64,000 bases of DNA, from the NCBI GenBank assembly GCA_047602745.1, contig JBLKOJ010000001.1, positions 7,585 to 71,584 on the forward strand, given 5' to 3'. Below, piece by piece: positions 1-64,000 of this stretch. The notes below the pieces were generated by a model. That model was not told where the DNA came from, did not search any database, and saw only the letters and a program-made list of their open reading frames with translations. Positions within the stretch are counted from its first letter, which is position 1. The number at the start of each line of letters is the position of its first letter. Source of the DNA: Candidatus Woesearchaeota archaeon. GTDB taxonomy: Archaea; Nanobdellota; Nanobdellia; Woesearchaeales; UBA583. Made by a program: the position numbers and the translations under genes.

Positions 1-9027: not shown

Positions 9028-9354
9028 TTACTTTTCTTTAATCCTATTATATATTCTTATTACAAATTCTTTATATTCATGTAAATATAGTTTAACGGCA
9101 TCAATAGTTGATTGTTGAGTTTTTTTTGTACTAACTGCTATAAGTAAAATAATGCAAATATCTTCATAAATCAAAAAATAGACTCTCTTTGAATTAATTT
9201 TTTTCTCTCTAAAATAAGTATAACCTAAAGGTTTTCCTAATTGAGAATTAGTTTTTAAATGTTCAATTAACTTATTTAATTCTTCAAGTTAAATTTTAGA
9301 TAAAATTTTATTTGCATACTTATCAAAATCAGAAACTTTAAAAACTCTATTCAT
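9028..9354 (-). pseudogene. RelE/ParE-family toxin homolog interrupted by one in-frame TAA (9289..9291)
   Basis: Translation is MNRVFKVSDFDKYANKILSKI*LEELNKLIEHLKTNSQLGKPLGYTYFREKKINSKRVYFLIYEDICIILLIAVSTKK.... It fits the RelE fold pattern (..kkI.e.ieeLaenP...G..L.G....YR.iY.i.d..i.il.i.hRk). No antitoxin gene lies upstream. Confidence 0.5.
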
Positions 9355-9362
9355 AATGATAA

Positions 9363-9387
9363 TTTATCATTCAATATATTTAAACTA
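9363..9387. repeat. Degenerate copy of the 31-bp repeat core (TTATCATTCAATATATTTAAACTAG)
   Basis: About 70% identical to the repeat core. On the minus strand its TTTAAATA sits about 22 nt upstream of the RelE-like ATG. Confidence 0.4.
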
Positions 9388-9434
9388 GTTTTTATTAATC
9401 TTAAAAAACAATGATGAAAATTATATAAACTATT

Positions 9435-9466
9435 AACAAATCATCTCTAATATTTAAACTATTAGT
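9435..9466. repeat. 31-bp direct repeat, copy 3 (one mismatch)
   Basis: AACAAATCATCTCTAATATTTAAACTATTAGT. Shares the ATTAG extension with copy 2. Confidence 0.7.
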
Positions 9467-9616
9467 TAAGTAATAATATTCACACAAGTCTGCTATTTTG
9501 AAAATAATTTGTAAAATAACTGAGTTAAAATTGACAAAAATATAAAATTAGCAGACTTATTTCTCCTCTTAAAAATACTATAAAGATTTTTAAAAAAAAT
9601 CTGTCTCATAAATCAT

Positions 9617-10171
9617 ATGGAATTATTTTTATATCTCATCCCAGCAGCACTTATCTTATGGATAATTATTGTGTACAATAGTTTAATATCTTTAAAAAAT
9701 CAAGTGCAGAACTCGTTTTCAGGAATTGATGTTCAATTAAAAAGAAGAAATGATTTAATACCAAATCTGGTAAATACCGTTAAAGGATATGCTACTCACG
9801 AACGAGAATTGTTTGAAAATATTACTCGACTTAGAATTTCAATAATGAACGCTTCAAATAACTCTGATGTGAAAGAACTTGCAAAAAATGACGATATGAT
9901 GACCAGTACATTAAAAAGTCTTTTTGCAGTATCAGAGAATTATCCTGATTTAAAAGCAAATGAAAACTTCTTAAACTTACAAAACCAAATTGCAAGAACA
10001 GAAGACCAAATTGCAGCTTCAAGAAGAATTTATAATAATAATGTAATGACATTTAATTCCAAAATTCAAGTGTTTCCAAATAATCTTGTAGCACAAACTT
10101 TAAGCTTTAAAGAGTTTGATTTTTTCAGTATTCAAGAAAACGAGAAAGTAAATCCTAATGTAGAACTATAA
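9617..10171 (+). CDS. lemA: LemA family membrane protein
   Basis: N-terminal TM helix followed by YNSLISLKNQVQNSFSGIDVQLKRRNDLIPNLV, the typical LemA N-terminal signature. Length 184 aa. Confidence 0.8.
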   Translation: MELFLYLIPAALILWIIIVYNSLISLKNQVQNSFSGIDVQLKRRNDLIPNLVNTVKGYATHERELFENITRLRISIMNASNNSDVKELAKNDDMMTSTLKSLFAVSENYPDLKANENFLNLQNQIARTEDQIAASRRIYNNNVMTFNSKIQVFPNNLVAQTLSFKEFDFFSIQENEKVNPNVEL

Positions 10172-10173
10172 AA

Positions 10174-11214
10174 ATGGAATCTCAAATACAACAGCAACAA
10201 CAAAATCCTCAATTTTGGGATCCAACTGGAAAGCTTCCAAATTTAACTCAGTTAGAGCAAAATAATATAGTAATAAGAGATAAATCTCGATATTGGAGAG
10301 AAAATTTTTCAAAAATAAATCAGATATTTTACTCCATATATGTAAGTTCTTTTATACTCTTTAGTATCTTAATTATATTCTCACAAGCATTTGAATTATT
10401 TATTGCTTTTTTTTTTATATATTTTGTTATCATTGCAATATTTTATTCTGTACTTCATTCAAAACTCAAATCTCTTAAAAAAGATTTAGTTAAACTAGAA
10501 CTTGCAGAACATAAAAACTGGTTATATGAATCTGAAAAATCTCTTGAGTTGTATAGAAAGTATTATACGTTTTTTCCCGAAATTTTTAATTTAGGGGAAA
10601 AATACCAAAACATTGAAGACATATTCTGGGGAAATATTACAAGAAATTCAGTCAATCATTCTTTTGTATCAGGATTATTCAATTATACATACACAGTAAC
10701 TCAAAGAACTAAAAACTCAACACGAAGAAGGGATGTCCATTGTTGTGATCACTTCTTTATTTTAAAACTTCCAAAAACAATTTCTTCACGATTTTATCTA
10801 TTTCCTAAAAATTTAATGAACAAATTTACAAATATGTTTACCAAGAAAAATATACAAACCGAATCATTAGAATTTAATAAACGATTTTCATTTTCTTATC
10901 AACAAAATGGAAGTGAAGTTCAAATTGATATCATGACCATACTCTCTCCTAGAGTCATTGAAGAACTCGTTAATTTCTCAAAATCAAAAGAGAAGAATAT
11001 GTTCTCAGGCCATGGGTCTTTAATTAATGGGCTTGAAGTTCTTTTCACACAAAACTGCGTAATTTTTCTAACTCCAGGGCCATTACTTAAAAAATTACAA
11101 GTTTCCATTTCTCCTAAAAGTCTTGAAATAAGTCAAGAAGAGGTAGCAGAAGTAGAGAAACTAATGAATTTTTATATTGATATCTCAACAGAAATTTCAA
11201 AATATTTAAATTAA
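10174..11214 (+). CDS. LemA-associated membrane protein (possibly DUF3137-like)
   Basis: Starts 3 nt after lemA. Contains two TM helices. LemA genes are commonly followed by DUF3137 or TPM-domain partners. Confidence 0.35.
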   Translation: MESQIQQQQQNPQFWDPTGKLPNLTQLEQNNIVIRDKSRYWRENFSKINQIFYSIYVSSFILFSILIIFSQAFELFIAFFFIYFVIIAIFYSVLHSKLKSLKKDLVKLELAEHKNWLYESEKSLELYRKYYTFFPEIFNLGEKYQNIEDIFWGNITRNSVNHSFVSGLFNYTYTVTQRTKNSTRRRDVHCCDHFFILKLPKTISSRFYLFPKNLMNKFTNMFTKKNIQTESLEFNKRFSFSYQQNGSEVQIDIMTILSPRVIEELVNFSKSKEKNMFSGHGSLINGLEVLFTQNCVIFLTPGPLLKKLQVSISPKSLEISQEEVAEVEKLMNFYIDISTEISKYLN

Positions 11215-11249
11215 AAAAATATTTAAATATTCTTCTCCTGTAGTAATAA

Positions 11250-11870
11250 ATGGAACAAACTAAAACTCAAATATTTTATGTACACGGTGGGATGACTTTT
11301 AAAAATAAAGATGACTATTTGCATTTTTTAAAAAATAGACCAATATCAATTGATGAAAAAATTAAATGGTCTGGAAACTATCTCAAAGAACAATTAAAAA
11401 ATTGTACGATAATCAAACCTAGAATGCCTCTTCAAGATAATGCACAATATGAAGAATGGAAAATTCATCTTGAAAGACATTTTGAATATCTAACTGATAA
11501 CATTATTTTAATAGGTGTGTCTATTGGAGGAATATTTTTATCTAAATATCTATCTGAACATATCTTTCCTAAACAAATTCTCTCAGTTTATTTAGTATGT
11601 CCTCCTTTTGATGATACATTAATTGGAGAAGATTTAGCAGGAGGATTTGAACTTCAAGATGATTTATCTTTAATTGAGAAAAATTGCAAGAACGTAACTC
11701 TTATATTTTCAAAAGATGATGATTGTGTCCCTGTAAATCATGCTGATAAATATAGAGAAAAACTTCCAAATGCAAGTATTATAATCTATGAAAGTAAAAA
11801 TGGTCATTTCAAAATTAAAGAATTCCCTGAAATTATAGAATCAATTAAAAACGATTTAAAAAATCTCTAA
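11250..11870 (+). CDS. Alpha/beta-hydrolase-fold serine hydrolase (RBBP9/YdeN-like)
   Basis: GVSIGG (GxSxG nucleophile elbow), about 200 aa, with later D and H candidates. Confidence 0.5.
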   Translation: MEQTKTQIFYVHGGMTFKNKDDYLHFLKNRPISIDEKIKWSGNYLKEQLKNCTIIKPRMPLQDNAQYEEWKIHLERHFEYLTDNIILIGVSIGGIFLSKYLSEHIFPKQILSVYLVCPPFDDTLIGEDLAGGFELQDDLSLIEKNCKNVTLIFSKDDDCVPVNHADKYREKLPNASIIIYESKNGHFKIKEFPEIIESIKNDLKNL

Positions 11871-11912
11871 AAAAAGTTCAAATATTTCAAAGAAATATTT
11901 TTTAAAAAAAAT

Positions 11913-12890
11913 CTACTCGAATTTATCTAACAGCTCCTCTACATCCACATTTGAAATATCTTGTTTTACAAGAGCAACATCTGCACTCTCAGGAAGCTCA
12001 TCTAAATACGTTGATCTCTCACTATCATTGTGATAAAACACACCACACGGAATTTTTTCATCTTTAAATAATCCTGCTTTTTCTCTATGTACTAATGCTA
12101 AAGACCAATGTTTGTTAGTTGGATTATAATCATCACTCTCTTCAATTCTAAAACATCGCTCTTTAAAGAACTGATGATTTTTAGACGGATTATACGAAAC
12201 ACATGGTTGCAACATCTCTACAACTGCAAACCCTTTATGATTCATAGCTTGTTGCATAATTTTGACAGTATGCTCCATATCTCCTGCAAAACATCGTGCA
12301 ACAAATGTAGCACCATTAGTTATTGATTGCTCAATTGGATGAATTGGTGTTTCAATAGACCCATTTGGAGTAGAAACTGTTTTTGTTCCTTTTGGTGAAG
12401 TAGGAGAAGTCTGTCCTTTTGTAAGTCCATAAATTTCATTATTATGAATTAAATACGTAACGTCTAAATTTCTTCTTGCACTATGTACAAAGTGTCCCAT
12501 TCCTAAACCAAATCCATCTCCATCTCCTCCTACAACTACTACATTCACATCTTTGTTCACAAGTTTTAATCCTGTTGCTACAGGAAGAGCTCTTCCATGC
12601 AATGTCTCAACTCCATAACATTTAATATAGTGTGGGAATTTTCCTGCTTGACCAATTCCTGAGACAATACATACTTCTTCAGGACTCAATTGTAAATTTA
12701 CAAGTGCTTTTTTAAACGCTAGTAAAATAGCAAAATTACCACATCCAGGACACCATTGAGATTTATGCTCTGGTTCATCCCAATCTTTCACCTCACTTGC
12801 ATGTTTATCATACAATCTTAATACTTCTTCATGATCATTAATCTCTCCTGATTTTTTCAACACATCTTCTGGTGTATTCACTAGCTTCAT
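11913..12890 (-). CDS. korB: 2-oxoacid:ferredoxin oxidoreductase, beta (TPP-binding) subunit
   Basis: CPGCGN motif and GDGD.FG.G TPP-binding motif (VVVGGDGDGFGLGMGHF). Overlaps the alpha subunit gene by 4 nt. Confidence 0.85.
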   Translation of the reverse strand: MKLVNTPEDVLKKSGEINDHEEVLRLYDKHASEVKDWDEPEHKSQWCPGCGNFAILLAFKKALVNLQLSPEEVCIVSGIGQAGKFPHYIKCYGVETLHGRALPVATGLKLVNKDVNVVVVGGDGDGFGLGMGHFVHSARRNLDVTYLIHNNEIYGLTKGQTSPTSPKGTKTVSTPNGSIETPIHPIEQSITNGATFVARCFAGDMEHTVKIMQQAMNHKGFAVVEMLQPCVSYNPSKNHQFFKERCFRIEESDDYNPTNKHWSLALVHREKAGLFKDEKIPCGVFYHNDSERSTYLDELPESADVALVKQDISNVDVEELLDKFE

Positions 12891-14674
12891 TGTTCTTCAC
12901 CTCCAAATTGTCCAAGAGCCCTTTGTTTCACAAATTCCTCTACATCTGCGTACACATCTTCAAAGAAGAATGGTCTTGCATCATATTTTAATCGCTTTTG
13001 TAAAATATTTAATCCCGTATTCATTCGAATAAGAGAGTGAAGTTGCGCAGTGATATTTCCTTCAAACAACATCACCTTGTCTGCTTCTACATCTTTTCTC
13101 AATATTGAATCAACATACTCCCAATTACATGGATTCAAAAACATGAAATGGATATGTCTTACTTTTATTCCATCTTGCTCTAAATATTTTGTTGCTTCTT
13201 GTAAAATTGTTTTGTTAGAACCCCATGAGACAAGTGTAATATCATAACCTGTTTCTCTTCCTAAAACTTTGGGCTTAATCATCTCACGATCAATATTATC
13301 TAACTTTCTCTGTCGCTTTTCCATTTGAAGTCTGTGCATCTCACTTTCTTCACTTGTCCATCCACTCTCATCATGCTCATATGATGAATTCACATGACAC
13401 GCACCTTTTTGACCCACAACTACACGCTTTGAAATTCCACTCTCAGTGAGTTCATATCGTTTATAATTTTCAAGTTCAACATTTGGATCAAATTCTTGAA
13501 AATATCCTCTATCTACTTTTAAATTACTTGTATCAAATCGAGGTGTAGTCATCACGGATGCTGAAATGTGTTTATCTAAAAGTACAATTGTTGGTGTTTG
13601 CACTAAATCTGCAATATTAAATGATTCAAATCCTCCATAATAAAATGCTTCTTCTAAGTCTCCTGGAGCAAATACTACTTTTGGAAACTCTCCTGAACCT
13701 GAATACAACACATGCATCAAGTCTCCTTGATCAGTATACGTTGGAAGCCCTGTTGATGGTCCTGCTCTCATACACTCAAAGACAACTACTGGATTTTCAG
13801 ACATCCCCGCAAATGAAATCGCTTCATTCATCAGAGCATATCCTCCTCCTGATGTTGCTGCTAATGAACGTGCTCCTCCAGCTGCTGCTCCAATAATATT
13901 ATTAATCGCTGCAATTTCATCTTCTGCGTGCTTAGTCGTAATGTTATGAGATGTTTCTCGCGCAGCAAAAAATGATAAAAATGAAGAAGAAGGAGTCATT
14001 GGATATTCACTGACAAATTTAAGGCCCGCTTTTAATGCTCCAATTGCTGCTGCGTCATTTCCAGTCATCATTACTCTTGAAGTTGTATTTTCAACTGTTA
14101 CAATTCTTTTAAGTTTTTTATGAGCATAATTCTCATTTACAAATTTGACTCCTCTAAGAGCAACATCGACATTAGTATCAATAATTTCTTGTGATTTCTT
14201 AGCAAAGTGTTTAGCAAGCGTTTGAGAAATAATCTGTTTTGCATCTTCATCACTACTGCTAATTAAACCAACAATTGCTCCAAATACAACAGTGTTTTTA
14301 AACCGCTTTCCCACATCTTCAATAAGTGAGTCAATTGGAACTCCAATATAAAAATCATCATGTAAATTCATGCTCTCTACAAGTTTTGCATCTGTAACTA
14401 CCAACCCCCCTCCATTTCGTGAACTTACATCTTCTTCTACTGCAAGCTTATCCATACACGCAACAACATCATGATATTTCATCTCAGCTGTAATAGTATC
14501 ATCTTCTGCTCGAATAGAACACGTATTATGTCCTCCTTTAATCAATGAAGGATAATCAGTAGTATAGACAACTTCTAGACCACTGAGTTTAAAGTATTTT
14601 GCAAGAAGTAACCCAACTGTAAACACACCTTCTCCTGCTGGACCTCCAACTTTTATAGAAATCTTATTTTGCAT
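12887..14674 (-). CDS. korA: 2-oxoacid:ferredoxin oxidoreductase, alpha subunit with a fused gamma-like N-terminal domain
   Basis: N-terminus KVGGPAGEGVFTVG (gamma domain), then the alpha-domain pattern. The 595-aa length fits two-subunit archaeal OFORs. Confidence 0.85.
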   Translation of the reverse strand: MQNKISIKVGGPAGEGVFTVGLLLAKYFKLSGLEVVYTTDYPSLIKGGHNTCSIRAEDDTITAEMKYHDVVACMDKLAVEEDVSSRNGGGLVVTDAKLVESMNLHDDFYIGVPIDSLIEDVGKRFKNTVVFGAIVGLISSSDEDAKQIISQTLAKHFAKKSQEIIDTNVDVALRGVKFVNENYAHKKLKRIVTVENTTSRVMMTGNDAAAIGALKAGLKFVSEYPMTPSSSFLSFFAARETSHNITTKHAEDEIAAINNIIGAAAGGARSLAATSGGGYALMNEAISFAGMSENPVVVFECMRAGPSTGLPTYTDQGDLMHVLYSGSGEFPKVVFAPGDLEEAFYYGGFESFNIADLVQTPTIVLLDKHISASVMTTPRFDTSNLKVDRGYFQEFDPNVELENYKRYELTESGISKRVVVGQKGACHVNSSYEHDESGWTSEESEMHRLQMEKRQRKLDNIDREMIKPKVLGRETGYDITLVSWGSNKTILQEATKYLEQDGIKVRHIHFMFLNPCNWEYVDSILRKDVEADKVMLFEGNITAQLHSLIRMNTGLNILQKRLKYDARPFFFEDVYADVEEFVKQRALGQFGGEEQ

Positions 14675-14844
14675 AGTAAAACCTGCACTTTCAAGTATAA
14701 ATCACTTTATTACTTCTCTAAAATGGAGAATTTAGTTAAGAAGATTATAAGATAAGAAGATTATAAGATTTTTACGAAAATTTAATTTAAACAGCTATGT
14801 AAGAAAAAAGAAACTATTATAAACTTTAAAATATCAAAAAATAT

Positions 14845-15342
14845 ATGAATATTGTAAGTAAATTTATCATTTTTTGTCTTCTCTTAATATATGTTATTCA
14901 ATTCTCTCATCCATCAGTATTTCAACACACTCCAACATGTGAATTAAGAGGAGAAATTATCAATATTGAAAAAAAAGAAGAATTTATCGAACGCTGCACC
15001 ATTGAAGGAAACTGTCCGTTGGGAGAATTTGTAGAATATCTTCCTTCCAGATATGAAATAACTATTTTAATCTCTAATATTAAAACTCTTGAAGAATCTA
15101 GTAGTGATTGTCTTTTAGTATTTGGAAGGAATACTCCATTTACTATGAATCTTCCATTTGAAAATGTACATAGTGAAAAACTATTAAATTCAGGAAATAT
15201 TTTAACAGCAAATATAACGTACTCTTTAGAAAATGAAATTAAATCTTACAACGTCTATGACCCTCGTACAATTCCACCTCCTCCTGAGAAACCTAAAACA
15301 ATATTTGGGTTAATGTGGGGTTGGTTTATAGGGTTGTTCTAA
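14845..15342 (+). CDS. Hypothetical secreted/membrane-anchored small protein
   Basis: N-terminal signal/TM segment (FIIFCLLLIYVIQF). Four Cys in the ectodomain. C-terminal hydrophobic tail. Confidence 0.4.
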   Translation: MNIVSKFIIFCLLLIYVIQFSHPSVFQHTPTCELRGEIINIEKKEEFIERCTIEGNCPLGEFVEYLPSRYEITILISNIKTLEESSSDCLLVFGRNTPFTMNLPFENVHSEKLLNSGNILTANITYSLENEIKSYNVYDPRTIPPPPEKPKTIFGLMWGWFIGLF

Positions 15343-15460
15343 TATATTTTATAATCATAATTCTGCTTGACTTTCAAAAAATACTTCAAAAGAATCCTAA
15401 ATTCTCAACGCTGCAATAGTGATAAATATATTTTAATTCTAAAAACATTTAATTAATATT

Positions 15461-16255
15461 GTGGATATTTTTAAATCGGTAAGAGGTCTATTTTTTCTTT
15501 CATTTTTAGTAATATTTGGATCATTTATTTTTTACCATTTTAGTGTTGGAAATTATGTTATTTCCTCTTATGGAATTTTAATATCGTTTGTTATATATAT
15601 AGCATATACCATATATGTGTCAATTAAAAAAATCAAAAGACAACCAATTGAAATTCTAACTGAAACTATTGCTGTATTTAGTGTATTTTTATTCCCTCTT
15701 CTTGCATATGGTTTTGTCCTATTTGAAAATTCAATTGAAGGAGTTTTATTATTAGTAATATTTTCATTTATGCAAATTTTAAATTTTGTAAAAAATTGGG
15801 CGTATGAAGTTCAACATTCAAAAGGATTTCCAATTGTTCTACATGGATTATTTTTTCCTCTTATTGTATTTATATCGCAAATAATCGCTCCTAATTTTGA
15901 ACAAGCATTATTTATAGTATATTTCATCATAACAAGTATGCTTAGTGTCACCCCTTATAATTTTATTCAATATCAAGGAGGATTATTTGAAGAAGAAAGA
16001 AAAAACAATAATAATGATGAAAATACAATATCTCATAATTCATCTACTTTTAAGGAAAATATTCAAACTATTAATGATGATAAACAAAATGAACAAATTA
16101 CAAATGAAGATAACTTACTATTAAATTCAATTCCTTATCTTAATAAAGATTCTATGAATCCTCAGAATGAACAAATGTCAGAGTTTGAATTTGATGATGA
16201 TTCAATAGATGAAGAAGATGAAAAATTCTTTAATTCTCTTGAAAAATTCAAATAG
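15461..16255 (+). CDS. Polytopic membrane protein with an acidic C-terminal tail
   Basis: At least five hydrophobic helices followed by a D/E/N-rich tail. Confidence 0.45.
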   Translation: MDIFKSVRGLFFLSFLVIFGSFIFYHFSVGNYVISSYGILISFVIYIAYTIYVSIKKIKRQPIEILTETIAVFSVFLFPLLAYGFVLFENSIEGVLLLVIFSFMQILNFVKNWAYEVQHSKGFPIVLHGLFFPLIVFISQIIAPNFEQALFIVYFIITSMLSVTPYNFIQYQGGLFEEERKNNNNDENTISHNSSTFKENIQTINDDKQNEQITNEDNLLLNSIPYLNKDSMNPQNEQMSEFEFDDDSIDEEDEKFFNSLEKFK

Positions 16256-16571
16256 ATAATTTTGAACCTTAATTTAAATTTCCACCACTTCTTCTTTTAT
16301 AAATTTATAAAAATTCTCAATTATTATAGTTGATGATAAATAATTGTGACCTCAATTTTCCAATTATAATGAATCTCCATTTTTTTAAATTGTATATTTG
16401 AAAATCTAAATTCAGAAATGAAGATTTTTTAATTTCAAAAACCTATATTAAAAATCTAAAATGATATTTTTTAGAAACTTAGAAATTTACAAATTCAGGA
16501 GATTTTCAGCTCTTTTTATAAAATTAAAAAAATTACTTTATTGAAATTTAGTGTTTTATTTTTTTAAAATT

Positions 16572-18521
16572 TTAGTTCATCTCCTCTTTTAAAATTTGAC
16601 TAATAATTTTTCCTTGAGCTTTTTTACCAAGTTTTTTCATACATATTCCCATTAATGCCCCAAATGGTGCATTTAAATTTTGTGAAATAATTTTTTTAAT
16701 TTCAACTCTTACCTCTTCAATACTGAGTTGTTCAACAAGCAGATTATTCTCTTTAAGATATAACTCTAAATTTTCAACTTCTTGAAGTTTTTGAGTATAG
16801 AGTGAAATGAAAATATCTCTTATAGTTTGTGCATTAAGATTTTTATGTATTATTTGAGAGAGTAAATCTTGCAAAAGATCATAGGAAAAATCAACAGGTT
16901 CAATATTGTCTCTTTTTTTAATATCTTTTGGAATGGTAATAATATAGTTGTATAATTCTTTAGCTTTAAGCTGAGTTGATTGAATAAGAGTTGTGATACT
17001 GTATTCATCATATTTTTCAAGCATTGATAATAATTCATCTTTTGATAACTCAAATTCTTGTTCTAAACGTTTAATTTTATCATTATATTTTTCAGGAATA
17101 GATTGTTCAAGTTCTTGAAGAGGAAGAGATGTAAGAGGAACGGTTCTAATATCGGTTTCTGGATACATTCTACTTGCTCCTGGCATTGGTCGTAAAAATT
17201 GAGTTATTGATCCTTTGGGGTCAACTTGACGCACTTCTTCTTGAGCTCCTTGAATTAATTCATTAATAATTTCAAATACATTTTGTAAAGATTGAGTTGC
17301 AATACTTGTGTTGTGAGCAATTAAAATAAATCCATCTTTTAACGAATCAAGTTTAAGTGTTGAATATACTTTATCAACTTCTTCTTGAGTAATATTATAT
17401 TTTGGAAGTTCATCACTATGAAATAATCCTTTAATACTTGGATATGTTTTTTTATTACGATTAGAAATTTCTGTTGCAAATCTATACTGTTCTTGAATTT
17501 CGTGTCCCAAAATTCCTTTTATATTATAGAGTTTAATTGCTAGGACTGAACTATGTTCTTCTTTAAGAGCTTCATTAATTACTTTTGCTTGTGTATTTTC
17601 AAATATGGAGGTTATATCTACAATTTCATAATCACTAAGATTGTTGTGAGTGATTCCTTTTAATTCACACTCCTCTTTAATTGAGTTCATAATAAGCTGC
17701 CTCTTTGCTTCTGCAATTACAATTTCAGGAATTAATTCTAAATTTTGAGCTCCTTTAATTTCAACTCTTTTACCAACTCCCACAGATACATTTAAATCTT
17801 GTCTAATGGTTCCAAGGCCTCTTCGTGTTGTTGAAAAACTTCTTAAAATATTTCCAATTTCATATGCTACTTCTTGAACTGCAATAGGTGTGTGCATTGT
17901 AGGCCCTGTAGTAATTTCAATAAGAGGAATTCCTTGTCTATCAAGTGAATAAATATGCTCTTTTCCTATTTTTGAAATAATTCTTGAGGAGTCTTCTTCT
18001 AAATTCATTGCATAAATTGGAATGGTACCATGCTCAGTTTCAATTGCTCCTCCAACTCCCAATAAAGCAGTTCGCTGAAATCCTGAAGTAATGGAACCAT
18101 CAATAATGAGTTTTCTCATAAATGTAAGGGTGTCAATAAATTGTAAATTTAACATTTGACCCACTTGAATTGCAGTATGCAGTGCTTGAGTATTTGGATA
18201 TTGGGGAGGTTCTTCATCTAAATCTACAAGTGTTGCAATTTCATCATTATAGAGATATTTATACGTATTTTGTTGTTTAAATGCATGCATTGCAGCACTA
18301 TCCACACTTCCATCTTCTGCTTTTGAAAATCTCAATTTTCTCACTATTGATTTGTTAAGTTCTTCATTTGGAACTATTTTACATGGAGCTTTAGAGAATA
18401 ATTTTCCAGTGTTGAGTTGTTGATGAATTTCAAGTCCTGCAACAAGTTTTATTTCTTCATAATTAAGAGATTCTAAATCTTTTAAGAATAGTAGTTTTGA
18501 TTGTGACATTATATGATACAC
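16572..18521 (-). CDS. gatE: Glutamyl-tRNA(Gln) amidotransferase subunit E (archaeal GatE)
   Basis: GLEIHQQLNTGKLF... N-terminal signature, about 630-650 aa, with a C-terminal GatB/YqeY-like tail. Confidence 0.75.
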   Translation of the reverse strand: MYHIMSQSKLLFLKDLESLNYEEIKLVAGLEIHQQLNTGKLFSKAPCKIVPNEELNKSIVRKLRFSKAEDGSVDSAAMHAFKQQNTYKYLYNDEIATLVDLDEEPPQYPNTQALHTAIQVGQMLNLQFIDTLTFMRKLIIDGSITSGFQRTALLGVGGAIETEHGTIPIYAMNLEEDSSRIISKIGKEHIYSLDRQGIPLIEITTGPTMHTPIAVQEVAYEIGNILRSFSTTRRGLGTIRQDLNVSVGVGKRVEIKGAQNLELIPEIVIAEAKRQLIMNSIKEECELKGITHNNLSDYEIVDITSIFENTQAKVINEALKEEHSSVLAIKLYNIKGILGHEIQEQYRFATEISNRNKKTYPSIKGLFHSDELPKYNITQEEVDKVYSTLKLDSLKDGFILIAHNTSIATQSLQNVFEIINELIQGAQEEVRQVDPKGSITQFLRPMPGASRMYPETDIRTVPLTSLPLQELEQSIPEKYNDKIKRLEQEFELSKDELLSMLEKYDEYSITTLIQSTQLKAKELYNYIITIPKDIKKRDNIEPVDFSYDLLQDLLSQIIHKNLNAQTIRDIFISLYTQKLQEVENLELYLKENNLLVEQLSIEEVRVEIKKIISQNLNAPFGALMGICMKKLGKKAQGKIISQILKEEMN

Positions 18522-18654
18522 AAGTTCTTCATAATTTATAAGGTTTGTTTTTATATTTCTTATATAATATCTATTAAAATTTAAAATAACAATAAGTATT
18601 TATCTTTTAATAACTAATATTTAATTAACAAAAAATAAATATTAATTGAGAAAA

Positions 18655-21135
18655 TTAGAAAAATTTGTTCAAACTTGTTTGTTTTTTAGACTGTACAATT
18701 TCATCAAAATTCATCTCTAAAGCGTCCAAGATTTCATCACTTACTCCTTTGAGCTGTTTTTCTATATAATGTTCATAATCATATGAATGTATTTGTGAAT
18801 TAAATAATGAAATATGTTTAGGTCCTTGAAGTGTCATTACATACTCAACTACTCTTCCATTAAATTCTTTAAGCTCACGTGCTGCTTTAACATGAGGAGG
18901 TGTAGTTTTCGTATACTCTTCAAGCGGTTTTGTAATTTTCTTACTATACACAAGTTTATCATCATACGCTTTCTCTTTTAATTTTAAAATCTCTGTATGA
19001 ATAAACTCAGAAATCTTTTTGTTATCAGCTCCATTAAAAATTAATTCCACTAATTCTTTTTGAAAGTCTTTTGCAAGTTGAGTCCAATCTCCTCGCACAT
19101 ATTCCATTCCCGTAAATTGTAAGTCTTTTTGTTCATCTCTTCCCACATATCGTTTCTTACTTGCAATAAAAAATTTATCAAACACTTTTTCAGCTTCGAT
19201 AGTTAAAAAACTCTCAACACCAAATGTTTCTTGTACCCACTCTTTAAAGTACACATTAATTGAACTCTCAACTTCTTGCATCACTTTTTTTTTATCTTCT
19301 AAACTTTTAACATTTTTTGAAGAAAATAAATTTGAACACTCAACAAATACCGAATCTGTATCTCCATAAATTACATGTAAGTTTTCCTTATCCTCTAAAA
19401 ATTCTTTTACCTTTAACAAACATTCTCTTCCAAAAGCAGTAATTGACTCCGCTAAATGTTTATTGTAGTATCGGGATTTAGGAGAAGCCATAGCACCATA
19501 AAATGAATTCATCGTAATTTTCAAAGCATGAGATTTAACACTCTCTTTTTTTCTCTTAGCTTCTTTTCTCAAATTAAATAATTCTCTAAGTATTTTTGGT
19601 AATATCCCCGTTTCTTTTTCATATACAGCACCATTTGATGAAATAATATATTTATGTGTGTCTTTATCTTTAACTAGAACAGATGTATTCGAATCAGTGG
19701 AAGAGAGTTCATAATTATATTTAAACGGATCTATATTAAATGTAATCATTAAAGAAGGATATAATGACGCAAAATCTAACACTACAATATCCTCATAAAA
19801 TCCTTGTTTGGGTTCAATAACATATGCTCCTTCAATAGGACTAGTTCCTTGAGTTGGATAATGCGTAATTGCAACTTTGCGTTGTTTGTGTAATTCTTTT
19901 AAATACATTTGATCTAACACAGCAATTGGAGATTGTAGTCTCTCAAAGAGTGTTTGTGTAATCAATGAACGCTCAAACATTAAATCCATCAACTTTATTG
20001 ATGAGATAATGTCTAAGACTAATATAGAGTCTTTATAGTTATACCAAATAAGTTTAACAGGGTTATGAATCCAATTATATTCAATAGTTTTAATTTTCTC
20101 AGATATACTAAAATCACTCTCATCACTTTCTTCTAAATCCACTTTATCATCTCCTAGCACTTCTTTTGCAACTGAGCTAAGTTTAAAACTTGAATATGTA
20201 ATATAATTTGTTTTTAATAATTGAATTCCATCAAGTACAATAATTCCTGGGAAATATAGTTGATCTTTTCCAAAGAACTCTGAAGTAACTCTCATTTTAC
20301 TCTCTCCTTGAAGAGATGAAAGTTCAAACTCTATATTATGCTCTTTAAACTTACCTTTAAGAACATTAAAATCAAAATTAATCACATTCCATCCAATAAT
20401 AAACTGAGGTTGAAATTCTTTTACCCTTCTTTGAAGCTCTAAAAGTAATTCTTTTTCATTTTCACAAACTACTACTCTAAAATTATCTTTAAACGGTCTA
20501 AATTCAAAATCATTCTTATTATGTAAATAATATAAATCATTAAACTCAAATTCCGTAATTAATAAATTTTTATCATTAATATCAGATTTAATATTTGAAA
20601 ATAATTTATCATATGTCTTAGAGTTCATCTCACTTTTGTTTAACAAAACCACATTCTTAAATTTTTTAGATAGAGAACTTAATGATATTAAATTAACTCG
20701 TTGTTTATCTACTTCTCCAATAGTTTCAATATCTAAACTAATAACTCTACATTTACTCACATCAAGAGAACTCTCAATGTTTTCATTAGACTCAATCAAA
20801 TAGTAATCAATTTCAGAGATATCAAACTCAAATGTTTGAAGAGAATATAATTTTATGAGCTCATACAACTGCTCTTTTGCCTCAATTGAAAGAGGAGTTA
20901 TTTTAAGTATTTCTTCTTTAAATAATGAAGTATATGTTTGTTTATAATTAATTGAAAATAGCTTTGAAATATCTTGATTTTCATATAATGAATTAAAGTC
21001 TTCAAGTTTTAGAAAAATAGGTTTAAAAAATACACAAGTTTGAGTTTGAGTAATAAAATTTGAATCAATATAATATCTTGTAAGTTGGTGAGATTCTTTA
21101 TTAAAATCAATGTGAAAAAGAAATGGTTTATTCAT
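18655..21135 (-). CDS. polB: Family B DNA polymerase
   Basis: Motif A DFASLYPSLMITFNI, motif C YGDTDS, KKRY motif and exonuclease-region motifs. 826 aa. Confidence 0.9.
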   Translation of the reverse strand: MNKPFLFHIDFNKESHQLTRYYIDSNFITQTQTCVFFKPIFLKLEDFNSLYENQDISKLFSINYKQTYTSLFKEEILKITPLSIEAKEQLYELIKLYSLQTFEFDISEIDYYLIESNENIESSLDVSKCRVISLDIETIGEVDKQRVNLISLSSLSKKFKNVVLLNKSEMNSKTYDKLFSNIKSDINDKNLLITEFEFNDLYYLHNKNDFEFRPFKDNFRVVVCENEKELLLELQRRVKEFQPQFIIGWNVINFDFNVLKGKFKEHNIEFELSSLQGESKMRVTSEFFGKDQLYFPGIIVLDGIQLLKTNYITYSSFKLSSVAKEVLGDDKVDLEESDESDFSISEKIKTIEYNWIHNPVKLIWYNYKDSILVLDIISSIKLMDLMFERSLITQTLFERLQSPIAVLDQMYLKELHKQRKVAITHYPTQGTSPIEGAYVIEPKQGFYEDIVVLDFASLYPSLMITFNIDPFKYNYELSSTDSNTSVLVKDKDTHKYIISSNGAVYEKETGILPKILRELFNLRKEAKRKKESVKSHALKITMNSFYGAMASPKSRYYNKHLAESITAFGRECLLKVKEFLEDKENLHVIYGDTDSVFVECSNLFSSKNVKSLEDKKKVMQEVESSINVYFKEWVQETFGVESFLTIEAEKVFDKFFIASKKRYVGRDEQKDLQFTGMEYVRGDWTQLAKDFQKELVELIFNGADNKKISEFIHTEILKLKEKAYDDKLVYSKKITKPLEEYTKTTPPHVKAARELKEFNGRVVEYVMTLQGPKHISLFNSQIHSYDYEHYIEKQLKGVSDEILDALEMNFDEIVQSKKQTSLNKFF

Positions 21136-21734
21136 ACAACAATCAATAACAATAATATAATATTTATATACTTACGTATTACAAGAAATTTTTTGAATTC
21201 ATTACATAAAATATAGTCAATATTCGTTGTAAAGTTCTTCAAATAATCATTGAAATACATTAGAAAATACGAGAAAAAATGTGATAAAAAAATCTACTTA
21301 ATTAAAAAATGGTTTTATCATCCAACATTCATATTCTTCAATTTTAAAGAATAATTTCAAATTAAAAATTAAATTTATAGTTTAAAATAAATAAAAATAT
21401 TAATTTAAATAATAATTAAATTTAAATTTAAAAATTATTTTTTAAAATAAATAGAAATAAATAAAAACATTTTAAAAAAATATATCTATTATTTAATATT
21501 AATAAAATAAAATAAATCAGTATAAATAAATATTTTTAAATAAATACAAATATATATATTAATTTAATTTTTACTAATTATTTGAAAAATCAAAAATTAA
21601 TACTATATAATTAAAAGTATTCTAAAATAAAATTATCAAAAATCAAGGAGAAAAAAAAGAAAAAAAATTCTAAAATCAATCATACTTTTTAATAAAAAAT
21701 ATATTTATAAACACTATATTAATGTACAATATAA
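21136..21734. promoter_or_regulatory. Extremely AT-rich, low-complexity divergent intergenic region (AAATAAATA-type repeats) between polB and the DUF1704 gene
   Basis: About 600 bp; over 90% A+T across 21340-21720 with short AT tandem repeats. Confidence 0.3.
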
Positions 21735-22865
21735 ATGATAATTTCACAAATTACAGAAGAAAAATATTTACAAGAATGTAGAGAAATTGAAGAAAAATTT
21801 AAAGAAATTATCTCACGAGTGAATTTATCTTATCCTAAACCACTTAATTCTAAAGAAGAGCGTAAAAAATTCTTCAAAAAGCTTAAAGAAGGTAAAGTGT
21901 ATAACCCACAGTTCAAATATGAATTTAAACATGTTCCTGAAAAAGTAATTTTAGAATTGAAAGAATTTAAAGAAAAAATTCCTCTTAAAAATGATTATTA
22001 TGCCTTTAAACGACTCTTAAAACAAAAAGTACAAGAAGATATTTTACTACTTGAGTGCTATAAAACATGGGGGTCTCCTCTTTCAAGTCATTTTAATAAG
22101 CAATTATTTCAAACACCCTCACAACTTCTGCTTATTAAAGCAAAACTTTATTGTAGAAACTTCAAAAGAGAAAAAGTAAGATTTAAACGAATTGATAATA
22201 AAAAACTTGGAAAAGAACTTCAAAGAGAAGTTAAACGTCTAACAGGAGATAAACTCAAAGTTGTTCACAAAAAACTAGCAAATAAAATGAATATTATGGC
22301 TCGTCTTAAAACTGTTGAGATTAATCCCAGTGAGAGCTTTACAAGTTTAGACTTAAAACGGCTTAAAATTCATGAAATTGGAGTTCATTATATGAGATAT
22401 TACAATGCTAAACAACTTGCTCCTTTAGAACTCTTTCAAAGAGGTACTGATCATTATATTGCAACAGAAGAAGGTCTTGCAGTATATAGTGAAGAAAGGG
22501 CCAGAGTTCTCTCAAAAGCTCAAATGTATATTTATGCCGGAAGAGTTCTTGCAACCTATTATTCACAAAAAATGGACTTTTACACTCTTTATCATTACCT
22601 TAGAAAATTTAATTTTAAAGAGAATGATGCATTCTCACTTGCACTTAGAGCTAAAAGAAATATCTGTGATACTTCTCTAGAAGGGGGATACTCTAAAGAT
22701 TATATATATTTCAAAGGATATTATGATGTAAAAGCATTTGCAAAAAAACATAATATTAAACATCTCTTCTTTGGAAAATTCAAAATTGAAGATTATAAAT
22801 ATATAAAACCTTATATCCTTAAAGTTGAAGAACAAATTAAAACTATCTTTGATGAGGAATATTAA
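21735..22865 (+). CDS. DUF1704-family (QEGLA-motif, MATCAP-like) putative metallocarboxypeptidase
   Basis: HEIGVH (HExxH) motif with EEGLAVY downstream (the QEGLA-like motif of DUF1704). About 375 aa. Confidence 0.5.
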   Translation: MIISQITEEKYLQECREIEEKFKEIISRVNLSYPKPLNSKEERKKFFKKLKEGKVYNPQFKYEFKHVPEKVILELKEFKEKIPLKNDYYAFKRLLKQKVQEDILLLECYKTWGSPLSSHFNKQLFQTPSQLLLIKAKLYCRNFKREKVRFKRIDNKKLGKELQREVKRLTGDKLKVVHKKLANKMNIMARLKTVEINPSESFTSLDLKRLKIHEIGVHYMRYYNAKQLAPLELFQRGTDHYIATEEGLAVYSEERARVLSKAQMYIYAGRVLATYYSQKMDFYTLYHYLRKFNFKENDAFSLALRAKRNICDTSLEGGYSKDYIYFKGYYDVKAFAKKHNIKHLFFGKFKIEDYKYIKPYILKVEEQIKTIFDEEY

Positions 22866-22875
22866 GTTACATCTT

Positions 22876-24123
22876 TTACTCATATATATCTTGAATTGTA
22901 AGAGGAAAATTTAATTCTACTATCTTTTTTCCAAGAACTATTACTTTTTGTTGACTCAATATAATTCCATAGTGTTCAAAGACTCTACCTTTTCTAATGC
23001 AATATTGTAAGAACTGCCTAGAATTAGAGAATCGAGTCTGTAAAACTGAGCGCTCAAAATCAATAAAAAAAACTTCATTCAAATTATGTAAATTAATAAA
23101 AATATGTTCTTGAGGATGCGTCATTTCGTCTTTTGAAATGCCTTTGATATCTAAATCATAACATATCTCAAAAACTCTATTCAAAACGCTCTCTAATTCC
23201 TTTAATGACTTATATTTATTGTGATATGAGTTGATAAATTCTTCAATTTGAATTCCATTTATCTTTTCATACATAACAAATCCACTTTGAGAATCAATAT
23301 CAATAGTACTCTCAACAATTTTTGGAGCATACAAAGTATCTTGAAGTTTTTGCAAAAAAAATATCTCTTTTTCAATATGTTGCTTTTTACCAAATTTAAT
23401 CATTACTTTTTTTTTAGTTTGAAGATGTTGAGCTTGCAGAATATGAGAGTGCCTTCCTCTATCAAATCTTAATATGTTTGAATATGAATTTTCAAAGATA
23501 TGTTGTAATACTAACGCAGGTTGCACCTTATATATTAATAACTCTTCAAAAAAGTGATTTTGTGTTGCTATTAATTCAAATTCTAATCCATTTCCTACTA
23601 TACAATCCTCCACAACATTTGGTTGAGTAAGAGATGAGATAAGTATGTAAATTTGAGTCTGAGAATGAATATAATTATGTGAAGAGTCTAAAAATTGATT
23701 TGTCACTTCAAATCCTGCTTTTCCACCATATAAAGCCTTATCTTCAATACAGAGCTTATCAAATCTATCTCCATCTTCACAAGGTAAGTACGGAGTATTA
23801 AAAATAATACTGTCAAATACTTCTTGTTCAAAAGGTTCTAAAAATGAACCAACTTTTGCAGTAATTGAGATATTTTTTTGCTTAGCAAGTCTAAGAGTAT
23901 CCTCAACTGCTTTTGGGTTTATATCAGTTGCATATGCTTCAATTTCATTTGAAAATTCTTCTTTTAATGTTGTAATAATCTCTCCACTCCCACACCCCAC
24001 CTCGCAAATTTTTAAGGGTAAGTTTGAGAAATTAGTTTGGAGTTGTTGTTTGAGATGCTCTTTAGTGGTTTGAAGGAGGAGATATGTATCTTCAGCAGGC
24101 TGATATGTCATACTTTTGATCAA
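22876..24123 (-). CDS. HemK/Mtq2-like SAM methyltransferase fused to a C-terminal Bud32/RIO-like (possibly pseudo-)kinase domain
   Basis: N-terminal half has VGCGSGEI (motif I) and FNTPYLP (NPPY-type motif IV). C-terminal half has VMIKFGKK (VAIK-like lysine), FVMYEKINGIQI (hinge) and FFIDFERS (DFG-like). The HxD catalytic loop looks degenerate. Confidence 0.5.
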   Translation of the reverse strand: MIKSMTYQPAEDTYLLLQTTKEHLKQQLQTNFSNLPLKICEVGCGSGEIITTLKEEFSNEIEAYATDINPKAVEDTLRLAKQKNISITAKVGSFLEPFEQEVFDSIIFNTPYLPCEDGDRFDKLCIEDKALYGGKAGFEVTNQFLDSSHNYIHSQTQIYILISSLTQPNVVEDCIVGNGLEFELIATQNHFFEELLIYKVQPALVLQHIFENSYSNILRFDRGRHSHILQAQHLQTKKKVMIKFGKKQHIEKEIFFLQKLQDTLYAPKIVESTIDIDSQSGFVMYEKINGIQIEEFINSYHNKYKSLKELESVLNRVFEICYDLDIKGISKDEMTHPQEHIFINLHNLNEVFFIDFERSVLQTRFSNSRQFLQYCIRKGRVFEHYGIILSQQKVIVLGKKIVELNFPLTIQDIYE

Positions 24124-24183
24124 TATTTCAATATTTATAAAGTATATCGTAAAATTTTTAAATTGTTAACTTCTGCAAATACA

Positions 24184-24609
24184 ATGACTCAATTAACTCA
24201 AGTAGAAGAATTTAGAAAACTAGCATTTGATAGAATAGGAGCAATTTTAAAAAGTAAAGGAATTGAAAATACTCTTTTAAGAGCCCAATTAAGTAGAGAT
24301 TTTATTGATGTACTTAGTTTGTTAGAAGAACCCTCAAGAACTCCTCTAAATGATTTTGCAAATGATCAAATATCCATAACTCAATTAAGAGATGGCTCAT
24401 ATTTTTGGGGAGGAGTTTTTTGTGATAGACTTAGAAAAAGTCAACTAACGCCCCAACATTTTTCAGGAACTTTAAGTTTAGCATATTCTCAAATACCTCA
24501 ATTGTATGGTGGACTTGTAGATAAAACAGATGATATTTTAGAAGCATTTTATAGAGCACATAAAAGTTTAGATGAACCTGAAAGAGGAGTAATAAGATTA
24601 TTTAATTAA
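24184..24609 (+). CDS. Hypothetical protein (about 140 aa)
   Basis: ORF on the plus strand. I take the start at the internal ATG (24184) to avoid overlap with the convergent gene. Confidence 0.3.
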   Translation: MTQLTQVEEFRKLAFDRIGAILKSKGIENTLLRAQLSRDFIDVLSLLEEPSRTPLNDFANDQISITQLRDGSYFWGGVFCDRLRKSQLTPQHFSGTLSLAYSQIPQLYGGLVDKTDDILEAFYRAHKSLDEPERGVIRLFN

Positions 24610-24694
24610 TATGAATATTTGAGTAATAATCTTAACTTGATTCTTTATAAATATATACTCTTGTATGATAATTTCTGAAAATTATTTTAAATAT

Positions 24695-25519
24695 TTATGT
24701 TTTATATATATCAAATAAGAAAGAATTAAATGATACTTCATCCCCTTTAATATAAGATAAGGAAATTTCTCTTTTTAAGTGTGAAATATCTTTTTGATTT
24801 GCATATTTTTTAAAAATACTCAGCCTTTTCTCAAAACTAATTTTAGATAATTCTTGATGTAAGGTAGATAAATCATTAAAAGTAAAGTTAAGTATTAATA
24901 TTTTTAAAACATATAACCAAGCTCTATAGTAGTTTTTCTCAGAATTGGGAACCCCTGAGTTAGTTTCTCCATATAAAGTTATAGTCGCTTCATTTTTTAC
25001 ATTATTGATAAAAACTGTAAGTTGTACTAATGTAGATTGAAGAGGATAATATAATACTTCTCCCAATAAGGTTAATATCTCATCATTCATAGTCTCAGAG
25101 TGTATTTTATTTCTAAAAAAATGAATAAATTCATGAAAGAAAAAAGCTTCTAATACCAATGGGTTTGTAGAGATTTCATTCTGGCAGATATCAGTATCTA
25201 CTAAAATTATAGGATGAGAATCATTGTCTAAAGCAAATCTACCTAAACCTTCTTGAATCACAAACTTAAAAGGAATATTACTATCTATATTAAAACATTT
25301 ATCAATATTAGTAAGAACTCTCCTAATTAATTCTACTAATTTATATAAAAATTGAGTTGATAAACTCATATTTCTAATCAATGAAAAAACGTAGATTCTA
25401 TTACTGTCAGAGAATAAAATATTATCTGTTATAATTTTATTCTTAACCAAGTCAATATTATATTTACTTAGATAAATAATATACTTATCTTCTTCATCTT
25501 TATTAATTAAAGTTATCAT
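24695..25519 (-). CDS. Hypothetical protein with an HExxH motif (FFFHEFIHFF), directly downstream of gyrB
   Basis: 274 aa with a zinc-metallopeptidase-like motif. The start abuts the gyrB stop. Confidence 0.4.
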   Translation of the reverse strand: MITLINKDEEDKYIIYLSKYNIDLVKNKIITDNILFSDSNRIYVFSLIRNMSLSTQFLYKLVELIRRVLTNIDKCFNIDSNIPFKFVIQEGLGRFALDNDSHPIILVDTDICQNEISTNPLVLEAFFFHEFIHFFRNKIHSETMNDEILTLLGEVLYYPLQSTLVQLTVFINNVKNEATITLYGETNSGVPNSEKNYYRAWLYVLKILILNFTFNDLSTLHQELSKISFEKRLSIFKKYANQKDISHLKREISLSYIKGDEVSFNSFLFDIYKT

Positions 25520-27417
25520 TATATATCTAATTCATCTACAAATTTAGCATTTTCAATAATAAAATCTTTTCTTGGTTCAACTTTATCTCCCATTAACATA
25601 GAGAAAATCTCATCTGCTTCAATAGCATCATCAATAGTTACTTTTTTCAAATGTCTTGTTTGAGGATCTAGTGTAGTCTCCCATAATTGATCAGGATTCA
25701 TCTCTCCTAAACCTTTATATCTTTGAATTTCAAATTTCTCATTTGAATGAGTAGTTCTATATTGTGTAAGTTGGTCTTCATCTTGAATCCAAATTTTCTT
25801 TTGCCCTTTTTTAATTCCATACAATGGAGGCATTGCAATATACACGTGACCTTTTAAAATTAATTCTCTGAAGTGTCTAAATAGTAATGTTAAAATTAAT
25901 GTTGCAATGTGAGAACCATCAATATCAGCATCCGCCATGATAATTACTTTGTGATATCTCAACTTCTCATAATCTACTTGTTCTCCAAATCCCATGCCTA
26001 GAGCAGTAATTAATGTTTTAATTTCTTCATTTTCAAGCATTTTTACTAGTCGTGCTTTTTCAACATTAAGCGGTTTTCCTCTAAGTGGTAAAATTGCTTG
26101 AGTCATTCTATCTCTTCCTTGTTTTGCTGAACCCCCCGCCGAGTCTCCCTCTACAATAAATAATTCAGCTTCTTTAGGGTCTCTAATTGAGCAATCAGCA
26201 AGTTTTCCTGGCATTGATGAAAAGTCCAAAGCTGATTTTCTTCTCACTAAATCTCTTGCTTTTTTAGCAGCTTCTCTTGCTTTATTTGCACTTAGTGATT
26301 TTTCAATAATTGCTTGAGCGGCTTTAGGATTCTCATCTAAATACATATAAATTTTTTCAAAAAAGACTTGTTGCACAATTCCTTGGACTTCAGGATTTCC
26401 AAGTTTATCTTTAGTTTGTCCTTCAAATTGTGGCTCTGGAACTCTCACTGAAACAATTGCAGTGATTCCCTCTCTCACATCTTCTCCTGTAAGTGCTACT
26501 TTTTTATCCGCAGCTTTTCCATTGACATTGAGATAATCTTTAATTGCTTTAGTAATTGAGAGTTTAAATCCACTAATATGTGTCCCACCACCTGGTGTTG
26601 TTACGTTATTTACAAATCCTTCAATAACTTCATTAAATGAGTTTGTATAAGTAAGTGCGATATCTACTTCTACATCATCTTTTTCACCAGTTACAAAAAT
26701 AGTATCTTTAATAATTTTCTTGGAATTTTGAGTAATTTCATCTACATATTGAGCAATTCCTCCTTCAAAATGAAATACTTCTTCAATCATTTCTTCGGGT
26801 CGTTCATCTCTAAAAATAATTGTGACATTAGGATTTAAGAATGCAAATTCTCTGTACTTTTTACGCATAGTTTTATAATCATATTCAATAGTTTGAAAAA
26901 TAGTATCATCTGCTAAAAATGTTACTCTTGTACCCGTTTGTTTAGTGAGTCCAATTTCTTGCAATCCTTTTCTTGCTTTTTGATTTTCAAACTCAAGCAA
27001 ATATTCTTTTCCATTTTTATGAATCTCAACTTTCATCCATTTTGATAGAGCATTTACTACACTTGAACCTACTCCGTGAAGACCTCCTGAAACTTTATAT
27101 GAACCTTTATCAAACTTACCTCCTGCATGAAGAACTGTAAAAATAATTTCTGCAGCTGACTTTCCTTTGGAGTGTGCATCAACTGGAACACCTCTTCCAT
27201 TATCTCCAACACTTACAGAATTATCTTTGTGGATAGTAATATCAATTTTATCACAGTGTCCCGCTAAAGCTTCATCCATTGCATTATCTACCAACTCTTT
27301 TACTAAATGATGAAGACCATTAATTCCTGTCCCTCCAATATACATTCCAGGTCTTTTCCTCACTGCTTCAAGACCTTCTAAAACTTTAATATTTTTTGCT
27401 CCATAATCCTCTGACAT
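25519..27417 (-). CDS. gyrB: DNA gyrase subunit B
   Basis: Full GHKL ATPase and TOPRIM motifs (LHAGGKFD, GLHGVGSSVVNALS, EGDSAGGSAKQGRDR, PLRGKPLNVEKA, DADIDGSHI). 632 aa. Confidence 0.92.
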   Translation of the reverse strand: MSEDYGAKNIKVLEGLEAVRKRPGMYIGGTGINGLHHLVKELVDNAMDEALAGHCDKIDITIHKDNSVSVGDNGRGVPVDAHSKGKSAAEIIFTVLHAGGKFDKGSYKVSGGLHGVGSSVVNALSKWMKVEIHKNGKEYLLEFENQKARKGLQEIGLTKQTGTRVTFLADDTIFQTIEYDYKTMRKKYREFAFLNPNVTIIFRDERPEEMIEEVFHFEGGIAQYVDEITQNSKKIIKDTIFVTGEKDDVEVDIALTYTNSFNEVIEGFVNNVTTPGGGTHISGFKLSITKAIKDYLNVNGKAADKKVALTGEDVREGITAIVSVRVPEPQFEGQTKDKLGNPEVQGIVQQVFFEKIYMYLDENPKAAQAIIEKSLSANKAREAAKKARDLVRRKSALDFSSMPGKLADCSIRDPKEAELFIVEGDSAGGSAKQGRDRMTQAILPLRGKPLNVEKARLVKMLENEEIKTLITALGMGFGEQVDYEKLRYHKVIIMADADIDGSHIATLILTLLFRHFRELILKGHVYIAMPPLYGIKKGQKKIWIQDEDQLTQYRTTHSNEKFEIQRYKGLGEMNPDQLWETTLDPQTRHLKKVTIDDAIEADEIFSMLMGDKVEPRKDFIIENAKFVDELDI

Positions 27418-27500
27418 ACTTAGAAATCTTATTTTTTACATTTAAATCTTTGTCACTAAGAGAAGAAAATACACAAATTTCATCATTAAAAAACAATAAA

Positions 27501-27830
27501 TTATTCTAAATTTAATCTTAATCCTAAATCATGCCTTCGAAATCCTAAAGATTCATACAAGCTTAATGCATGAGAGTTCTTTTCTCTAACTCCTAGAACC
27601 ACTTTGTAACAGTTCTCTTCTTTTGCAATTTTTAAAAGTTTCTCCATTACTTTTCGTCCATAACCGCCTCTTCTACTTTCTTGTGCTACATATACATCTT
27701 CAATAAAACCAAATGGTCTTGGGTTTTTATTTTTTAATACATAAAGTGTACCTCTTGCTATTTCGTTATTGTTATAGTCAAGCTCTTTGACTAAAATTCC
27801 TTTAATTCCAATTATATTTTCTAATCTCAT
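27501..27830 (-). CDS. GNAT-family N-acetyltransferase
   Basis: Q/RxxGxG/A acetyl-CoA motif (RRGGYGRKVMEKLL), 109 aa. Confidence 0.7.
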   Translation of the reverse strand: MRLENIIGIKGILVKELDYNNNEIARGTLYVLKNKNPRPFGFIEDVYVAQESRRGGYGRKVMEKLLKIAKEENCYKVVLGVREKNSHALSLYESLGFRRHDLGLRLNLE

Positions 27831-27832
27831 TT

Positions 27833-29962
27833 TTATCTTACAGTCACACTTTTTGCTAAATTTCTAGGTCTATCAGGATTATTTCCTCTCTCACATGCAC
27901 ACTCAAATGCTAATAATTGAACATACAAAGTATATTGAATTTTACGTGAAATAACACTCTCATAAAAATAGTTTTTATCACTAAATAAAGGAGGAATGAA
28001 TATTTTTGCTCCTCTACTTCTACATTCCTCAATATAAGTTTCTTGAATATTTGAGAGTACAATTACAGGAGTTCCTTCTTCAACTAATGCTAAACTTCCG
28101 TGTTTTAATTCTCCTGCTACATATCCATTAGCATTGTTATAATTGACTTCTTTAAGTTTTAATGCTCCTTCTAAACTAAGGGGATAAAACTCTTTTTTTC
28201 CAATAAAAAAAATATTTTTTATATAAGAAATCTCTTGTACATCAAGAAGAATTTGATTATAATTTTGTGAAATATATTCTAATATTAGTAGTTCAAATTT
28301 TTTAAATTGATTGACCAAATGATTCATTAGTCGAGTTTGAAATTTTTTTATATCTTTTTCTCTAAATTCTTCGCTGTTTTCTCCAACATTTTTTTTTTTG
28401 ATTTTATTCCTACTTTCATTATTATTAGTAATATAATTATGAATTTCTTCTAAAATATATGAAATCAATAATTGATGCATAAATGCTTTTGTTGAAGCAA
28501 CTGCAACCTCTCTTCCACAATTTAAGTACAAAGATGTTAAAGCCATTCTATCAAGAGTTGAATATTGAGTATTAGTAATAGTTACTATTTCAAATTGGCC
28601 TTGTTTAATTTGATTATTAGTTTTTTTAGATTTAATTCCATTCAAACTCTCTTTTAAATCGCTAAGAGGATAAATAATATCAGCAGTTTCTCCTGATTGG
28701 GAAAATACTATAACAAGTGTTGATTTTTCTCTCTTATATTCTTGAAGTATTACTTCTTTATATGAATCAAATTCACTTGCAACACAACAATAAGACATAA
28801 TAGATTGTTCAAGTAAAGAGTAGTGTAATTCTAATCCTGCATAATATGAAGTTCCAGCTCCTATAATATATATTGAATCTGCTAAGAGTATTTTTTGATA
28901 TAATTCAATTGAAGAATTTATATGTTCTTGAGTTATAAGATTCATACAATTTGATTGTTCTAGTATTTCTTGAACCATTGAATAATGTAGTTTATCATTT
29001 GAAGATTTCAATATTTTATATGAAATTTTTTCTAGTAATTTACTTTTTTTAGAACTATGTCTTAAGAAATCAAATAAAATTGACTCACTATCTAAACTCT
29101 GTAAATTTTGAATATTTTGCAAAGTATTAACATTTTTATTCACTGGTGTACACTCAATGTATTTTGAGAACTCTTCTCCTTTAATATTTAGTTCTTCAAT
29201 AAATTGTAAATTTCGCTGAGTATAATATTGAAATTGTATTAATGAGAGAAAACTTTTATGAGTGCTGTTTTTATCAAAATTATTCTTTTCAATATTATTC
29301 AAACTTAGTATATATAATTCCTTATCTTCAATAATTTTATACTCATCTACAAACTCTTGAAGTAATAAATTATCTGAGCAAATATACATCTGTTCCTCTT
29401 TATAATTAATACCAAGTATAAGAGGATTTCCTCTTTTATACACCACAAGAAAATTATTATATACTATTGTACATGCAAAGTTTCCTTTAAGTTTTGAAAA
29501 TATATTTGAACATAATGTATGCAATTGAATATCTGAATTCTCTTCTAACTCCTGTTGAAATAATGCAACTATAACTTCAGTGTCAGTTTGAGAATTAAAA
29601 TTATATTCTTTTAAATATACATTTTTTAAGTTATCACTATTCTCAACAATTCCATTCATAACAATTTGAAATTTATTATCTTGAGATGAATGGGGATGAG
29701 CATTTTGAACACTTACTCCTCCGTGTGTTGCCCAACGGGTATGAGCTATTTGAATAGTACTTTTTTCATGTAAATTAATATGATTATCAGTAATAACTCC
29801 TACATCTTTGACTATTTTCAAATCATCTGTGTTCTCTACATTTGTTGTATTTACGCTTAAAACTCCAAATGAATCATATCCCCTATATTCAAGACCTCTA
29901 AGTTTTGAAGTTATTTCAAAACTTGAAATTTGTTTTCCTATTCTTGCGATAATTCCACACAT
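27833..29962 (-). CDS. glmS: Glutamine--fructose-6-phosphate aminotransferase (GlmS) with lineage-specific insertions
   Basis: N-terminal MCGI (Ntn Cys), two SIS domains and C-terminal ...AKSVTVR. The 709-aa length exceeds the usual ~600 aa because of low-complexity inserts. Confidence 0.85.
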   Translation of the reverse strand: MCGIIARIGKQISSFEITSKLRGLEYRGYDSFGVLSVNTTNVENTDDLKIVKDVGVITDNHINLHEKSTIQIAHTRWATHGGVSVQNAHPHSSQDNKFQIVMNGIVENSDNLKNVYLKEYNFNSQTDTEVIVALFQQELEENSDIQLHTLCSNIFSKLKGNFACTIVYNNFLVVYKRGNPLILGINYKEEQMYICSDNLLLQEFVDEYKIIEDKELYILSLNNIEKNNFDKNSTHKSFLSLIQFQYYTQRNLQFIEELNIKGEEFSKYIECTPVNKNVNTLQNIQNLQSLDSESILFDFLRHSSKKSKLLEKISYKILKSSNDKLHYSMVQEILEQSNCMNLITQEHINSSIELYQKILLADSIYIIGAGTSYYAGLELHYSLLEQSIMSYCCVASEFDSYKEVILQEYKREKSTLVIVFSQSGETADIIYPLSDLKESLNGIKSKKTNNQIKQGQFEIVTITNTQYSTLDRMALTSLYLNCGREVAVASTKAFMHQLLISYILEEIHNYITNNNESRNKIKKKNVGENSEEFREKDIKKFQTRLMNHLVNQFKKFELLILEYISQNYNQILLDVQEISYIKNIFFIGKKEFYPLSLEGALKLKEVNYNNANGYVAGELKHGSLALVEEGTPVIVLSNIQETYIEECRSRGAKIFIPPLFSDKNYFYESVISRKIQYTLYVQLLAFECACERGNNPDRPRNLAKSVTVR

Positions 29963-30071
29963 ATATACATTAAAACTCTTTTTTATTTAAATTCAATTAA
30001 AAAAATTATAAAAGTATTAAAAGAAAAATTATAATGGGTAATTTTATAAATATTATATTCATACATTATAT

Positions 30072-30986
30072 ATGAAAATAGTTAATAAAGGAAGTAGAGG
30101 TGAATATTTATCTTTACAAACACAACAATTAAAGTCTCAAAGTTTAGGAATTTTAAAAAATGAGATAGTGCAAAAAATATTACATTCAATTAGACATATT
30201 GAAAAGTATCCTAAACAAATTGCAAAAGAATTAAAAATTCATGAACAAAATATTTATTATTATATTAAAAAATTAGAAAAACATAACATTATCTCCCTTC
30301 AAAGAACTGAAGATATTAATGGCACAAATGCACAATTTTACAAATTACGCTCTGCTTCATTTTTTGTTCAATTTGATGAATTTGAAAAAGGAAGAGTAGA
30401 TAAGGAAAAAGTATCGTCTTATTTTGATAATTTTATTGTTGATGGGAAACTAAATGCTATAATTGTAGTAGGAAGTCCTGAACCACATGGACCTAATAAT
30501 GCAGTTGCAAAAGATGGGTATTTTGGAATGAGCTTTTGTTTATTTTTAGGAAGTTATCTCTCATCTCTAAATAATTTACAAGTAAAACTTGATACCCAGA
30601 TTACTGAGCAAGATTTAAAAGAGAATAATATTATTTCAATTGGAGGATTTATTGTAAACTCCATTACTGAAAAATTAAATAAAAAATCTCCAATAGTAAT
30701 GACTAAAGAGAAAACTGTCATTTCTTCTATTTCAAATAAAGTGTATAATGACACTAATATTGGCGTAGTTTCTAAATTTAAAAATCCATATAATAAGAGA
30801 AAAGAAGTACTCATAATATCAGGAATTGGAATTAAAGGAACTCAAACCGGAGTACTTTCATTTCTACATCATTTTGAACAAATAGAAAGAGGAAATACTA
30901 CAAATGACAAATTTAAATGTAATGTCTTTCAAGGAAAAGATTATTATTCAAGAGGAGAAATTAGTAAAATTGATGTATTGGAGTAA
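30072..30986 (+). CDS. Winged-helix transcriptional regulator (TrmB-like architecture)
   Basis: N-terminal wHTH (ILHSIRHIEKYPKQIAKELKIHEQNIYYYIKKLEKHNII) plus a ~200-aa C-terminal domain. Confidence 0.4.
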   Translation: MKIVNKGSRGEYLSLQTQQLKSQSLGILKNEIVQKILHSIRHIEKYPKQIAKELKIHEQNIYYYIKKLEKHNIISLQRTEDINGTNAQFYKLRSASFFVQFDEFEKGRVDKEKVSSYFDNFIVDGKLNAIIVVGSPEPHGPNNAVAKDGYFGMSFCLFLGSYLSSLNNLQVKLDTQITEQDLKENNIISIGGFIVNSITEKLNKKSPIVMTKEKTVISSISNKVYNDTNIGVVSKFKNPYNKRKEVLIISGIGIKGTQTGVLSFLHHFEQIERGNTTNDKFKCNVFQGKDYYSRGEISKIDVLE

Positions 30987-31068
30987 ATCTAATTCTCAAA
31001 AAAAATTTAAATGTAAAAATTAGGCTTATTAATTATTTAAAACTAATTTAAAAATAATATCTGCTCTA

Positions 31069-31314
31069 TTATCCATTATAGAGCACCTCTATTTCAGCAA
31101 TAATATTCATAATTTCTGTCCTTGTAAAAGAATCTATTTTAAATATTGAAGTAAATTGTTCCAAATCTTCTTGAATTTTAATTAATTCTTCATCAGTGAG
31201 ATAATCTTTTTTCATTATAGAAATTATTTTTTTTAACTCTTCTTTAGGTTTAAAACTTAAATCTTCAACTAGTGATTCTAATGTTTCAACAAAATATTCA
31301 ATTTCAGTATCCAT
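31069..31314 (-). CDS. Small acidic hypothetical protein (81 aa) in the L37ae-RpoP-Pcc1 operon
   Basis: Overlaps the Pcc1 gene end. Predicted helical and acidic. Confidence 0.35.
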   Translation of the reverse strand: MDTEIEYFVETLESLVEDLSFKPKEELKKIISIMKKDYLTDEELIKIQEDLEQFTSIFKIDSFTRTEIMNIIAEIEVLYNG

Positions 31315-31570
31315 TTTTATTTGTATATATTTGAATTACTTCTTGGGTTTTTCTTATAACTTCACAACTATCATTTATAGCTGTCGTTACAATTTTAAGT
31401 AATTGTGGTGTTTGAGCTTCAATTTCAACAAGAACTTGTGAGTTTACATTGTCAACTGAAATCTCAATACTAATTTGCTTATTCTTAAAATCATAATCTT
31501 CGCTTTTGAGTAGTTCGTATAATTCCTTTGAGTTTTTTGATTTATATCTTAATGTAGCACTACATTTCAT
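31304..31570 (-). CDS. pcc1: KEOPS complex subunit Pcc1-like protein
   Basis: About 88 aa. Pattern ...ATLRYKSKNSKELYELL...ISIEISVDNVNSQVLVEIEAQTPQLLKIVTTAINDS fits the Pcc1 fold. Sits in the conserved archaeal neighbourhood with L37ae and RpoP. Confidence 0.5.
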   Translation of the reverse strand: MKCSATLRYKSKNSKELYELLKSEDYDFKNKQISIEISVDNVNSQVLVEIEAQTPQLLKIVTTAINDSCEVIRKTQEVIQIYTNKNGY

Positions 31571-31707
31571 CTTGCTTTAACAATTTGAGAAACTTCTGGT
31601 TTCATTTTTTGAAAAATTTTTGAATCACAAAATGGACATCTTACTCTTCTCCCTCTAATATTTTCAGGAACTTCTTTTTTACAATTAAAACATTTATATA
31701 TTACCAT
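31567..31707 (-). CDS. rpoP: DNA-directed RNA polymerase subunit P (RpoP/Rpb12), 46 aa; absent from the supplied ORF track
   Basis: Translation MVIYKCFNCKKEVPENIRGRRVRCPFCDSKIFQKMKPEVSQIVKAR gives a CxxC...CxxC zinc ribbon typical of RpoP. Its stop overlaps the Pcc1 start (ATGA). Confidence 0.65.
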   Translation of the reverse strand: MVIYKCFNCKKEVPENIRGRRVRCPFCDSKIFQKMKPEVSQIVKAR

Positions 31708-31776
31708 TTTAGTTGAGATTATAATTTAATTATTAGTATTATTTACTAAAATATTTATCTTAAAAACTTATAACTT

Positions 31777-31992
31777 TTAATATGGTTTATATGCTTTTCC
31801 AACAAATACTTTTTCACAGGAACTACATTTCCAGATTCCGTATGCTATTCTTTTAACTTTTCCTTCTTTCCCACAATATGGGCACTTGTGTTTAGCTCTT
31901 GAAGTTGATTCAACGGTATTTACTTTTTTTCTCAGCATATTACCATATCTAACACCAAATCTTCCAGCTGAATTTGATACTTTTTTTGTCAT
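31777..31992 (-). CDS. rpl37ae: 50S ribosomal protein L37ae (eL43)
   Basis: CPYCGKEGKVKRIAYGIWKCSSCEKVFVGKAYKP zinc-ribbon signature. 71 aa. Confidence 0.85.
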   Translation of the reverse strand: MTKKVSNSAGRFGVRYGNMLRKKVNTVESTSRAKHKCPYCGKEGKVKRIAYGIWKCSSCEKVFVGKAYKPY

Positions 31993-32046
31993 TAATTATA
32001 TAAGAATTAAAAACACTTTATAAATATTGTGTGATATTCATTTCTC

Positions 32047-32698
32047 TTGATATTTATAAATGAATTTTTATTGAATATAAAAAATTCAATTATTTTAATT
32101 ACGAGTCAAGCAAAGATTTATAAAATGTTTACAATTTATTTAAATATGATTAATTTAAATAGTATAGCACCAAGTTTTAAAGCAATGGCTTTTGTAGACC
32201 ATAACTTTAAAGAGATTAGTTTTGAAGAATATAAAGGAAAATTTGTAGTTTTATTTTTTTATCCTGCTGATTTTACATTTGTTTGTCCAACAGAAATAGA
32301 GGATGTTGCAAATTATAAAGAAGAATTAGATACATTAGGGGTTGAAGTATTATTTATATCAACTGATACACATTTTGTACACGCTGCTTGGCATAGTTCT
32401 TCTCCAAGAATTTCAAAAATTACATCTCCTATGATTGCTGATCCAACACACACCATTTCAAAAGCATATGAAGTATTACGAGAAAATGAAGGAGTTGCTA
32501 ATAGAGCGACATTTATTATTGACCCTGAACAAAAAATTAAATCTATTGAAATTACTGATGAACCTATTGGAAGAGATGCTTAGAAAAATTAAAGCACTTA
32601 TTTATGCTAGAAATAATCCAGGTCAAGCATGCCCTGCTAAATGGGAAGAAGGAGAAGATAATTTAAAACCAGGATTAGATTTAGTAGGAAAATTATAG
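32047..32698 (+). pseudogene. AhpC/Prx1-type 2-Cys peroxiredoxin with a +1 frame disruption near 32570-32583
   Basis: Frame A (32047..32583) carries FVCPTE (peroxidatic Cys) and ...[22 protein letters not shown]. Frame B (to 32698) continues [35 protein letters not shown], which holds the resolving Cys motif (VCPANW). Confidence 0.6.
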
Positions 32699-33451
32699 TT
32701 TTTCTATATCTACTTCCTTCCAATTTTTAAAATATTTATATACTGAGATTCCAATTTCTTTTTCTATATCTTTAATATTTTTAAAATCTTCTGTATCATA
32801 ATTAATTGCACAACACTTAGTAATTCCTGCTCTTAAACCTGCTTCAATTCCTGTTTTAGCATCATCAAATAAAACTACTTCATCTGCTCTAAGCTGTAAT
32901 ATTTCTAGTCCTTTAATCCATGCATCAGAAGAAGGTTTTCTTTTTTCATATTCGTCTCTTCCAAACCCTTGAATATCTAAATGTGCTTTTTTTAAAATTC
33001 TTTGAACATGCTCACTTGTTCCACCTGAACAAATTATACATTTAAGTTCTAAATTTTTACATTTCTCATAAAACTCTCTAAATCCTCTAATTACTTCAAC
33101 TTCTTCCTCTTCTTCAATTTGAGTTCGAATACTTTTAGATTCTTCATATAATGTTGAAGGAGAGTATATTTGAGTTTTTATATCATTTTTTTCCAGTATA
33201 AGTTTAAATATTAACTCAGTTCCAAGCGATTTATAGGTTCTCTCCCATATTTCTTGAGTAAATTTAATATTAAAATTTTTTCTTAATACTTGTTGAATAC
33301 TTCTAAATCTTGATTGTTCTGAGTTTACGACTGTTCCATCAAAGTCTAGGAGAATTCCTTTAATTTTTGAATTACTGTTATTATTCTCATTGTTTTTTTC
33401 CTTGATGTTTAATTGTATTTTCATTTTTGGTATATTGTTATATTTATCCAA
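32693..33451 (-). CDS. HAD-superfamily hydrolase (beta-phosphoglucomutase/phosphatase-like)
   Basis: [11 protein letters not shown] (DxDGT motif I) and a later K..FDD region. 252 aa. Confidence 0.7.
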
Positions 33452-33489
33452 TCTTATATTTAATTTTTAGTCGATTATGTTAGAGAGTG

Positions 33490-33999
33490 TTAAATTTTCA
33501 AGGAATTACGTTTTTTTTGAATTTTATTATATAATATTTGAGCCACTTCTTCAACCTCAAAATCCCCCGAATTTTCAAATACAATGAATTGTTTTTCTTC
33601 AAATCCTTCTTCTTCTGCTTCATAAAAACAGACATTCAAACTCTCAACTTCTAAATTTTCTTTAATCTTCTGTTCGTTATACCCTCTTTGTTTATATTCT
33701 TTTGTAAGTTCTTGTAATTCTCTATTTATAATAATTACAATATCAATAAATTTAGGATGAAGAAGATGAGCAAAATGTCCTTCAAAGATACTGTTTTGTG
33801 TTTGAGAAAATTTTTCTTCAATATATTCAATACATTCTTTAAGATCAAAACCAAATGTTTGAAGATCTTCAATATCTTCAAGCTTAAAATCTTGCGCAAT
33901 TTCATTTAAATGAACTATTTCAAATTGTAATTTATGAGCCAGAAATTTAGCTATTGAAGTTTTTCCAACCCCTACTGAACCTGAAATTGCAATTCTCAT
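33490..33999 (-). CDS. P-loop nucleoside/nucleotide kinase (adenylate kinase/Fap7-like)
   Basis: MRIAISGSVGVGKTS Walker A at the N-terminus. 169 aa. Confidence 0.5.
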   Translation of the reverse strand: MRIAISGSVGVGKTSIAKFLAHKLQFEIVHLNEIAQDFKLEDIEDLQTFGFDLKECIEYIEEKFSQTQNSIFEGHFAHLLHPKFIDIVIIINRELQELTKEYKQRGYNEQKIKENLEVESLNVCFYEAEEEGFEEKQFIVFENSGDFEVEEVAQILYNKIQKKRNSLKI

Positions 34000-34092
34000 A
34001 CTATGTTTTATAGAAAATATTTTATAAAAATATGTTTTTATACGTTAATGAAGTCTATAATTACTACATTTTAATTAAAATATAGTTCAAAA

Positions 34093-35562
34093 TTATCTTC
34101 TATCTTGAGTGTTTGAAACAATTCCACATTCTCTATAAAAATCTCCTTGAGGCATAATTTCAACATACTGCTCAAAATTAAAATTACTAACAATAGGTGA
34201 ATTTGAAACTTCAAAGGTTAATAGTTCGGTAAATAACTGTTGAATTTTCTCTTGAGAAGTTTGTTTTCGTAATTGGTCCATCTCTTCTTCTTGTCTTGAT
34301 TCAAATCTATTAAATGTATGAACATTTTGTAGGGCTTCTAATGTTTCTTCACTTTGCTTAGTCAATTCAACATCATTTATATTTGAATATGAATTTATGA
34401 AACTCATCGCACTTTCAATTGAAGGGTTATCTATAATATTTTCCATTTCTTGAAACTGTGCTTGTTGTCTACTTGTTGGTTCAATTTCTAATCCAGGATA
34501 ATAAAAAACTGCTCTCATTTCTTCAAGTATACTTTGAATCTCTCTTTGATCCATATGATCAAAAACCATATTTGAGACTCCGTATATTGAATAAAATAAT
34601 ATTGAACAACCCGCTATAGTTCCAACTACTGAAGCAGTTCCTAAAACACATGCTCCAGCCCCTTTTGCAAGAGAAAACACACCTCTTCCTGCTGCATAAA
34701 TTCCTCTTCTAACAGTCCTACTTACAACTGCTGCAGCTCCAACTCCAGCAGCTACATTTAAGGCACTTGGCTGAATTGCTTGGTATCTATATACTACATA
34801 ATTTTTCTCAGTTACTCTAAACTCACGAGTATACAAGGAGTTGAAATAATCAAAAATAGGAGTAATTTCATTTTTAATTTGGGTATCTAGAGAAGAGGAG
34901 TATATTCTATTTTCTAATTCTAGTCTCTGATTTTCTCCACCCCTTACATCTACATAAAATAAATTGGATAATTCTCTTGCATTTTCTCTTTCATCATTTC
35001 TTTCTCTAGGAATTTCATCTTCCATAAATGAACCTAGATTTTTATATCTAAATGACTCTCTATTACTTGAATCTACATTTTCAAATTCAATTTCTGCACA
35101 TACAAAACAATATGAACCTTCTCTTTGCGAGTAATCTAAAAATCGTAATTCTCCTGAACCATATCTTCTATTACATCTTAATGCAGCATCAGACAATCTA
35201 GAAAATACATATTCTTCGTCAGTATGTTCAAATATCAAAAATTCAGTCCTACAATATTGTGGAAGTCGTCCAAAGAATGTTTGTTCAGCTACTGCTAATT
35301 GTTCAATCGTTGTTCCTGAGCGTGCTATAACTGAAGCAGAAGCTTCTAGATATATTCGACACGCAGCATCTTGAGAAGCAGTCACTAATTGTTCTCCTGT
35401 AGAACCTATTACATTTATCATAAGGACCAAGATTAAAATTGATATTAAAAATGAAGCTAATACGACTAAAGACATCGTTTGAGATTTTTTATTTTGTTGA
35501 TGAATTTTATCTATATGAGAACTTGTTTTATGAATTTGTATATTTTTAATTAGTTTTATCAT
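34093..35562 (-). CDS. Membrane-anchored hypothetical protein (489 aa) with a Gly/Ala-rich glycine-zipper-like hydrophobic region
   Basis: N-terminal TM (VVLASFLISILILVLMINVIG). Central ALNVAAGVGAAAVVS...GIYAAGRGVFSLAKGAGACVLGTASVVGTIAGCSILFY segment. Tightly coupled (6-nt gap) to the upstream 813-aa gene. Confidence 0.5.
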   Translation of the reverse strand: MIKLIKNIQIHKTSSHIDKIHQQNKKSQTMSLVVLASFLISILILVLMINVIGSTGEQLVTASQDAACRIYLEASASVIARSGTTIEQLAVAEQTFFGRLPQYCRTEFLIFEHTDEEYVFSRLSDAALRCNRRYGSGELRFLDYSQREGSYCFVCAEIEFENVDSSNRESFRYKNLGSFMEDEIPRERNDERENARELSNLFYVDVRGGENQRLELENRIYSSSLDTQIKNEITPIFDYFNSLYTREFRVTEKNYVVYRYQAIQPSALNVAAGVGAAAVVSRTVRRGIYAAGRGVFSLAKGAGACVLGTASVVGTIAGCSILFYSIYGVSNMVFDHMDQREIQSILEEMRAVFYYPGLEIEPTSRQQAQFQEMENIIDNPSIESAMSFINSYSNINDVELTKQSEETLEALQNVHTFNRFESRQEEEMDQLRKQTSQEKIQQLFTELLTFEVSNSPIVSNFNFEQYVEIMPQGDFYRECGIVSNTQDRR

Positions 35563-35568
35563 TGTTTA

Positions 35569-38010
35569 TTACCTCACATGTTCATCAATATTTGAATTTT
35601 CTAACAATATATCAAACTCATCATAAGAGAGTTCGATTGGAATTGTCTCTATTTGAATATTTCCTTGAGTATCCATTTTAGGAAAAATAAATTCTTTTCT
35701 AAGACTTAAGTCATTCTCATCTATTTCTCTTTCTATGTATTGTGTATTTATAGTAAGCAATGCAGGGGAATAAATAGTATTTCCATTTTCTAATTCTTTT
35801 TTTTCAAAAATAAGTCTATTTGTAGTTTTAGTTCTCAAATAAAATATAGTTTGATAATTTCCACTTATCTCACTTTGATGTGGAACTAATACAACATCAA
35901 AATTTTTAATTTCTTCTCTTACTTTTGAAGTTCTTAACTCTTGTGAATCATATATTGAGTATAGTAATTGTTCAAAAAAGAGTTCATATTCTATATTAAT
36001 ATTTTCATTTGGAAAATTAAAATTGACAACGTTTCTAGATCTACTTGGGTTTAATATATCATATGAAATTGCTGTATTAAGATCTACGATACTAAACTCT
36101 AAATGAGTTAATTTAATATCTGAATTTGGATATATTTCACCATTAATTCTCTCTATTTGAGGGGTCATAAACATTGTATTTAAAATGTAGTCTTGTGAAT
36201 TAATTTCAATTTGAGGATTAAATTTTCCAGGATTATTAAACTCATCAATTAAAGTAAAATATGAAAAAAATGAAGGTTGTAAAACATTACTTGTTCTTCT
36301 ATTACTTGCTAACACTTTAGGTGTAAGATATACTTCAAAGTTTGGGTGTAATATATTATCAAATAAATACTGATGAATTTCTAATTCTATTAAATTTAAA
36401 TGTTCACATCTTCTATTTCTAAAAATAATATAAGGGCAATTTGCTTGAACTTTGTTTAGTTCATTAAAAGGGAGAATTCTATCTCCAAGTCTAAATTCTA
36501 AACTCCCAAGACTATTTCGATGAAGTAAAAAATCATGCTCATCTTTAACTACATAAAACCCTCTATGTTGGGTGTCCTGAGTATGAATATAAAAAGCTAA
36601 TTGTTGTCGTCTTTGCTGCTGAGAATTTTGAGTGTTAAATTCAATAATATAATTACATAGAGAATTCTCATCAATAGTAATTTGATCTCTAGAAATACTA
36701 CACTCCTGAGTAGGCGGTAAATTTGGTCGCTCATAGAAAAAGTTTTCTTCTGTATTTGCATTTACGTATTGAACTATCGTTTCATCAGGAACTCTTTGAA
36801 AAAAATCAAAAAAATTAAACTGGTTATTTGTAATAAATCTATCCTCTTCTTCTAAGTCTTTAATTTCAATCTCTAAAGATGCTTTTTCAGGAGGAAACAT
36901 ATTTGAAAAAAATTCACCACAAAATGAGATAAATGATTCTTTAATTTCTTCTCTTCTCTCATTTAATCCTAAAGAAAATATATATGAAGTTTGAGAATCT
37001 TGTCTAAGTTCTTGGCAAAAATTTCTCTCACCTAAATATTCACTTCCACATTGATACCCCGAATTCCAATAAATATTACTTCTAATTCTCATATCTTCTC
37101 TAGAATCACCTTCAAATTCAACAAATGCAGTACACATTATTCCTTTTGTATTAAGAGGAGAGTTGGGATTATCTGGACTTAATTGATCAGTAAAAGATGC
37201 AATATTACATGTATTTAATATACTCAATTCATCAGCATTTGTAATTAATGGACCAAAATAATTTCCTTGATATGATACAAATCCAAAAGAGTATAAATTT
37301 CTATCCCATGTATTTGTTGGAACATCCCTTCCTAATCTCTCGTTTATACTATTTAATAAATTCTCATGAAACCTACTTCCTGGTTTTAATACAAAATCAT
37401 TTCCTTCTCTTACTAAATATGAAATATGATATCCTGATTTAGAATCTCCAAAAAATACATTTGAAGATCTTATGAGTAATGAGGATTCGTATATCCCACT
37501 TGGAATTAAAAAAATAATATTTACATCATCATCTTGCGAAATCGAATTATCTATAGTAAAAGAACGCATATCTATAGAATTCGCAAATAAACGATTATTA
37601 AACGAATTAAAATCTGAATCTAACTCTCTTGCAACTAATCTTTGATAATCTTCATACGTTATTAATCCTGCATATTCTGAAGTGATTACTATTACATAAG
37701 AATCCCTATTTGATTCCATGATTTGAGGATTTGCTAAATAAGATAACTTTAATTCTTCCATGCATTGTATACTTGAACTCTCAACTCGTTCATCCATATA
37801 ATCAACAAAATCCACAATACTATAAACAACATCCATTGCAACATCTCGATTATAATCTTCAACTTGAAATATATTATAAATTGGTAAAATAACTAAAAGT
37901 AAAAATGCAATACCAATGAGCATTTGAAGAAGAATAAAATTTGGAATGTCTGTTACTTGAGACTTTTTATATTTGCAATAAGTATCAAAATATTCTTTAA
38001 AAGATAACAT
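35569..38010 (-). CDS. Large membrane-anchored Cys-rich hypothetical protein (813 aa), likely surface-exposed
   Basis: Single N-terminal TM (FILLQMLIGIAFLLLVILPIY). Large N/S/Y/C-containing ectodomain. No catalytic motifs recognised. Confidence 0.5.
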   Translation of the reverse strand: MLSFKEYFDTYCKYKKSQVTDIPNFILLQMLIGIAFLLLVILPIYNIFQVEDYNRDVAMDVVYSIVDFVDYMDERVESSSIQCMEELKLSYLANPQIMESNRDSYVIVITSEYAGLITYEDYQRLVARELDSDFNSFNNRLFANSIDMRSFTIDNSISQDDDVNIIFLIPSGIYESSLLIRSSNVFFGDSKSGYHISYLVREGNDFVLKPGSRFHENLLNSINERLGRDVPTNTWDRNLYSFGFVSYQGNYFGPLITNADELSILNTCNIASFTDQLSPDNPNSPLNTKGIMCTAFVEFEGDSREDMRIRSNIYWNSGYQCGSEYLGERNFCQELRQDSQTSYIFSLGLNERREEIKESFISFCGEFFSNMFPPEKASLEIEIKDLEEEDRFITNNQFNFFDFFQRVPDETIVQYVNANTEENFFYERPNLPPTQECSISRDQITIDENSLCNYIIEFNTQNSQQQRRQQLAFYIHTQDTQHRGFYVVKDEHDFLLHRNSLGSLEFRLGDRILPFNELNKVQANCPYIIFRNRRCEHLNLIELEIHQYLFDNILHPNFEVYLTPKVLASNRRTSNVLQPSFFSYFTLIDEFNNPGKFNPQIEINSQDYILNTMFMTPQIERINGEIYPNSDIKLTHLEFSIVDLNTAISYDILNPSRSRNVVNFNFPNENINIEYELFFEQLLYSIYDSQELRTSKVREEIKNFDVVLVPHQSEISGNYQTIFYLRTKTTNRLIFEKKELENGNTIYSPALLTINTQYIEREIDENDLSLRKEFIFPKMDTQGNIQIETIPIELSYDEFDILLENSNIDEHVR

Positions 38011-38160
38011 ATATAATACTAATTATCAGTTTGTAATCTTTAAATATATTATCTGTCATTACGTTTAGGATACATCATAGATAGTGTGAGTTTACCATGG
38101 CTTTAACAATTTAATTTACAATAATTCAATTTTGTAATAATTTAATTCTAGTACTGAGTC

Positions 38161-38182
38161 CTTGATTTCTACTGGAAACTGA
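38161..38182. repeat. Left arm of an imperfect inverted repeat (CTTGATTTCTACTGGAAACTGA), ORB-like
   Basis: Reverse complement of 40095..40116 is CTTAATTTCTACTGGAAATGAC (18/22 match; core ATTTCTACTGGAAA identical). Confidence 0.6.
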
Positions 38183-38338
38183 TTTGATGAGAATAGACTA
38201 AATAATTAGAGTTTGAATATACAGTATTAATTTTTGAATGTCTAATTTTAGATTTTGAATACATAAAATTATAATTTAAATATCAAATATATGATACTAG
38301 ATTTTAAGTGAGTAAAGTTTAAATTTGAAGATAAAAAG

Positions 38339-38983
38339 CTATAGTTTAAATAAATAATCTTTAATAATATTAAAATGAAATGTTTGTTTTTCTTTATTTT
38401 CTTCATTAATAGCTGTAATATATTGTTTTTGTATAGATTTGATAGTATATTTAATTCCTTTTATTTGAACTATATCTTTGGGTTTTAAATTATATATTGC
38501 AGCAAGAAGAGAGTGTCTATATAAGTCCTTACCTTTTAGCTTATTTCTTCCCATGATTTTTTTAGAATGCGTAAATATGCAAAAAAAATGTTCATTGATG
38601 ACTCTTTTAAGCTTGTGAATATCATTAATGTTGGCTAAATAGATATCAAACCCATCCAGATTGTCTTCTATTTTATTAATTAATAATTTAACATTTCTTA
38701 AAATATATTTAAGTTTAAAGTATGCTAAATCATACTCTGATATTAATATTTCATTATATTTTATATCTTTGTTAGAATAAATTGTTTGAGTTGCTTTATT
38801 TTCATATAATAAATACGTCTGTTCTATCTCATTTAACTTTTTATTGATATCTTCTTTATTATAAAAATATAATCTAAATTGAACTCTGCATTCATAATAG
38901 TCATCATGCATTTTTTTACTAATTGGAGACATTTTCTGCTCCATTTCTAATTCCACTTGAAATGAATCTTTTATAATAACCAT
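38339..38983 (-). CDS. Hypothetical protein (214 aa) inside the inverted-repeat-bounded segment
   Basis: The only long ORF between the inverted repeats. No Walker motif or other recognised motif. Confidence 0.4.
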   Translation of the reverse strand: MVIIKDSFQVELEMEQKMSPISKKMHDDYYECRVQFRLYFYNKEDINKKLNEIEQTYLLYENKATQTIYSNKDIKYNEILISEYDLAYFKLKYILRNVKLLINKIEDNLDGFDIYLANINDIHKLKRVINEHFFCIFTHSKKIMGRNKLKGKDLYRHSLLAAIYNLKPKDIVQIKGIKYTIKSIQKQYITAINEENKEKQTFHFNIIKDYLFKL

Positions 38984-39284
38984 ATTTATATTTGTACCTT
39001 ATAATTTAAATTATTATTTATTATTTATAAATGATACTACTATTAATAACATTAATTTTTATCTATTAAATTTTTTATAGAGACTATATAAAGCGATATT
39101 ATAAATATGTCATAAGTAATCGTGAAAGAAATTTTACAAATAATATAATAAAATTATTAACATTAAAAAGAACTATAAAAATTTACAACTAATCATTAAT
39201 AATATTTTTATTAATATATTTAACTAATATTAATTTTTAAATTTTAAAGATAAAGTTAAAATCAAGTATTGATACTAACAACTT

Positions 39285-39313
39285 AAATCTAAATCTAAAT
39301 CTAAATCTAATCT
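39285..39313. repeat. Hexanucleotide microsatellite (AAATCT)x4 plus a partial unit
   Basis: Direct tandem repeat read from the sequence. Confidence 0.8.
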
Positions 39314-39399
39314 CAAAATTAAAAAATACTATTAAAAATACTATTGAAAATTTATAACTTAGAAATTTATCATATATATTTTAATATTTTATTTTGTGT

Positions 39400-39720
39400 T
39401 GTTTAATCTATTGTTTATTTAATTTTTTTTGCATTTATTTCAAATTTACTTTTATTTATTATTTTATCATATTTATTTTTATTTAAGTTCTATTTATATA
39501 TTGTATTATATTTGTTTCAATTTTTATTTATATTATACCAATATTTACATTTGAATTCGTACTTCTCTACTTTAAAGTCTATTTTTATTCTCACTTTATT
39601 TTTATATTTTTCTTATCTTTACTTTACTTCTTCCCTTATTATTTTTTAATCATTTATTATTTTTATATTACTTTACACCACATTTACATTCACATATTTA
39701 TTATTTATACTAAAAATAGT
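39400..39720. other. G-depleted, T/C-rich strand-asymmetric tract (about 2% G on the plus strand) with no ORF
   Basis: Manual base inspection finds only about 7 G in 300 nt, against about 10% C and 55% T. Confidence 0.5.
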
Positions 39721-39815
39721 GTTTTAATAATGTATTTATTTCTTTTGCAGATACATATTTGTTTAAATTATATCTAAATTAGTATATACAATTATAAGAC
39801 TATATTTAAGTTTAT

Positions 39816-40055
39816 TTAGACAAAATTTAGACAAGACTTAGAATTAAATCTCATTAATTTAAATTATTAAAATTTTAAAAATTCAACTTTAAAGTCTGAA
39901 TTCCCTACTTAAACTAAGGTTTCAAACAAATTTTAGTTGTTTAATATTACTTGTTTTTAGTTATTTCTAATTGTATATTTTATCATTTTAGACAAGTTTT
40001 AGACAATTATTAAACGAGTTTATTTTTATTTTAGACAAGTTTTAGACAATTATTA
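39816..40055. repeat. Iteron-like direct repeats, six copies of TTAGACAA, including two perfect 27-bp repeats (TTTTAGACAAGTTTTAGACAATTATTA at 39986..40012 and 40029..40055)
   Basis: Exact repeat coordinates read from the sequence. Copies at 39816, 39827, 39988, 39999, 40031 and 40042. Confidence 0.75.
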
Positions 40056-40094
40056 GAATTTTTCATTAAAATAAAACCATAAATTTTGTTTTTT

Positions 40095-40116
40095 GTCATT
40101 TCCAGTAGAAATTAAG
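40095..40116. repeat. Right arm of the inverted repeat (GTCATTTCCAGTAGAAATTAAG)
   Basis: Pairs with 38161..38182. The core TTCCAGTAGAAAT resembles the archaeal mini-ORB core (TTCCAGTGGAAAC) as I remember it. Confidence 0.6.
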
Positions 40117-40511
40117 GTCTTAGTCTTTTGTAAAAAATTTAAGAATTATTATTAAAGATATTATTTTATGAATTTGGTATTAATAAAATTCAAATTGAAA
40201 ATACGTAAGTTTATAAATATACTAATCATATATACATTAATTAGTTATAAGACTCTTTACTTAAGTGTCATATTGATTTGTTTGTGATTGCTATACATAT
40301 CTTTATAGGTAGGTTTAGATGGAAAAATTAAATTTACATGTTAAAAATATTAAATATTACATAAAATTTCAATCAAGTAGTTTATAGTTATTAACTATAG
40401 ATATAAAATGAAATTTGTGTGAGGATTAAGTTTAATTTTTCTAAGTGTATAAATAAAAGTAAACAAATTAAGAATATTAGGTAAAGATTTTTAAGCTTTT
40501 TTTAGGGAAAA

Positions 40512-41138
40512 ATGAAAGAAGTTGAATTAAAAGTTAGAAATATTAACAAGCAAGACATCATTGATAAAATTACTGAAATTGGGGCGGTGAGAGTTTTTAG
40601 CGGGAAAGTTATTGATTTTAGATTTGATACCCCAGATAGAGATTTATCTAGGCAAGGAAAGGCGTTGAGAATTAGGCAAAAAGGCTCATATATATATTTA
40701 AATTTAAAAGGAAAAAAAAAATCTAAGGAGAGTATTATAGGAAGAGATGAAATCGGAGTTAAAATATCTAATTTTAAAACAATGCAGAGAATTTTACATG
40801 AATTAGGCTATATTAAAATTTTTGAACTTGTTAAATATAGAACACAATTTAGGTTTAAAGATATCACTTTTGATATTGATGAATATGCAGGATTAGACCC
40901 CATTTTAGAAATTGAGAGTAATTCATATGAAAAAGTTAGAGAGTATGTGGATTTATTAAACATTCAAGAGGAAGACATAGGAAGAGTATACATTAGAGAA
41001 ATATTGGAGGCTAAGAGAACAATTTCCACAAAAGAATTTTTAGATAGTAAGTATAAAAAAGATAAATATCGATATTCTCCCAAACATTCCAAAATTAAAC
41101 AAGATAAGGAGGAAGATGATTTAGATTGTGATGACTAA
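40512..41138 (+). CDS. CYTH-domain protein (CyaB/thiamine-triphosphatase-like)
   Basis: N-terminal EVELK (ExExK motif), about 200 aa with alternating charged beta-strand pattern and a C-terminal acidic tail. Confidence 0.6.
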   Translation: MKEVELKVRNINKQDIIDKITEIGAVRVFSGKVIDFRFDTPDRDLSRQGKALRIRQKGSYIYLNLKGKKKSKESIIGRDEIGVKISNFKTMQRILHELGYIKIFELVKYRTQFRFKDITFDIDEYAGLDPILEIESNSYEKVREYVDLLNIQEEDIGRVYIREILEAKRTISTKEFLDSKYKKDKYRYSPKHSKIKQDKEEDDLDCDD

Positions 41139-41184
41139 TATATTTAATATTTATAATTTTGTTTGATTTTATAATTAAAATTAC

Positions 41185-41967
41185 TTAAATCCACCCTGTG
41201 GATTCAAGTTGATAACTTATCTTTAGATTAATGTTTTGAAGATTTTTTTCTTTAATAATTGAGTAAATCGTATTAAATGCTTTATTATAAGAATTTACAT
41301 TTTCAGATATGTGACTTAAAATAATTGTTTGATTTTCTTTAATAAATTTAGAACATAATTCAGCTGCTTGGGAATTTGAAAGGTGTCCAAGAGGAGATTG
41401 TAATCTTTGAATATAAGAATGGTGCATATTTGAAGTTTTAAGAAGTTCATTATCATAATTAGTTTCTAAAAAGACAATATCACTTAATTGTAAAATATTA
41501 CACTGAATGGGATTAAATTCTCCTAGATCTGTAAATATGGCAATTCTTTTTTGATGTTGTGTATCTTCAATTGTAAAACTTAAAGGCTCTCTTCCATCAT
41601 GTGCTTTTTGAATTCCAGTGATAGTTAGAGTTGATTCAACAATAATTTTTTGATTATTAGATATAAATTGGGTATTTGAAAAATTAATGTTTAAAACTTC
41701 ATTAGTTCCTTTAGAAATGATAAGTTGAAGATGAGGATGTAATTTTAATGTTTGTTCTAGTCCTTTGATATGGTCGCTATGCTCGTGTGTTATAATTAAA
41801 TGTGTAATTTGTTCAAATGAAATTTGTTCTTTTTCTAGCATTTGAGAAAGTTGTTTATAAGAAAATCCACAATCAATCATAATATATTTAATAACATTTT
41901 CAAGTCGATATTTTACAAGATAACAATTTCCACAAGAACCTGTTGAGAGAGCGTTAATTTGAATCAT
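41185..41967 (-). CDS. MBL-fold metallo-hydrolase
   Basis: ITHEHSDH (HxHxDH) motif. 260 aa. Confidence 0.7.
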   Translation of the reverse strand: MIQINALSTGSCGNCYLVKYRLENVIKYIMIDCGFSYKQLSQMLEKEQISFEQITHLIITHEHSDHIKGLEQTLKLHPHLQLIISKGTNEVLNINFSNTQFISNNQKIIVESTLTITGIQKAHDGREPLSFTIEDTQHQKRIAIFTDLGEFNPIQCNILQLSDIVFLETNYDNELLKTSNMHHSYIQRLQSPLGHLSNSQAAELCSKFIKENQTIILSHISENVNSYNKAFNTIYSIIKEKNLQNINLKISYQLESTGWI

Positions 41968-42226
41968 ATATGTATTTTTTGAAAATTACTTTTTAAAAAT
42001 TTGTAATATGTAATTTGTAATTTTGTTTTTTGAATTTAATATTTTTAAAAGTTAATTTTTAATATTTTAAATCAGTTGTAAGTTAGAATTTTGATTTGAA
42101 TTCTTTTTGATTTAAATTTTAGTATTTTTATTTTTTAATTAATGTTTAAAATACATATTAAACTATTATCTAATTTACCAATATTAATACTAAATATTTT
42201 AAAAGATTGAGTTTTATTATATATAG

Positions 42227-44398
42227 ATGGTTCGGGATAATACTAATAATAATGGAGAAAGTAATTCAGATTTTGAAAATGTTCATTGGGCTGATAATTC
42301 TGCTCAAAGAGTATTGGATAAATTTCCTAATGAAGAGGTGTATACAGTTGCAAGTGGAATTACTCCAAGTGGATATATTCATATTGGAAATTTTAGAGAA
42401 GTGATTACCACAGAGATTGTGAGAAGAGCCTTAGTTGATAAGGGAGTACAAACAAAATTTATTTATTCTTGGGATAGTTATGATGCGTTTCGTAAAGTTC
42501 CAAATGATGTTCCTTCAAATTGGGACAGATATTTGAGAATGCCTGTGGGGAGTGTTCCAAATCCGTTTGAGAGTGAAGTTGAGTCGTATGGTGAGCATTT
42601 TATCAAGCTATTTGAAGAAGAAACTCAGCCGTTTCATTTTCCAATTGAATTTCAAAAACAACACGAGATTCAAACTTCGGGTGTGTATGCAGATTCTATT
42701 AAACAAATTTTAAATTCTAAAGATATTGTAATTGAAGAGCTTAATAAATATAGGGGAGAAGATCAACAATTACCTCCTACGTGGTGGCCTTTAGATGTGT
42801 ATGATGATGTAACACAAAAAGATACGAATGAAATTTTAGAGTTTGATGGTGAGTATACTATTACGTATAAGGTAAAAGAGGAAGGGGGGCTAAAAGGGGT
42901 TGTAAAGAGTGTGAATTTTAAAGAGGATTCTCGAGTGAAGCTCAGATGGAAAGCAGATTGGCCTATGAGATGGAATCATTTTAAAGTATGTTTTGAGCCT
43001 GGTGGAAAAGATCATTCAACTCCTGGAAGTTCGTACACTGTTGGAAAAGAGATTGTAAAAAGAGTATTTAATAGAGAAGCTCCGGTGTATACGATGTATG
43101 ATTTTGTACTAAAAAAAGGAGAAGGTGGAAAAATTTCTTCTTCAAAAGGAGGAGCCTTGCGTGTAAGAGATGTGCTTGAAGTGTATACTCCAGAGATGGT
43201 ATTATTTTTATTTGCAGGAACGCGACCTAATTCAGAAATTCATATGAGTTTTGATATAGATGTTATTAAATTATATGAAGATTTTGATAAGTTAGAGCGA
43301 TTATATTTTGGACTTGAAGAGGAGAAAAATGAGAAGCAACGAGCAAATAAACTTAGACAATATGAACTCTCTTTACCAAATGGAGTTGAAGTACCTCAAG
43401 AATTACCTATTCAACCTTCATTTAGACATTTAACAGTTCTTGCACAAACACATAATTTTGAATTCGATAAAGTTGAAGCGTATTATAAGGAGGAGTTGAA
43501 GACAGATTTTGATAAAAGAAGATTACAAGAACGATTTGAGTGTGCAAAGAATTGGCTTGAGAATTATGCTCCTGATGAATTTGTGTTTTCAGTGGTTAGA
43601 GAATTATCTACTATGACTTCTGAAGAAGAAAAAGCAATGAGATATCTAAAAAAAGTATTGGAAGAATCGCAAAGTTTAGATAAGTTGATTTCATATTTTA
43701 AATCTGTAAAAGAAACTACAGGTATGGAAATGAAAGATTTTTTTAAAAACTCTTATATGATATTAATTGGAAAAGAGAAAGGTCCAAAATTAAGTTCGTT
43801 TGTGTTTGAAAATAAGGAGAAATTTTTAGAGATTTTAAATACACCGTATATTATTGATGATTTAAAATATGAGAAAATGAATAACTCAAAGAAAGAGGAA
43901 AAATCTGTGTTTTCATCATTAAATTTACAAACAGGATTAGTAGTAGAAGTTGATGAGCATCCTGAAAGTGATACGTTATTAATTGTTAATGTTCGAGTTA
44001 ATGGGGATGGTCAACGTGAAGATGTGCGGCAAATTGTATTTGGAAGTCATAATGCATATTCAAAAGAGGATTTAATGGATAAGAAAATTGTAGTACTTAC
44101 TAATTTGAAATATACAAATTTTAAAGGAGTTGAGAGTCAGGGGATGATTGTTGCGTGTCAAGATACAACTCAAAACAAATTTGGAGTATTATTTTCTGAG
44201 TTAAATATTGGAGAAAATTTAAGAATTCAAAGAGATGGAAAAGAAGGTAATGAAGAAATTGCAAATTCACAAGAAGAGATTAAAAAAGAAGTATTCTTAC
44301 AAAGCGGACTTAGAGCAGAAAAAGGAGTTGTGTATTTTGAGGATGTTAAGATAGAAGGAGTAAGAGGAGATAGGAATTTAACAGGGAAAATTATTTAA
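42227..44398 (+). CDS. lysK: Class I lysyl-tRNA synthetase fused to a C-terminal EMAP/Trbp111-like tRNA-binding domain
   Basis: PSGYIHIGNFRE (HIGH region) and KISSSKGG (KMSKS-like) are typical of archaeal LysRS-I. The C-terminal ~150 aa (GLVVEVDEHPESDTLLIVNVRVNGDG...) resembles an OB-fold tRNA-binding domain. Confidence 0.8.
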   Translation: MVRDNTNNNGESNSDFENVHWADNSAQRVLDKFPNEEVYTVASGITPSGYIHIGNFREVITTEIVRRALVDKGVQTKFIYSWDSYDAFRKVPNDVPSNWDRYLRMPVGSVPNPFESEVESYGEHFIKLFEEETQPFHFPIEFQKQHEIQTSGVYADSIKQILNSKDIVIEELNKYRGEDQQLPPTWWPLDVYDDVTQKDTNEILEFDGEYTITYKVKEEGGLKGVVKSVNFKEDSRVKLRWKADWPMRWNHFKVCFEPGGKDHSTPGSSYTVGKEIVKRVFNREAPVYTMYDFVLKKGEGGKISSSKGGALRVRDVLEVYTPEMVLFLFAGTRPNSEIHMSFDIDVIKLYEDFDKLERLYFGLEEEKNEKQRANKLRQYELSLPNGVEVPQELPIQPSFRHLTVLAQTHNFEFDKVEAYYKEELKTDFDKRRLQERFECAKNWLENYAPDEFVFSVVRELSTMTSEEEKAMRYLKKVLEESQSLDKLISYFKSVKETTGMEMKDFFKNSYMILIGKEKGPKLSSFVFENKEKFLEILNTPYIIDDLKYEKMNNSKKEEKSVFSSLNLQTGLVVEVDEHPESDTLLIVNVRVNGDGQREDVRQIVFGSHNAYSKEDLMDKKIVVLTNLKYTNFKGVESQGMIVACQDTTQNKFGVLFSELNIGENLRIQRDGKEGNEEIANSQEEIKKEVFLQSGLRAEKGVVYFEDVKIEGVRGDRNLTGKII

Positions 44399-44461
44399 AT
44401 TCATACAAATAATAAGACATTTGAAGTTGAACTATTAAGGCTTATCCATTATTTTTACTTA

Positions 44462-44695
44462 TTGAATTTTTTTCAATATATTTTTAAATTAATACTAATT
44501 AAAATAAGTATGTTTACATTTGTATTTTCTTTGTATAAAGAAATATTTCTTTTTATTTTATATTTATTTGTACCTCTTTTTTTAGTTAACTGGTTAATGT
44601 GGGAATTATTATTTGTATTTAGTCTTATGATACTTGTAGGAGGAGGATTTTGTTATCATATTTTTTGTAAATGTATTTATAATACAAATTGGTAG
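44462..44695 (+). CDS. Small hydrophobic protein (77 aa)
   Basis: Two predicted TM helices. Low confidence that it is expressed. Confidence 0.25.
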   Translation: MNFFQYIFKLILIKISMFTFVFSLYKEIFLFILYLFVPLFLVNWLMWELLFVFSLMILVGGGFCYHIFCKCIYNTNW

Positions 44696-44805
44696 ATTTG
44701 AGTTTAATAATATAATATAACAAAATATATTAGAATGTTTTTAGAGTGTTTGTTATTTAGTGGCGTATCTAAATATTTAAAAAAGAAGTCTCTTTTTATA
44801 CGAGT

Positions 44806-46053
44806 ATGATTGAGATAGTATCAAATATTTTACCTAGTTTTGTAGTTAATAATATTGAATTTTTTTTATTTATTCTTGCTCTGAGTTTATTTTTATATAT
44901 TAAAAGACAAAATTTAGTGCTTGCAGGGAGTTTTCCTCTTTTGTATATGCTTCAATATAAGACTACGTGGGGAATTGACTTAATGAAAAGTTGGTCTAAA
45001 AAGCATCCTACGTTTTGGAAAAACGTTGCTTATGTAAGTGTATTTTTAGGAATTGTTGGAACTATTCTAATGGTTCCATTTTTGATTTGGCAGTTATTTT
45101 TTATTGTAGATCAAGGCTTTGATAGTGGAGGAGGGTTAGTATTACCAATTAATACGGGTGAATCTCAAGCAGGAGATATTTCAGGTGTGATATTTTATGT
45201 TCCTTTTTGGTATTGGTTAATTGTATTATTATTTGTAGCAACGGTGCATGAGTTTGGTCATGGTGTGATTGCTGAACGTTTTAAGGTTAAAATTAAATCA
45301 TCTGGGTTTGCATTTTTAGGTATTATTGCACCAATTATTCCAGCAGCGTTTGTAGAACCGGATATGGAGGATTTAGGTAGGAAGAAGAGGTGGCAACAAA
45401 TTGCAGTGTTAGGAGCAGGACCACTTGCCAATGTGTTTTTTGCATTCATTTTTTTAGGAATGATTTTTGGACTTGGAGTATATGCAAATAACATTTATGA
45501 AGATAGAGGGGTTGGATTTGATGAAATTAGTAATACTTCTGCGCTTTATGGATTAGTTCCATTTGAAAATGGTACTATTACTTCACTTGAAGTTGAAAAT
45601 AAAACAATTAGAGATCCTCAAGAAATTTTTTCATATTTTATGATTAATTTATCTAATGAAACTGAACTTTCATTATCGATTTCTAATTTTGAATTAAATG
45701 AGGATGTGGAAGTTACGTTTACTCCTACATATAACGCAGAAGAAGAACGAGCAATGATTGGAATTTTTGGAGTGAGAAGAGATGTAGTTGCACTTGAAGG
45801 ATATGAAAGACACGCAAGTTTTGCACAAAGTGCTGGAGATTGGTTATTCTGGTTTTTCTTACTAAACTTTGGAATTGGAATTATGAATTTGTTACCTCTG
45901 TGGATTACAGATGGTGGACAGATTTTACGAGTGATGTTGAATAAATATATCTCTGAGGAGAAGGCTATGATGGGAGTTCATTTGATTTCATTTATCTCAT
46001 TGATATTAATTATTGTAACAATTAATCCTTCTCTTCTTCCATTTGTGGGATAA
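44806..46053 (+). CDS. Site-2 protease (M50 family) intramembrane metalloprotease
   Basis: HEFGHG (HExxH in a TM helix), multiple TM segments and a later LNLLPLWITDGG (LDG motif). Confidence 0.7.
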   Translation: MIEIVSNILPSFVVNNIEFFLFILALSLFLYIKRQNLVLAGSFPLLYMLQYKTTWGIDLMKSWSKKHPTFWKNVAYVSVFLGIVGTILMVPFLIWQLFFIVDQGFDSGGGLVLPINTGESQAGDISGVIFYVPFWYWLIVLLFVATVHEFGHGVIAERFKVKIKSSGFAFLGIIAPIIPAAFVEPDMEDLGRKKRWQQIAVLGAGPLANVFFAFIFLGMIFGLGVYANNIYEDRGVGFDEISNTSALYGLVPFENGTITSLEVENKTIRDPQEIFSYFMINLSNETELSLSISNFELNEDVEVTFTPTYNAEEERAMIGIFGVRRDVVALEGYERHASFAQSAGDWLFWFFLLNFGIGIMNLLPLWITDGGQILRVMLNKYISEEKAMMGVHLISFISLILIIVTINPSLLPFVG

Positions 46054-46117
46054 TTTATTTGAATTGTTTTTTTAAACATAACCTTTATATATATGGAACA
46101 ATTAGTTTATAATAATA

Positions 46118-46279
46118 ATGGCAAAACAAACTGGAATTAGGTTGCCATCTGGTCAAGGAGGTTTGATCGGAGGGGTTGCAGAATCATATAAGACTAACTA
46201 TGACTTCTCCCCAAAATTTGTGATTGTGTTCTCACTACTATGTGTTGTATTTGTGTTTCTTTTATTTAGATTAGGTTAA
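46118..46279 (+). CDS. secG: Preprotein translocase Sec61-beta (SecG), 53 aa; absent from the ORF track
   Basis: Translation MAKQTGIRLPSGQGGLIGGVAESYKTNYDFSPKFVIVFSLLCVVFVFLLFRLG has the conserved GGL motif and a C-terminal TM of archaeal Sec61-beta. Confidence 0.6.
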   Translation: MAKQTGIRLPSGQGGLIGGVAESYKTNYDFSPKFVIVFSLLCVVFVFLLFRLG

Positions 46280-46355
46280 TTTATTATTAATTATAGTGTA
46301 TTAAAATAAAAGAAGACAAACGTTACTGTTGTAACTTATAATTTATAAATTAAAA

Positions 46356-46694
46356 ATGATACCAGGAGTAAATCCAAGACAATTAAAAGCAATGATGAGA
46401 CAAATGGGGATGTCTCAAGACTCTCTTGACGCAACCCAAGTTATAATTAAAACTTCAACATCAACATTAATCTTTGATAATCCTCAAGTAGAAAAAATTT
46501 CAATGCAGGGTCAAACTTCATTTCAAATTCAAGGAGAATTTAGAGAAGTTAAAGAGGAAGTTACAATTTCGATTTCACAAGAGGATATTGAGATGGTAAA
46601 AGAGCAGGCACAAGTAAGTGAAAAGAAAGCAAGAGAAGCTTTAGAAAATACTAACGGGGACATTGCTCGGGCGATCCTAGATTTGACTGAGTAA
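46356..46694 (+). CDS. nac: Nascent polypeptide-associated complex alpha (NAC + UBA domains)
   Basis: MIPGVNPRQLKAMMRQMGM N-terminus and a C-terminal UBA-like EKKAREALENTNGDIARAILDL. 112 aa. Confidence 0.8.
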   Translation: MIPGVNPRQLKAMMRQMGMSQDSLDATQVIIKTSTSTLIFDNPQVEKISMQGQTSFQIQGEFREVKEEVTISISQEDIEMVKEQAQVSEKKAREALENTNGDIARAILDLTE

Positions 46695-46736
46695 GTATTT
46701 AGTATTTATAGTATAGTTGTTAGTTAGTTATTAAAA

Positions 46737-47183
46737 ATGGAAGAAATTTATTCAGATGTTAGATTATTACAAAGAGATTTGAACACGTTAGAACATATGA
46801 TTTATGTGTCTTGTAAATTTACAAGAACAACTGAAATGTTGTATAAAGTGATGGAACAAATGGTTTCCACATATGAAAATTTTTTTGGTATAGCATACCA
46901 AGTATTACTTAGAGAACACTCAGGATTTTCAGATGCTAGTAATAAAATTCAAATGCTTACTAGAGTATTAATTGAAAGAGGGGTTGTAGCGGATTTATCT
47001 GAATATTATTTACTTAAAAAATTGTTAATTAGTGATTTTGAAGCAATGGGAGAATATAGAAGAAATCTATCTATCATTGCATTTATCGATGGAGAGGAGT
47101 ATATAATTAATATTCCTAAACTTCTTGATTTTTATGAAAATTTGAAAACAGCAATTACATCACTTTCCCAAGAACAATATTAA
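46737..47183 (+). CDS. Hypothetical protein (148 aa)
   Basis: ORF only. Confidence 0.4.
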   Translation: MEEIYSDVRLLQRDLNTLEHMIYVSCKFTRTTEMLYKVMEQMVSTYENFFGIAYQVLLREHSGFSDASNKIQMLTRVLIERGVVADLSEYYLLKKLLISDFEAMGEYRRNLSIIAFIDGEEYIINIPKLLDFYENLKTAITSLSQEQY

Positions 47184-47400
47184 TACATATTGAGCTATGA
47201 TTAATCTATTTATGCAATTATTTTTTATTTTTTATTTTAAGATTTGATTTTATTTGTTTTACAATTTTACTTATTTTTGATATTTACTTTTTAATTTATT
47301 TTGAAATTAGTTTGTATATTAATTTCTTATTGTTTGACTTTATTTTTTTAACTTAATTGTAGTGCTAAGAGATTATATAAGAATTTATCTTTTTTTAAGT

Positions 47401-48192
47401 ATGGGAAAACTAATTGTAGTATCATCGGGGAAAGGGGGTGTTGGAAAGACAACGACTTGTGTTAATTTAGCTTCAACTCTTGCACACAGAGGATTAAATG
47501 TGGTGTTGGTTGATGGTAATTTAACAACTCCTAATGTAGGATTACATTTAGGCCTTACAAAATTTCCAATTACATTTAATGATGTATTAAAAGGAAATGC
47601 AAGTTTGGAAGATGCGATTTATGTTCATCCGCTAGGATTTAAGATATTACCTGGCAGTTTGTCAATGAGATCATTTTCAGAAGTAAATTCAAGACATTTG
47701 AAAATGTCTTTAATTGAGCTTAGAGATATGTTTGATATCGTACTTGTAGATTCTGCAGCAGGACTTGGAAATGAAGCTATGTCAATTATTAAACAAGCTG
47801 ATGAATTATTAATTGTAACAAATCCAGAGCTACCCGCAATTACAGATGCATTTAAAATTATTAATCATGCAAAAGAAATTGGAATTCCAGTTAAAGGAGT
47901 GGTATTAAATAAAGTTCAAACAAGAGGTCATGATTTAGGAAATCAAGCAATTGAGAGTTTACTTGAAACACCAATTAGTATTGAAATTGATCATCACCAT
48001 GATATGAGACAAGCTTTATATAAAAAAACTCCCTTTGTTCATATGAAGCCTAAACATCATGTTACTAAAAAATATCATAGTTTAGCTCACAAAGTTCACA
48101 CAGGGGAATATCAGAGGAGAATTGAAGAACTAGAAGCAGAGAATACATTTTTACGTTCTATTCTTAACACATTAGGATTTGGTTCTAAATAA
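47401..48192 (+). CDS. minD: MinD/ParA-family P-loop ATPase
   Basis: Deviant Walker A SSGKGGVGKTT. I place the start at ATG 47401 (MGKLIVV...), not the upstream start used by the ORF track. Has a C-terminal coiled/basic tail. Confidence 0.8.
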   Translation: MGKLIVVSSGKGGVGKTTTCVNLASTLAHRGLNVVLVDGNLTTPNVGLHLGLTKFPITFNDVLKGNASLEDAIYVHPLGFKILPGSLSMRSFSEVNSRHLKMSLIELRDMFDIVLVDSAAGLGNEAMSIIKQADELLIVTNPELPAITDAFKIINHAKEIGIPVKGVVLNKVQTRGHDLGNQAIESLLETPISIEIDHHHDMRQALYKKTPFVHMKPKHHVTKKYHSLAHKVHTGEYQRRIEELEAENTFLRSILNTLGFGSK

Positions 48193-48527
48193 CTTTCCTT
48201 ATAATTTTAATATTCTTTTATTTTAAATAATGTTTTTTTCTTCATTAACAAATCTTAAACTGTCAATACTTTTAAGGGTACTTTGTATAACCTTTATTAA
48301 ATTCTCTAGTGTACTTTGATGGCCATAACTAAACTTTAATAACTAACTTTTTCAAATATATTTTCAATTAAAACTTCAACAACTTTTTCTTTCATTTGTT
48401 TAAATCTAAAAGTTTCTATAAATTTACTAAGATATAACTTAAATATCTTATGATAATTTTACTTTAGGATTTTCTTACCCACCAGAAATATAAATCTTTA
48501 TATATTTGTATAGAGTAACTTATTTAG

Positions 48528-49253
48528 ATGCTTTGGGAGAAGAAAACTGCTAAACAGATTCGTGAGAATTCTCATCAAAGAGGATATTTGTATCTTCGCG
48601 TATCTGAGTATAAAAGAGATAAACGAACACTTAAAAGAAAACCTCGGCATTTAGGAGATGGCTCTGCACATAAAGAGCGAAATAAACATATTGTGAAAAA
48701 AGATATTTATTTAGGTAAAATTCATGAACTTACCCCTTCAAGTTTTATGTCGTTTCAAGATTATATTATATTACAACTTCAAAAAGAAAGTGATTATCTA
48801 CAATATGTTTTGCATACTTCATTTGAAGAAACTGTATTTGATTTTATTTCTTATTTGCAAGAATTATATGAAATTCCTATTTCTATTTCAAAGCAAGAAC
48901 TTATTCACTCCTCCTTTACTGAAGTTCTCAACCATCCTCTAGCAAAGAAAACATTTAGTCTTAAAATAGGAGGATTTTTTAACATTGTATTATTAAAACG
49001 AGTGTTTGATTTTTTTCCACTTCATACCTATGAGATTTCAAATAGAGATTTTGAATTATTTTCAAATAGATGTTTAGACGCAGGAATTTTTGATGAATAC
49101 ATTCAAATGGTACTATATTTAAAATTAATTAATACCAGCTCCTTAGATTCAGTAGAGGAGGAGTTAGCTTCATATTATTTAAATGGAGATATGAATATGA
49201 CACTTAAAGAAAAATCGTTTGAAGATTTTATGAGAAAAATGCACAAAGAATAA
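48528..49253 (+). CDS. Hypothetical protein (241 aa), basic N-terminus
   Basis: ORF only. Confidence 0.4.
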   Translation: MLWEKKTAKQIRENSHQRGYLYLRVSEYKRDKRTLKRKPRHLGDGSAHKERNKHIVKKDIYLGKIHELTPSSFMSFQDYIILQLQKESDYLQYVLHTSFEETVFDFISYLQELYEIPISISKQELIHSSFTEVLNHPLAKKTFSLKIGGFFNIVLLKRVFDFFPLHTYEISNRDFELFSNRCLDAGIFDEYIQMVLYLKLINTSSLDSVEEELASYYLNGDMNMTLKEKSFEDFMRKMHKE

Positions 49254-49371
49254 AATGATGAATAAATGATTAATTAAATAGAGAGCAAACTTTTAAGAGT
49301 TTTTTTATGTATTTATTGAAAAGGTAACTTTATTTTATAAATTATAATTCTTTCTTGAAATCTGAATAGAG

Positions 49372-49764
49372 ATGAAATTAAAAAAAGTTATTTTAGTTGA
49401 TGCGTATAATACATTTGTTCTTTCAAATGGAAGTATAGATGAAGAGATATATAAATTACTTGAAGAATTAGAGAATACTAAAATATTAGTTACTAATGCT
49501 GATATTGAAAAACAACAAAAACTAGGAATTGTAAATATGCCTTATGAAGTATTTACACTTAATTTTAATCCTGAAAAAACTAATCCTGAATATTTTAAAA
49601 TGTTTTTAGGAATATATGGACTTGAGCCAAAAAATTGTATATATTTTGAGCATAATCCTCTTGCAGTTGAAAATGCAAATAAATTGGGGATTGTATCATT
49701 TCATTTTAATCATGAAAAAAGAGATTTAAAAGAACTTAAAACATTTTTAGAAACATACTTATAA
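49372..49764 (+). CDS. Hypothetical protein (130 aa), possibly HAD-like
   Basis: Weak resemblance to HAD motif I (ILVDAYNT). Confidence 0.3.
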   Translation: MKLKKVILVDAYNTFVLSNGSIDEEIYKLLEELENTKILVTNADIEKQQKLGIVNMPYEVFTLNFNPEKTNPEYFKMFLGIYGLEPKNCIYFEHNPLAVENANKLGIVSFHFNHEKRDLKELKTFLETYL

Positions 49765-49785
49765 AATATATTTTTAGTTATATTT

Positions 49786-50109
49786 TTACTTTGTAATTTT
49801 TTCAAGTTCTTTAAGTAATTTTTTATGAAATTCTGGTGTAATTGAACTAATTTTTTTAATTATTTTTTCTTCTGAGATTGTAAATATTCTATGAGACTTC
49901 ACATAACTTTCATGAGGAAGAGGATTTAGAAGAGAGTTATTATTAATACTAATTGAATTGTGAGATTTTTTACTGGTAACTAACATGCAAATTTTATCAC
50001 CATGTAAGTTTGAATTAGAGATAATTAATGCGGGTCTTACCTTATTTGATGTTAAATCTGAGTATGGAAAAGGTATTAAAATAATATCTCTTTGATTATA
50101 CATATGCAT
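49786..50109 (-). CDS. MazF/PemK-family toxin (type II TA)
   Basis: RDIILIPFPYSDLTSNKVRPALIIS matches the MazF/PemK core (G.i..v.fp...g.e...RPavVvs). Overlaps the upstream small antitoxin-like ORF. Confidence 0.6.
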   Translation of the reverse strand: MHMYNQRDIILIPFPYSDLTSNKVRPALIISNSNLHGDKICMLVTSKKSHNSISINNNSLLNPLPHESYVKSHRIFTISEEKIIKKISSITPEFHKKLLKELEKITK

Positions 50110-50314
50110 TCCACCTTTCATCTTCTTCATTATCCCACTCTGAGTTGAGAATTTCTTCACTGAGTTGAGTTGTTATATGTGATTCTTGTAATGAATCTAG
50201 TTCTTCGATTCGTTTTTCTATTTGTTTTCTAACATACTCACTCCATTTTATTTCTGAGTATTTTTTCATCTTTTTATATGTAGAATTTTTAATTGAGAGA
50301 GTAATATTTGTCAT
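50096..50314 (-). CDS. Putative antitoxin partner of the MazF-like toxin (72 aa, acidic C-terminus)
   Basis: Position immediately upstream and overlapping the toxin. N-terminal TNITLSIKNSTYKKMKK resembles RHH/AbrB-type antitoxins. Confidence 0.4.
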   Translation of the reverse strand: MTNITLSIKNSTYKKMKKYSEIKWSEYVRKQIEKRIEELDSLQESHITTQLSEEILNSEWDNEEDERWNAYV

Positions 50315-50438
50315 AATTTTATAAGTGAATCCACTTATTTAAATTTTTGTATGATTTTTTAATAATAAGTTATCATTTTCATCTTATTATTTTCACAAAT
50401 ACGTAATATTTAAATATTTATACGTATTACAAGATATA

Positions 50439-51275
50439 ATGATAGGAAATAGAATTAAAACAGTGATGTTACTTACAGGTCTTGGAGTACTACTAATTGG
50501 TATTGGTTCATTATTTGGAACTGGTGGAATGATAATTGGATTATTATTAGCATTTGGTCTAAATTTTGGTTCATACTGGTTTTCAGACAAAATTATTTTA
50601 CGAATGCATAATGCAAAGGAGGTAAAATCTGGTAGATTATATGATATTACTAAAAGACTTGCTCCAAAGGCAGGAGTTCCAATGCCAAAGGTGTATATGA
50701 TCGAAGCGAATTATCCAAATGCATTTGCTACTGGAAGGAGTCCTAAAAAAGGAGCAGTTGCAGCTACAAGTACGTTATTGAATTTGATGAGTGATGAAGA
50801 AGTTGAAGGAGTGATGGCTCATGAACTTGCTCATATTAAACACAGAGATACATTAATTCAAACTATTGCTGTGGGTATTGCAACAGGTATTGCATTTATT
50901 GCTGAGATGTTTCAATGGATGGCTATTTTTGGATTTGGAAGAGATGAAAATGATGGAGTTGGAAGTTTAATTGGTGTCATTGCTCTTGCAATTATTGCAC
51001 CTATTATTGCAATGATTATTCAAATGGCGATATCAAGACAAAGGGAATTTATGGCTGATAGAAGAGCGGCTCAAATTACTGGAACAAGTAGAGGTTTAAT
51101 CTCTGCTCTTCAAAATTTAGAAAGAGTGCATGTGAGATCTTCTCATCCTACTAATCAAACAGTAGCTTCCATGTATATTTATAATCCGTTTAAAAAAATG
51201 GCGTTATCATCTCTGTTTTCAACTCATCCTCCAACAAGTAAGAGAATTGAGGCGTTGAAGAAATTCAAACCCTAA
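50439..51275 (+). CDS. htpX: HtpX-type M48 membrane zinc metalloprotease
   Basis: HELAHIKHRD (HExxH), N-terminal TM helices and a second hydrophobic pair after the active site. Confidence 0.85.
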   Translation: MIGNRIKTVMLLTGLGVLLIGIGSLFGTGGMIIGLLLAFGLNFGSYWFSDKIILRMHNAKEVKSGRLYDITKRLAPKAGVPMPKVYMIEANYPNAFATGRSPKKGAVAATSTLLNLMSDEEVEGVMAHELAHIKHRDTLIQTIAVGIATGIAFIAEMFQWMAIFGFGRDENDGVGSLIGVIALAIIAPIIAMIIQMAISRQREFMADRRAAQITGTSRGLISALQNLERVHVRSSHPTNQTVASMYIYNPFKKMALSSLFSTHPPTSKRIEALKKFKP

Positions 51276-51356
51276 ACATTTTAAATTCCTCTTCCTTTTT
51301 TCTCCTCCTTATAATACTACAAATTATTATAAATTAATTTTAATAATTTAACATAT

Positions 51357-52085
51357 ATGCAAAATACGGTAAGAAGAGCTCAAAATCCTAGAAGGATTTT
51401 TCTAGATTTAATTTTTTCAATTTTAATTCCTTCATTTTTACTCACAAGAGGAGAGCAATTTATTCCTGTTGACCCTGTAACGTTATTTTTTATTGCACTT
51501 GCATTTCCAACAGGGTATGGATTGTATGATTTATTTGTTAAAAAATATGTAAATATTATTTCAATTTTAGGATTTGTAAATACGTTACTTAGTGGAGTAG
51601 TTGTGATATTTGAAGCGTCTAAATTTTTTATTGTCCTTAAAGAAGCAGGATTTCCATTACTCATTGGACTTGCTTTATTATATTACAATAAAAGTGTAGC
51701 AGAATTTATTAAAGTGGTAACTGATGATATGTTTGATAAAAGGCGTATTTTAACAAAAATTACTTCAAAAACACTTGATAGATGGTACAAGAAAATTGCA
51801 CTTCAATTTACATATCCATTTTTTTTATCAGCTTTTTTAAATTTGGTAATTACGTATATTATTATTCAATCTCCTACAGGAACAGAAGCGTTTAATGAGG
51901 AGATGGGACGACTTATTTTTTGGGGATTTTTAGGAATTGCAATTCCCACAACGATTGCAACGATGGTTATTTTAATTTTAGGAGTTTTAAAATTACAAAA
52001 ACTCACAGGACTCACATTTGAAGAATTAATGCTCAGTGAAGAGGAGATGAAGAAGAATCAACAAAAAATCAAAGAGTTAGATTAA
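51357..52085 (+). CDS. Polytopic membrane protein (242 aa), unknown function
   Basis: Six or more hydrophobic segments. Confidence 0.4.
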   Translation: MQNTVRRAQNPRRIFLDLIFSILIPSFLLTRGEQFIPVDPVTLFFIALAFPTGYGLYDLFVKKYVNIISILGFVNTLLSGVVVIFEASKFFIVLKEAGFPLLIGLALLYYNKSVAEFIKVVTDDMFDKRRILTKITSKTLDRWYKKIALQFTYPFFLSAFLNLVITYIIIQSPTGTEAFNEEMGRLIFWGFLGIAIPTTIATMVILILGVLKLQKLTGLTFEELMLSEEEMKKNQQKIKELD

Positions 52086-52130
52086 TCTAAAATACAAATA
52101 TTTTTTAAGTATCAATTATTAATCTAAATC

Positions 52131-53672
52131 ATGAATTCAAAAAATACAAAGTTATCAACTTCAGATTTAGCAACTTTTTGTAAAAAGAAAGGGTTCGTAT
52201 TTCAATGTGCTGAAATTTATGGAGGATTTTCAGGTTTTTTTGATTTTGGTCCTTTAGGAGTTGAATTAAAGCAAAATATCAAGCAAGCTTATTGGAAACA
52301 TTTTGTTCATAAACGAGAAGATATAGTGGGACAAGATGGTTCTATAATTACTAATCCTAGTGTTTGGAAAGCCTCAGGTCATGTTGATAATTTTGGAGAT
52401 TTAGTTTTAACAACAAAAGATACTAAGACAAAATTACGAGCAGATCATTTTATTGAAGACACGTTAAATATTCCTGGAGATGCACTAACTGCTGATGATA
52501 TTAATACATTAATAATAGAACATAAACTAACATATAAAGGGGAGGAGTTTGAGGAAGTTAAAGATTTTAATTTGATGTTTCAAACACAAGTAGGGGCTGA
52601 TACTACAAAAAATGCAACAGCGTATTTAAGACCTGAAACAGCTCAGAGTATCTTTCCAAATTTTAAAAGTATCTCAGAGGTTTCAAGATTACAACTACCC
52701 TTTGGAATTACACAAATAGGAAAAGCGTATAGAAATGAAATTTCTCCAAGAGACTTTGTATTTAGATGTAGGGAGTTTGAACAAATAGAAATGGAATATT
52801 TTTTTCATCCTAATTCAGCATGTAGTCAATTAACAAATAAGCATTTAGAGTTGAAATTAAATGTTCTCACAGCAAAAGCGCAAGAAGAAGATTCAGAGGA
52901 GATGACTATGATGACAATTAAAGAATTATTAGAAGAGGATTCATTTAATTTAAATTCATATCATGCATATTTTTTAGCTGATTTTTATATGTGGTTTAGA
53001 AATGTTCTTGGACTTAGTTCTGAGAATATGAGAATTAGGGAGCATACTTCAACTGAGTTATCTCATTATTCAAAAGCTACATTTGATATTGATTACAAAT
53101 ATCCAATGGGTTTTAAGGAGTTGCTTGGAATGGCTAATAGAACTAACTTTGATTTAACTCAACATCAGACTCATTCAAAATCAAAACTTGAAATCTTTGA
53201 TGAAGAGAGTAAATCTAAACTTTTACCTCACGTTATTGAACCTTCTTTTGGAATTGAAAGAGCAATGATGGCAGTAATTATGGAAGCATATAATGATGAT
53301 AAAGTAAGAGGAAATATTGTAATGAAGTTTAAACCACAATTATCTCCTCATAAAGTTGCAGTTCTTCCTTTAATGAATAAAGATTCTCTTCCAATTGTTG
53401 CAAGAGAGATTTTTAATGAATTACTTGAAGAAGATATTGTAGCAGTGTATGATAAGTCGGGTTCTGTGGGTAAACGATATGCAAGAAATGATGAAATTGG
53501 AACTGCATATTGTATCACTATTGATTATGAAACTATTGAAGATGGAGAGAATAAAGATACTGTTACGATTAGAAATCGAGATACGCAAGAGCAGAAAAGA
53601 GTTCACAAAGATAAACTTGTTCAGGTAATTAGAGATTTATTAAAAGAAAAGATTACATTTGAGAAGTTATAG
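52131..53672 (+). CDS. glyS: Glycyl-tRNA synthetase (archaeal/eukaryotic alpha2 type)
   Basis: FQCAEIYGGFSGFFDFGPLG near the N-terminus, class II motifs (FRNEISPRDFVFRCREFEQ.E) and a C-terminal anticodon-binding domain. Confidence 0.88.
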   Translation: MNSKNTKLSTSDLATFCKKKGFVFQCAEIYGGFSGFFDFGPLGVELKQNIKQAYWKHFVHKREDIVGQDGSIITNPSVWKASGHVDNFGDLVLTTKDTKTKLRADHFIEDTLNIPGDALTADDINTLIIEHKLTYKGEEFEEVKDFNLMFQTQVGADTTKNATAYLRPETAQSIFPNFKSISEVSRLQLPFGITQIGKAYRNEISPRDFVFRCREFEQIEMEYFFHPNSACSQLTNKHLELKLNVLTAKAQEEDSEEMTMMTIKELLEEDSFNLNSYHAYFLADFYMWFRNVLGLSSENMRIREHTSTELSHYSKATFDIDYKYPMGFKELLGMANRTNFDLTQHQTHSKSKLEIFDEESKSKLLPHVIEPSFGIERAMMAVIMEAYNDDKVRGNIVMKFKPQLSPHKVAVLPLMNKDSLPIVAREIFNELLEEDIVAVYDKSGSVGKRYARNDEIGTAYCITIDYETIEDGENKDTVTIRNRDTQEQKRVHKDKLVQVIRDLLKEKITFEKL

Positions 53673-53782
53673 TTTCTATTAATTCTTTTTGTTTTTTATA
53701 TAATTTATATTTATTATTTTTATAGTAATTTTCTACTCCTCTTCAACTTAATATTTATAAATTAGTAATTTATATATGTAGT

Positions 53783-54019
53783 ATGCCTATTGTTATTCGA
53801 TGTCTGCATTGTCAAGAGTTTCAAATGTCTACTGCTCAAAAAATTGTGAAGTGTATCAAATGTTATAAATCAATGCAAAAAGAAAATTTGAAAATATTTT
53901 TTCAAAGTGATTCTCCTCAAGCTTGCACAGAAGTTGTAAAACGATTAAAAGAGGAGTATTTTAGAGTTCATGGAAATTATGGAGAGGATGATTTTTTCAC
54001 ATATGAATTGAATAAGTAA
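53783..54019 (+). CDS. Small zinc-ribbon protein (CxxC...CxxC)
   Basis: RCLHCQEF...KCIKCYKS. Confidence 0.35.
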   Translation: MPIVIRCLHCQEFQMSTAQKIVKCIKCYKSMQKENLKIFFQSDSPQACTEVVKRLKEEYFRVHGNYGEDDFFTYELNK

Positions 54020-54080
54020 CATAACTTTTCATAAATCAGTAAAAGAAATATTTATATATATTGATACCATTTACTATCAT

Positions 54081-54317
54081 ATGGGATATCAAGTAAATGT
54101 TCGACTCTCAGAAGAGATGAAACAAAGAGCAGAGGAGTATGCAAAAGAGTATGGTTTTTCAAACATTCAAGAAGTGATTAAAAATAGTTTGAGAAAAGAA
54201 TTATATGAACAATATTCGTATGATGATATTAAAAAAGTTGAAGAATTTGAATCTTTTTGTGATACACATGATTTGTATGCATCTGAGGAGGAGTTATTTG
54301 ATATATTGAAAAAATGA
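54081..54317 (+). CDS. Ribbon-helix-helix (CopG/ParD-like) antitoxin
   Basis: YQVNVRLSEEMKQRAEEYAKEYGFSNIQEVIKNSLRKEL is the classic RHH pattern. The stop overlaps the toxin ATG (ATGA). Confidence 0.5.
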   Translation: MGYQVNVRLSEEMKQRAEEYAKEYGFSNIQEVIKNSLRKELYEQYSYDDIKKVEEFESFCDTHDLYASEEELFDILKK

Positions 54318-54619
54318 AGTTTAAAATTAAGTTTACTTTTTTTATTAAAAATCAATTAGAGGAGCTTCATATAAAAACAAGAAAATCATTAGTATCTAAA
54401 ATTTAATTACTCAAAGAAAATCCTTTTAGAAATAAATCGTTAATCAGTCATAAGCATTTATTTAGAATTAGATTTATTGATATTAATATTGAGAAGCGAT
54501 TAATTTATGCAGTAAGAGGAGAGGAAGTAAAGTTATTATTTATTTTAAATAGAAAGAAAAATTATAAAGATTTAGACGTCTACATGAAAAAGATAAAAGA
54601 AGAATTTAAGGGGAAGTAA
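54314..54619 (+). pseudogene. RelE/ParE-family toxin homolog with one in-frame TAA (54404..54406)
   Basis: Translation MKFKIKFTFFIKNQLEELHIKTRKSLVSKI*LLKENPFRNKSLISHKHLFRIRFIDINIEKRLIYAVRGEEVKLLFILNRKKNY.... The stop sits at the same relative position (SKI*L) as in the paralog at 9028..9354. Confidence 0.5.
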
Positions 54620-54657
54620 CATAACTTTAAATATATTAAACTTAATTTAAACTATAT

Positions 54658-55314
54658 ATGAATAATGAAGAGATAATTAGTAAAACTGTTGATTTTGTAA
54701 AAAATTCTTTGGAACATGCAGAGGGTGGACATGATTGGTGGCATGTATACAGAATTTGGAAGCTATTAAAAATTCTTGCTCAAAAAGAAGGAGTTGAGAA
54801 TATGCTTATTATTGAACTAGGAGCATTACTTCATGATATTGCTGATTCTAAATTCCATGAGGGAGATGAAGAAGTTGGCCCAAAAATAGCAAGAGAATTT
54901 TTAGAGTCTTTAAGTTTAGAAGAAGATATAATTTATCATATTGAATTAATTATAAAAAATATTTCATTTAAAGGTGGAAATCATACTCAAAATTTTTCAT
55001 CTCCTGAACTTGATATTATTCAAGATGCAGATAGACTTGATGCTCTTGGTGCTATTGGAATTGCAAGAACATTTAACTATGGGGGATTTAAGCAGAGAAA
55101 GCTTTATGACCCTAATATTAAATCTAATTTAAATATGACAAAAGAGGAGTATAAAAAAAGTACTGCTCCTACTATTAATCATTTTTATGAAAAACTTTTA
55201 CTTCTTAAAGATAAAATGAATACACAAAGTGGAAAACAAATGGCTCAAAGAAGACATGAATTTATGGAAGAATATTTAGAGCAATTTTATCAAGAATGGG
55301 AAGGAGAATTATAA
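54658..55314 (+). CDS. HD-domain metal-dependent phosphohydrolase
   Basis: H...HD motif (WWHVYRI...ALLHDIADSKF) and a downstream D (DADRLDALG). Confidence 0.75.
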   Translation: MNNEEIISKTVDFVKNSLEHAEGGHDWWHVYRIWKLLKILAQKEGVENMLIIELGALLHDIADSKFHEGDEEVGPKIAREFLESLSLEEDIIYHIELIIKNISFKGGNHTQNFSSPELDIIQDADRLDALGAIGIARTFNYGGFKQRKLYDPNIKSNLNMTKEEYKKSTAPTINHFYEKLLLLKDKMNTQSGKQMAQRRHEFMEEYLEQFYQEWEGEL

Positions 55315-55334
55315 TAAAATATAAGTAAAATAAA

Positions 55335-55754
55335 TTATAAGGATTTTAAATAATTCATAATTTGAGGTTTTACTTTCTCAACACTCTCTTTAATATTCAT
55401 TTGACTAATTTGTTTATTTGTACACCATTTAAACTCTGTGTGTTCTGAAGAGAGTTGAATTCCTTTTTTTGAATTAATATACGAAAAATTATCACTTACA
55501 TATAAAATAAAGTAAAAGTCATCATCTCCTGCATAGTTGGAATACGCATCTAAAGGTTTAAATGATGTAAGTTTTACTTGAATTTCTTCTTCAACTTCTC
55601 TTATAATTCCTTCTTTTAAATCCTCCTTTTCATTTAATCTACCACCAGGTAAATCCCATAATCCTTCATCTTCTTTATAGTTAGAACGTTTTAAAAACAG
55701 AGCAGTTTTATCTTTTGAATTAATAAGTACAATTTTTTGAGCTACAATTGCCAT
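55335..55754 (-). CDS. NUDIX hydrolase
   Basis: Nudix box GGRLNEKEDLKEGIIREVEEEI (GX5EX7REUXEEXGU). Confidence 0.8.
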   Translation of the reverse strand: MAIVAQKIVLINSKDKTALFLKRSNYKEDEGLWDLPGGRLNEKEDLKEGIIREVEEEIQVKLTSFKPLDAYSNYAGDDDFYFILYVSDNFSYINSKKGIQLSSEHTEFKWCTNKQISQMNIKESVEKVKPQIMNYLKSL

Positions 55755-55930
55755 ACTAAAATCTTAGTTTAACTTTTTTTAATAATTTGTATTAATTTTG
55801 AATAAGAGTATTATTTTAGTGATATTAGACTTATTTTTAATAAATTTATAGTATGTTAACTAATAGAAATCTTTTTAAATATTGAAAATATAAATAAATT
55901 ATATGATGAAACATCAAGATAAAAATTTTA

Positions 55931-55952
55931 GCAGAAACGATGTAGTTTCTGC
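55931..55952. other. Perfect 8-bp-stem hairpin (GCAGAAAC-GATGTA-GTTTCTGC) in the AT-rich intergenic region
   Basis: An isolated GC-containing inverted repeat. No T-tract follows, so it is not a canonical terminator. Confidence 0.3.
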
Positions 55953-56168
55953 ATATCTTCCTAGTTTGTATATTATCAAGTTTAACTATTTTGTATGTTT
56001 TATTTTTTCTTAGATATCCCGTAAGGGTACGTTGATATTAATTCTAAAAAATTATGAATTACATAAGAAATACATTTTAGTGTGAAGAGATGAATTTAAA
56101 AATATGATTTGAATTAAATATATATAATTAACAAAATAATTGATAAAAGTATAATATAGTAAGGAAAA

Positions 56169-57626
56169 ATGTCAAGTAAACAACAACAATTAGCAATTAG
56201 TGTAAAAAAAGAAGAAGATATATCAACATGGTATAGTGAAGTTATTCAAAAAGCAGATTTGATGGATTATTCAAAAGTGAGTGGTTGTATTGTGTATAAA
56301 CCTAGAAGTTATGAGATTTGGGAGGAGATTCAAAAACACTTAAATACTAATATTAAAAAAAGTGGTGTCAAAAATTGTTATTTCCCTTTGCTCATTCCTG
56401 AGAGTCTGTTGTTAAAAGAAGAAGATCATGTTGAAGGATTTGCACCCGAAGTTGCATGGGTTGATTATGGAGGAGATACAAAATTAGGAGAAAGACTTGC
56501 CGTAAGGCCTACAAGTGAGAGTATCATGTATGATAGTTATTCAAAATGGATTCAATCATATAGAGATTTACCCTTAAGACTTAATCAATGGAATAGTGTT
56601 GTAAGATGGGAATTTAAGCATCCAACTCCTTTTATGCGTGGAAGAGAATTTTTATGGCAAGAAGGACACACAGCGTATGCTACACAACAAGAAGCAATAG
56701 ATGAAGCACATGAAATTTTAGAATATTATAGACAAATATATGAAGAGTTACTTGCTATTCCAGTAACTTTGGGAAGAAAATCAAATGCTGAGAAATTTGC
56801 AGGAGCAGATTTTTCCCTTACTGCTGAACCATTTAATGCTGATGATGGAAAAGTAATTCAAGGATGTACTTCACACCATTTAGGCCAAAATTTCTCAAAA
56901 GCATTTGATATTTCATATCTAGATAAAAATCAAAAAAAACAATTTGTGTGGCAAAATTCATGGGGTCTCTCAACAAGAACATTAGGAGCAATGGTATTTA
57001 TTCATGGAGATGATAGAGGAGTTATTCAACCGCCAAGAGTTGCATGTGAGCAAGTAGTAATTGTTCCATTATTATTTAAAGGAAAAGAGGAAATGGTTCT
57101 TCAAAAAGCTCAAAATATTAAAAATAAATTAGGTTTTTTAAGAGTTGTACTAGATGATAGAAAAGAGTATTCACCCGGATTTAAGTTTAATGAGTGGGAG
57201 TTAGCAGGAGTGCCTTTGAGAATTGAAATTGGACCAAGAGATATTGAACAAGGAGTATGCACTATTGTGAGAAGAGATAGTAATGAAAAAATTGAGCTTA
57301 CACTTGATGAGGTGAATGAAAATTCAATTAATGATATATTAGAGAAAATTCATTATTCATTATTTGCACTGCAGTTAGAGAAACAAGCATCAAAAACAGT
57401 AGAAGTAGACAATTTTAAAAAATTTGAAGAATATATTAAACAAGGATATCGATGTTTAGTTCCATTTAAAGAGGATGAAAAATTAGAAAATGAAGTAAAG
57501 GAGAAGACTGGTGCAAAAACAAGTTGTTTACCTTTTTCATATAAAGATAAAAATCTAAAGGATACTAAATGTTTTTATAGTGGAGAGGATGCAACGTGTT
57601 ATGCGTATTTTTCAAAATCTCATTAA
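56169..57626 (+). CDS. proS: Prolyl-tRNA synthetase (archaeal/eukaryotic type)
   Basis: Class II motifs (FMRGREFLWQEGHT; GAMVFIHGDDRG), a C-terminal Zn-binding domain ending ...CYAYFSKSH. No INS domain. Confidence 0.88.
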   Translation: MSSKQQQLAISVKKEEDISTWYSEVIQKADLMDYSKVSGCIVYKPRSYEIWEEIQKHLNTNIKKSGVKNCYFPLLIPESLLLKEEDHVEGFAPEVAWVDYGGDTKLGERLAVRPTSESIMYDSYSKWIQSYRDLPLRLNQWNSVVRWEFKHPTPFMRGREFLWQEGHTAYATQQEAIDEAHEILEYYRQIYEELLAIPVTLGRKSNAEKFAGADFSLTAEPFNADDGKVIQGCTSHHLGQNFSKAFDISYLDKNQKKQFVWQNSWGLSTRTLGAMVFIHGDDRGVIQPPRVACEQVVIVPLLFKGKEEMVLQKAQNIKNKLGFLRVVLDDRKEYSPGFKFNEWELAGVPLRIEIGPRDIEQGVCTIVRRDSNEKIELTLDEVNENSINDILEKIHYSLFALQLEKQASKTVEVDNFKKFEEYIKQGYRCLVPFKEDEKLENEVKEKTGAKTSCLPFSYKDKNLKDTKCFYSGEDATCYAYFSKSH

Positions 57627-57720
57627 TATTTTAATTTTTTAATTAATTTTTGAGATTATTTCTTAATTTTAATTATTAAATAATCAAATTTATAAATATT
57701 TAAATTATAAAACTACAAAT

Positions 57721-64000: not shown

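What the first reader, a model, noticed from the sequence alone, without database searches (positions are those of the whole stretch)
22876..24123. Fusion of an Mtq2/HemK-like methyltransferase with a Bud32/RIO-like (pseudo)kinase domain, in a genome region that also encodes Pcc1
The N-terminal 200 aa carry SAM motif I (VGCGSGEI) and an NPPY-type motif (FNTPYLP), typical of protein-glutamine or N6-adenine MTases such as archaeal Mtq2. The C-terminal ~200 aa show a small-kinase pattern (VMIKFGKK, hinge YEKINGIQI, IDFERS) but an apparently degenerate catalytic loop. Bud32 is the kinase of the KEOPS/t6A machinery, and a Pcc1-like gene is present at 31304..31570. Tethering an Mtq2-like methyltransferase to a Bud32-like domain would link translation-factor or tRNA modification activities in a way I cannot recall being described.
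Basis: partly seen in the sequence, partly recalled or inferred. Interest (0 to 1): 0.55.

Follow-up and report, generated by a model that had tools for sequence, protein, structure and literature searches.

The report
Release-factor methyltransferase fused to ArkI-like kinase
A real, widely conserved gene of tiny DPANN archaea joins the enzyme that methylates the translation release factor to a small kinase domain whose nearest characterized relative phosphorylates tRNA, a pairing no paper in the searchable library describes and whose function is untested.

Summary
The ORF is real: 22876..24123 on the minus strand, with the true start probably the ATG at 24111 (411 aa). It is not a mis-join. 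About 100 of the 147 best family representatives at 50% identity carry the same fusion. In other genomes the two halves are separate, translationally coupled genes in the same order.

The N-terminal half is the archaeal HemK2/Mtq2 orthologue. It passes NCBIfam TIGR00537 and matches N6AMT1/Mtq2 structures at TM 0.81-0.87.

The C-terminal half is an intact minimal kinase fold, but not Bud32 or RIO. It belongs to the ArkI/AQ578 (COG2112) superfamily, in a large uncharacterized subfamily typified by PDB 8yv4 (profile E=2.5e-28). TkArkI scores E=7.8e-9, hhalign gives 99%, and TkArkI is the top Foldseek hit. The catalytic loop is non-canonical (K-x-E...P..H, DFER) but invariant, so this is probably an active enzyme rather than a pseudokinase.

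The KEOPS/Pcc1 link is not supported.

The same kinase module also fuses to an Ogt (O6-alkylguanine alkyltransferase) domain, including one Mtq2-kinase-Ogt triple fusion.

My inference is an RNA-binding ATP-dependent phosphotransferase physically coupled to the aRF1 methyltransferase. The function is untested.

The parts
22876..24111 (-). Most likely CDS (411 aa plus stop) of the Mtq2-kinase fusion. The mechanical ORF extends to a TTG at 24123.
   Evidence: Homologues and the identical NCBI protein P0001 start at this ATG, and the TTG lies inside the promoter region.
24132..24141 (-). TATA-like box TTTATAAATA about 26 nt upstream of the ATG. It implies a leaderless or short-leader transcript.
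   Evidence: Read directly from the sequence. Its function as a promoter is inferred.
23518..24111 (-). HemK2/Mtq2-type class I SAM methyltransferase domain (ORF residues 5-202).
   Evidence: NCBIfam TIGR00537 scores 96.6 bits against a cutoff of 87. Pfam MTS and Methyltransf_31 match. Foldseek matches N6AMT1/KMT9 and Mtq2 structures at TM 0.81-0.87 on the target.
23977..24003 (-). SAM-binding motif I, EVGCGSGEI (residues 41-49).
   Evidence: G43 and G45 are invariant in alignment A1.
23788..23799 (-). Catalytic (N/D)PPY-type motif, here N-T-P-Y (residues 109-112).
   Evidence: N109, P111 and Y112 are invariant. Across the 100 fused representatives the motif is NPPY in 74, NAPY in 9 and NTPY in 7.
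22879..23517 (-). Minimal protein-kinase-fold domain of the ArkI/AQ578 superfamily, 8yv4-type subfamily (residues 203-415).
   Evidence: Profile against PDB: 8yv4 E=2.5e-28, TkArkI 7vnx E=7.8e-9. hhalign against ArkI: 99.0%, E=5e-18. Domain-only model: pLDDT 93.9, pTM 0.90. Foldseek rank 1 is TkArkI.
23446..23460 (-). Glycine-loop remnant R222-G-R-H-S226, equivalent to ArkI K32/G33.
   Evidence: G223 is present in 196 of 197 family domains.
23365..23397 (-). Beta-3 lysine K243 and helix-C glutamate E253, equivalent to ArkI K51 and E65.
   Evidence: K243 is present in 164 of 164 and E253 in 163 of 164 DPANN-type domains.
23104..23133 (-). Variant catalytic loop K331-D-E333-M-T-H-P337-Q-E-H340. 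It replaces the HRD...N loop of protein kinases and the HGQ...KH loop of ArkI.
   Evidence: K331, E333 and P337 are 100% conserved and H340 is 96% conserved. Position 339 is Lys in 146 of 164 domains but Glu here.
23050..23061 (-). Metal-binding loop D355-F-E-R358. DFE replaces DFG, as in ArkI.
   Evidence: DFER occurs in 132 of 147 representatives. D355 is 100% conserved. DFE is described for ArkI in PMC9095486.
23014..23025 (-). Subdomain-IX motif N367-S-R-Q370 (family consensus N-x-T-Q), equivalent to ArkI N160/T162.
   Evidence: N367 is 100% and Q370 is 98% conserved. T369 is present in 78% of domains and is Arg here.

Best explanation
SHOWN: this is a genuine two-domain protein conserved in Woesearchaeota/Nanoarchaeota-type (DPANN) archaea. 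Its N-terminal half is the archaeal HemK2/Mtq2 orthologue. In Haloferax that enzyme methylates the GGQ glutamine of release factor aRF1. Its C-terminal half is a complete minimal kinase fold from the ArkI/AQ578 (COG2112) superfamily. It belongs to a large, distinct, uncharacterized subfamily typified by the Geoglobus acetivorans protein solved as PDB 8yv4. That subfamily keeps all ATP/Mg2+-site residues and has its own invariant catalytic loop (K-x-E-M-x-x-P-x-x-H, DFER, N-x-T-Q). The two modules are linked repeatedly in evolution, either fused or as translationally coupled adjacent genes. INFERRED: the kinase-like domain is an active ATP-dependent phosphotransferase, or an ATPase, and not a pseudokinase. 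It probably binds RNA, as ArkI does when it 2'-phosphorylates tRNA U47. It probably works as a physically attached partner of Mtq2, so that methylation of aRF1 and an ATP-dependent step on an RNA of the translation apparatus are coordinated. The logic resembles the Kae1-Bud32 pair, where a small atypical kinase/ATPase is tethered to a modification enzyme. The phosphorylation target and any effect on methylation are unknown.
For: Domain identities rest. The fusion is real and widespread: 25 full-length homologues, and 1,584 family representatives with 100 of the top 147 fused. Of 31 species-level genome loci, about 18 are fused. Split forms are true operons with 4-8 nt stop/start overlaps in the same M-then-K order (L024, L028, L031). 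Fused and split forms are interleaved in the domain tree, which implies repeated fusion and fission. The full-length AlphaFold model is a single confident body (pTM 0.86) with high pLDDT across the junction. The active site is under strong selection: G223, K243, E253, D325, K331, E333, P337, D355, E357 and N367 are about 100% conserved over 197 domains. These map onto the ArkI residues whose alanine mutants lose activity (K32/G33, K51, E65, D149, N160, H138). The kinase domain is strongly basic family-wide (median net charge +15, against +6 for Thermococcales ArkI), while the fused MTase domain is acidic (median -3). The archaeal Mtq2 function and its usual need for a solubilizing partner come from PMC6144793.
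Against: No biochemical data exist for any member of the subfamily, and no paper was found for 8yv4. The ArkI-defining HGQ catalytic triplet is replaced by K-D-E, so the chemistry or substrate may differ from ArkI. The window protein belongs to a derived subclade that has lost features tied to ArkI activity or tRNA binding. Lys at the ArkI-K137 position is Glu here, T162 is Arg, the alpha-7 YK(R) motif is absent, and the net charge is only +2. Standalone members exist with no Mtq2 nearby: Geoglobus, Archaeoglobales-type, L015, L022 and L023. The module therefore does not always depend on Mtq2. The same module also fuses to Ogt, which a translation-centred model does not explain. The domain interface could not be inspected because no coordinates or PAE were available.
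Confidence: 0.42

Rival explanations
1. Trm112 substitute or regulatory hub. The kinase-fold domain mainly acts as a structural or allosteric partner. It solubilizes or activates Mtq2 (and, in other lineages, Ogt), taking the role Trm112 plays elsewhere. ATP binding would be regulatory, not part of catalysis on a third substrate.
For: Most Trm112-dependent MTases, including archaeal Mtq2, are insoluble without Trm112, and Trm112 is missing from some archaeal orders (PMC6144793). The module partners with two unrelated enzymes, Mtq2 and Ogt, which is hub-like behaviour. The model is a rigid two-domain body. No Trm112-like ORF lies in the window, though that is weak evidence for a 64-kb fragment.
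Against: A purely structural role does not explain about 100% conservation of the Lys/Glu/Asp/Asn ATP-Mg site and the K-x-E loop. Standalone members exist far from any Mtq2. The presence or absence of Trm112 in these genomes was not testable here.
Confidence: 0.2
2. Nucleic-acid modification or repair module. The NxPY methyltransferase acts on a DNA or RNA base rather than on aRF1. Together with a polynucleotide kinase-like domain and Ogt, it forms a repair or modification unit.
For: Kinase-Ogt fusions keep an intact PCHR active site, and there is one M-K-Ogt triple fusion (L026). DNA-repair genes recur as neighbours: Hef in 7 loci and UvrA in 4. (N/D)PPY methyltransferases include DNA and RNA amino-methyltransferases (general knowledge). 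TrmM appears among the structural matches. The L026 MTase half hits a PADLOC 'mad2' methyltransferase model.
Against: The MTase passes the curated HemK2/Mtq2 model. The split-operon MTase of L028 also passes the PRK14968.1-3 equivalog model (167.7 bits against a cutoff of 162). The best structural matches are all protein-glutamine/lysine MTases. The MTase domain is acidic, which is atypical for nucleic-acid MTases. The window protein has no PADLOC hit. The other recurrent neighbours (TFB, NifU, GyrB, PolB) look like plain housekeeping synteny.
Confidence: 0.13
3. Fusion by genome compaction without functional coupling. Two independent enzymes (aRF1 methyltransferase and an ArkI-like RNA kinase) were neighbours in an ancestral operon. 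They were welded together in streamlined DPANN genomes.
For: DPANN genomes are compact. The genes overlap by 4-8 nt when split. The L017 reading frame even runs on from an M24 peptidase gene. Outside DPANN the two genes are unlinked.
Against: The linkage persists to about 30% identity and across repeated fusion and fission, always in the same order. The model predicts a fixed interface. Neither point is decisive.
Confidence: 0.17
4. One reading: a Bud32/RIO-like pseudokinase that ties Mtq2 to the KEOPS/t6A machinery.
For: Bud32 is the second-closest solved family to the subfamily (8unk_B E=0.008; 2vwb E=0.045). Other family members give weak TIGR03724 hits (33.8 bits). In one distant locus (L035) the fusion lies directly downstream of Sua5.
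Against: The window domain gives no Bud32 or RIO model hit at E<1. Relatives score far below the Bud32 cutoff (33.8 against 125). ArkI is clearly closer. The window ORFs checked include no Kae1 or Bud32. The Pcc1-like ORF sits in the standard L37Ae-RpoP cluster 7 kb away. The catalytic residues are invariant, not degenerate.
Confidence: 0.03

Closest known systems
ArkI (archaeal RNA kinase; COG2112 / AQ578 family; TkArkI, PDB 7vnx), the tRNA U47 2'-O-kinase
   Same: Both are minimal two-lobe kinase folds of about 200 aa lacking subdomains VIII and X. Both have DFE in place of DFG. The P-loop K/R-G, beta-3 Lys, helix-C Glu, the His after the catalytic loop and the subdomain-IX Asn are all conserved. 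Most of the family has a basic surface and an alpha-7 Y/F-K motif. TkArkI is the best characterized sequence and structure match.
   Different: The catalytic loop is K-x-E-M-x-x-P-x-x-H instead of D-H-G-Q-I-Q-G-G-K-H. Identity is only about 17-23%. The profile score to ArkI is 38.7 bits, against 102 bits to 8yv4, so this is a separate subfamily. It is fused or operonic with Mtq2 and/or Ogt, whereas all 120 listed Thermococcales ArkI relatives are standalone-length proteins of 180-223 aa. The substrate is unknown.
Geoglobus acetivorans 'putative serine/threonine protein kinase' (PDB 8yv4/8yv5; P0182, 175 aa)
   Same: It is in the same subfamily, sharing GRHS, K-E-E-M-N-H-P-x-R-H, IDFER and P-S-N-L-T-Q-F (profile E=2.5e-28).
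   Different: It is a standalone protein that starts right at the glycine-loop strand. It lies in a feoB-DtxR/FeoA-kinase-rubrerythrin context with no Mtq2 nearby. No publication or function was found.
Mtq2-Trm112 (HemK2/N6AMT1/KMT9-TRMT112) release-factor glutamine methyltransferase
   Same: The N-terminal half passes the archaeal HemK2/Mtq2 model. It has the SAM motif I and an NxPY site, and it superposes on N6AMT1 and Mtq2 structures.
   Different: The motif is NTPY instead of NPPY in this subclade. The MTase is covalently joined to a kinase-fold domain rather than bound to the small zinc-knuckle activator Trm112. Whether Trm112 is still used is unknown.
Kae1-Bud32 fusion of Methanocaldococcus jannaschii (KEOPS; PDB 2vwb, 3en9)
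   Same: It is an analogy of design: a small atypical kinase/ATPase of the same broad branch is fused to a modification enzyme of the translation apparatus. Bud32 is the second-nearest solved family.
   Different: The catalytic partner is different (Kae1, not Mtq2). The domain order is similar, but the kinase family differs and Bud32 model cutoffs are not met.

Membership tests
HemK2/Mtq2 family protein methyltransferase (NCBIfam TIGR00537) | Score at or above the curated model cutoff | tested here: met
   The score is 96.6 bits against a cutoff of 87, covering residues 7-199. The split-operon orthologue in L028 scores 121 bits.
HemK2/Mtq2 family protein methyltransferase (NCBIfam TIGR00537) | SAM motif I and the (N/D)PPY substrate-amide pocket | tested here: met
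   EVGCGSGEI is present. The pocket motif is N109-T-P111-Y112, with N, P and Y invariant. The second position is T here and P in 74 of 100 fused representatives.
HemK2/Mtq2 family protein methyltransferase (NCBIfam TIGR00537) | Fold match to solved Mtq2/N6AMT1 structures | tested here: met
   Foldseek gives E=1e-14 and TM 0.81-0.87 on the target for 9fke, 6kmr, 6ped and 6h1d, and matches 3q87 Mtq2.
HemK2/Mtq2 family protein methyltransferase (NCBIfam TIGR00537) | Methylates the GGQ glutamine of aRF1/eRF1 and partners with Trm112 | not testable with these tools
   This needs biochemistry and whole-genome Trm112 profiling. No Trm112-like ORF lies in the 64-kb window.
ArkI (COG2112/AQ578) tRNA U47 2'-kinase | Significant sequence and profile homology, and best fold match | tested here: met
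   hmmsearch gives E=7.8e-9. hhalign gives 99.0% and E=5e-18. Foldseek ranks TkArkI first, with TM 0.65/0.64.
ArkI (COG2112/AQ578) tRNA U47 2'-kinase | DFE metal-binding loop, P-loop K-G, beta-3 Lys and helix-C Glu | tested here: met
   D355-F-E357, R222-G223, K243 and E253 are all present and about 100% conserved.
ArkI (COG2112/AQ578) tRNA U47 2'-kinase | HGQ catalytic triplet and catalytic-loop Lys (H130, Q132, K137), all required for activity | tested here: not met
   The triplet is replaced by K331-D-E333, which is invariant in the subfamily. The K137 equivalent is E339 in this protein and Lys in 146 of 164 relatives.
ArkI (COG2112/AQ578) tRNA U47 2'-kinase | Alpha-7 YKR motif and a large basic patch for tRNA binding | tested here: inconclusive
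   A [YF][KR] motif is present in 129 of 197 family domains and the median charge is +15. In the window protein the motif is absent (GKKIVEL) and the net charge is +2.
ArkI (COG2112/AQ578) tRNA U47 2'-kinase | ATP-dependent 2'-phosphorylation of tRNA U47 | not testable with these tools
   This needs an enzyme assay or tRNA mass spectrometry. The one class-I tRNA in the window (tRNA-His) does have U47, which is not diagnostic.
8yv4-type kinase-like subfamily (unnamed) | G-[KR]-H/R-S/G loop; L-D-x2-G-I-x-K-x-E-M-x-x-P-x-x-H; I-D-F-E-R; N-x-T-Q-F | tested here: met
   The profile scores 102 bits (E=2.5e-28) against 8yv4. All motifs are present, with T changed to R in N-S-R-Q-F.
Bud32 (KEOPS kinase/ATPase; NCBIfam TIGR03724) | Score at or above the model cutoff | tested here: not met
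   The window C-terminal half gives no NCBIfam hit at E<1. The relatives P0182 and L028 score 33.8 and 26 bits against a cutoff of 125.
Bud32 (KEOPS kinase/ATPase; NCBIfam TIGR03724) | Genomic or physical association with Kae1 | tested here: not met
   Ten size-matched window ORFs scanned with Pfam gave no Kae1 or Bud32 match, and no other ORF in the window matched the kinase-domain profile. The 33 DPANN-type related loci (L001-L031, L034, L035) show no recurrent Kae1 neighbour among the annotated clusters.
RIO kinases (Pfam PF01163) | Pfam RIO1 domain match | tested here: not met
   The window protein gives no hit at E<1. One distant family member (P0157) scores 23.7 bits against a cutoff of 22, and RIO2 structures score only E~1e-3 against the profile.

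The most novel reading that the evidence does not exclude
The 8yv4-type domains form a second, unrecognized family of RNA-directed kinases/ATPases, paralogous to ArkI. In DPANN archaea they serve as a modular ATP-dependent partner that is fused or translationally coupled to Mtq2 and to Ogt. Under this reading the domain would either install a new internal RNA phosphate mark or gate release-factor methylation with ATP. It might also replace Trm112 as the Mtq2 activator.
Probability: 0.25. Interest if true: 0.75.

Novelty: new variant of a known kind. Interest (0 to 1): 0.55.

Why it matters
Internal RNA phosphorylation by ArkI was only discovered in 2022, and ArkI is so far the only writer known. 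A large sister family with a different but invariant catalytic loop suggests further ATP-dependent chemistry on RNA or RNP substrates.

Its repeated coupling to the release-factor methyltransferase gives a concrete, testable entry point: does ATP or RNA control aRF1 methylation in archaea with minimal genomes? It also bears on how Mtq2 works where Trm112 may be missing.

The additional coupling to Ogt is unexplained. It could reveal a shared regulatory or scaffolding role for a kinase-fold module.

In practical terms, public annotation names these proteins only 'HemK2/MTQ2 methyltransferase' and leaves half of the protein unannotated. Pfam has no model for that half.

Tried and rejected
- **Frameshift or mis-join:** rejected, because the fusion is conserved in more than 100 clusters at 50% identity and gives a single confident model.
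- **Split operons as sequencing frameshifts of fusions:** rejected, because they have proper ATG/GTG starts with 4-8 nt stop/start overlaps.
- **Bud32/RIO identity:** rejected.
- **Anti-phage defence or R-M methyltransferase:** the window protein has no PADLOC hit.
- **Literature on 8yv4, Geoglobus kinase, Mtq2+ArkI:** nothing found. One broad 'ArkI' search was swamped by 'ARKit' papers.
- **Paralogy test:** I tried to learn whether genomes with the 8yv4 type also have a true HGQ-type ArkI. The last homologue search, with a TkArkI fragment, returned only Thermococcales. The ArkI paper's supplements do not mention Archaeoglobales or DPANN. The question is unresolved.
- **Taxon names for metagenome representatives:** none are recorded.
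- **Model coordinates and PAE:** not exposed, so I could not check the inter-domain interface or whether it covers the Trm112-binding edge.
- **Conserved-neighbour analysis:** it gave mostly housekeeping synteny (GyrB/PolB, TFB, NifU, Hef, UvrA) and no aRF1, KptA or tRNA-gene linkage.
- **Trm112 in the window:** not found, which is uninformative for a 64-kb fragment.
Full report
**1. The observation**

A 415-codon ORF occupies 22876..24123 on the minus strand. All homologues, and the 100%-identical NCBI protein P0001 (411 aa, 'HemK2/MTQ2 family protein methyltransferase [Candidatus Woesearchaeota archaeon]'), begin at the residue-5 methionine. A TATA-like TTTATAAATA lies about 26 nt upstream of that ATG. 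The real CDS is therefore most likely 22876..24111. The window is about 27% G+C and carries archaeal PolB, GyrB/GyrA, GatE, L37Ae and RpoP.

**2. The fusion is real**

A database search found 25 full-length homologues (389-411 aa) down to 32% identity, named Woesearchaeota, Nanoarchaeota or Nanoarchaeia where a name exists.

An exhaustive HMMER search with the C-terminal domain profile alone found 1,584 representatives at 50% identity (317 at E<=1e-30). Of the 147 new representatives among the 150 best hits, 100 carry both domains and 47 carry the kinase-like domain only.

AlphaFold2 on the 21-sequence alignment gives one confident two-domain model. It has pLDDT 91.3 and pTM 0.86, with high confidence across the junction at about residue 200-215.

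**3. The N-terminal half**

Pfam finds generic class-I methyltransferase domains, including MTS. NCBIfam TIGR00537 (HemK2/MTQ2, archaeal) scores 96.6 bits against a cutoff of 87.

Foldseek places residues 1 to about 200 on N6AMT1/HemK2/KMT9 (E~1e-14, TM 0.81-0.87 on the target) and on E. cuniculi Mtq2, ahead of PrmC, TrmM and PrmA.

The catalytic motif is NTPY here. Among fused representatives it is NPPY in 74, NAPY in 9 and NTPY in 7.

Archaeal Mtq2-Trm112 methylates the aRF1 GGQ glutamine in an aRF3/GTP-dependent way. Mtq2 orthologues occur in all archaeal phyla. Mtq2 is usually insoluble without Trm112, and Trm112 is absent from some orders (PMC6144793).

**4. The C-terminal half**

Pfam and NCBIfam give nothing at E<1 for this half.

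The whole protein hits PDB 8yv4/8yv5 ('putative serine/threonine protein kinase', 174-175 aa) at E=5.5e-12. A profile of 20 C-terminal domains hits 8yv4 at E=2.5e-28 (102 bits) and TkArkI (7vnx) at E=7.8e-9. CK2 and RIO2 score only about 1e-3.

8yv4 is a Geoglobus acetivorans protein (P0182). A profile-profile comparison with ten Thermococcales ArkI sequences gives 99.0% probability and E=5e-18 over 146 columns.

A domain-only model is very confident (pLDDT 93.9, pTM 0.90). Its top Foldseek hit in the PDB is TkArkI, with full-length coverage (TM 0.65/0.64). Generic protein kinases follow, and no Bud32 or RIO appears in the top 50.

For the solved relative P0182, the PDB ranking is ArkI (5.5e-8), then Bud32 (8unk_B 0.008; 2vwb/3en9 0.045), and nothing else below E=1. 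Family members give weak Bud32-model hits far below cutoff (33.8 bits against 125).

The fold is therefore an intact small kinase. 'Bud32-like' is true only at superfamily level. The nearest characterized enzyme is ArkI, the ATP-dependent tRNA U47 2'-O-kinase of COG2112/AQ578 (PMC9095486).

**5. The active site**

ArkI replaces HRD with HGQ and DFG with DFE. Alanine mutants of K32, G33, K51, E65, H130, Q132, K137, D149, N160, T162 and K201 lose activity.

Conservation was measured in an alignment of 197 domains of this family:

| Window residue | ArkI equivalent | Conservation |
|---|---|---|
| G223 | G33 | about 100% |
| K243 | K51 | about 100% |
| E253 | E65 | about 100% |
| D355 | D149 | about 100% |
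| E357 | E151 | about 100% |
| N367 | N160 | about 100% |
| H340 | H138 | 96% |
| K331 | H130 (substituted) | 100% |
| E333 | Q132 (substituted) | 100% |
| P337 | none | 100% |

An invariant Glu at the catalytic-base position, together with a complete ATP/Mg site, argues for an active phosphotransferase or ATPase and against a pseudokinase.

The domain is strongly basic across the family (median net charge +15, IQR +7..+21). Thermococcales ArkI has a median of +6. The fused MTase domain is acidic (median -3).

One caveat applies. The window protein and its closest relatives are derived. Position 339 is Glu where ArkI has K137 and 146 of 164 relatives have Lys. T369 is Arg. The alpha-7 [YF][KR] motif, present in 129 of 197 domains, is missing. 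The net charge is only +2.

**6. Evolutionary linkage**

A scan of species-representative genomes returned 31 loci. All are Woese/Nanoarchaeota-type MAGs, and a few carry evidently wrong labels. They fall into four groups:

- About 18 loci have the fusion.
- L024, L028, L029 and L031 have separate MTase and kinase genes abutting on the same strand.
- L013, L014 and L021 have the two genes 0.8-1.2 kb apart.
- L015, L022 and L023 have the kinase alone.

The split forms are genuine operons. The downstream gene has its own ATG that overlaps the upstream stop by 4-8 nt in L024, L028 and L031.

A rough NJ tree of the kinase domains shows one uniformly fused clade, which includes the window. A second clade has K, M|K, MK, K-Ogt and M-K-Ogt architectures interleaved, which implies repeated fusion and fission.

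Outside DPANN the linkage disappears. In Geoglobus (two species) and a third Archaeoglobales-type contig (L038) the gene follows feoB and a DtxR/FeoA gene. A further standalone member (L037) lies among tRNA-related genes, and none of the four has an Mtq2 nearby.

**7. An unexpected third partner**

Five kinase-only representatives, and the L021, L024 and L031 genes, carry a C-terminal PF01035 (MGMT/Ogt) domain. Most keep an intact PCHR active site, and NCBIfam confirms 'ogt'. L019 has the kinase gene followed by an overlapping Ogt gene. L026 is a 483-aa Mtq2-kinase-Ogt triple fusion. L025 and L028 have an Ogt gene 2-5 kb downstream. The window has no Ogt-like ORF.

Recurrent neighbours are otherwise housekeeping genes:

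- Hef in 7 loci and TFB in 7.
- A small Pfam-less ORF abutting the MTase start in 7 loci.
- NifU in 5 and UvrA in 4.
- GyrB/PolB synteny in the window's own subclade.
- Sua5 directly upstream in one locus (L035).

**8. The KEOPS idea**

The Pcc1-like ORF (31304..31570, minus strand) has only a sub-threshold Pfam match. It sits in the usual L37Ae-RpoP-Pcc1 arrangement, 7 kb from the fusion. No Kae1, Bud32 or other kinase-like ORF was found among the window ORFs checked. Nothing ties the fusion to t6A synthesis.

**9. Interpretation**

What is shown: an Mtq2 orthologue is covalently or operonically coupled to an ArkI-superfamily kinase domain that has a conserved but variant active site.

What is inferred:
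- The domain is catalytically active and binds RNA, based on its basic surface, ArkI homology, and the RNA/RNP-directed nature of its nearest families (ArkI, Bud32, RIO).
- It acts together with Mtq2 on the translation apparatus, in the manner of the Kae1-Bud32 pairing.

I put about 0.4 on this reading. The rivals are listed below with their evidence:
- a Trm112-substitute or hub role;
- a nucleic-acid repair or modification module with Ogt;
- compaction-driven fusion of unrelated neighbours.

Mis-join and Bud32/KEOPS readings are essentially excluded.

**10. Novelty**

Both domain superfamilies are known. The 8yv4-type subfamily, its K-x-E catalytic loop, and its recurrent coupling to Mtq2 and Ogt were not found in the searchable literature. 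Pfam and NCBIfam do not model it. I rate it a new variant of a known kind, of moderate interest.

Noticed in passing
L026:2489-3937; L024:5785-6744; L031:3463-4392; L021:5926-6867; L019:2-921; proteins P0093, P0157, P0163, P0177, P0150: The same kinase-like module is recurrently fused at its C-terminus to an MGMT/Ogt catalytic domain (PF01035). The PCHR active site is intact in most. L026 is an Mtq2-kinase-Ogt triple fusion and L019 has overlapping kinase and Ogt genes. The functional logic is unexplained.
   Followed up: partly
L017:201-716, L020:1291-1779, L024:4628-5191, L027:4907-5389, L030:1601-2089, L031:2500-2967, L025:2-370: A conserved ~150-aa ORF without a Pfam match (motifs LRKYEKP...LQPGDSRD...SNIRRQLLRLRD, possibly a winged-helix protein) abuts or overlaps the start of the MTase gene on the same strand in 7 loci. 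It may be a further operon member. No such ORF clustered with these in the ~17-kb stretch around the window gene that was included in the comparison.
   Followed up: partly
L035:6998-7957: In one distant fusion-bearing genome, Sua5/TsaC (the first enzyme of t6A synthesis) lies directly upstream on the same strand, preceded by UvrA. It is a single case and not recurrent in the other loci.
   Followed up: no
L017:713-2887: A 725-codon stop-free frame joins an M24 metallopeptidase domain (PF00557, with Creatinase_N) to the MTase-kinase fusion. It could be a triple fusion, or two genes that happen to be in frame.
   Followed up: no
window 38900-40600: This is a gene-free stretch with 18% G+C at the point where GC skew switches from negative to positive. 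Gene orientation flips from mostly minus to mostly plus here. The stretch contains multiple TTTTAGACAA(G/A)TTTTAGACAA repeats (39810-39840, 39985-40055). It is a candidate replication origin.
   Followed up: partly
window 3556-5336 (-): A DpnII-type restriction-modification pair: the DpnII endonuclease (PF04556, E=5e-91) overlaps a D12-class N6-adenine DNA methyltransferase (PF02086, E=8e-67).
   Followed up: no
window 61367-61441 and 61562-61581: tRNA-His (GTG) is followed about 120 nt downstream by a 20-nt near-copy of its own 3' end (CAAATCCCaTGCGTGGACC). This may be a remnant attachment site of an integrated element. tRNA-Ser (GGA) follows at 61631-61715.
   Followed up: no
window 31069-31992 (-): The standard archaeal cluster L37Ae (71 aa), RpoP (46 aa) and a Pcc1-like ORF (88 aa; Pfam Pcc1 only 15.6 bits, below cutoff), followed by an 81-aa ORF without a Pfam or NCBIfam match.
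   Followed up: partly
window 21735-22865 (+): The convergent neighbour is a MATCAP / QEGLA-motif family protein (PF08014, E=3e-37; TIGR02421 at 127 bits, below its cutoff of 338). This family is better known from eukaryotic tubulin tyrosine carboxypeptidases and bacterial proteins.
   Followed up: no
window 24037-24609 (+): The mechanical ORF overlaps the 5' end of the fusion gene by about 87 nt. Its likely true start is the ATG at 24184 (MTQLTQVEEF...), which gives a divergent ~141-aa gene with no family match and a 72-nt shared promoter region.
   Followed up: no
L032:5393-6528, L036:3387-4528, L038:3344-4594: Standalone Archaeoglobales-type members, including the solved 8yv4 protein, keep a conserved feoB, then DtxR/FeoA, then kinase-like gene order. 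The start overlaps the upstream gene by 4 nt in Geoglobus. The next gene is rubrerythrin or, in L038, a 66-aa TRAM-domain protein.
   Followed up: partly
L034:5051-7915: The GyrB gene upstream of the fusion in a 1.09-Mb Woesearchaeota-type contig contains an intein (PF14890). The syntenic GyrB in the window (25519-27417) is 632 aa, against 954 aa for the intein-bearing copy, so it appears to lack one.
   Followed up: no
L002, L005, L012, L013, L018, L024, L025, L029, L030 (record titles); L007: Several contigs carrying this Woese/Nanoarchaeota-type gene are labelled 'uncultured Methanosarcinales archaeon' or 'Bdellovibrionales bacterium' in their public records. These are probably taxonomic mislabels or mis-binned contigs.
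   Followed up: no

What the first reader, a model, noticed from the sequence alone, without database searches (positions are those of the whole stretch)
34093..38010. Two-gene operon of large membrane-anchored, cysteine-rich proteins, one with a glycine-zipper-like segment; candidate cell-surface or host-interaction system
An 813-aa protein (N-terminal TM plus about 760 aa of Cys/Asn/Tyr-rich ectodomain) is followed, after a 6-nt gap, by a 489-aa protein. The second protein has an N-terminal TM and a central Gly/Ala-rich small-residue stretch (AAGVGAAAVV...AAGRGVFSLAKGAGACVLGTASVVGTIAGCSILFY) reminiscent of glycine-zipper membrane-insertion or pore-forming motifs. Neither protein has recognisable enzymatic motifs. 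For a small-genome, probably symbiotic DPANN-like archaeon, such a large fraction of coding capacity devoted to a surface pair suggests attachment to, or membrane manipulation of, a host cell. The operon lies immediately downstream of the inverted-repeat-bounded repeat region at 38161..40116.
Basis: inference. Interest (0 to 1): 0.65.

Follow-up and report, generated by a model that had tools for sequence, protein, structure and literature searches.

The report
Glycan-free pilin-anchored surface protein pair
Two adjacent genes of a tiny, probably host-dependent archaeon encode a conserved pair of outer-surface proteins that appear to be tethered like pilus subunits and kept free of sugar-attachment sites; relatives of the second protein sit next to bacterial-wall-degrading enzymes, so the pair is a concrete but unproven candidate for how these archaea engage another cell.

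Summary
ORFs of 813 aa (A, 35569-38010, minus) and 489 aa (B, 34093-35562, minus) lie 6 nt apart. Each has one N-terminal hydrophobic helix, and B has a central Gly/Ala-rich stretch. "Cysteine-rich" is overstated (1.4-1.6 %), but the cysteines are conserved.

Neither protein matches Pfam, NCBIfam, PDB sequences or PDB/BFVD folds.

The pair (NMD3 - A - B - nucleotide kinase) is syntenic in all 12 Woesearchaeota/Nanoarchaeia loci recovered. A and B diverge much faster than their neighbours.

Both families start with [KR][GAS] directly before the helix, which is the class III (type IV prepilin) signal pattern. Distant A-likes read KKG|FLALE.

Both families are specifically purged of N-x-S/T glycosylation sequons:
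- A family: 11 observed, 78 expected.
- B C-terminal half: 1 observed, 101 expected.
- Control motifs and the other 41 window ORFs: observed/expected 0.75-1.4.

B proteins carry 6 or 8 cysteines. These features point to an extracellular, disulfide-bonded location, including both flanks of the Gly/Ala stretch.

Shorter B homologues lie in archaeal type IV filament loci, directly after membrane-anchored peptidoglycan hydrolases.

Best reading: a pilin-like-anchored surface module that engages another cell's envelope. Membrane insertion by B is inferred, not shown. I rate it a new variant of a known kind.

The parts
35569..38010 (-). Gene A, 813 aa: pilin-like-anchored large ectodomain protein
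   Evidence: ORF. Homologues: P0002 at 49 %, L003 at 66 %, L005 at 30 %, L004 at 25 %. No Pfam or NCBIfam hit. 0 sequons against 9.6 expected.
37960..38010 (-). A residues 1-17: Lys-rich leader ending K-K-S, the putative class III signal-peptide cleavage site (KKS|QVTDIP)
   Evidence: Alignments. Close relatives read KKA|QTEIP, KKA|VLDIP, KKA|MLDLP. Distant A-likes read KKG|FLALES, RNG|LMALEA, KKG|LSFSLE. Cleavage itself is inferred.
37870..37941 (-). A residues 24-47: N-terminal hydrophobic helix
   Evidence: Kyte-Doolittle maximum of 2.86.
36316..37869 (-). A residues 48-565: conserved core shared with the ~520-530-aa A-like proteins of other Woesearchaeota/Nanoarchaeia
   Evidence: hhalign A2 against A6: probability 96 %, E 4.8e-9, A residues 23-564. 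Invariant C83, C268, C321, C332. Lys 1.9 %, Arg 6.4 %, net charge -38.
35572..36315 (-). A residues 566-813: C-terminal extension found only in the close clade
   Evidence: Alignment A7. No domain hit.
35571..35575 (-). GAGGT Shine-Dalgarno-like motif for B, overlapping the A stop codon
   Evidence: Read directly from the sequence. The spacer to the ATG is 9 nt.
34093..35562 (-). Gene B, 489 aa: pilin-like-anchored six-cysteine head with a Gly/Ala-rich and helical insertion
   Evidence: ORF. 8 close homologues. 185 cluster representatives at E<=1e-3 in the exhaustive HMMER search. No Pfam hit in 62 members.
35407..35487 (-). B residues 26-52: K-K-S|Q-T motif followed by the hydrophobic helix
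   Evidence: [KR][GAS] lies within -3..+4 residues of the helix start in 125 of 148 representatives.
34777..35406 (-). B residues 53-262: conserved alpha/beta ectodomain 'head' (C68, C104, C130, C152-x2-C155; R133-Y-G-x-G...F141; V257-Y258)
   Evidence: Invariant columns in A4 and in the short family A9. AF2 pLDDT is mostly 60-84 here.
34561..34770 (-). B residues 265-334: Gly/Ala-rich hydrophobic insertion with the C305/C319 pair and an R-rich loop (RTVRRGIYAAGRG)
   Evidence: AF2 pLDDT is below 35. The insertion is absent from minimal family members.
34177..34557 (-). B residues 336-462: acidic, Lys-poor, sequon-free helical region
   Evidence: AF2 helices 336-454 at low confidence. For residues 336-489 as computed: Lys 1.9 %, Arg 5.8 %, net charge -16. 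Sequon-free across the family.
34096..34176 (-). B residues 463-489: C-terminal closing motif FEQYVEIMPQGDFYRECG with invariant C479
   Evidence: The same Cys-bearing C-terminal strand occurs in the short family.
38039..38044 (-). TTTAAA, a possible archaeal TATA box about 30 nt upstream of the A ATG
   Evidence: Read from the sequence. Inference only; no promoter tool for archaea was available.

Best explanation
A and B are a co-transcribed, lineage-specific (Woesearchaeota/Nanoarchaeia) pair of extracellular, disulfide-bonded proteins. Each is held on the cell membrane by a type IV-prepilin-like N-terminus: a Lys-rich leader, a small residue at -1, then a hydrophobic helix.

A is a large, fast-evolving ectodomain protein. 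B is a six-cysteine alpha/beta head whose last strand and cysteine come from its own C-terminus. A Gly/Ala-rich hydrophobic segment, often carrying a cysteine pair, and a helical arm are inserted into the last loop of that head. Both proteins are kept free of N-glycosylation sites.

Proposed mechanism (inferred):
- The pair sits on, or is assembled by, a type IV filament-type machinery and forms the contact end of an apparatus that engages another cell's envelope.
- A occupies the gene position that in related archaeal loci is held by membrane-anchored peptidoglycan hydrolases, so A would provide binding or wall engagement.
- The hydrophobic Gly/Ala hairpin of B would provide membrane interaction.

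Shown here: gene reality, operon arrangement, conservation and synteny, the signal motif, the sequon purge, the cysteine pattern, and the genomic context of the homologues.

Inferred only: signal cleavage, extracellular assembly, physical A-B interaction, and envelope or membrane engagement.
For: Genes and operon.

Synteny: NMD3 - A - B - (ADK) - AAA_18 kinase occurs in all 12 related loci. A and B diverge faster than their neighbours. Against L004, NMD3 is 55 %, AAA_18 57 % and HAD 58 % identical, but A is 25 % and B 31 %.

Class III-like N-termini:
- [KR][GAS] abuts the helix in 125 of 148 B representatives.
- Distant A-likes read KKG|FLALES and RNG|LMALEA, with Glu at +5.
- In the window only A, B and two doubtful ORFs, out of 12 ORFs with an N-terminal hydrophobic stretch, show the pattern.

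Extracellular exposure:
- N-x-S/T counts: A family 11 observed against 78.4 expected; B after the Gly/Ala stretch 1 against 101.5; B head 59 against 111.6.
- In the two strongly depleted sets (A family, B C-terminal half) seven control motifs lie at 0.75-1.44. N-x-C is 0.23 and 1.99 on 1-17 counts; in the wide B family the conserved N-W-C motif enriches it in the head.
- The other 41 window ORFs show 93 observed against 98.4 expected.
- Cysteines per B protein number 6 or 8 in 58 of 62 members.
- Lys is 1.4-3.6 % in A 48-813, B 53-262 and B 336-489, against 18-21 % in the two N-terminal tails and a mean of 9.3 % in other ORFs.

The insertion starts and ends in the ectodomain: minimal family members lack it.

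Context of short B homologues:
- T2SSE ATPase in 15 loci.
- A ~720-aa 10-TM protein in 25 loci.
- Many [KR][GA]| pilin-like genes.
- A peptidoglycan-hydrolase domain detected by tblastn close upstream of B-like in 17 loci (SLT 12, glucosaminidase 4, VanY 1).

A T2SSE ATPase lies 4.3 kb from the A-B pair in Woesearchaeal locus L010.
Against: - No type IV filament ATPase, platform protein or prepilin peptidase lies in the 64-kb window. None was found within 10 kb in L008 or L011.
- No pilin Pfam or NCBIfam model matches.
- A shows no detectable homology to the hydrolase-bearing proteins at the same position (hhalign E 0.028) and has no catalytic domain.
- Strict synteny next to housekeeping genes and a putative origin fits a housekeeping role equally well.
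- In the wide family, charge distribution around the Gly/Ala segments fits a cytoplasmic location of the helical insert: +1.75 after region 1 and +1.0 before region 2. This conflicts with the sequon evidence.
- The structure model of A is useless (pLDDT 31.6). The model of B is poor in exactly the Gly/Ala region.
- There are no expression, processing or localisation data.
Confidence: 0.5

Rival explanations
1. A and B form a housekeeping envelope module for the archaeon's own cell, for example an anchor or scaffold for its surface layer, envelope biogenesis or division. On this view it has nothing specifically to do with a host.
For: The gene position is invariant (NMD3 - A - B - adenylate/AAA_18 kinase) across relatives as distant as 20-25 % identity, next to a putative replication origin. 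Only one copy was seen per locus. No toxin, adhesin or enzyme domain was found.
Against: A and B evolve about twice as fast as the flanking housekeeping genes. From general knowledge, archaeal surface-layer proteins are usually glycosylated and cysteine-poor, whereas these are sequon-free with conserved cysteines. Short B homologues sit in type IV filament loci beside peptidoglycan hydrolases, which have no substrate in an archaeal envelope.
Confidence: 0.25
2. B is a polytopic membrane protein. The Gly/Ala-rich segments are ordinary tightly packed transmembrane helices and the helical insert is cytoplasmic. B would then act as a transmembrane coupler or accessory of a filament machine, not as a membrane-attacking element.
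For: In the wide family the flanks follow the positive-inside rule. Net charges are +2.25 before TM1, -1.1 after TM1, +1.75 after region 1, +1.0 before region 2 and -2.0 after region 2, and the insert is 17 % Lys+Arg. Region 1 is hydrophobic enough for membrane helices. Such a 'TM - domain - TM' insertion would still begin and end outside.
Against: N-x-S/T is absent from exactly this insert: 0 observed against 66 expected in 9030 residues, and 1 against 101.5 when the C-terminus is included. Control motifs are normal. Selection against sequons has no known reason in a permanently cytoplasmic domain. In the window's clade the insert is acidic, Lys-poor like the ectodomains, and lacks the second hydrophobic segment. 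Paired cysteines inside region 1 occur in 33 of 62 members, which suggests an oxidising environment.
Confidence: 0.15
3. A and B are structural subunits (major or minor pilins) that polymerise into a filament, with no separate membrane-active role.
For: The N-termini are class III-like, including G|FLALE-type motifs. Homologues occur among clusters of small pilin-like genes.
Against: At 813 and 489 aa they are far larger than filament-forming archaeal pilins (general knowledge). A hydrophobic insertion and a C-terminus that folds back into the head are not pilin features. No pilin model matches. No assembly genes lie nearby in the window.
Confidence: 0.07
4. The ORFs are chance open frames or pseudogenes in AT-rich DNA.
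For: Nothing beyond the general abundance of long ORFs in AT-rich sequence.
Against: Full-length homologues at 25-66 % identity show conserved cysteines, motifs and gene order in independent assemblies.
Confidence: 0.01

Closest known systems
Archaeal class III signal-peptide (type IV prepilin-like) surface proteins, including non-pilin cargo such as the Sulfolobales 'bindosome' sugar-binding proteins (reviewed in bioRxiv 10.64898/2026.04.22.720090)
   Same: They share a Lys/Arg-rich leader, a small residue at -1 and a hydrophobic helix immediately after it. They carry large functional C-terminal domains. Their genes can lie away from the filament assembly locus.
   Different: There is no sequence or HMM similarity to any described pilin or binding-protein family. 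B has a hydrophobic Gly/Ala insertion and a C-terminus that closes the head. Both families avoid glycosylation sites, whereas (general knowledge) archaeal pilins and archaellins are typically glycosylated. Processing was not shown.
Archaeal type IV filament (TFF) loci: T2SSE-family ATPase, polytopic platform protein, pilins and accessory proteins
   Same: Short B homologues are embedded in loci of this type. The T2SSE ATPase scores E 1e-12 to 1e-15. A ~720-aa 10-TM protein and many [KR][GA]| small proteins are present.
   Different: The window's A-B pair stands alone beside NMD3 and kinases. The 10-TM protein matches no Pfam platform model. A peptidoglycan hydrolase fused to a membrane anchor directly before B-like was not mentioned in the passages of the TFF survey that I read.
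Large extracellular lytic-transglycosylase proteins of Woesearchaeota/Pacearchaeota and their lineage-specific module of unknown families (Castelle et al. 2021, PMC8204110)
   Same: The lineages are the same, and so is the idea that surface proteins engage bacterial cell walls. A and B are plausibly among the unnamed lineage-specific families.
   Different: A and B themselves carry no transglycosylase domain. Only the neighbours of distant B homologues do. The paper does not describe this pair.
Class I viral fusion proteins with internal, disulfide-bounded fusion loops followed by helical repeats (recalled from memory: filovirus GP2, avian retrovirus TM; paramyxovirus F appeared among weak hits)
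   Same: A Gly/Ala/Val/Ile/Thr-rich hydrophobic segment, often bracketed by two cysteines, is followed by a long helical region. Profile hits to the F0 fusion-peptide/HRA region, to S2 and to HA2 have E 0.01-0.3.
   Different: The hits are not significant, and the best ones are designed coiled coils, so they reflect composition. There is no fold match in PDB or BFVD. Heptad periodicity is weak (median z 1.1). The anchor is N-terminal and pilin-like. No relatives occur on viral contigs.
Glycine-zipper membrane proteins and pore formers (Pfam Gly-zipper families, C19orf12-like)
   Same: Repeated [GAS]xxx[GAS]xxx[GAS] spacing occurs in 57 of 62 members.
   Different: Only sub-threshold HMM hits were found, in 1-2 of 62 members (E about 0.02). 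The membrane location of the segment is unresolved.

Membership tests
Class III signal-peptide / type IV prepilin-like proteins | Short positively charged leader ending in [KR]-[GAS], immediately followed by a ~20-residue hydrophobic helix | tested here: met
   A reads KKS|QVTDIPNFILLQMLIGIAFLLLVIL and B reads KKS|QTMSLVVLASFLISILILVLM. 125 of 148 B representatives have the motif within -3..+4 residues of the helix start. Distant A-likes read KKG|FLALES and RNG|LMALEA.
Class III signal-peptide / type IV prepilin-like proteins | Cleavage by a dedicated prepilin peptidase (PibD/FlaK/EppA, Peptidase_A24) encoded in the genome | not testable with these tools
   Only 64 kb of the genome is available. 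None of the window ORFs scanned matched Peptidase_A24. The rest of the MAG could not be searched.
Class III signal-peptide / type IV prepilin-like proteins | Match to a curated pilin or archaellin N-terminal model | tested here: not met
   A and B have no Pfam or NCBIfam hit. No pilin model appears among the 25 most frequently matched families shown for the 62 B-family members.
Type IV filament (TFF) system component | Encoded with a T2SSE-family ATPase and a polytopic platform protein | tested here: inconclusive
   Not met in the window or in L008 and L011. Met for short B homologues: ATPase in 15 loci and the 10-TM protein in 25 loci. A T2SSE ATPase lies 4.3 kb from the pair in L010.
Glycine-zipper membrane or pore-forming proteins | Repeated small-xxx-small motifs within a membrane-spanning helix, and membership of a Gly-zipper HMM family | tested here: inconclusive
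   The motif is present in 57 of 62 members. HMM hits are only sub-threshold (PF13488 E 0.026, PF20721 E 0.019). Membrane spanning is unresolved, because charge and sequon evidence disagree.
Class I viral fusion proteins | Significant sequence or fold similarity to a fusion subunit; strong heptad repeats forming a trimeric hairpin | tested here: not met
   PDB profile hits have E 0.01-0.3 only. Foldseek best E is 0.76 (PDB) and 0.73 (BFVD). Heptad score median z is 1.1.
Archaeal S-layer proteins | S-layer domain models; typically many N-glycosylation sites and few cysteines (the second part is from general knowledge) | tested here: not met
   No S-layer model hit. A has 0 sequons against 9.6 expected and B has 0 against 4.1. 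Cysteines are conserved and even in number.
Peptidoglycan hydrolase-bearing anchor proteins found upstream of short B homologues | SLT, glucosaminidase or VanY/M15 catalytic domain, or homology of the N-terminal domain | tested here: not met
   A has no such domain. hhalign of the A family against the N-domains of those proteins gives E 0.028 and probability 1.8 %. tblastn with the catalytic domains finds nothing in the window.

The most novel reading that the evidence does not exclude
B is the membrane-active subunit of a previously unrecognised archaeal cell-cell penetration or fusion device. It would be a pilin-anchored, disulfide-locked head carrying a (often disulfide-stapled) Gly/Ala-rich 'internal fusion loop' and a helical arm that must stay glycan-free because it refolds or inserts. 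A would be its target-binding or wall-engaging partner. On this reading Woesearchaeota/Nanoarchaeia use the pair to open a conduit into their host. That would be the molecular basis of the DPANN-host cytoplasmic connections that have been seen by microscopy but never explained genetically.
Probability: 0.15. Interest if true: 0.9.

Novelty: new variant of a known kind. Interest (0 to 1): 0.6.

Why it matters
How ultra-small DPANN archaea attach to other cells and draw resources from them is an open question, and most of their lineage-specific genes have no function.

This work turns two 'hypothetical proteins' into a defined, testable module with these properties:
- It is conserved across Woesearchaeota/Nanoarchaeia.
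- Its anchors appear pilin-like.
- It is extracellular by several independent sequence signatures.
- It is evolutionarily linked to type IV filament loci that carry bacterial-wall hydrolases.

The near-total, motif-specific absence of N-glycosylation sites is an unusual evolutionary signal. It can serve as a topology marker and as a handle for experiments, for example re-introducing sequons.

If the membrane-active reading is right, the pair would be the first candidate machinery for DPANN-host envelope breaching. If the housekeeping reading is right, it is still an uncharacterised core envelope component of a major archaeal lineage.

Tried and rejected
Domain and sequence searches:
- Pfam and NCBIfam on A and B: nothing.
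- Pfam on 62 B-family members: only noise.
- PDB sequence searches with profiles A1, A2 and A4: no significant natural homologue. The A4 hits to fusion proteins are compositional.

Structure:
- AlphaFold2 of B gave mean pLDDT 55, with only the head usable.
- Foldseek against PDB and BFVD found no match.

Homologue searches:
- A word-indexed search with an A-family profile found no further A homologues.
- Viral contig scans for B relatives found none, so a viral origin was rejected.

Ideas tested and dropped or left open:
- Homology between A and the hydrolase-bearing proteins upstream of short B homologues is not significant.
- The coiled-coil claim for B's insert has only weak support from a crude heptad test, so I call it a helical arm.
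- A thioredoxin-like reading of the W-C-x-x-C motif was rejected. The motif is modelled in a beta-strand and no Trx model hits.
- Topology from the positive-inside rule contradicts the sequon evidence. This is left unresolved and reported as such.
- Rfam on 33-41 kb: nothing.
- Literature searches found no description of these two families.

Full report
**Observation.** The window is very AT-rich (GC 18-36 % per 2 kb). It encodes archaeal housekeeping genes: class I LysRS, GatE, family B DNA polymerase, an NMD3-like protein and gyrase. Database copies of both proteins are annotated as 'Candidatus Woesearchaeota archaeon' MAG proteins.

The two ORFs are exactly as described: A at 35569-38010 (-) with 813 aa, and B at 34093-35562 (-) with 489 aa. 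The A stop codon (TAA, 35569-35571) is followed after 6 nt by the B ATG. A GAGG motif lies 9 nt upstream of that ATG. A TTTAAA box lies about 30 nt upstream of the A ATG (inference).

Hydropathy shows one strong N-terminal hydrophobic helix in each protein. B also has a weaker small-residue hydrophobic region at aa 265-334. Cysteine content is only 1.4 % and 1.6 % against 0.9 % background, so 'cysteine-rich' is an overstatement.

**No known family.** Pfam and NCBIfam return nothing for either protein. Profile searches of PDB sequences are negative.

The model of B has mean pLDDT 55. It shows a moderately confident alpha/beta head (aa 60-260, block means mostly 60-84) and a very low-confidence Gly/Ala region. 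Foldseek against PDB and BFVD finds nothing. Other fold libraries were unavailable.

**Conservation and synteny.** The word-indexed search finds one homologue of A and seven of B. Their contigs all carry the same arrangement: NMD3-like gene, A, B, AAA_18-type nucleotide kinase, HAD hydrolase. One subclade has an extra Sec-signal 175-aa protein between A and B.

An exhaustive HMMER search with the B profile finds 185 cluster representatives at E<=1e-3 and 58 at E<=1e-30. These are ~500-aa proteins and a shorter ~220-340-aa class.

Six further genome loci, all from Woesearchaeota/Nanoarchaeia-type MAGs, again show a ~520-530-aa protein directly upstream of the B-like gene, with overlapping or adjacent ORF boundaries. 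Where the contig extends upstream, NMD3 precedes that protein. Profile-profile comparison shows that these upstream proteins are homologous to residues 23-564 of A (probability 96 %, E 4.8e-9). The last ~250 residues of A are therefore a clade-specific extension.

tblastn over all loci confirms NMD3 - A - B - (adenylate kinase) - AAA_18 kinase throughout. It also shows that A and B diverge much faster than their neighbours. Against L004, NMD3 is 55 %, AAA_18 57 % and HAD 58 % identical, but A is 25 % and B 31 %.

**Anchors.** Both proteins, and nearly all relatives, have a Lys/Arg-rich leader ending in [KR]-[GAS] immediately before the hydrophobic helix. This holds for 125 of 148 B representatives, with the putative cleavage point within -3 to +4 residues of the helix start. 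Distant A-likes read KKG|FLALES, RNG|LMALEA and KKG|LSFSLETL, which is the canonical type IV prepilin pattern with Glu at +5.

Among 12 window ORFs with an N-terminal hydrophobic stretch, only A, B and two doubtful cases show the pattern. This is the defining sequence feature of class III signal peptides. Cleavage itself and the peptidase could not be tested.

**Architecture of B.** Across 62 long members, C68, C104, C152 and C479 are invariant. C130, C155, R133-Y-G-x-G, F141, V257-Y258 and the C-terminal Q-Y-V...R-x-C-G motif are nearly invariant. The short family keeps the same six cysteines and the same Cys-bearing C-terminal strand.

The Gly/Ala-rich stretch lies between the last core strand and that C-terminal strand. 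It varies in length and is absent in minimal members. It is therefore an insertion into a loop of the head, and it begins and ends on the same side as the head.

Its composition is G 18 %, A 18 %, V 12 %, I 10 %, T 8 %, L 8 %. 57 of 62 members contain [GAS]xxx[GAS]xxx[GAS]. The stretch contains either no cysteine (24 members) or exactly two (33 members, median spacing 14). Total cysteines per protein are 6 or 8 in 58 of 62 members. Even, conserved cysteine counts are the classical signature of disulfide-bonded extracytoplasmic proteins.

Long members add a ~170-180-aa helical, Lys/Glu-rich region and usually a second short Gly-rich hydrophobic segment before the C-terminal motif. The window's clade lacks the second segment and its insert is acidic. 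A crude heptad test gives only weak support for a coiled coil (median z 1.1).

**Sequon purge (new observation).** A has no N-x-S/T sequon although 9.3 % of its residues are Asn (9.6 expected from shuffles). B has none either (4.1 expected). The counts across the families are:

| Sequence set | N-x-S/T observed | Expected |
|---|---|---|
| A family (10 proteins) | 11 | 78.4 |
| B after the Gly/Ala stretch, 60 long members (12,807 residues) | 1 | 101.5 |
| B head | 59 | 111.6 |
| Helical insert alone, wide family | 0 | 66.4 |
| Other 41 window ORFs | 93 | 98.4 |

In the A family and the B C-terminal half, the control motifs [ST]-x-N, Q-x-[ST], D-x-[ST], N-[ST], N-x-x-[ST], N-x-[AG] and N-x-[DE] lie at observed/expected 0.75-1.44.

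Other exported or membrane proteins nearby are not depleted. The simplest reading is that these polypeptides, including both flanks of the Gly/Ala stretch, are exposed to the oligosaccharyltransferase on the outer face of the membrane and that glycosylation is selected against.

In the window's clade a second signature agrees. Lys is 1.4-3.6 % and Arg 4.8-10.5 % in A 48-813, B 53-262 and B 336-489. The two N-terminal tails have Lys 18-21 % and no Arg, and the other ORFs average Lys 9.3 % and Arg 3.6 %.

Against this, the flanking charges in the wide family follow the positive-inside rule as if the insert were cytoplasmic. I could not resolve this conflict, and it is the basis of one rival explanation.

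**Context of distant homologues.** Short B-like proteins lie in clusters of small proteins that all begin with [KR][GA]| plus a helix, for example KRG|LTLLEFV. A metagenome scan returned 49 loci. The long contigs are archaeal (RadA E 3.5e-90, RPA, SRP54). They show a conserved order:
- a T2SSE-family ATPase (E 5e-12 to 1.4e-15);
- a ~720-aa protein with 9-10 transmembrane helices;
- pilin-like genes;
- a membrane-anchored peptidoglycan hydrolase;
- B-like;
- four more single-helix proteins.

By tblastn, a hydrolase domain lies close upstream of B-like in 17 loci (SLT 12, glucosaminidase 4, VanY/M15 1). The 10-TM protein occurs in 25 loci and the ATPase in 15. None of these is in the window. 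One Woesearchaeal locus has a T2SSE ATPase 4.3 kb from the pair.

Three unrelated wall-degrading domains in the same slot indicate that this position serves to attack bacterial murein, which archaea lack. A occupies that slot in Woesearchaeota but has no hydrolase domain and no detectable homology to those proteins.

Published work reports that Woesearchaeota and Pacearchaeota share lineage-specific families of unknown function and large extracellular lytic-transglycosylase proteins, suggesting bacterial hosts (PMC8204110). A 2026 survey of archaeal type IV filament systems notes that class III signal-peptide proteins can act as non-pilin cargo encoded away from the machinery. Neither text, in the passages I read, describes this pair.

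**Mechanism.** Taken together, the best-supported explanation is a pilin-like-anchored, disulfide-bonded, glycan-free surface module. It is inherited vertically in this lineage and derived from, or serviced by, a type IV filament system.

By position and association it is likely to engage another cell's envelope. The large variable ectodomain of A would be the binding or wall-engaging part, and the hydrophobic insertion of B the membrane-interacting part. The surface location rests on four independent sequence signatures. The envelope-engaging role rests on guilt by association. Membrane insertion is conjecture.

Resemblance to internal fusion loops of class I viral fusion proteins is compositional only. 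PDB hits have E 0.01-0.3 and the best hits are designed coiled coils. There is no fold match and there are no viral relatives.

**Verdict.** The pair is best classed as a new variant of a known kind: class III-signal, type IV filament-associated surface proteins. It has an unusual and well-supported sequon-avoidance signature. It also offers a plausible but unproven link to host envelope breaching.

Noticed in passing
window 38153-40124 (arms 38153-38178 and 40099-40124); also L001 8422-8432/9881-9891, L005 539-549/2235-2245: Probable replication origin directly upstream of gene A. Two exact inverted copies of TTTCCAGTAGAAAT, which resemble archaeal origin-recognition boxes as I recall them, flank the NMD3-like gene and a 1.1-kb non-coding stretch of GC 12-17 %. 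GC skew changes sign and reaches its cumulative minimum at about 40.0 kb. Gene orientation also flips there. The same motif pair flanks NMD3 in two related contigs. No Orc1/Cdc6 gene was looked for.
   Followed up: partly
A and B families; window 34093-38010 and loci L001-L012: There is a near-total, motif-specific absence of N-x-S/T glycosylation sequons. The A family has 11 against 78 expected, and the B C-terminal half has 1 against 101 expected. In those two sets the control motifs lie at observed/expected 0.75-1.44, and the other window ORFs are normal. This conflicts with a positive-inside charge pattern around the B insert in the wide family.
   Followed up: yes
window 34093-38010 versus the other 41 ORFs: In this clade only, the presumed external parts of A and B have Lys 1.4-3.6 % and Arg 4.8-10.5 %. 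Elsewhere in the window Lys averages 9.3 % and Arg 3.6 %, and the two N-terminal tails have Lys 18-21 %. Distant A-likes (L008, L010, L011) do not show this. It may be an adaptation of exposed proteins to the habitat; from memory, Lys-to-Arg replacement is reported for secreted proteins of alkaliphiles.
   Followed up: partly
loci L013, L019-L067 (e.g. L022 5072-12948, L026 914-13561, L041 97-13007): There is a conserved archaeal type IV filament-like locus with this order: T2SSE ATPase, an unannotated ~720-aa 10-TM protein, pilin-like genes, a membrane-anchored peptidoglycan hydrolase (SLT, glucosaminidase or VanY, interchangeably), short B-like, more pilin-like genes, then RPA and RadA. The locus as a whole seems worth a study of its own.
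   Followed up: partly
L004 3218-3748 and L006 1151-1678: One subclade has an extra ~175-aa protein with a classical Sec signal peptide (cleavage around AQE) inserted between A and B. It has no family hit and is not sequon-depleted.
   Followed up: no
window 3556-5336 and 6542-7372: A DpnII-type restriction-modification cluster is present. It comprises a DpnII endonuclease (E 5e-91), a D12-class N6-adenine methyltransferase (E 8e-67) and a second N6_N4 methyltransferase nearby (E 4e-64).
   Followed up: no
window 21735-22865 (+): A 376-aa protein matches the MATCAP family (microtubule-associated tyrosine carboxypeptidase, PF08014, E 3e-37). This is an unexpected family name in a DPANN archaeon.
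   Followed up: no
window 30072-30986 (+): A 304-aa protein combines a helix-turn-helix region with a match to the 'S-layer like family, outer domain' (PF05124, E 4.5e-10). This is an odd combination.
   Followed up: no
window 25519-27417 (-) and 58815-61250 (-): Bacterial-type DNA gyrase B and A subunits are encoded about 31 kb apart on the same strand.
   Followed up: no
window 9617-11214 (+): A LemA family protein (E 2e-55) is immediately followed by a DUF3137 membrane protein. Both are comparatively rich in N-x-S/T sequons (1.6 and 2.3 per 100 aa), in contrast to A and B.
   Followed up: no

Follow-up and report, generated by a model that had tools for sequence, protein, structure and literature searches.

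To our knowledge, the replication origins of DPANN archaea have never been studied experimentally. For archaeal oriCs, an ORB(-)/DUE/ORB(+) orientation of the origin recognition boxes (ORBs) has been described, and the main oriC of Hyperthermus butylicus is an example of an origin with no initiator gene beside it (both in bioRxiv 10.64898/2026.08.15.744077). In Sulfolobus oriC1, the conserved element ucm, which is not an ORB, is bound by UBP, a protein needed for origin firing (PMC12141716). In Nanobdellota, a recent survey of 208 complete genomes set the start of each at ORC1/Cdc6, where the origin was assumed to be (bioRxiv 10.64898/2026.05.13.725050).

In this work, we have analysed 64 kb of DNA (the window) from a tiny, uncultured, AT-rich archaeon of the Woesearchaeota/Nanobdellota (DPANN), and we consider it probable that a segment of this DNA serves as an origin of chromosome replication, one of the Orc1/Cdc6-ORB type. 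The locus is likely to be the oriC, in a variant built from the usual ORBs but placed far from the initiator gene. A preliminary description of the same DNA had proposed inverted ORB-like elements around an AT-rich region as a candidate archaeal oriC, and this main reading is supported by the homology of the arms to orc1-adjacent ORBs, by syntenic conservation, and by a GC-skew minimum together with a switch in gene orientation.

Two inverted origin recognition boxes

An inverted repeat bounds the segment, with arms of 26 nt (38153-38178 and 40099-40124) that are 88% complementary; it is longer than the imperfect repeat of 22 bp reported before. A search for further copies of the repeat core, which had been suggested for the whole genome and was run here over 64 kb, gave exact matches of the 14-mer TTTCCAGTAGAAAT at the two arm sites only. 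The left box, ORB-L (38153..38180, minus strand), reads TTTCCAGTAGAAATCAAGGACTCAGT on the minus strand and lies 160 bp past the stop codon of an Nmd3-related gene, while the right box, ORB-R (40099..40124, plus strand), reads TTTCCAGTAGAAATTAAGGTCTTAGT. Each box turns its TTTCCA-N3-GAAAT half to the enclosed DNA and its AAGG half to the outside, in line with the ORB(-)/DUE/ORB(+) pattern, with ORB(-) at 38178, ORB(+) at 40099 and a spacer of 10-20% GC between them; the boxes are 1.9 kb apart and the gene lies inside. The resemblance to the mini-ORB that had been pointed out before holds in a comparison with published motifs, and the likeness to ORBs reaches beyond the mini-ORB core: 16 of 20 positions of the arms agree with the 'common' ORB motif of Ori-Finder 2, TCCA[CG]T[TG]GAAA[TC][GA]AAGGGGT (PMC4164010), the arms are similar to the archaeal consensus CTTCCAGTGGAAACGAAAGGGGT (PMC4153887), and both retain TTCC and GAA, the cores that do not vary in Pyrococcus (PMC1904270).

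A scan of 185,579 reference genomes with the ORB motif gave 17 loci, one per genome, and in relatives always at the same syntenic site. In four of these loci (L010, L018, L014 and L022), the motif occurs as inverted pairs, 175-375 bp apart, around AT-rich DNA, and the pair lies directly upstream of orc1/cdc6, which is followed by the PolD small subunit. At L011, the motif is directly upstream of an ORF that we judged to be orc1-like by direct reading. The orc1-upstream ORBs of these five DPANN genomes came from the motif alone. We built a matrix only from the ORBs of the four Pfam-confirmed orc1-adjacent loci, all of them in other genomes, and with this matrix ORB-R (22.5 bits) and ORB-L (20.6 bits) rank first and second in the 64-kb window, whose next match scores 13.1 bits; the maximum over 20 shuffles was 16.4 bits. 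Judged by their sequence, the boxes are homologous to the orc1-adjacent ORBs of related archaea. The matrix scan gave no further strong ORB (9 bits or more) inside the spacer. A mini-ORB-like sequence, TTCCACTTGAAAT (38951..38963, plus strand), lies in the 5' coding region of the Nmd3-related gene; it is without the AAGG part, has a score of less than 9 bits, shows no variation among the window and the relatives L005, L007 and L009, and is absent in L035. Its status is uncertain, since its conservation is confounded by codon constraint (these are codons for conserved residues).

The ORB(-), the TAGACA repeats (iterons), the AT-rich spacer, the Nmd3-like gene and the ORB(+) all recur in L005, L009, L007, L033 and L035, whose Nmd3-like proteins are 88, 71, 69, 55 and 33% identical, respectively, to that of the window. 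The whole arrangement is thus kept at one syntenic position down to 33% protein identity, and the segment is present there in every relative examined, and in all five the equivalent of ORB-L follows the Nmd3-like stop codon at 0-48 bp. In an alignment of four genomes (the window, L005, L007 and L009), 23 of the 28 columns of ORB-L and 20 of the 24 columns of ORB-R are invariant; the flanks of the boxes do not change, while their central 3 nt vary. An inverted repeat of this kind bounding 1.9 kb of AT-rich DNA might also be taken for the ends of a non-autonomous, MITE-like mobile element with terminal inverted repeats, as had been proposed, but we find this scarcely credible. The arms match orc1-adjacent ORBs, the 64 kb contain two copies of them, and the reference scan gave a single locus in each genome, always at one syntenic site. 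They are also the most conserved part of a segment whose interior diverges freely and which, in all relatives, keeps a fixed place with respect to the Nmd3-like gene.

The enclosed gene, the spacer and the TAGACA repeats

The gene enclosed by the ORB pair (38339..38983, minus strand) codes for a protein of 214 aa. It had been called an orphan ORF, a view that does not hold: the protein matches Pfam NMD3 (E 7.5e-10), its top PDB sequence matches are yeast Nmd3, the 13 best Foldseek matches of its AlphaFold model (pLDDT 84) are all Nmd3 (best E 2.4e-7), and an identical protein carries the NCBI name 'NMD3-related', although NCBIfam has no family for it. The preliminary description was right that the protein has no AAA+ motifs, and Rep and winged-helix initiator features, for which a check had been suggested, are likewise absent from it in Pfam, PDB sequence and Foldseek searches. 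We therefore reject a Rep identity for this ORF. Two scans of metagenomes with alignments of the Nmd3-like family gave no match confirmed by tblastn. The constant enclosure of the gene is an unexplained tie between an origin and a protein of the ribosome-biogenesis type.

Clustered direct repeats beside a small gene, AT-rich DNA and inverted-repeat bounds would also fit an integrated mini-replicon, from a plasmid or a virus, that carries iterons and an initiator of its own, or a remnant of one, as the preliminary description had put forward. We regard this as highly improbable, because the gene is of the Nmd3 fold with no initiator features, the arrangement is syntenic in relatives as distant as those described above, blastn against plasmid and phage collections gave no match, 2.9 million viral contigs contain no Nmd3-like relative, and the ORB pattern occurs in a single viral contig, which is chance level.

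Between the gene and the repeats extends the AT-rich spacer (38984..39986), the likely DNA-unwinding region of the proposed origin, with 10-20% GC in 100-nt windows and no ORF of 50 aa or more; positions 39001-40000 are the most AT-rich kilobase of the window (14.3% GC). The spacer has an A-rich half (39000-39360) and a T-rich, G-poor half (39380-39700), with the AT skew changing sign near 39360, and this A-rich-then-T-rich polarity is common to the inter-ORB DNA of the orc1-linked L010 and L018. Two features reported before were found again here, namely the G-depleted tract at 39380-39700 (11 G in 321 nt, 60% T), which is not unique in the window since intergenic DNA near 21.3 kb has even less G, and a microsatellite, (TAAATC)4.5, at 39284-39310. 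Between relatives the spacer sequence is unalignable, and each has a different microsatellite. An Rfam search of the region gave no match, even at E up to 1.

Two promoter-like blocks are present. That of the Nmd3-like gene (39020..39051, minus strand) consists of a TATA-like TTTATAAAT and then a conserved GATACTACTA...TAACA, and is kept in all six loci, L035 with its 33% identical protein included. The other, (A)CATTTATAAATAT plus about 90 nt (40205..40300, plus strand), lies just outside ORB-R and about 290 nt upstream of the CYTH/cyaB gene (40512-41138); the TATA-like block of the window is also conserved in L005, L009 and L007, and around it the window and L005 are near-identical over about 110 nt. 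This flanking block may not be part of the origin.

Six copies of TTTAGACAA occur in three pairs whose members are 11 bp apart (39815/39826, 39987/39998 and 40030/40041); the whole window has 7 copies against 2.5 expected, and none of 100 shuffles had as many as 7. The iteron module (39985..40055, plus strand) is made of two perfect 28-nt units (39985-40012 and 40028-40055, spacing 43 bp), each with two TTTAGACAA 11 bp apart, and the units are separated by an invariant AGTTTATTTTTAT. Six direct repeats with two perfect units had been described before, with a unit of 27 nt that is here corrected to 28. The repeats stand at +51, +62, +94 and +105 from the ORB, positions that are fixed in the window and L005 and of which L009, L007 and L033 have subsets; L035 has two arrays of five TAGACA with an 11-bp period. 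The distal TTTAGACAA pair (39815..39834, plus strand), whose members are again 11 bp apart, has equivalents 222-277 bp from the ORB in L005, L007 and L009. Between the iterons and ORB-R lies a conserved spacer element, ACCATAAATTTT (GCGATAAATTTT in relatives; 40076..40087, plus strand), at an equal distance from the ORB in the window, L005, L007 and L009, and L033 also has it by direct reading.

It is probable that a second factor binds to the phased TAGACA repeats adjoining ORB-R, along a single face of the helix. The iteron-like repeats announced by the preliminary description are real and conserved, but they accompany an Orc1-type origin and not a Rep-type replicon. A triple TAGACA repeat with an 11-bp period has at least 120 matches in unrelated viral DNA, so that the pattern alone is not specific, and a search of the literature on the TAGACA repeat or on Woesearchaeota origins returned nothing relevant. 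This lack of specificity, and the TATA-like blocks conserved at 39020-39051 and 40210-40221, would suit a reading in which the conserved blocks are transcription signals and operators of a divergent Nmd3-like/CYTH promoter and the resemblance to ORBs is coincidental. We hold it to be very doubtful: the same 26-nt motif, searched for by itself, was found directly upstream of orc1/cdc6 in five genomes, ORB-L lies downstream of the Nmd3-like gene and outside any promoter, and a promoter leaves the switch in strand composition unexplained.

Strand asymmetry and the distant initiator gene

The contig is chromosomal, as it carries PolB, gyrA, gyrB, GatE, LysRS, ProRS and tRNA genes. A skew analysis had been proposed as a check of the origin, and when run over the 82 kb around the locus it placed the minimum of the cumulative GC skew at 40125. 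In a joint model of third-codon GC skew, the side of the locus (beta 0.185, t 6.6) and gene orientation (beta 0.187, t 6.8) each have an effect. The best change point of the third-codon skew lies between 38010 and 38339 and is broad, with a residual sum of squares of 987 at the best boundary vs 1001 at 22.9 kb. Gene orientation diverges here, and about 71% of the coding length is co-oriented with forks leaving this point.

Initiator adjacency is typical of Orc1/Cdc6-ORB origins, though not universal, and it is absent here. The statement that the window has no orc1/cdc6 gene proved correct in a Pfam search that covered 50 of its 53 ORFs of 100 aa or more, and together with tblastn over the full 82 kb (queries: three Orc1 proteins and one DP1) and the flanking gene tables, no such gene was found within about 48 kb to the left and 32 kb to the right of the locus. 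An ORF of 148 aa (46737-47183) was considered as Orc1-like and rejected, its likeness being a chance match of 32 residues to the Orc1 of L022 with no Pfam support. Among 8000 matches to the L010 Orc1, 10 are likely candidates for the lineage's own orc1/cdc6, but their NCBI accessions do not belong to the series of any of the three MAGs with the locus.

Could these be real Orc1/Cdc6 sites that are not the active or main origin, but a dormant or secondary origin, a titration site or a regulatory one for the Nmd3-like and neighbouring genes, with the main origin beside orc1/cdc6 elsewhere in the genome? The lack of orc1/cdc6 in the 82 kb around the site speaks for this, as does the compactness of the five orc1-linked DPANN origins with the same type of ORB, compared with the 1.9 kb found here. 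In haloarchaea, dormant origins are known, as are ORB clusters that serve in regulation or titration (PMC4010727), and Orc1 paralogues can be transcription regulators (PMC9738581). We nevertheless consider this explanation unlikely. The GC-skew minimum, the third-codon side effect, which does not depend on orientation, and the divergence of gene orientation have this locus as their common centre, and origins with no adjacent initiator are known, that of H. butylicus being one. In two genomes of the lineage (L020 and L021), the reference scan found the strict ORB motif at this locus only, a result of little weight, given the incomplete MAGs and the strictness of the pattern.

We propose that the locus acts as an oriC in the following way. 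Orc1/Cdc6, encoded elsewhere in the genome, would bind as one monomer to each of the inverted ORBs, and ATP-bound Orc1 would then load MCM. Opening of the duplex would take place in the spacer of 10-20% GC that extends from the Nmd3-like gene to ORB-R, speculatively aided by the transcription of the Nmd3-like and CYTH genes, which leads away from the spacer on either side, and replication would proceed bidirectionally. A second factor bound to the TAGACA repeats on one helix face may have a role analogous to that of ucm/UBP at Sulfolobus oriC1. The binding of Orc1 to the boxes, the exact site of unwinding and the firing of the origin are what we infer here. A bolder hypothesis, which seems to us quite unlikely, is that in this lineage the origin is uncoupled from orc1/cdc6 and set by Orc1 at two distant ORBs together with a second, sequence-specific factor that polymerises on the phased TAGACA repeats, the Nmd3-fold gene being this factor or coupling the origin to ribosome biogenesis; if true, this would be a new replicator-initiator pairing in archaea.

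The present locus suggests that the assumption of an origin at ORC1/Cdc6 fails for at least one Nanobdellota lineage, and predictors that rely on initiator adjacency would rank the locus low. With the ORB matrix and the skew signature, assemblies of these genomes can be oriented and checked against a fixed point, and the deeply conserved module of ORB and phased TAGACA repeats, of about 130 bp, is a concrete target in the search for archaeal accessory origin factors.

Comparison with described origins

The orc1/cdc6-dp1-linked DPANN origins (L010, L011, L014, L018 and L022) have in common with the present locus the ORB subtype TTTCCA-N3-GAAAT-N-AAGGTCT, the outward AAGG half and an AT-rich spacer with its A-rich half before the T-rich one. 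They differ in being compact and directly upstream of orc1, and they have neither an Nmd3-like gene (judged by position) nor, by direct reading, arrays of TAGACA with an 11-bp period at fixed distances from one ORB. In L010 and L018, one ORB has a GGGGG tail, unlike the boxes described here.

In iteron/Rep plasmid origins, too, AT-rich DNA is accompanied by direct repeats with a phase of about one helical turn, but these origins have a Rep gene, whereas the present repeats are chromosomal, accompany Orc1-type ORBs and gave no plasmid or viral relatives in the searches described above. The ucm element of Sulfolobus oriC1 is a functional analogy only for the TAGACA repeats, as a non-ORB element in an Orc1-type origin: ucm is a single motif in the DUE, while the present repeats are phased 9-bp arrays with an 11-bp period and a different sequence, and the ucm motif itself, TTATACAAAC, is absent from the region. 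Nor does the locus fit an origin of the WhiP type, that of Sulfolobus oriC3, which combines a TACTACTACTAC inverted repeat with ucm; only a short ACTACT core is present, in the conserved promoter block of the Nmd3-like gene.

The main oriC of H. butylicus shows the same ORB(-)/DUE/ORB(+) arrangement with no initiator neighbour; this organism belongs to a different phylum, and the accessible part of its description (bioRxiv 10.64898/2026.08.15.744077) mentions no enclosed gene or iteron module. In the Thermococcales oriC-cdc6-dp1 region, ORBs lie on both sides of a gene over a few kb and are conserved throughout the order (PMC1904270); there the enclosed gene is the initiator cdc6, and here it codes for an Nmd3-fold protein with no known role in replication. 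Compared with the type of Sulfolobus oriC1 and Pyrococcus oriC, our locus is not adjacent to orc1/cdc6, has only two strong ORBs, and has AAGG(T/A)CTNAG in place of the G-string of Orc1-1/oriC1-type origins, and its 1.9 kb between the ORBs, with a gene inside, contrast with a core of about 130 bp in Sulfolobus oriC1 (PMC12141716). Set against five features of this oriC family, it lacks initiator adjacency and has the ORB consensus, the inverted pair around an AT-rich element, the switch in strand composition and conservation in relatives. As in Sulfolobus oriC1 and Pyrococcus oriC, the boxes take the form TCCA-N3-GAAA followed by an AAGG element, and two of them, inverted, surround AT-rich DNA at a switch in strand skew.

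Origin recognition boxes at the two arms

We consider it probable that the segment between 38161 and 40116 belongs to a chromosomal replication origin of the Orc1-ORB type, at which Orc1 would bind, the DNA would unwind and replication would fire. The preliminary description had claimed a 22-bp inverted repeat here and suggested its likeness to the archaeal origin recognition box (ORB). The repeat is present and longer (26 nt, 38153-38178 / 40099-40124, complementarity 88%), and exact copies of its 14-mer core occur in the 64-kb window only at the two arms. The likeness is also real: the element TTTCCAGTAGAAATTAAGGTCT agrees at 16 of 20 positions with the 'common' archaeal ORB, TCCA[CG]T[TG]GAAA[TC][GA]AAGGGGT (PMC4164010), and this agreement takes in the AAGG part outside the mini-ORB core. 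The archaeal consensus has also been given as CTTCCAGTGGAAACGAAAGGGGT (PMC4153887), and in the Pyrococcus ORBs the TTCC and GAA cores are invariant (PMC1904270).

The full pattern TTTCCA-N3-GAAAT-N-AAGG-W-C-W-N-AG, derived from an alignment of the window and three relatives, was scanned over 185,579 species, one genome each, and returned 17 loci, about half of which are lone matches in bacterial genomes that we read as chance level. At four DPANN loci (L010, L018, L014 and L022) it occurs as inverted pairs that are separated by 175-375 bp and enclose AT-rich DNA. Directly 3' of each pair comes a gene whose product has the AAA+, lid and winged-helix domains of Cdc6, and after it the PolD small subunit; at a fifth locus, L011, direct reading places the motif 5' of an ORF whose Walker A region is Orc1-like. 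Because these orc1-linked loci were retrieved by DNA motif alone, they constitute an independent test. A weight matrix trained solely on the ORBs of the four Pfam-confirmed orc1 loci scores the window arms at 22.5 and 20.6 bits, against 13.1 for the third-best site in 64 kb and a maximum of 16.4 over 20 shuffles. Judged by sequence, both arms are origin recognition boxes, ORB-L (38153-38180, minus strand) and ORB-R (40099-40124, plus strand).

In a Heimdallarchaeota contig (BPTO01000095.1, locus L023, 566-1236), ORB-like boxes TTTCCAGTGGAAATGAAGGTC (+) and TTTTTCTCGGAAACAAAGGGGT (-) converge around a 161-aa ORF, with no orc1-sized ORF near them.

A conserved arrangement around an Nmd3-like gene

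The window ORBs lie 1.9 kb apart and enclose a 214-aa ORF (38339-38983, minus strand) that had been taken for an orphan. This status is refuted by a Pfam NMD3 match (E 7.5e-10), by yeast Nmd3 as the best PDB sequence matches and by an AlphaFold model (pLDDT 84) whose top 13 Foldseek matches are all Nmd3. Homologues are rare, with 13 clusters among 5.8 billion proteins; an identical protein is annotated on an 81-kb contig of a 'Candidatus Woesearchaeota archaeon' MAG. The full arrangement recurs in five relatives' loci, whose Nmd3-like proteins are 88% (L005), 71% (L009), 69% (L007), 55% (L033) and 33% (L035) identical to that of the window. Read so that the Nmd3-like gene is plus, the shared order runs CYTH gene (-), ORB(-), TAGACA repeats, AT-rich spacer, Nmd3-like gene and ORB(+), the latter 0-160 bp past the stop codon in the window and relatives; the most distant relative has, on direct reading, a tRNA-like sequence in place of the CYTH gene. 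Aligned across four genomes, ORB-L has 23 invariant columns out of 28 and ORB-R has 20 out of 24, and the central three bases of the boxes vary (GTA, CTA, CTC, CAC, TAC) between constant flanks.

An integrated Rep-type replicon or viral fragment, one of the options first raised, is ruled out by the Nmd3 fold of the enclosed gene and by synteny of the locus in all relatives; searches of plasmid, phage and viral collections found nothing similar to the segment. The other option, a mobile element with terminal inverted repeats (a MITE), is likewise discarded: the scan of reference genomes places the arms at one fixed locus per genome, and they match the orc1-adjacent ORBs.

The window comes from an AT-rich DPANN archaeon, and its contig has genes of the chromosomal core (PolB, gyrA, gyrB, GatE, class I LysRS, ProRS, NAC and two tRNA genes). 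It also encodes a DpnII-type restriction-modification system (3556-7372), consisting of the endonuclease (3556-4506), a D12 methyltransferase (4503-5336) and a further N6/N4 DNA methylase (6542-7372), and a PemK-like toxin and RHH antitoxin pair at 49786-50350 (locus L001, 12906-13434; Pfam annotation of an identical contig). Directly downstream of ORB-L, and kept in close relatives, are genes for proteins of 813 aa (35569-38010) and 489 aa (34093-35562) without Pfam or NCBIfam family, each with a hydrophobic segment near its N-terminus by inspection. Outside ORB-R, about 290 nt upstream of the start of CYTH/cyaB (40512-41138), four genomes share the promoter-like block (A)CATTTATAAATAT (region 40205-40300). 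Over the next ~90-110 nt the window and L005 hardly differ, and this stretch may represent a long 5' UTR or a small RNA; Rfam has no match at 40205-40300. Beside the TATA box of the Nmd3-like gene, GATACTACTA...TAACA (39030-39051) is kept in all five relatives, even at 33% protein identity. The ACTACT at its core is loosely reminiscent of the TACTACTACTAC repeat of WhiP-type origins, as described in a preprint (bioRxiv 10.64898/2026.08.15.744077), and the motif may be no more than a BRE or operator.

Phased repeats and the AT-rich spacer

The six direct repeats, TTTAGACAA, form three pairs with 11 bp spacing within each, and the whole window holds 7 copies against 2.5 expected. Two of the pairs sit in perfect units of 28 nt (39985-40012 and 40028-40055), where 27 bp had been given. 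Their offsets from the ORB, +51, +62, +94 and +105, are shared by the window and L005; L009, L007 and L033 keep subsets of them, and in L035 there are two five-copy TAGACA arrays at an 11-bp period in reverse orientation. By direct reading, none of the five orc1-linked origins has TAGACA arrays at this period, and the repeat module is specific to the Nmd3-enclosing architecture. In Sulfolobus, non-ORB motifs bound by other proteins (ucm/UBP) can be essential for origin firing (PMC12141716); the ucm sequence itself is absent from the window region.

Most of the spacer is unalignable between relatives in the four-genome alignment. The microsatellite described earlier, (TAAATC)4.5 at 39284-39310, is replaced by (AATAAATC)n and (TTTAA)n in L005 and by (ATAAATC)n in L007; since each relative has a different one, the spacer appears to undergo rapid slippage and to be constrained in composition alone. 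The lowest-GC kilobase of the window (39001-40000, 14.3% against ~27% overall) lies here. The G-depleted tract exists (39380-39700, 11 G in 321 nt) and is not unique, intergenic DNA near 21.3 kb being still poorer in G. That second AT-rich (~16% GC) divergent region (21136-21734) separates PolB (18655-21135, minus strand) from a MATCAP-like peptidase gene (21735-22865, plus strand); around 21313 it has 6 G in 320 nt, and the ORB matrix has no match in it.

Strand asymmetry and comparison with known origins

Cumulative GC skew had been named as a check on an origin here. Over 82 kb, the window lengthened with overlapping contigs, it descends to a minimum at 40125 and rises beyond. Third-codon GC skew on the plus strand of 76 ORFs shows an effect of gene orientation (beta 0.187, t 6.8) and an independent effect of the side of the locus (beta 0.185, t 6.6). 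The best change point falls between 38010 and 38339, in a broad optimum (residual sum of squares 987, versus 1001 at 22.9 kb). Forks departing from the locus would run in the same direction as about 71% of the coding length, and genes also diverge from it in L007, L005 and a further locus, L034. In bacteria and archaea, G over C leading away from a site marks an origin, not a terminus; here the strand leading outward has more G than C, and the polarity is thus of the origin type. Reading the locus as an ordinary divergent promoter region with operators leaves both this switch and the match of the arms to orc1-adjacent ORBs unexplained.

Orc1/Cdc6, already reported missing from the window, and DP1 are encoded nowhere in the 82 kb nor in any related locus, and the lineage's own orc1 was sought elsewhere and not located. 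The serious alternative is a secondary, dormant or regulatory locus bound by Orc1, with the main origin lying beside orc1 elsewhere in the genome; against it, the skew evidence favours an origin active over evolutionary time.

As a probable chromosomal origin, the locus is unusual in being unlinked from orc1/cdc6, in being split around a conserved Nmd3-like gene and in carrying a conserved phased-repeat module. An origin without an adjacent initiator gene is described for Hyperthermus butylicus in the same preprint (bioRxiv 10.64898/2026.08.15.744077). The nearest precedent for ORBs enclosing a gene is found in the Thermococcales, where the gene flanked by ORB clusters is cdc6 (PMC1904270).

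Follow-up and report, generated by a model that had tools for sequence, protein, structure and literature searches.

At positions 54081 to 54619 of the window (by which we mean the whole 64,000-nucleotide stretch of DNA analysed), an antitoxin gene is followed on the + strand by a toxin gene whose reading frame is broken. The antitoxin ORF runs from an ATG at 54081 to a TGA at 54315-54317 and encodes 78 amino acids. The toxin ATG, at 54314-54316, overlaps this TGA by 4 nt (ATGA), and the toxin frame, 54314-54619, comprises 101 codons: 30 codons, a TAA at 54404-54406, and 70 open codons that end at a second TAA (54617-54619). The coordinates, the 78-aa ORF, the overlap of stop and ATG, and the TAA at 54404-54406 after 30 codons had all been given in an earlier note on this DNA, and all are correct. 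The features of the locus are as follows.

54049..54066, + strand: A/T-rich TATA-like element (TATTTATATATATTGATA), ca. 25 nt 5' of the antitoxin ATG
54068..54099, + strand: inverted repeat (CATTTACT / AGTAAATG; 8 nt, 100% complementary, 16-nt spacer) spanning the antitoxin start
54081..54317, + strand: intact antitoxin gene, 78 aa, with an RHH-like N-terminus (VNVRLSEEMKQRAEEYAKEYGFSNIQEVIKNSLRKEL); a homologue lies upstream of the toxin in 20/21 DPANN loci
54314..54403, + strand: N-terminal 30 codons of the toxin, its sole translatable part; of the RelE fold, they encode strand 1, helix 1 and the greater part of helix 2
54373..54377, + strand: A5 run within the toxin, A6 in strain L008
54404..54406, + strand: in-frame TAA, codon 31 of 101; CAA (Gln) in L001, L002, L005 and L008, Glu in P0003 and P0004
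54407..54619, + strand: untranslated toxin remnant, covering the three-stranded sheet and the C-terminal helix, with predicted catalytic R51, R53, R62, R80 and Y84

The chance of 70 codons staying open at 26.9% GC, computed from the window composition, is ca. 0.002. When the family profile was compared with the two toxin halves, both matched in the same frame (E=2.4e-6 for the N-terminal and E=2e-25 for the C-terminal half). Because both halves fit the profile in-frame, we conclude that the locus holds one gene interrupted by one stop and not two ORFs. No in-frame ATG, GTG or TTG is present over the 59 codons that follow the stop, which excludes re-initiation past the TAA. Frameshifting or hopping was also excluded, since the protein is encoded in the same frame on either side of the stop.

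The window toxin, read through the stop, gave no Pfam or NCBIfam match at E<=1. Its family was assembled from 47 full-length homologues of ca. 100 aa; those with an organism name are all from Nanoarchaeota or Pacearchaeota, and some carry the JGI label RelE. Pfam matches at E<=0.01 were obtained with Gp49 for 17 of the 47 homologues, with ParE-like_toxin for 12, and with ParE_toxin for eight. These matches to Gp49/HigB-like and ParE-like families (PF05973, PF15781 and PF05016) are sub-threshold to moderate, and none of the three matches either the window protein or its closest relatives. The gene order, antitoxin followed by toxin, is unlike that of HigBA. A search of the PDB with the family profile recovered E. 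coli RelE over its full length (E=0.008). In this alignment, the family residues F50-R51-I52-R53-F54 correspond to Y-K52-I-K54-L of E. coli RelE, and the invariant R62 corresponds to R61; the near-invariant R80 and Y84 (C-terminal 'LxR..xY') were paired by inspection, and hence tentatively, with RelE R81 and Y87. The RelE-type catalytic residues (K52, K54, R61, R81 and Y87 in E. coli) therefore have counterparts in the family, and in the window all of them lie 3' of the stop.

An AF2 model of P0001, an intact orthologue 96% identical to the window toxin, has a pLDDT of 86, a pTM of 0.74, and the topology beta-alpha-alpha-beta-beta-beta-alpha. The top PDB matches of this model in Foldseek were 9g12 (M. 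tuberculosis RelE1), 4fxe (E. coli RelE; TM to target 0.81, rmsd 1.6 A) and 3g5o (RelE2), followed by T. thermophilus RelE, HP0894, HigB2, an archaeal RelE and ParE2 (ids include 2khe and 1wmi); all of the top matches are RelE, HigB or ParE proteins. The description of the toxin as RelE-like in the earlier note is thus right at the level of the fold. The conserved pattern of Arg and Tyr residues fits RelE better than ParE-type gyrase poisoning, and the activity of an intact toxin of this family is presumed to be that of a ribosome-dependent mRNA endonuclease. The locus resembles known RelBE modules (E. coli, 4fxe; M. tuberculosis RelBE1, 9g12, and RelBE2, 3g5o; P. horikoshii aRelBE, 1wmi; M. 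jannaschii, 3bpq) in that the antitoxin precedes the toxin and the genes overlap. The toxin also shares the fold of the RelE structures, with TM scores, normalised to the target, of 0.75-0.81 and rmsd of 1.6-2.2 A. It differs from the known RelBE toxins in its sequence, which is just ca. 20% identical, and in being truncated in the window genome. What appears new is a family, conserved across Nanoarchaeota, Woesearchaeota and Pacearchaeota, that pairs an RHH-like antitoxin with a RelE-fold toxin and escapes Pfam and NCBIfam thresholds; judged by the homologues found, the RelE/RHH family seems to be restricted to DPANN.

In close relatives, the syntenic order is GlyRS, a DUF5817-like gene, antitoxin, toxin, HD or NUDIX, and ProRS, and these relatives encode an intact toxin of 101-105 aa with CAA at codon 31. 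DNA alignment at the site of the TAA revealed CAA in L001 (96% amino acid identity) and in L002 and L005 (91%), while L003, L004, L006 and L007 encode one identical intact toxin, P0002. Codon 31 specifies a variable position of helix 2, occupied by Q, E, L, Y, N, D, G or K across the 47 homologues. GTDB DPANN loci were found with a 4-sequence toxin alignment; all 21 encode an intact toxin (94-102 aa), and a homologous antitoxin ORF of ca. 85 aa lies upstream in 20 of them, with the 4-nt overlap in 18. The antitoxin-toxin pairing is likewise present in L001 to L008. The in-frame TAA, on the other hand, was absent from L001-L008, from the 21 GTDB loci and from the 47 database homologues. The TAA arose by a single C-to-T transition at 54404 (CAA to TAA).

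These comparisons bear on three further statements of the earlier note. Conservation of the arrangement in relatives, which it had named as a point to check, holds for the toxin-antitoxin pair (20/21 GTDB loci) but not for the TAA, which is found in none. Its view that the interrupted RelE is a recurrent, functional pattern is left without support, the TAA being missing from every relative examined. It had also taken the intact operonic context as an argument for function; a single recent base change leaves the operon whole, so that the context provides no such argument.

Strain L008 has CAA at codon 31 but contains one additional A in the A5 run, 27 nt upstream, so that its toxin ends at 28 aa. 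As read from its sequence, this frameshift is a separate knock-out of the same toxin gene. The L008 lesion also bears on whether the 30-aa N-terminal peptide could have a function of its own, for example in binding the antitoxin or as a regulator. Through the ATGA overlap, translation of such a peptide would still be coupled to that of the antitoxin. Of the fold, however, it would comprise no more than strand 1, helix 1 and a portion of helix 2, it is kept as a separate product in no relative, and the L008 product is a different, frameshifted 28-aa peptide; we consider a functional peptide highly improbable.

The neighbourhood of the pair differs from strain to strain. In L002-L007, a DNA methylase gene and a 339-aa gene, likely a restriction-modification pair, are inserted between GlyRS and the DUF5817-like gene (window 53672-53783), and in L001 and L008 a second NUDIX gene (149 aa) takes the place of the window HD-domain gene (54658-55314). 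Given these strain-variable neighbours, the pair lies within a small accessory-gene hotspot. Just 5' of it, at 53783-54019 (+ strand), a 78-aa Cys-rich protein (CxxC…CxxC) with weak DUF5817, MRNIP and zinc-ribbon matches is encoded, and this gene adjoins the pair in all close relatives. At one GTDB Woesearchaeota locus (L030, 1542-1805), an intact toxin is preceded by an ORF whose translation is aberrant and rich in Arg/Lys, which suggests either a frameshifted antitoxin or an assembly error; in the former case, it would be a rare instance of a damaged antitoxin next to an intact toxin.

The TAA allele was also sought outside the window. The 30-aa product is not on record, and scans for the exact DNA pattern in GTDB genomes and JGI metagenomes gave none. 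The contigs retrieved by means of flanking window proteins end short of the TAA site; exact copies of the antitoxin, HD and NUDIX proteins are also encoded on three contigs of 20-50 kb. That no independent contig with the TAA allele was retrieved would be expected if the stop were a minority variant, or had been introduced during assembly or consensus building, and the organism in fact carried CAA (and GAA in the second toxin gene described below). The window looks metagenome-derived, and related strains share samples (L001 and L008 are both from ERZ27301260), so a consensus could mix alleles. Substitution errors are, however, rare in short-read consensus sequences, and it would be a strange coincidence for two independent errors each to create a TAA inside a toxin gene. 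L008 shows, moreover, that real toxin-disrupting alleles circulate in the population. We therefore regard an artefact as quite unlikely.

The antitoxin gene and the sequences upstream of it appear undamaged. The antitoxin protein is 100% identical in L008, and comparison with L014 revealed 18 synonymous and eight non-synonymous codon differences. The best PDB matches of the antitoxin profile were the RHH domains of NikR (E=0.022) and HicB3 (E=0.024), over the N-terminal 45 residues, and the Pfam matches (DUF6290, CopG_antitoxin, Arc, RHH_1 and RHH_5) were all sub-threshold. A single-sequence AF2 model was poor (pLDDT 64.5), with residues 1-10 lacking regular secondary structure and helices at 11-24 and 29-44. 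Of the canonical type II module with an RHH antitoxin that had been proposed for this locus, the toxin-antitoxin operon stands, and the pair is kept across DPANN; the RHH likeness is weak by profile (E ca. 0.02). An RHH-like N-terminus is found in E. coli RelB as well. To our knowledge, none of the archaeal aRelB antitoxins of known structure is RHH; the window antitoxin, by contrast, looks RHH-like.

Upstream of the antitoxin, the block TTTATATAT...TTGATACCATTTACTATCATATGG is kept in L001, L002, L008 and the more distant L014, and the TATA-like element is a candidate archaeal promoter for a leaderless transcript. The inverted repeat, kept in close relatives and with one mismatch in L014, is a possible operator for RHH autorepression, and the antitoxin is probably an autorepressor.

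A second interrupted toxin gene is present in the window, and was described in the earlier note as an orphan paralog with the same in-frame TAA.

9028..9354, - strand: second ParE/RelE-like toxin gene, TAA at codon 22 (9291-9289); GAA (Glu) in L009 and L012

In relatives of this toxin (92% identity), the 108-aa ORF is intact and the codon at the stop position is GAA. No antitoxin is encoded upstream of the gene (9354-9028); a 41-aa ORF is convergent with it. In relative L009, the second toxin adjoins an AAA_14/DUF4143 ATPase instead. Its family gives weak matches to ParE models. BLASTP of the focal toxin against the second toxin was not significant, and hhalign of the two families gave a probability of 54% (E=1.3e-4), values at odds with close paralogy; to judge from these alignments, the two toxins belong to the same superfamily but to different, remotely related families. 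In the hhalign alignment, focal Q31 is paired with G31 of the second toxin, and E22 of the second toxin with focal T22, which places the stops nine codons apart.

The two stops share their immediate context. The 12-mer TCTAAAATTTAA is found at both stops and nowhere else in the window, so the codon is indeed the same, as had been noted, and its 12-nt setting is identical too; the positions, codon 31 and codon 22, are non-homologous. In place of the 12-mer, relatives have TCTAAAATTCAA at the focal site and TCTAAGATTGAA at the second-toxin site, and 10 of its 12 bases are already common to intact relatives at both sites (Ser-Lys-Ile-Gln/Glu in AT-biased codons). The shared 12-mer would therefore be explained as a convergent coincidence, and the idea of a recoding signal common to both stops was rejected on the strength of the relatives' sequences. 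Two bases of the second toxin gene, separated by 4 nt, depart from those of its relatives, each toward the focal sequence. Short-patch gene conversion between the loci was judged unsupported: the flanking identity is ca. 7 nt, and with a divergence of ca. 5% a second difference nearby is unremarkable.

The second toxin gene lies among direct repeats. A repeat of 29-45 nt, AAATCATCTCYAATATTTAAACTATTAGT, occurs three times on the + strand (7894-7922, 8802-8830 and 9438-9466), with a degenerate copy at 9359-9387, where none is expected by chance. The repeats flank small units, namely a 253-aa gene (7985-8746) and then the 41-aa ORF with the interrupted second toxin. They could be shared promoter or regulatory elements, or cassette boundaries.

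Programmed or tolerated low-level readthrough of the TAA would yield a trickle of full-length toxin and leave an attenuated but functional module. As in programmed readthrough, conserved coding sequence continues in frame past an in-frame stop: the 70 codons past the stop are open and fully conserved, in an operon that is intact. After any very recent mutation, however, the downstream frame is expected to be open, and the stop, unlike a programmed one, is not conserved among orthologues, being found in no relative. Functional stops would also account for the non-random finding that two of ca. 65 genes are interrupted and both encode RelE-fold toxins, with the same 12-nt context at each stop. 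That context is convergent, given that relatives have AAG-ATT-GAA versus AAA-ATT-CAA. A weak RNA fold is predicted 3' of the focal stop, but at -13.4 kcal/mol (z=-1.85; seven of 200 shuffles fold as well) it is not significant. TAA is, in addition, the main terminator in the window, where it ends 44 of 56 (79%) long ORFs, the end of the toxin itself included. Readthrough is accordingly very unlikely.

The same count argues against decoding of TAA in this lineage as Gln or some other amino acid, whether by reassignment or by a suppressor tRNA. Reassignment of TAA to Gln is known in some eukaryotes, and the closest relatives have Gln (CAA) exactly at the site of the TAA. With 44 of 56 ORFs ending in TAA, however, genome-wide reassignment is rejected, and a scan of the window for ORF-stop-ORF arrangements flagged no other clear interrupted gene with an in-frame TAA (two other flagged cases were examined). 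At the second-toxin site, relatives have Glu and not Gln. No suppressor tRNA was found in the window, the only tRNAs there being tRNA-His and tRNA-Ser. We regard decoding of the TAA by either route as extremely improbable. Neither recoding nor readthrough nor a new regulatory device is indicated by the two unrelated point mutations, and both toxin genes should be annotated as pseudogenes.

Taken together, the data make it highly probable that the locus is a RelBE-type module whose toxin was recently killed by a single nonsense mutation, that decay began with the toxin, and that the second toxin was hit independently. The ancestral state would be a chromosomal type II operon of a DPANN (Nanoarchaeota-like) archaeon, with an RHH-like antitoxin, a 4-nt ATGA overlap and a RelE-fold toxin. 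The C-to-T change would have turned codon 31 from CAA (Gln) into TAA, so that translation would end after 30 residues. As the beta-sheet and all predicted catalytic residues lie beyond the stop, and no restart codon is available, no active RelE-type nuclease should be made. The toxin would be a fresh pseudogene, with the antitoxin, putative promoter and operon layout untouched, and the antitoxin would still be made from the conserved putative promoter. The second toxin (9354-9028) would have been inactivated separately, at a different position, by a G-to-T change (GAA to TAA). Such decay would be eased in a genome of 27% GC in which ca. 30% of sense codons are one mutation from TAA (29.6% in the window). 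The gene structure, the fold, the conservation, the ancestral codons and the independence of the events are the directly supported parts of this account; from them we infer the loss of toxicity, continued expression of the antitoxin, and a selective cause, either relaxed selection or selection against the toxin.

The findings agree with those expected of a decaying module. Orthologues are intact in close relatives, the lesions are independent (nonsense in the window, +1 frameshift in L008), and the antitoxin protein is identical in both. The remnant 3' of the stop has undergone no further decay, which is expected if the mutation is very recent but does not discriminate between explanations. 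Since both RelE-fold genes are broken and L008 carries a different lesion, the toxins appear to be dispensable or costly in the lineage. The clustering of lesions in RelE-fold toxins (two of ca. 65 genes) fits relaxed or negative selection on toxins.

A stronger version holds that the knock-outs were selected: the lineage would be actively shedding RelE-fold toxins while retaining the antitoxin for 'anti-addiction' or for immunity when homologous toxins come in from outside, or else trace readthrough of the TAA would keep an attenuated toxin. The argument for selected loss is that two genes are broken in one genome and that a third, independent lesion is present in a sister strain. We consider this version unlikely; if true, selected loss or trace readthrough would amount to natural, adaptive remodelling of a toxin-antitoxin module in an obligate episymbiont.

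Loss does not extend to all toxins of the genome, as an intact PemK/MazF toxin is present in the window. A 72-aa ORF (50096-50314, - strand) lies ahead of this PemK/MazF-like gene (49786-50160, - strand; Pfam E=8e-13) and overlaps its annotated GTG start, and the pair is probably an intact MazEF-type module. Two co-directional small ORFs of 88 and 81 aa (31304-31570 and 31069-31314, both - strand), with an 11-nt overlap and no Pfam match, also have a toxin-antitoxin-like layout. In the intergenic gap 5336-5639, a 75-codon open frame (5377-5604, - strand) lacks ATG, GTG and TTG, is preceded by a TAA, and has a protein-like translation (…KKWKEIANCEFELITSKYNFYITFDKSSKIWVLDVFDEK…); it could be due to chance (ca. 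14 such segments are expected in the window) or be another damaged small gene. A 1.5-kb ORF-free stretch of ca. 18% GC (38983-40512) lies exactly at the GC-skew sign change and contains clustered TTTAGACAA(G) repeats (ca. 39815-39835, 39987-40010 and 40030-40055). This makes the stretch a candidate replication origin, with repeats that resemble iterons or ORBs.

Decay that begins with the toxin has been described for bacterial chromosomal modules, in which nonsense mutations accumulate and the toxin is lost before the antitoxin (PMC7167474; PMC13617665). Examples are the pseudogenisation of the toxin of ccdO157 in E. coli, reported by Mine et al. 2009 as cited in PMC7167474, and the comparable erosion of toxin-antitoxin modules in Photorhabdus (PMC13617665). 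The module analysed here differs from these in that it belongs to a DPANN archaeon and not to bacteria, and in that it is known from a handful of strains. It resembles them in the main respects: the toxin is broken first, by nonsense or frameshift mutation, the antitoxin is intact, the lesions differ from strain to strain, and the position of the module is conserved although its neighbourhood varies locally. The locus would thus be a small, natural DPANN example of toxin-first decay, a process so far described mainly in bacteria.
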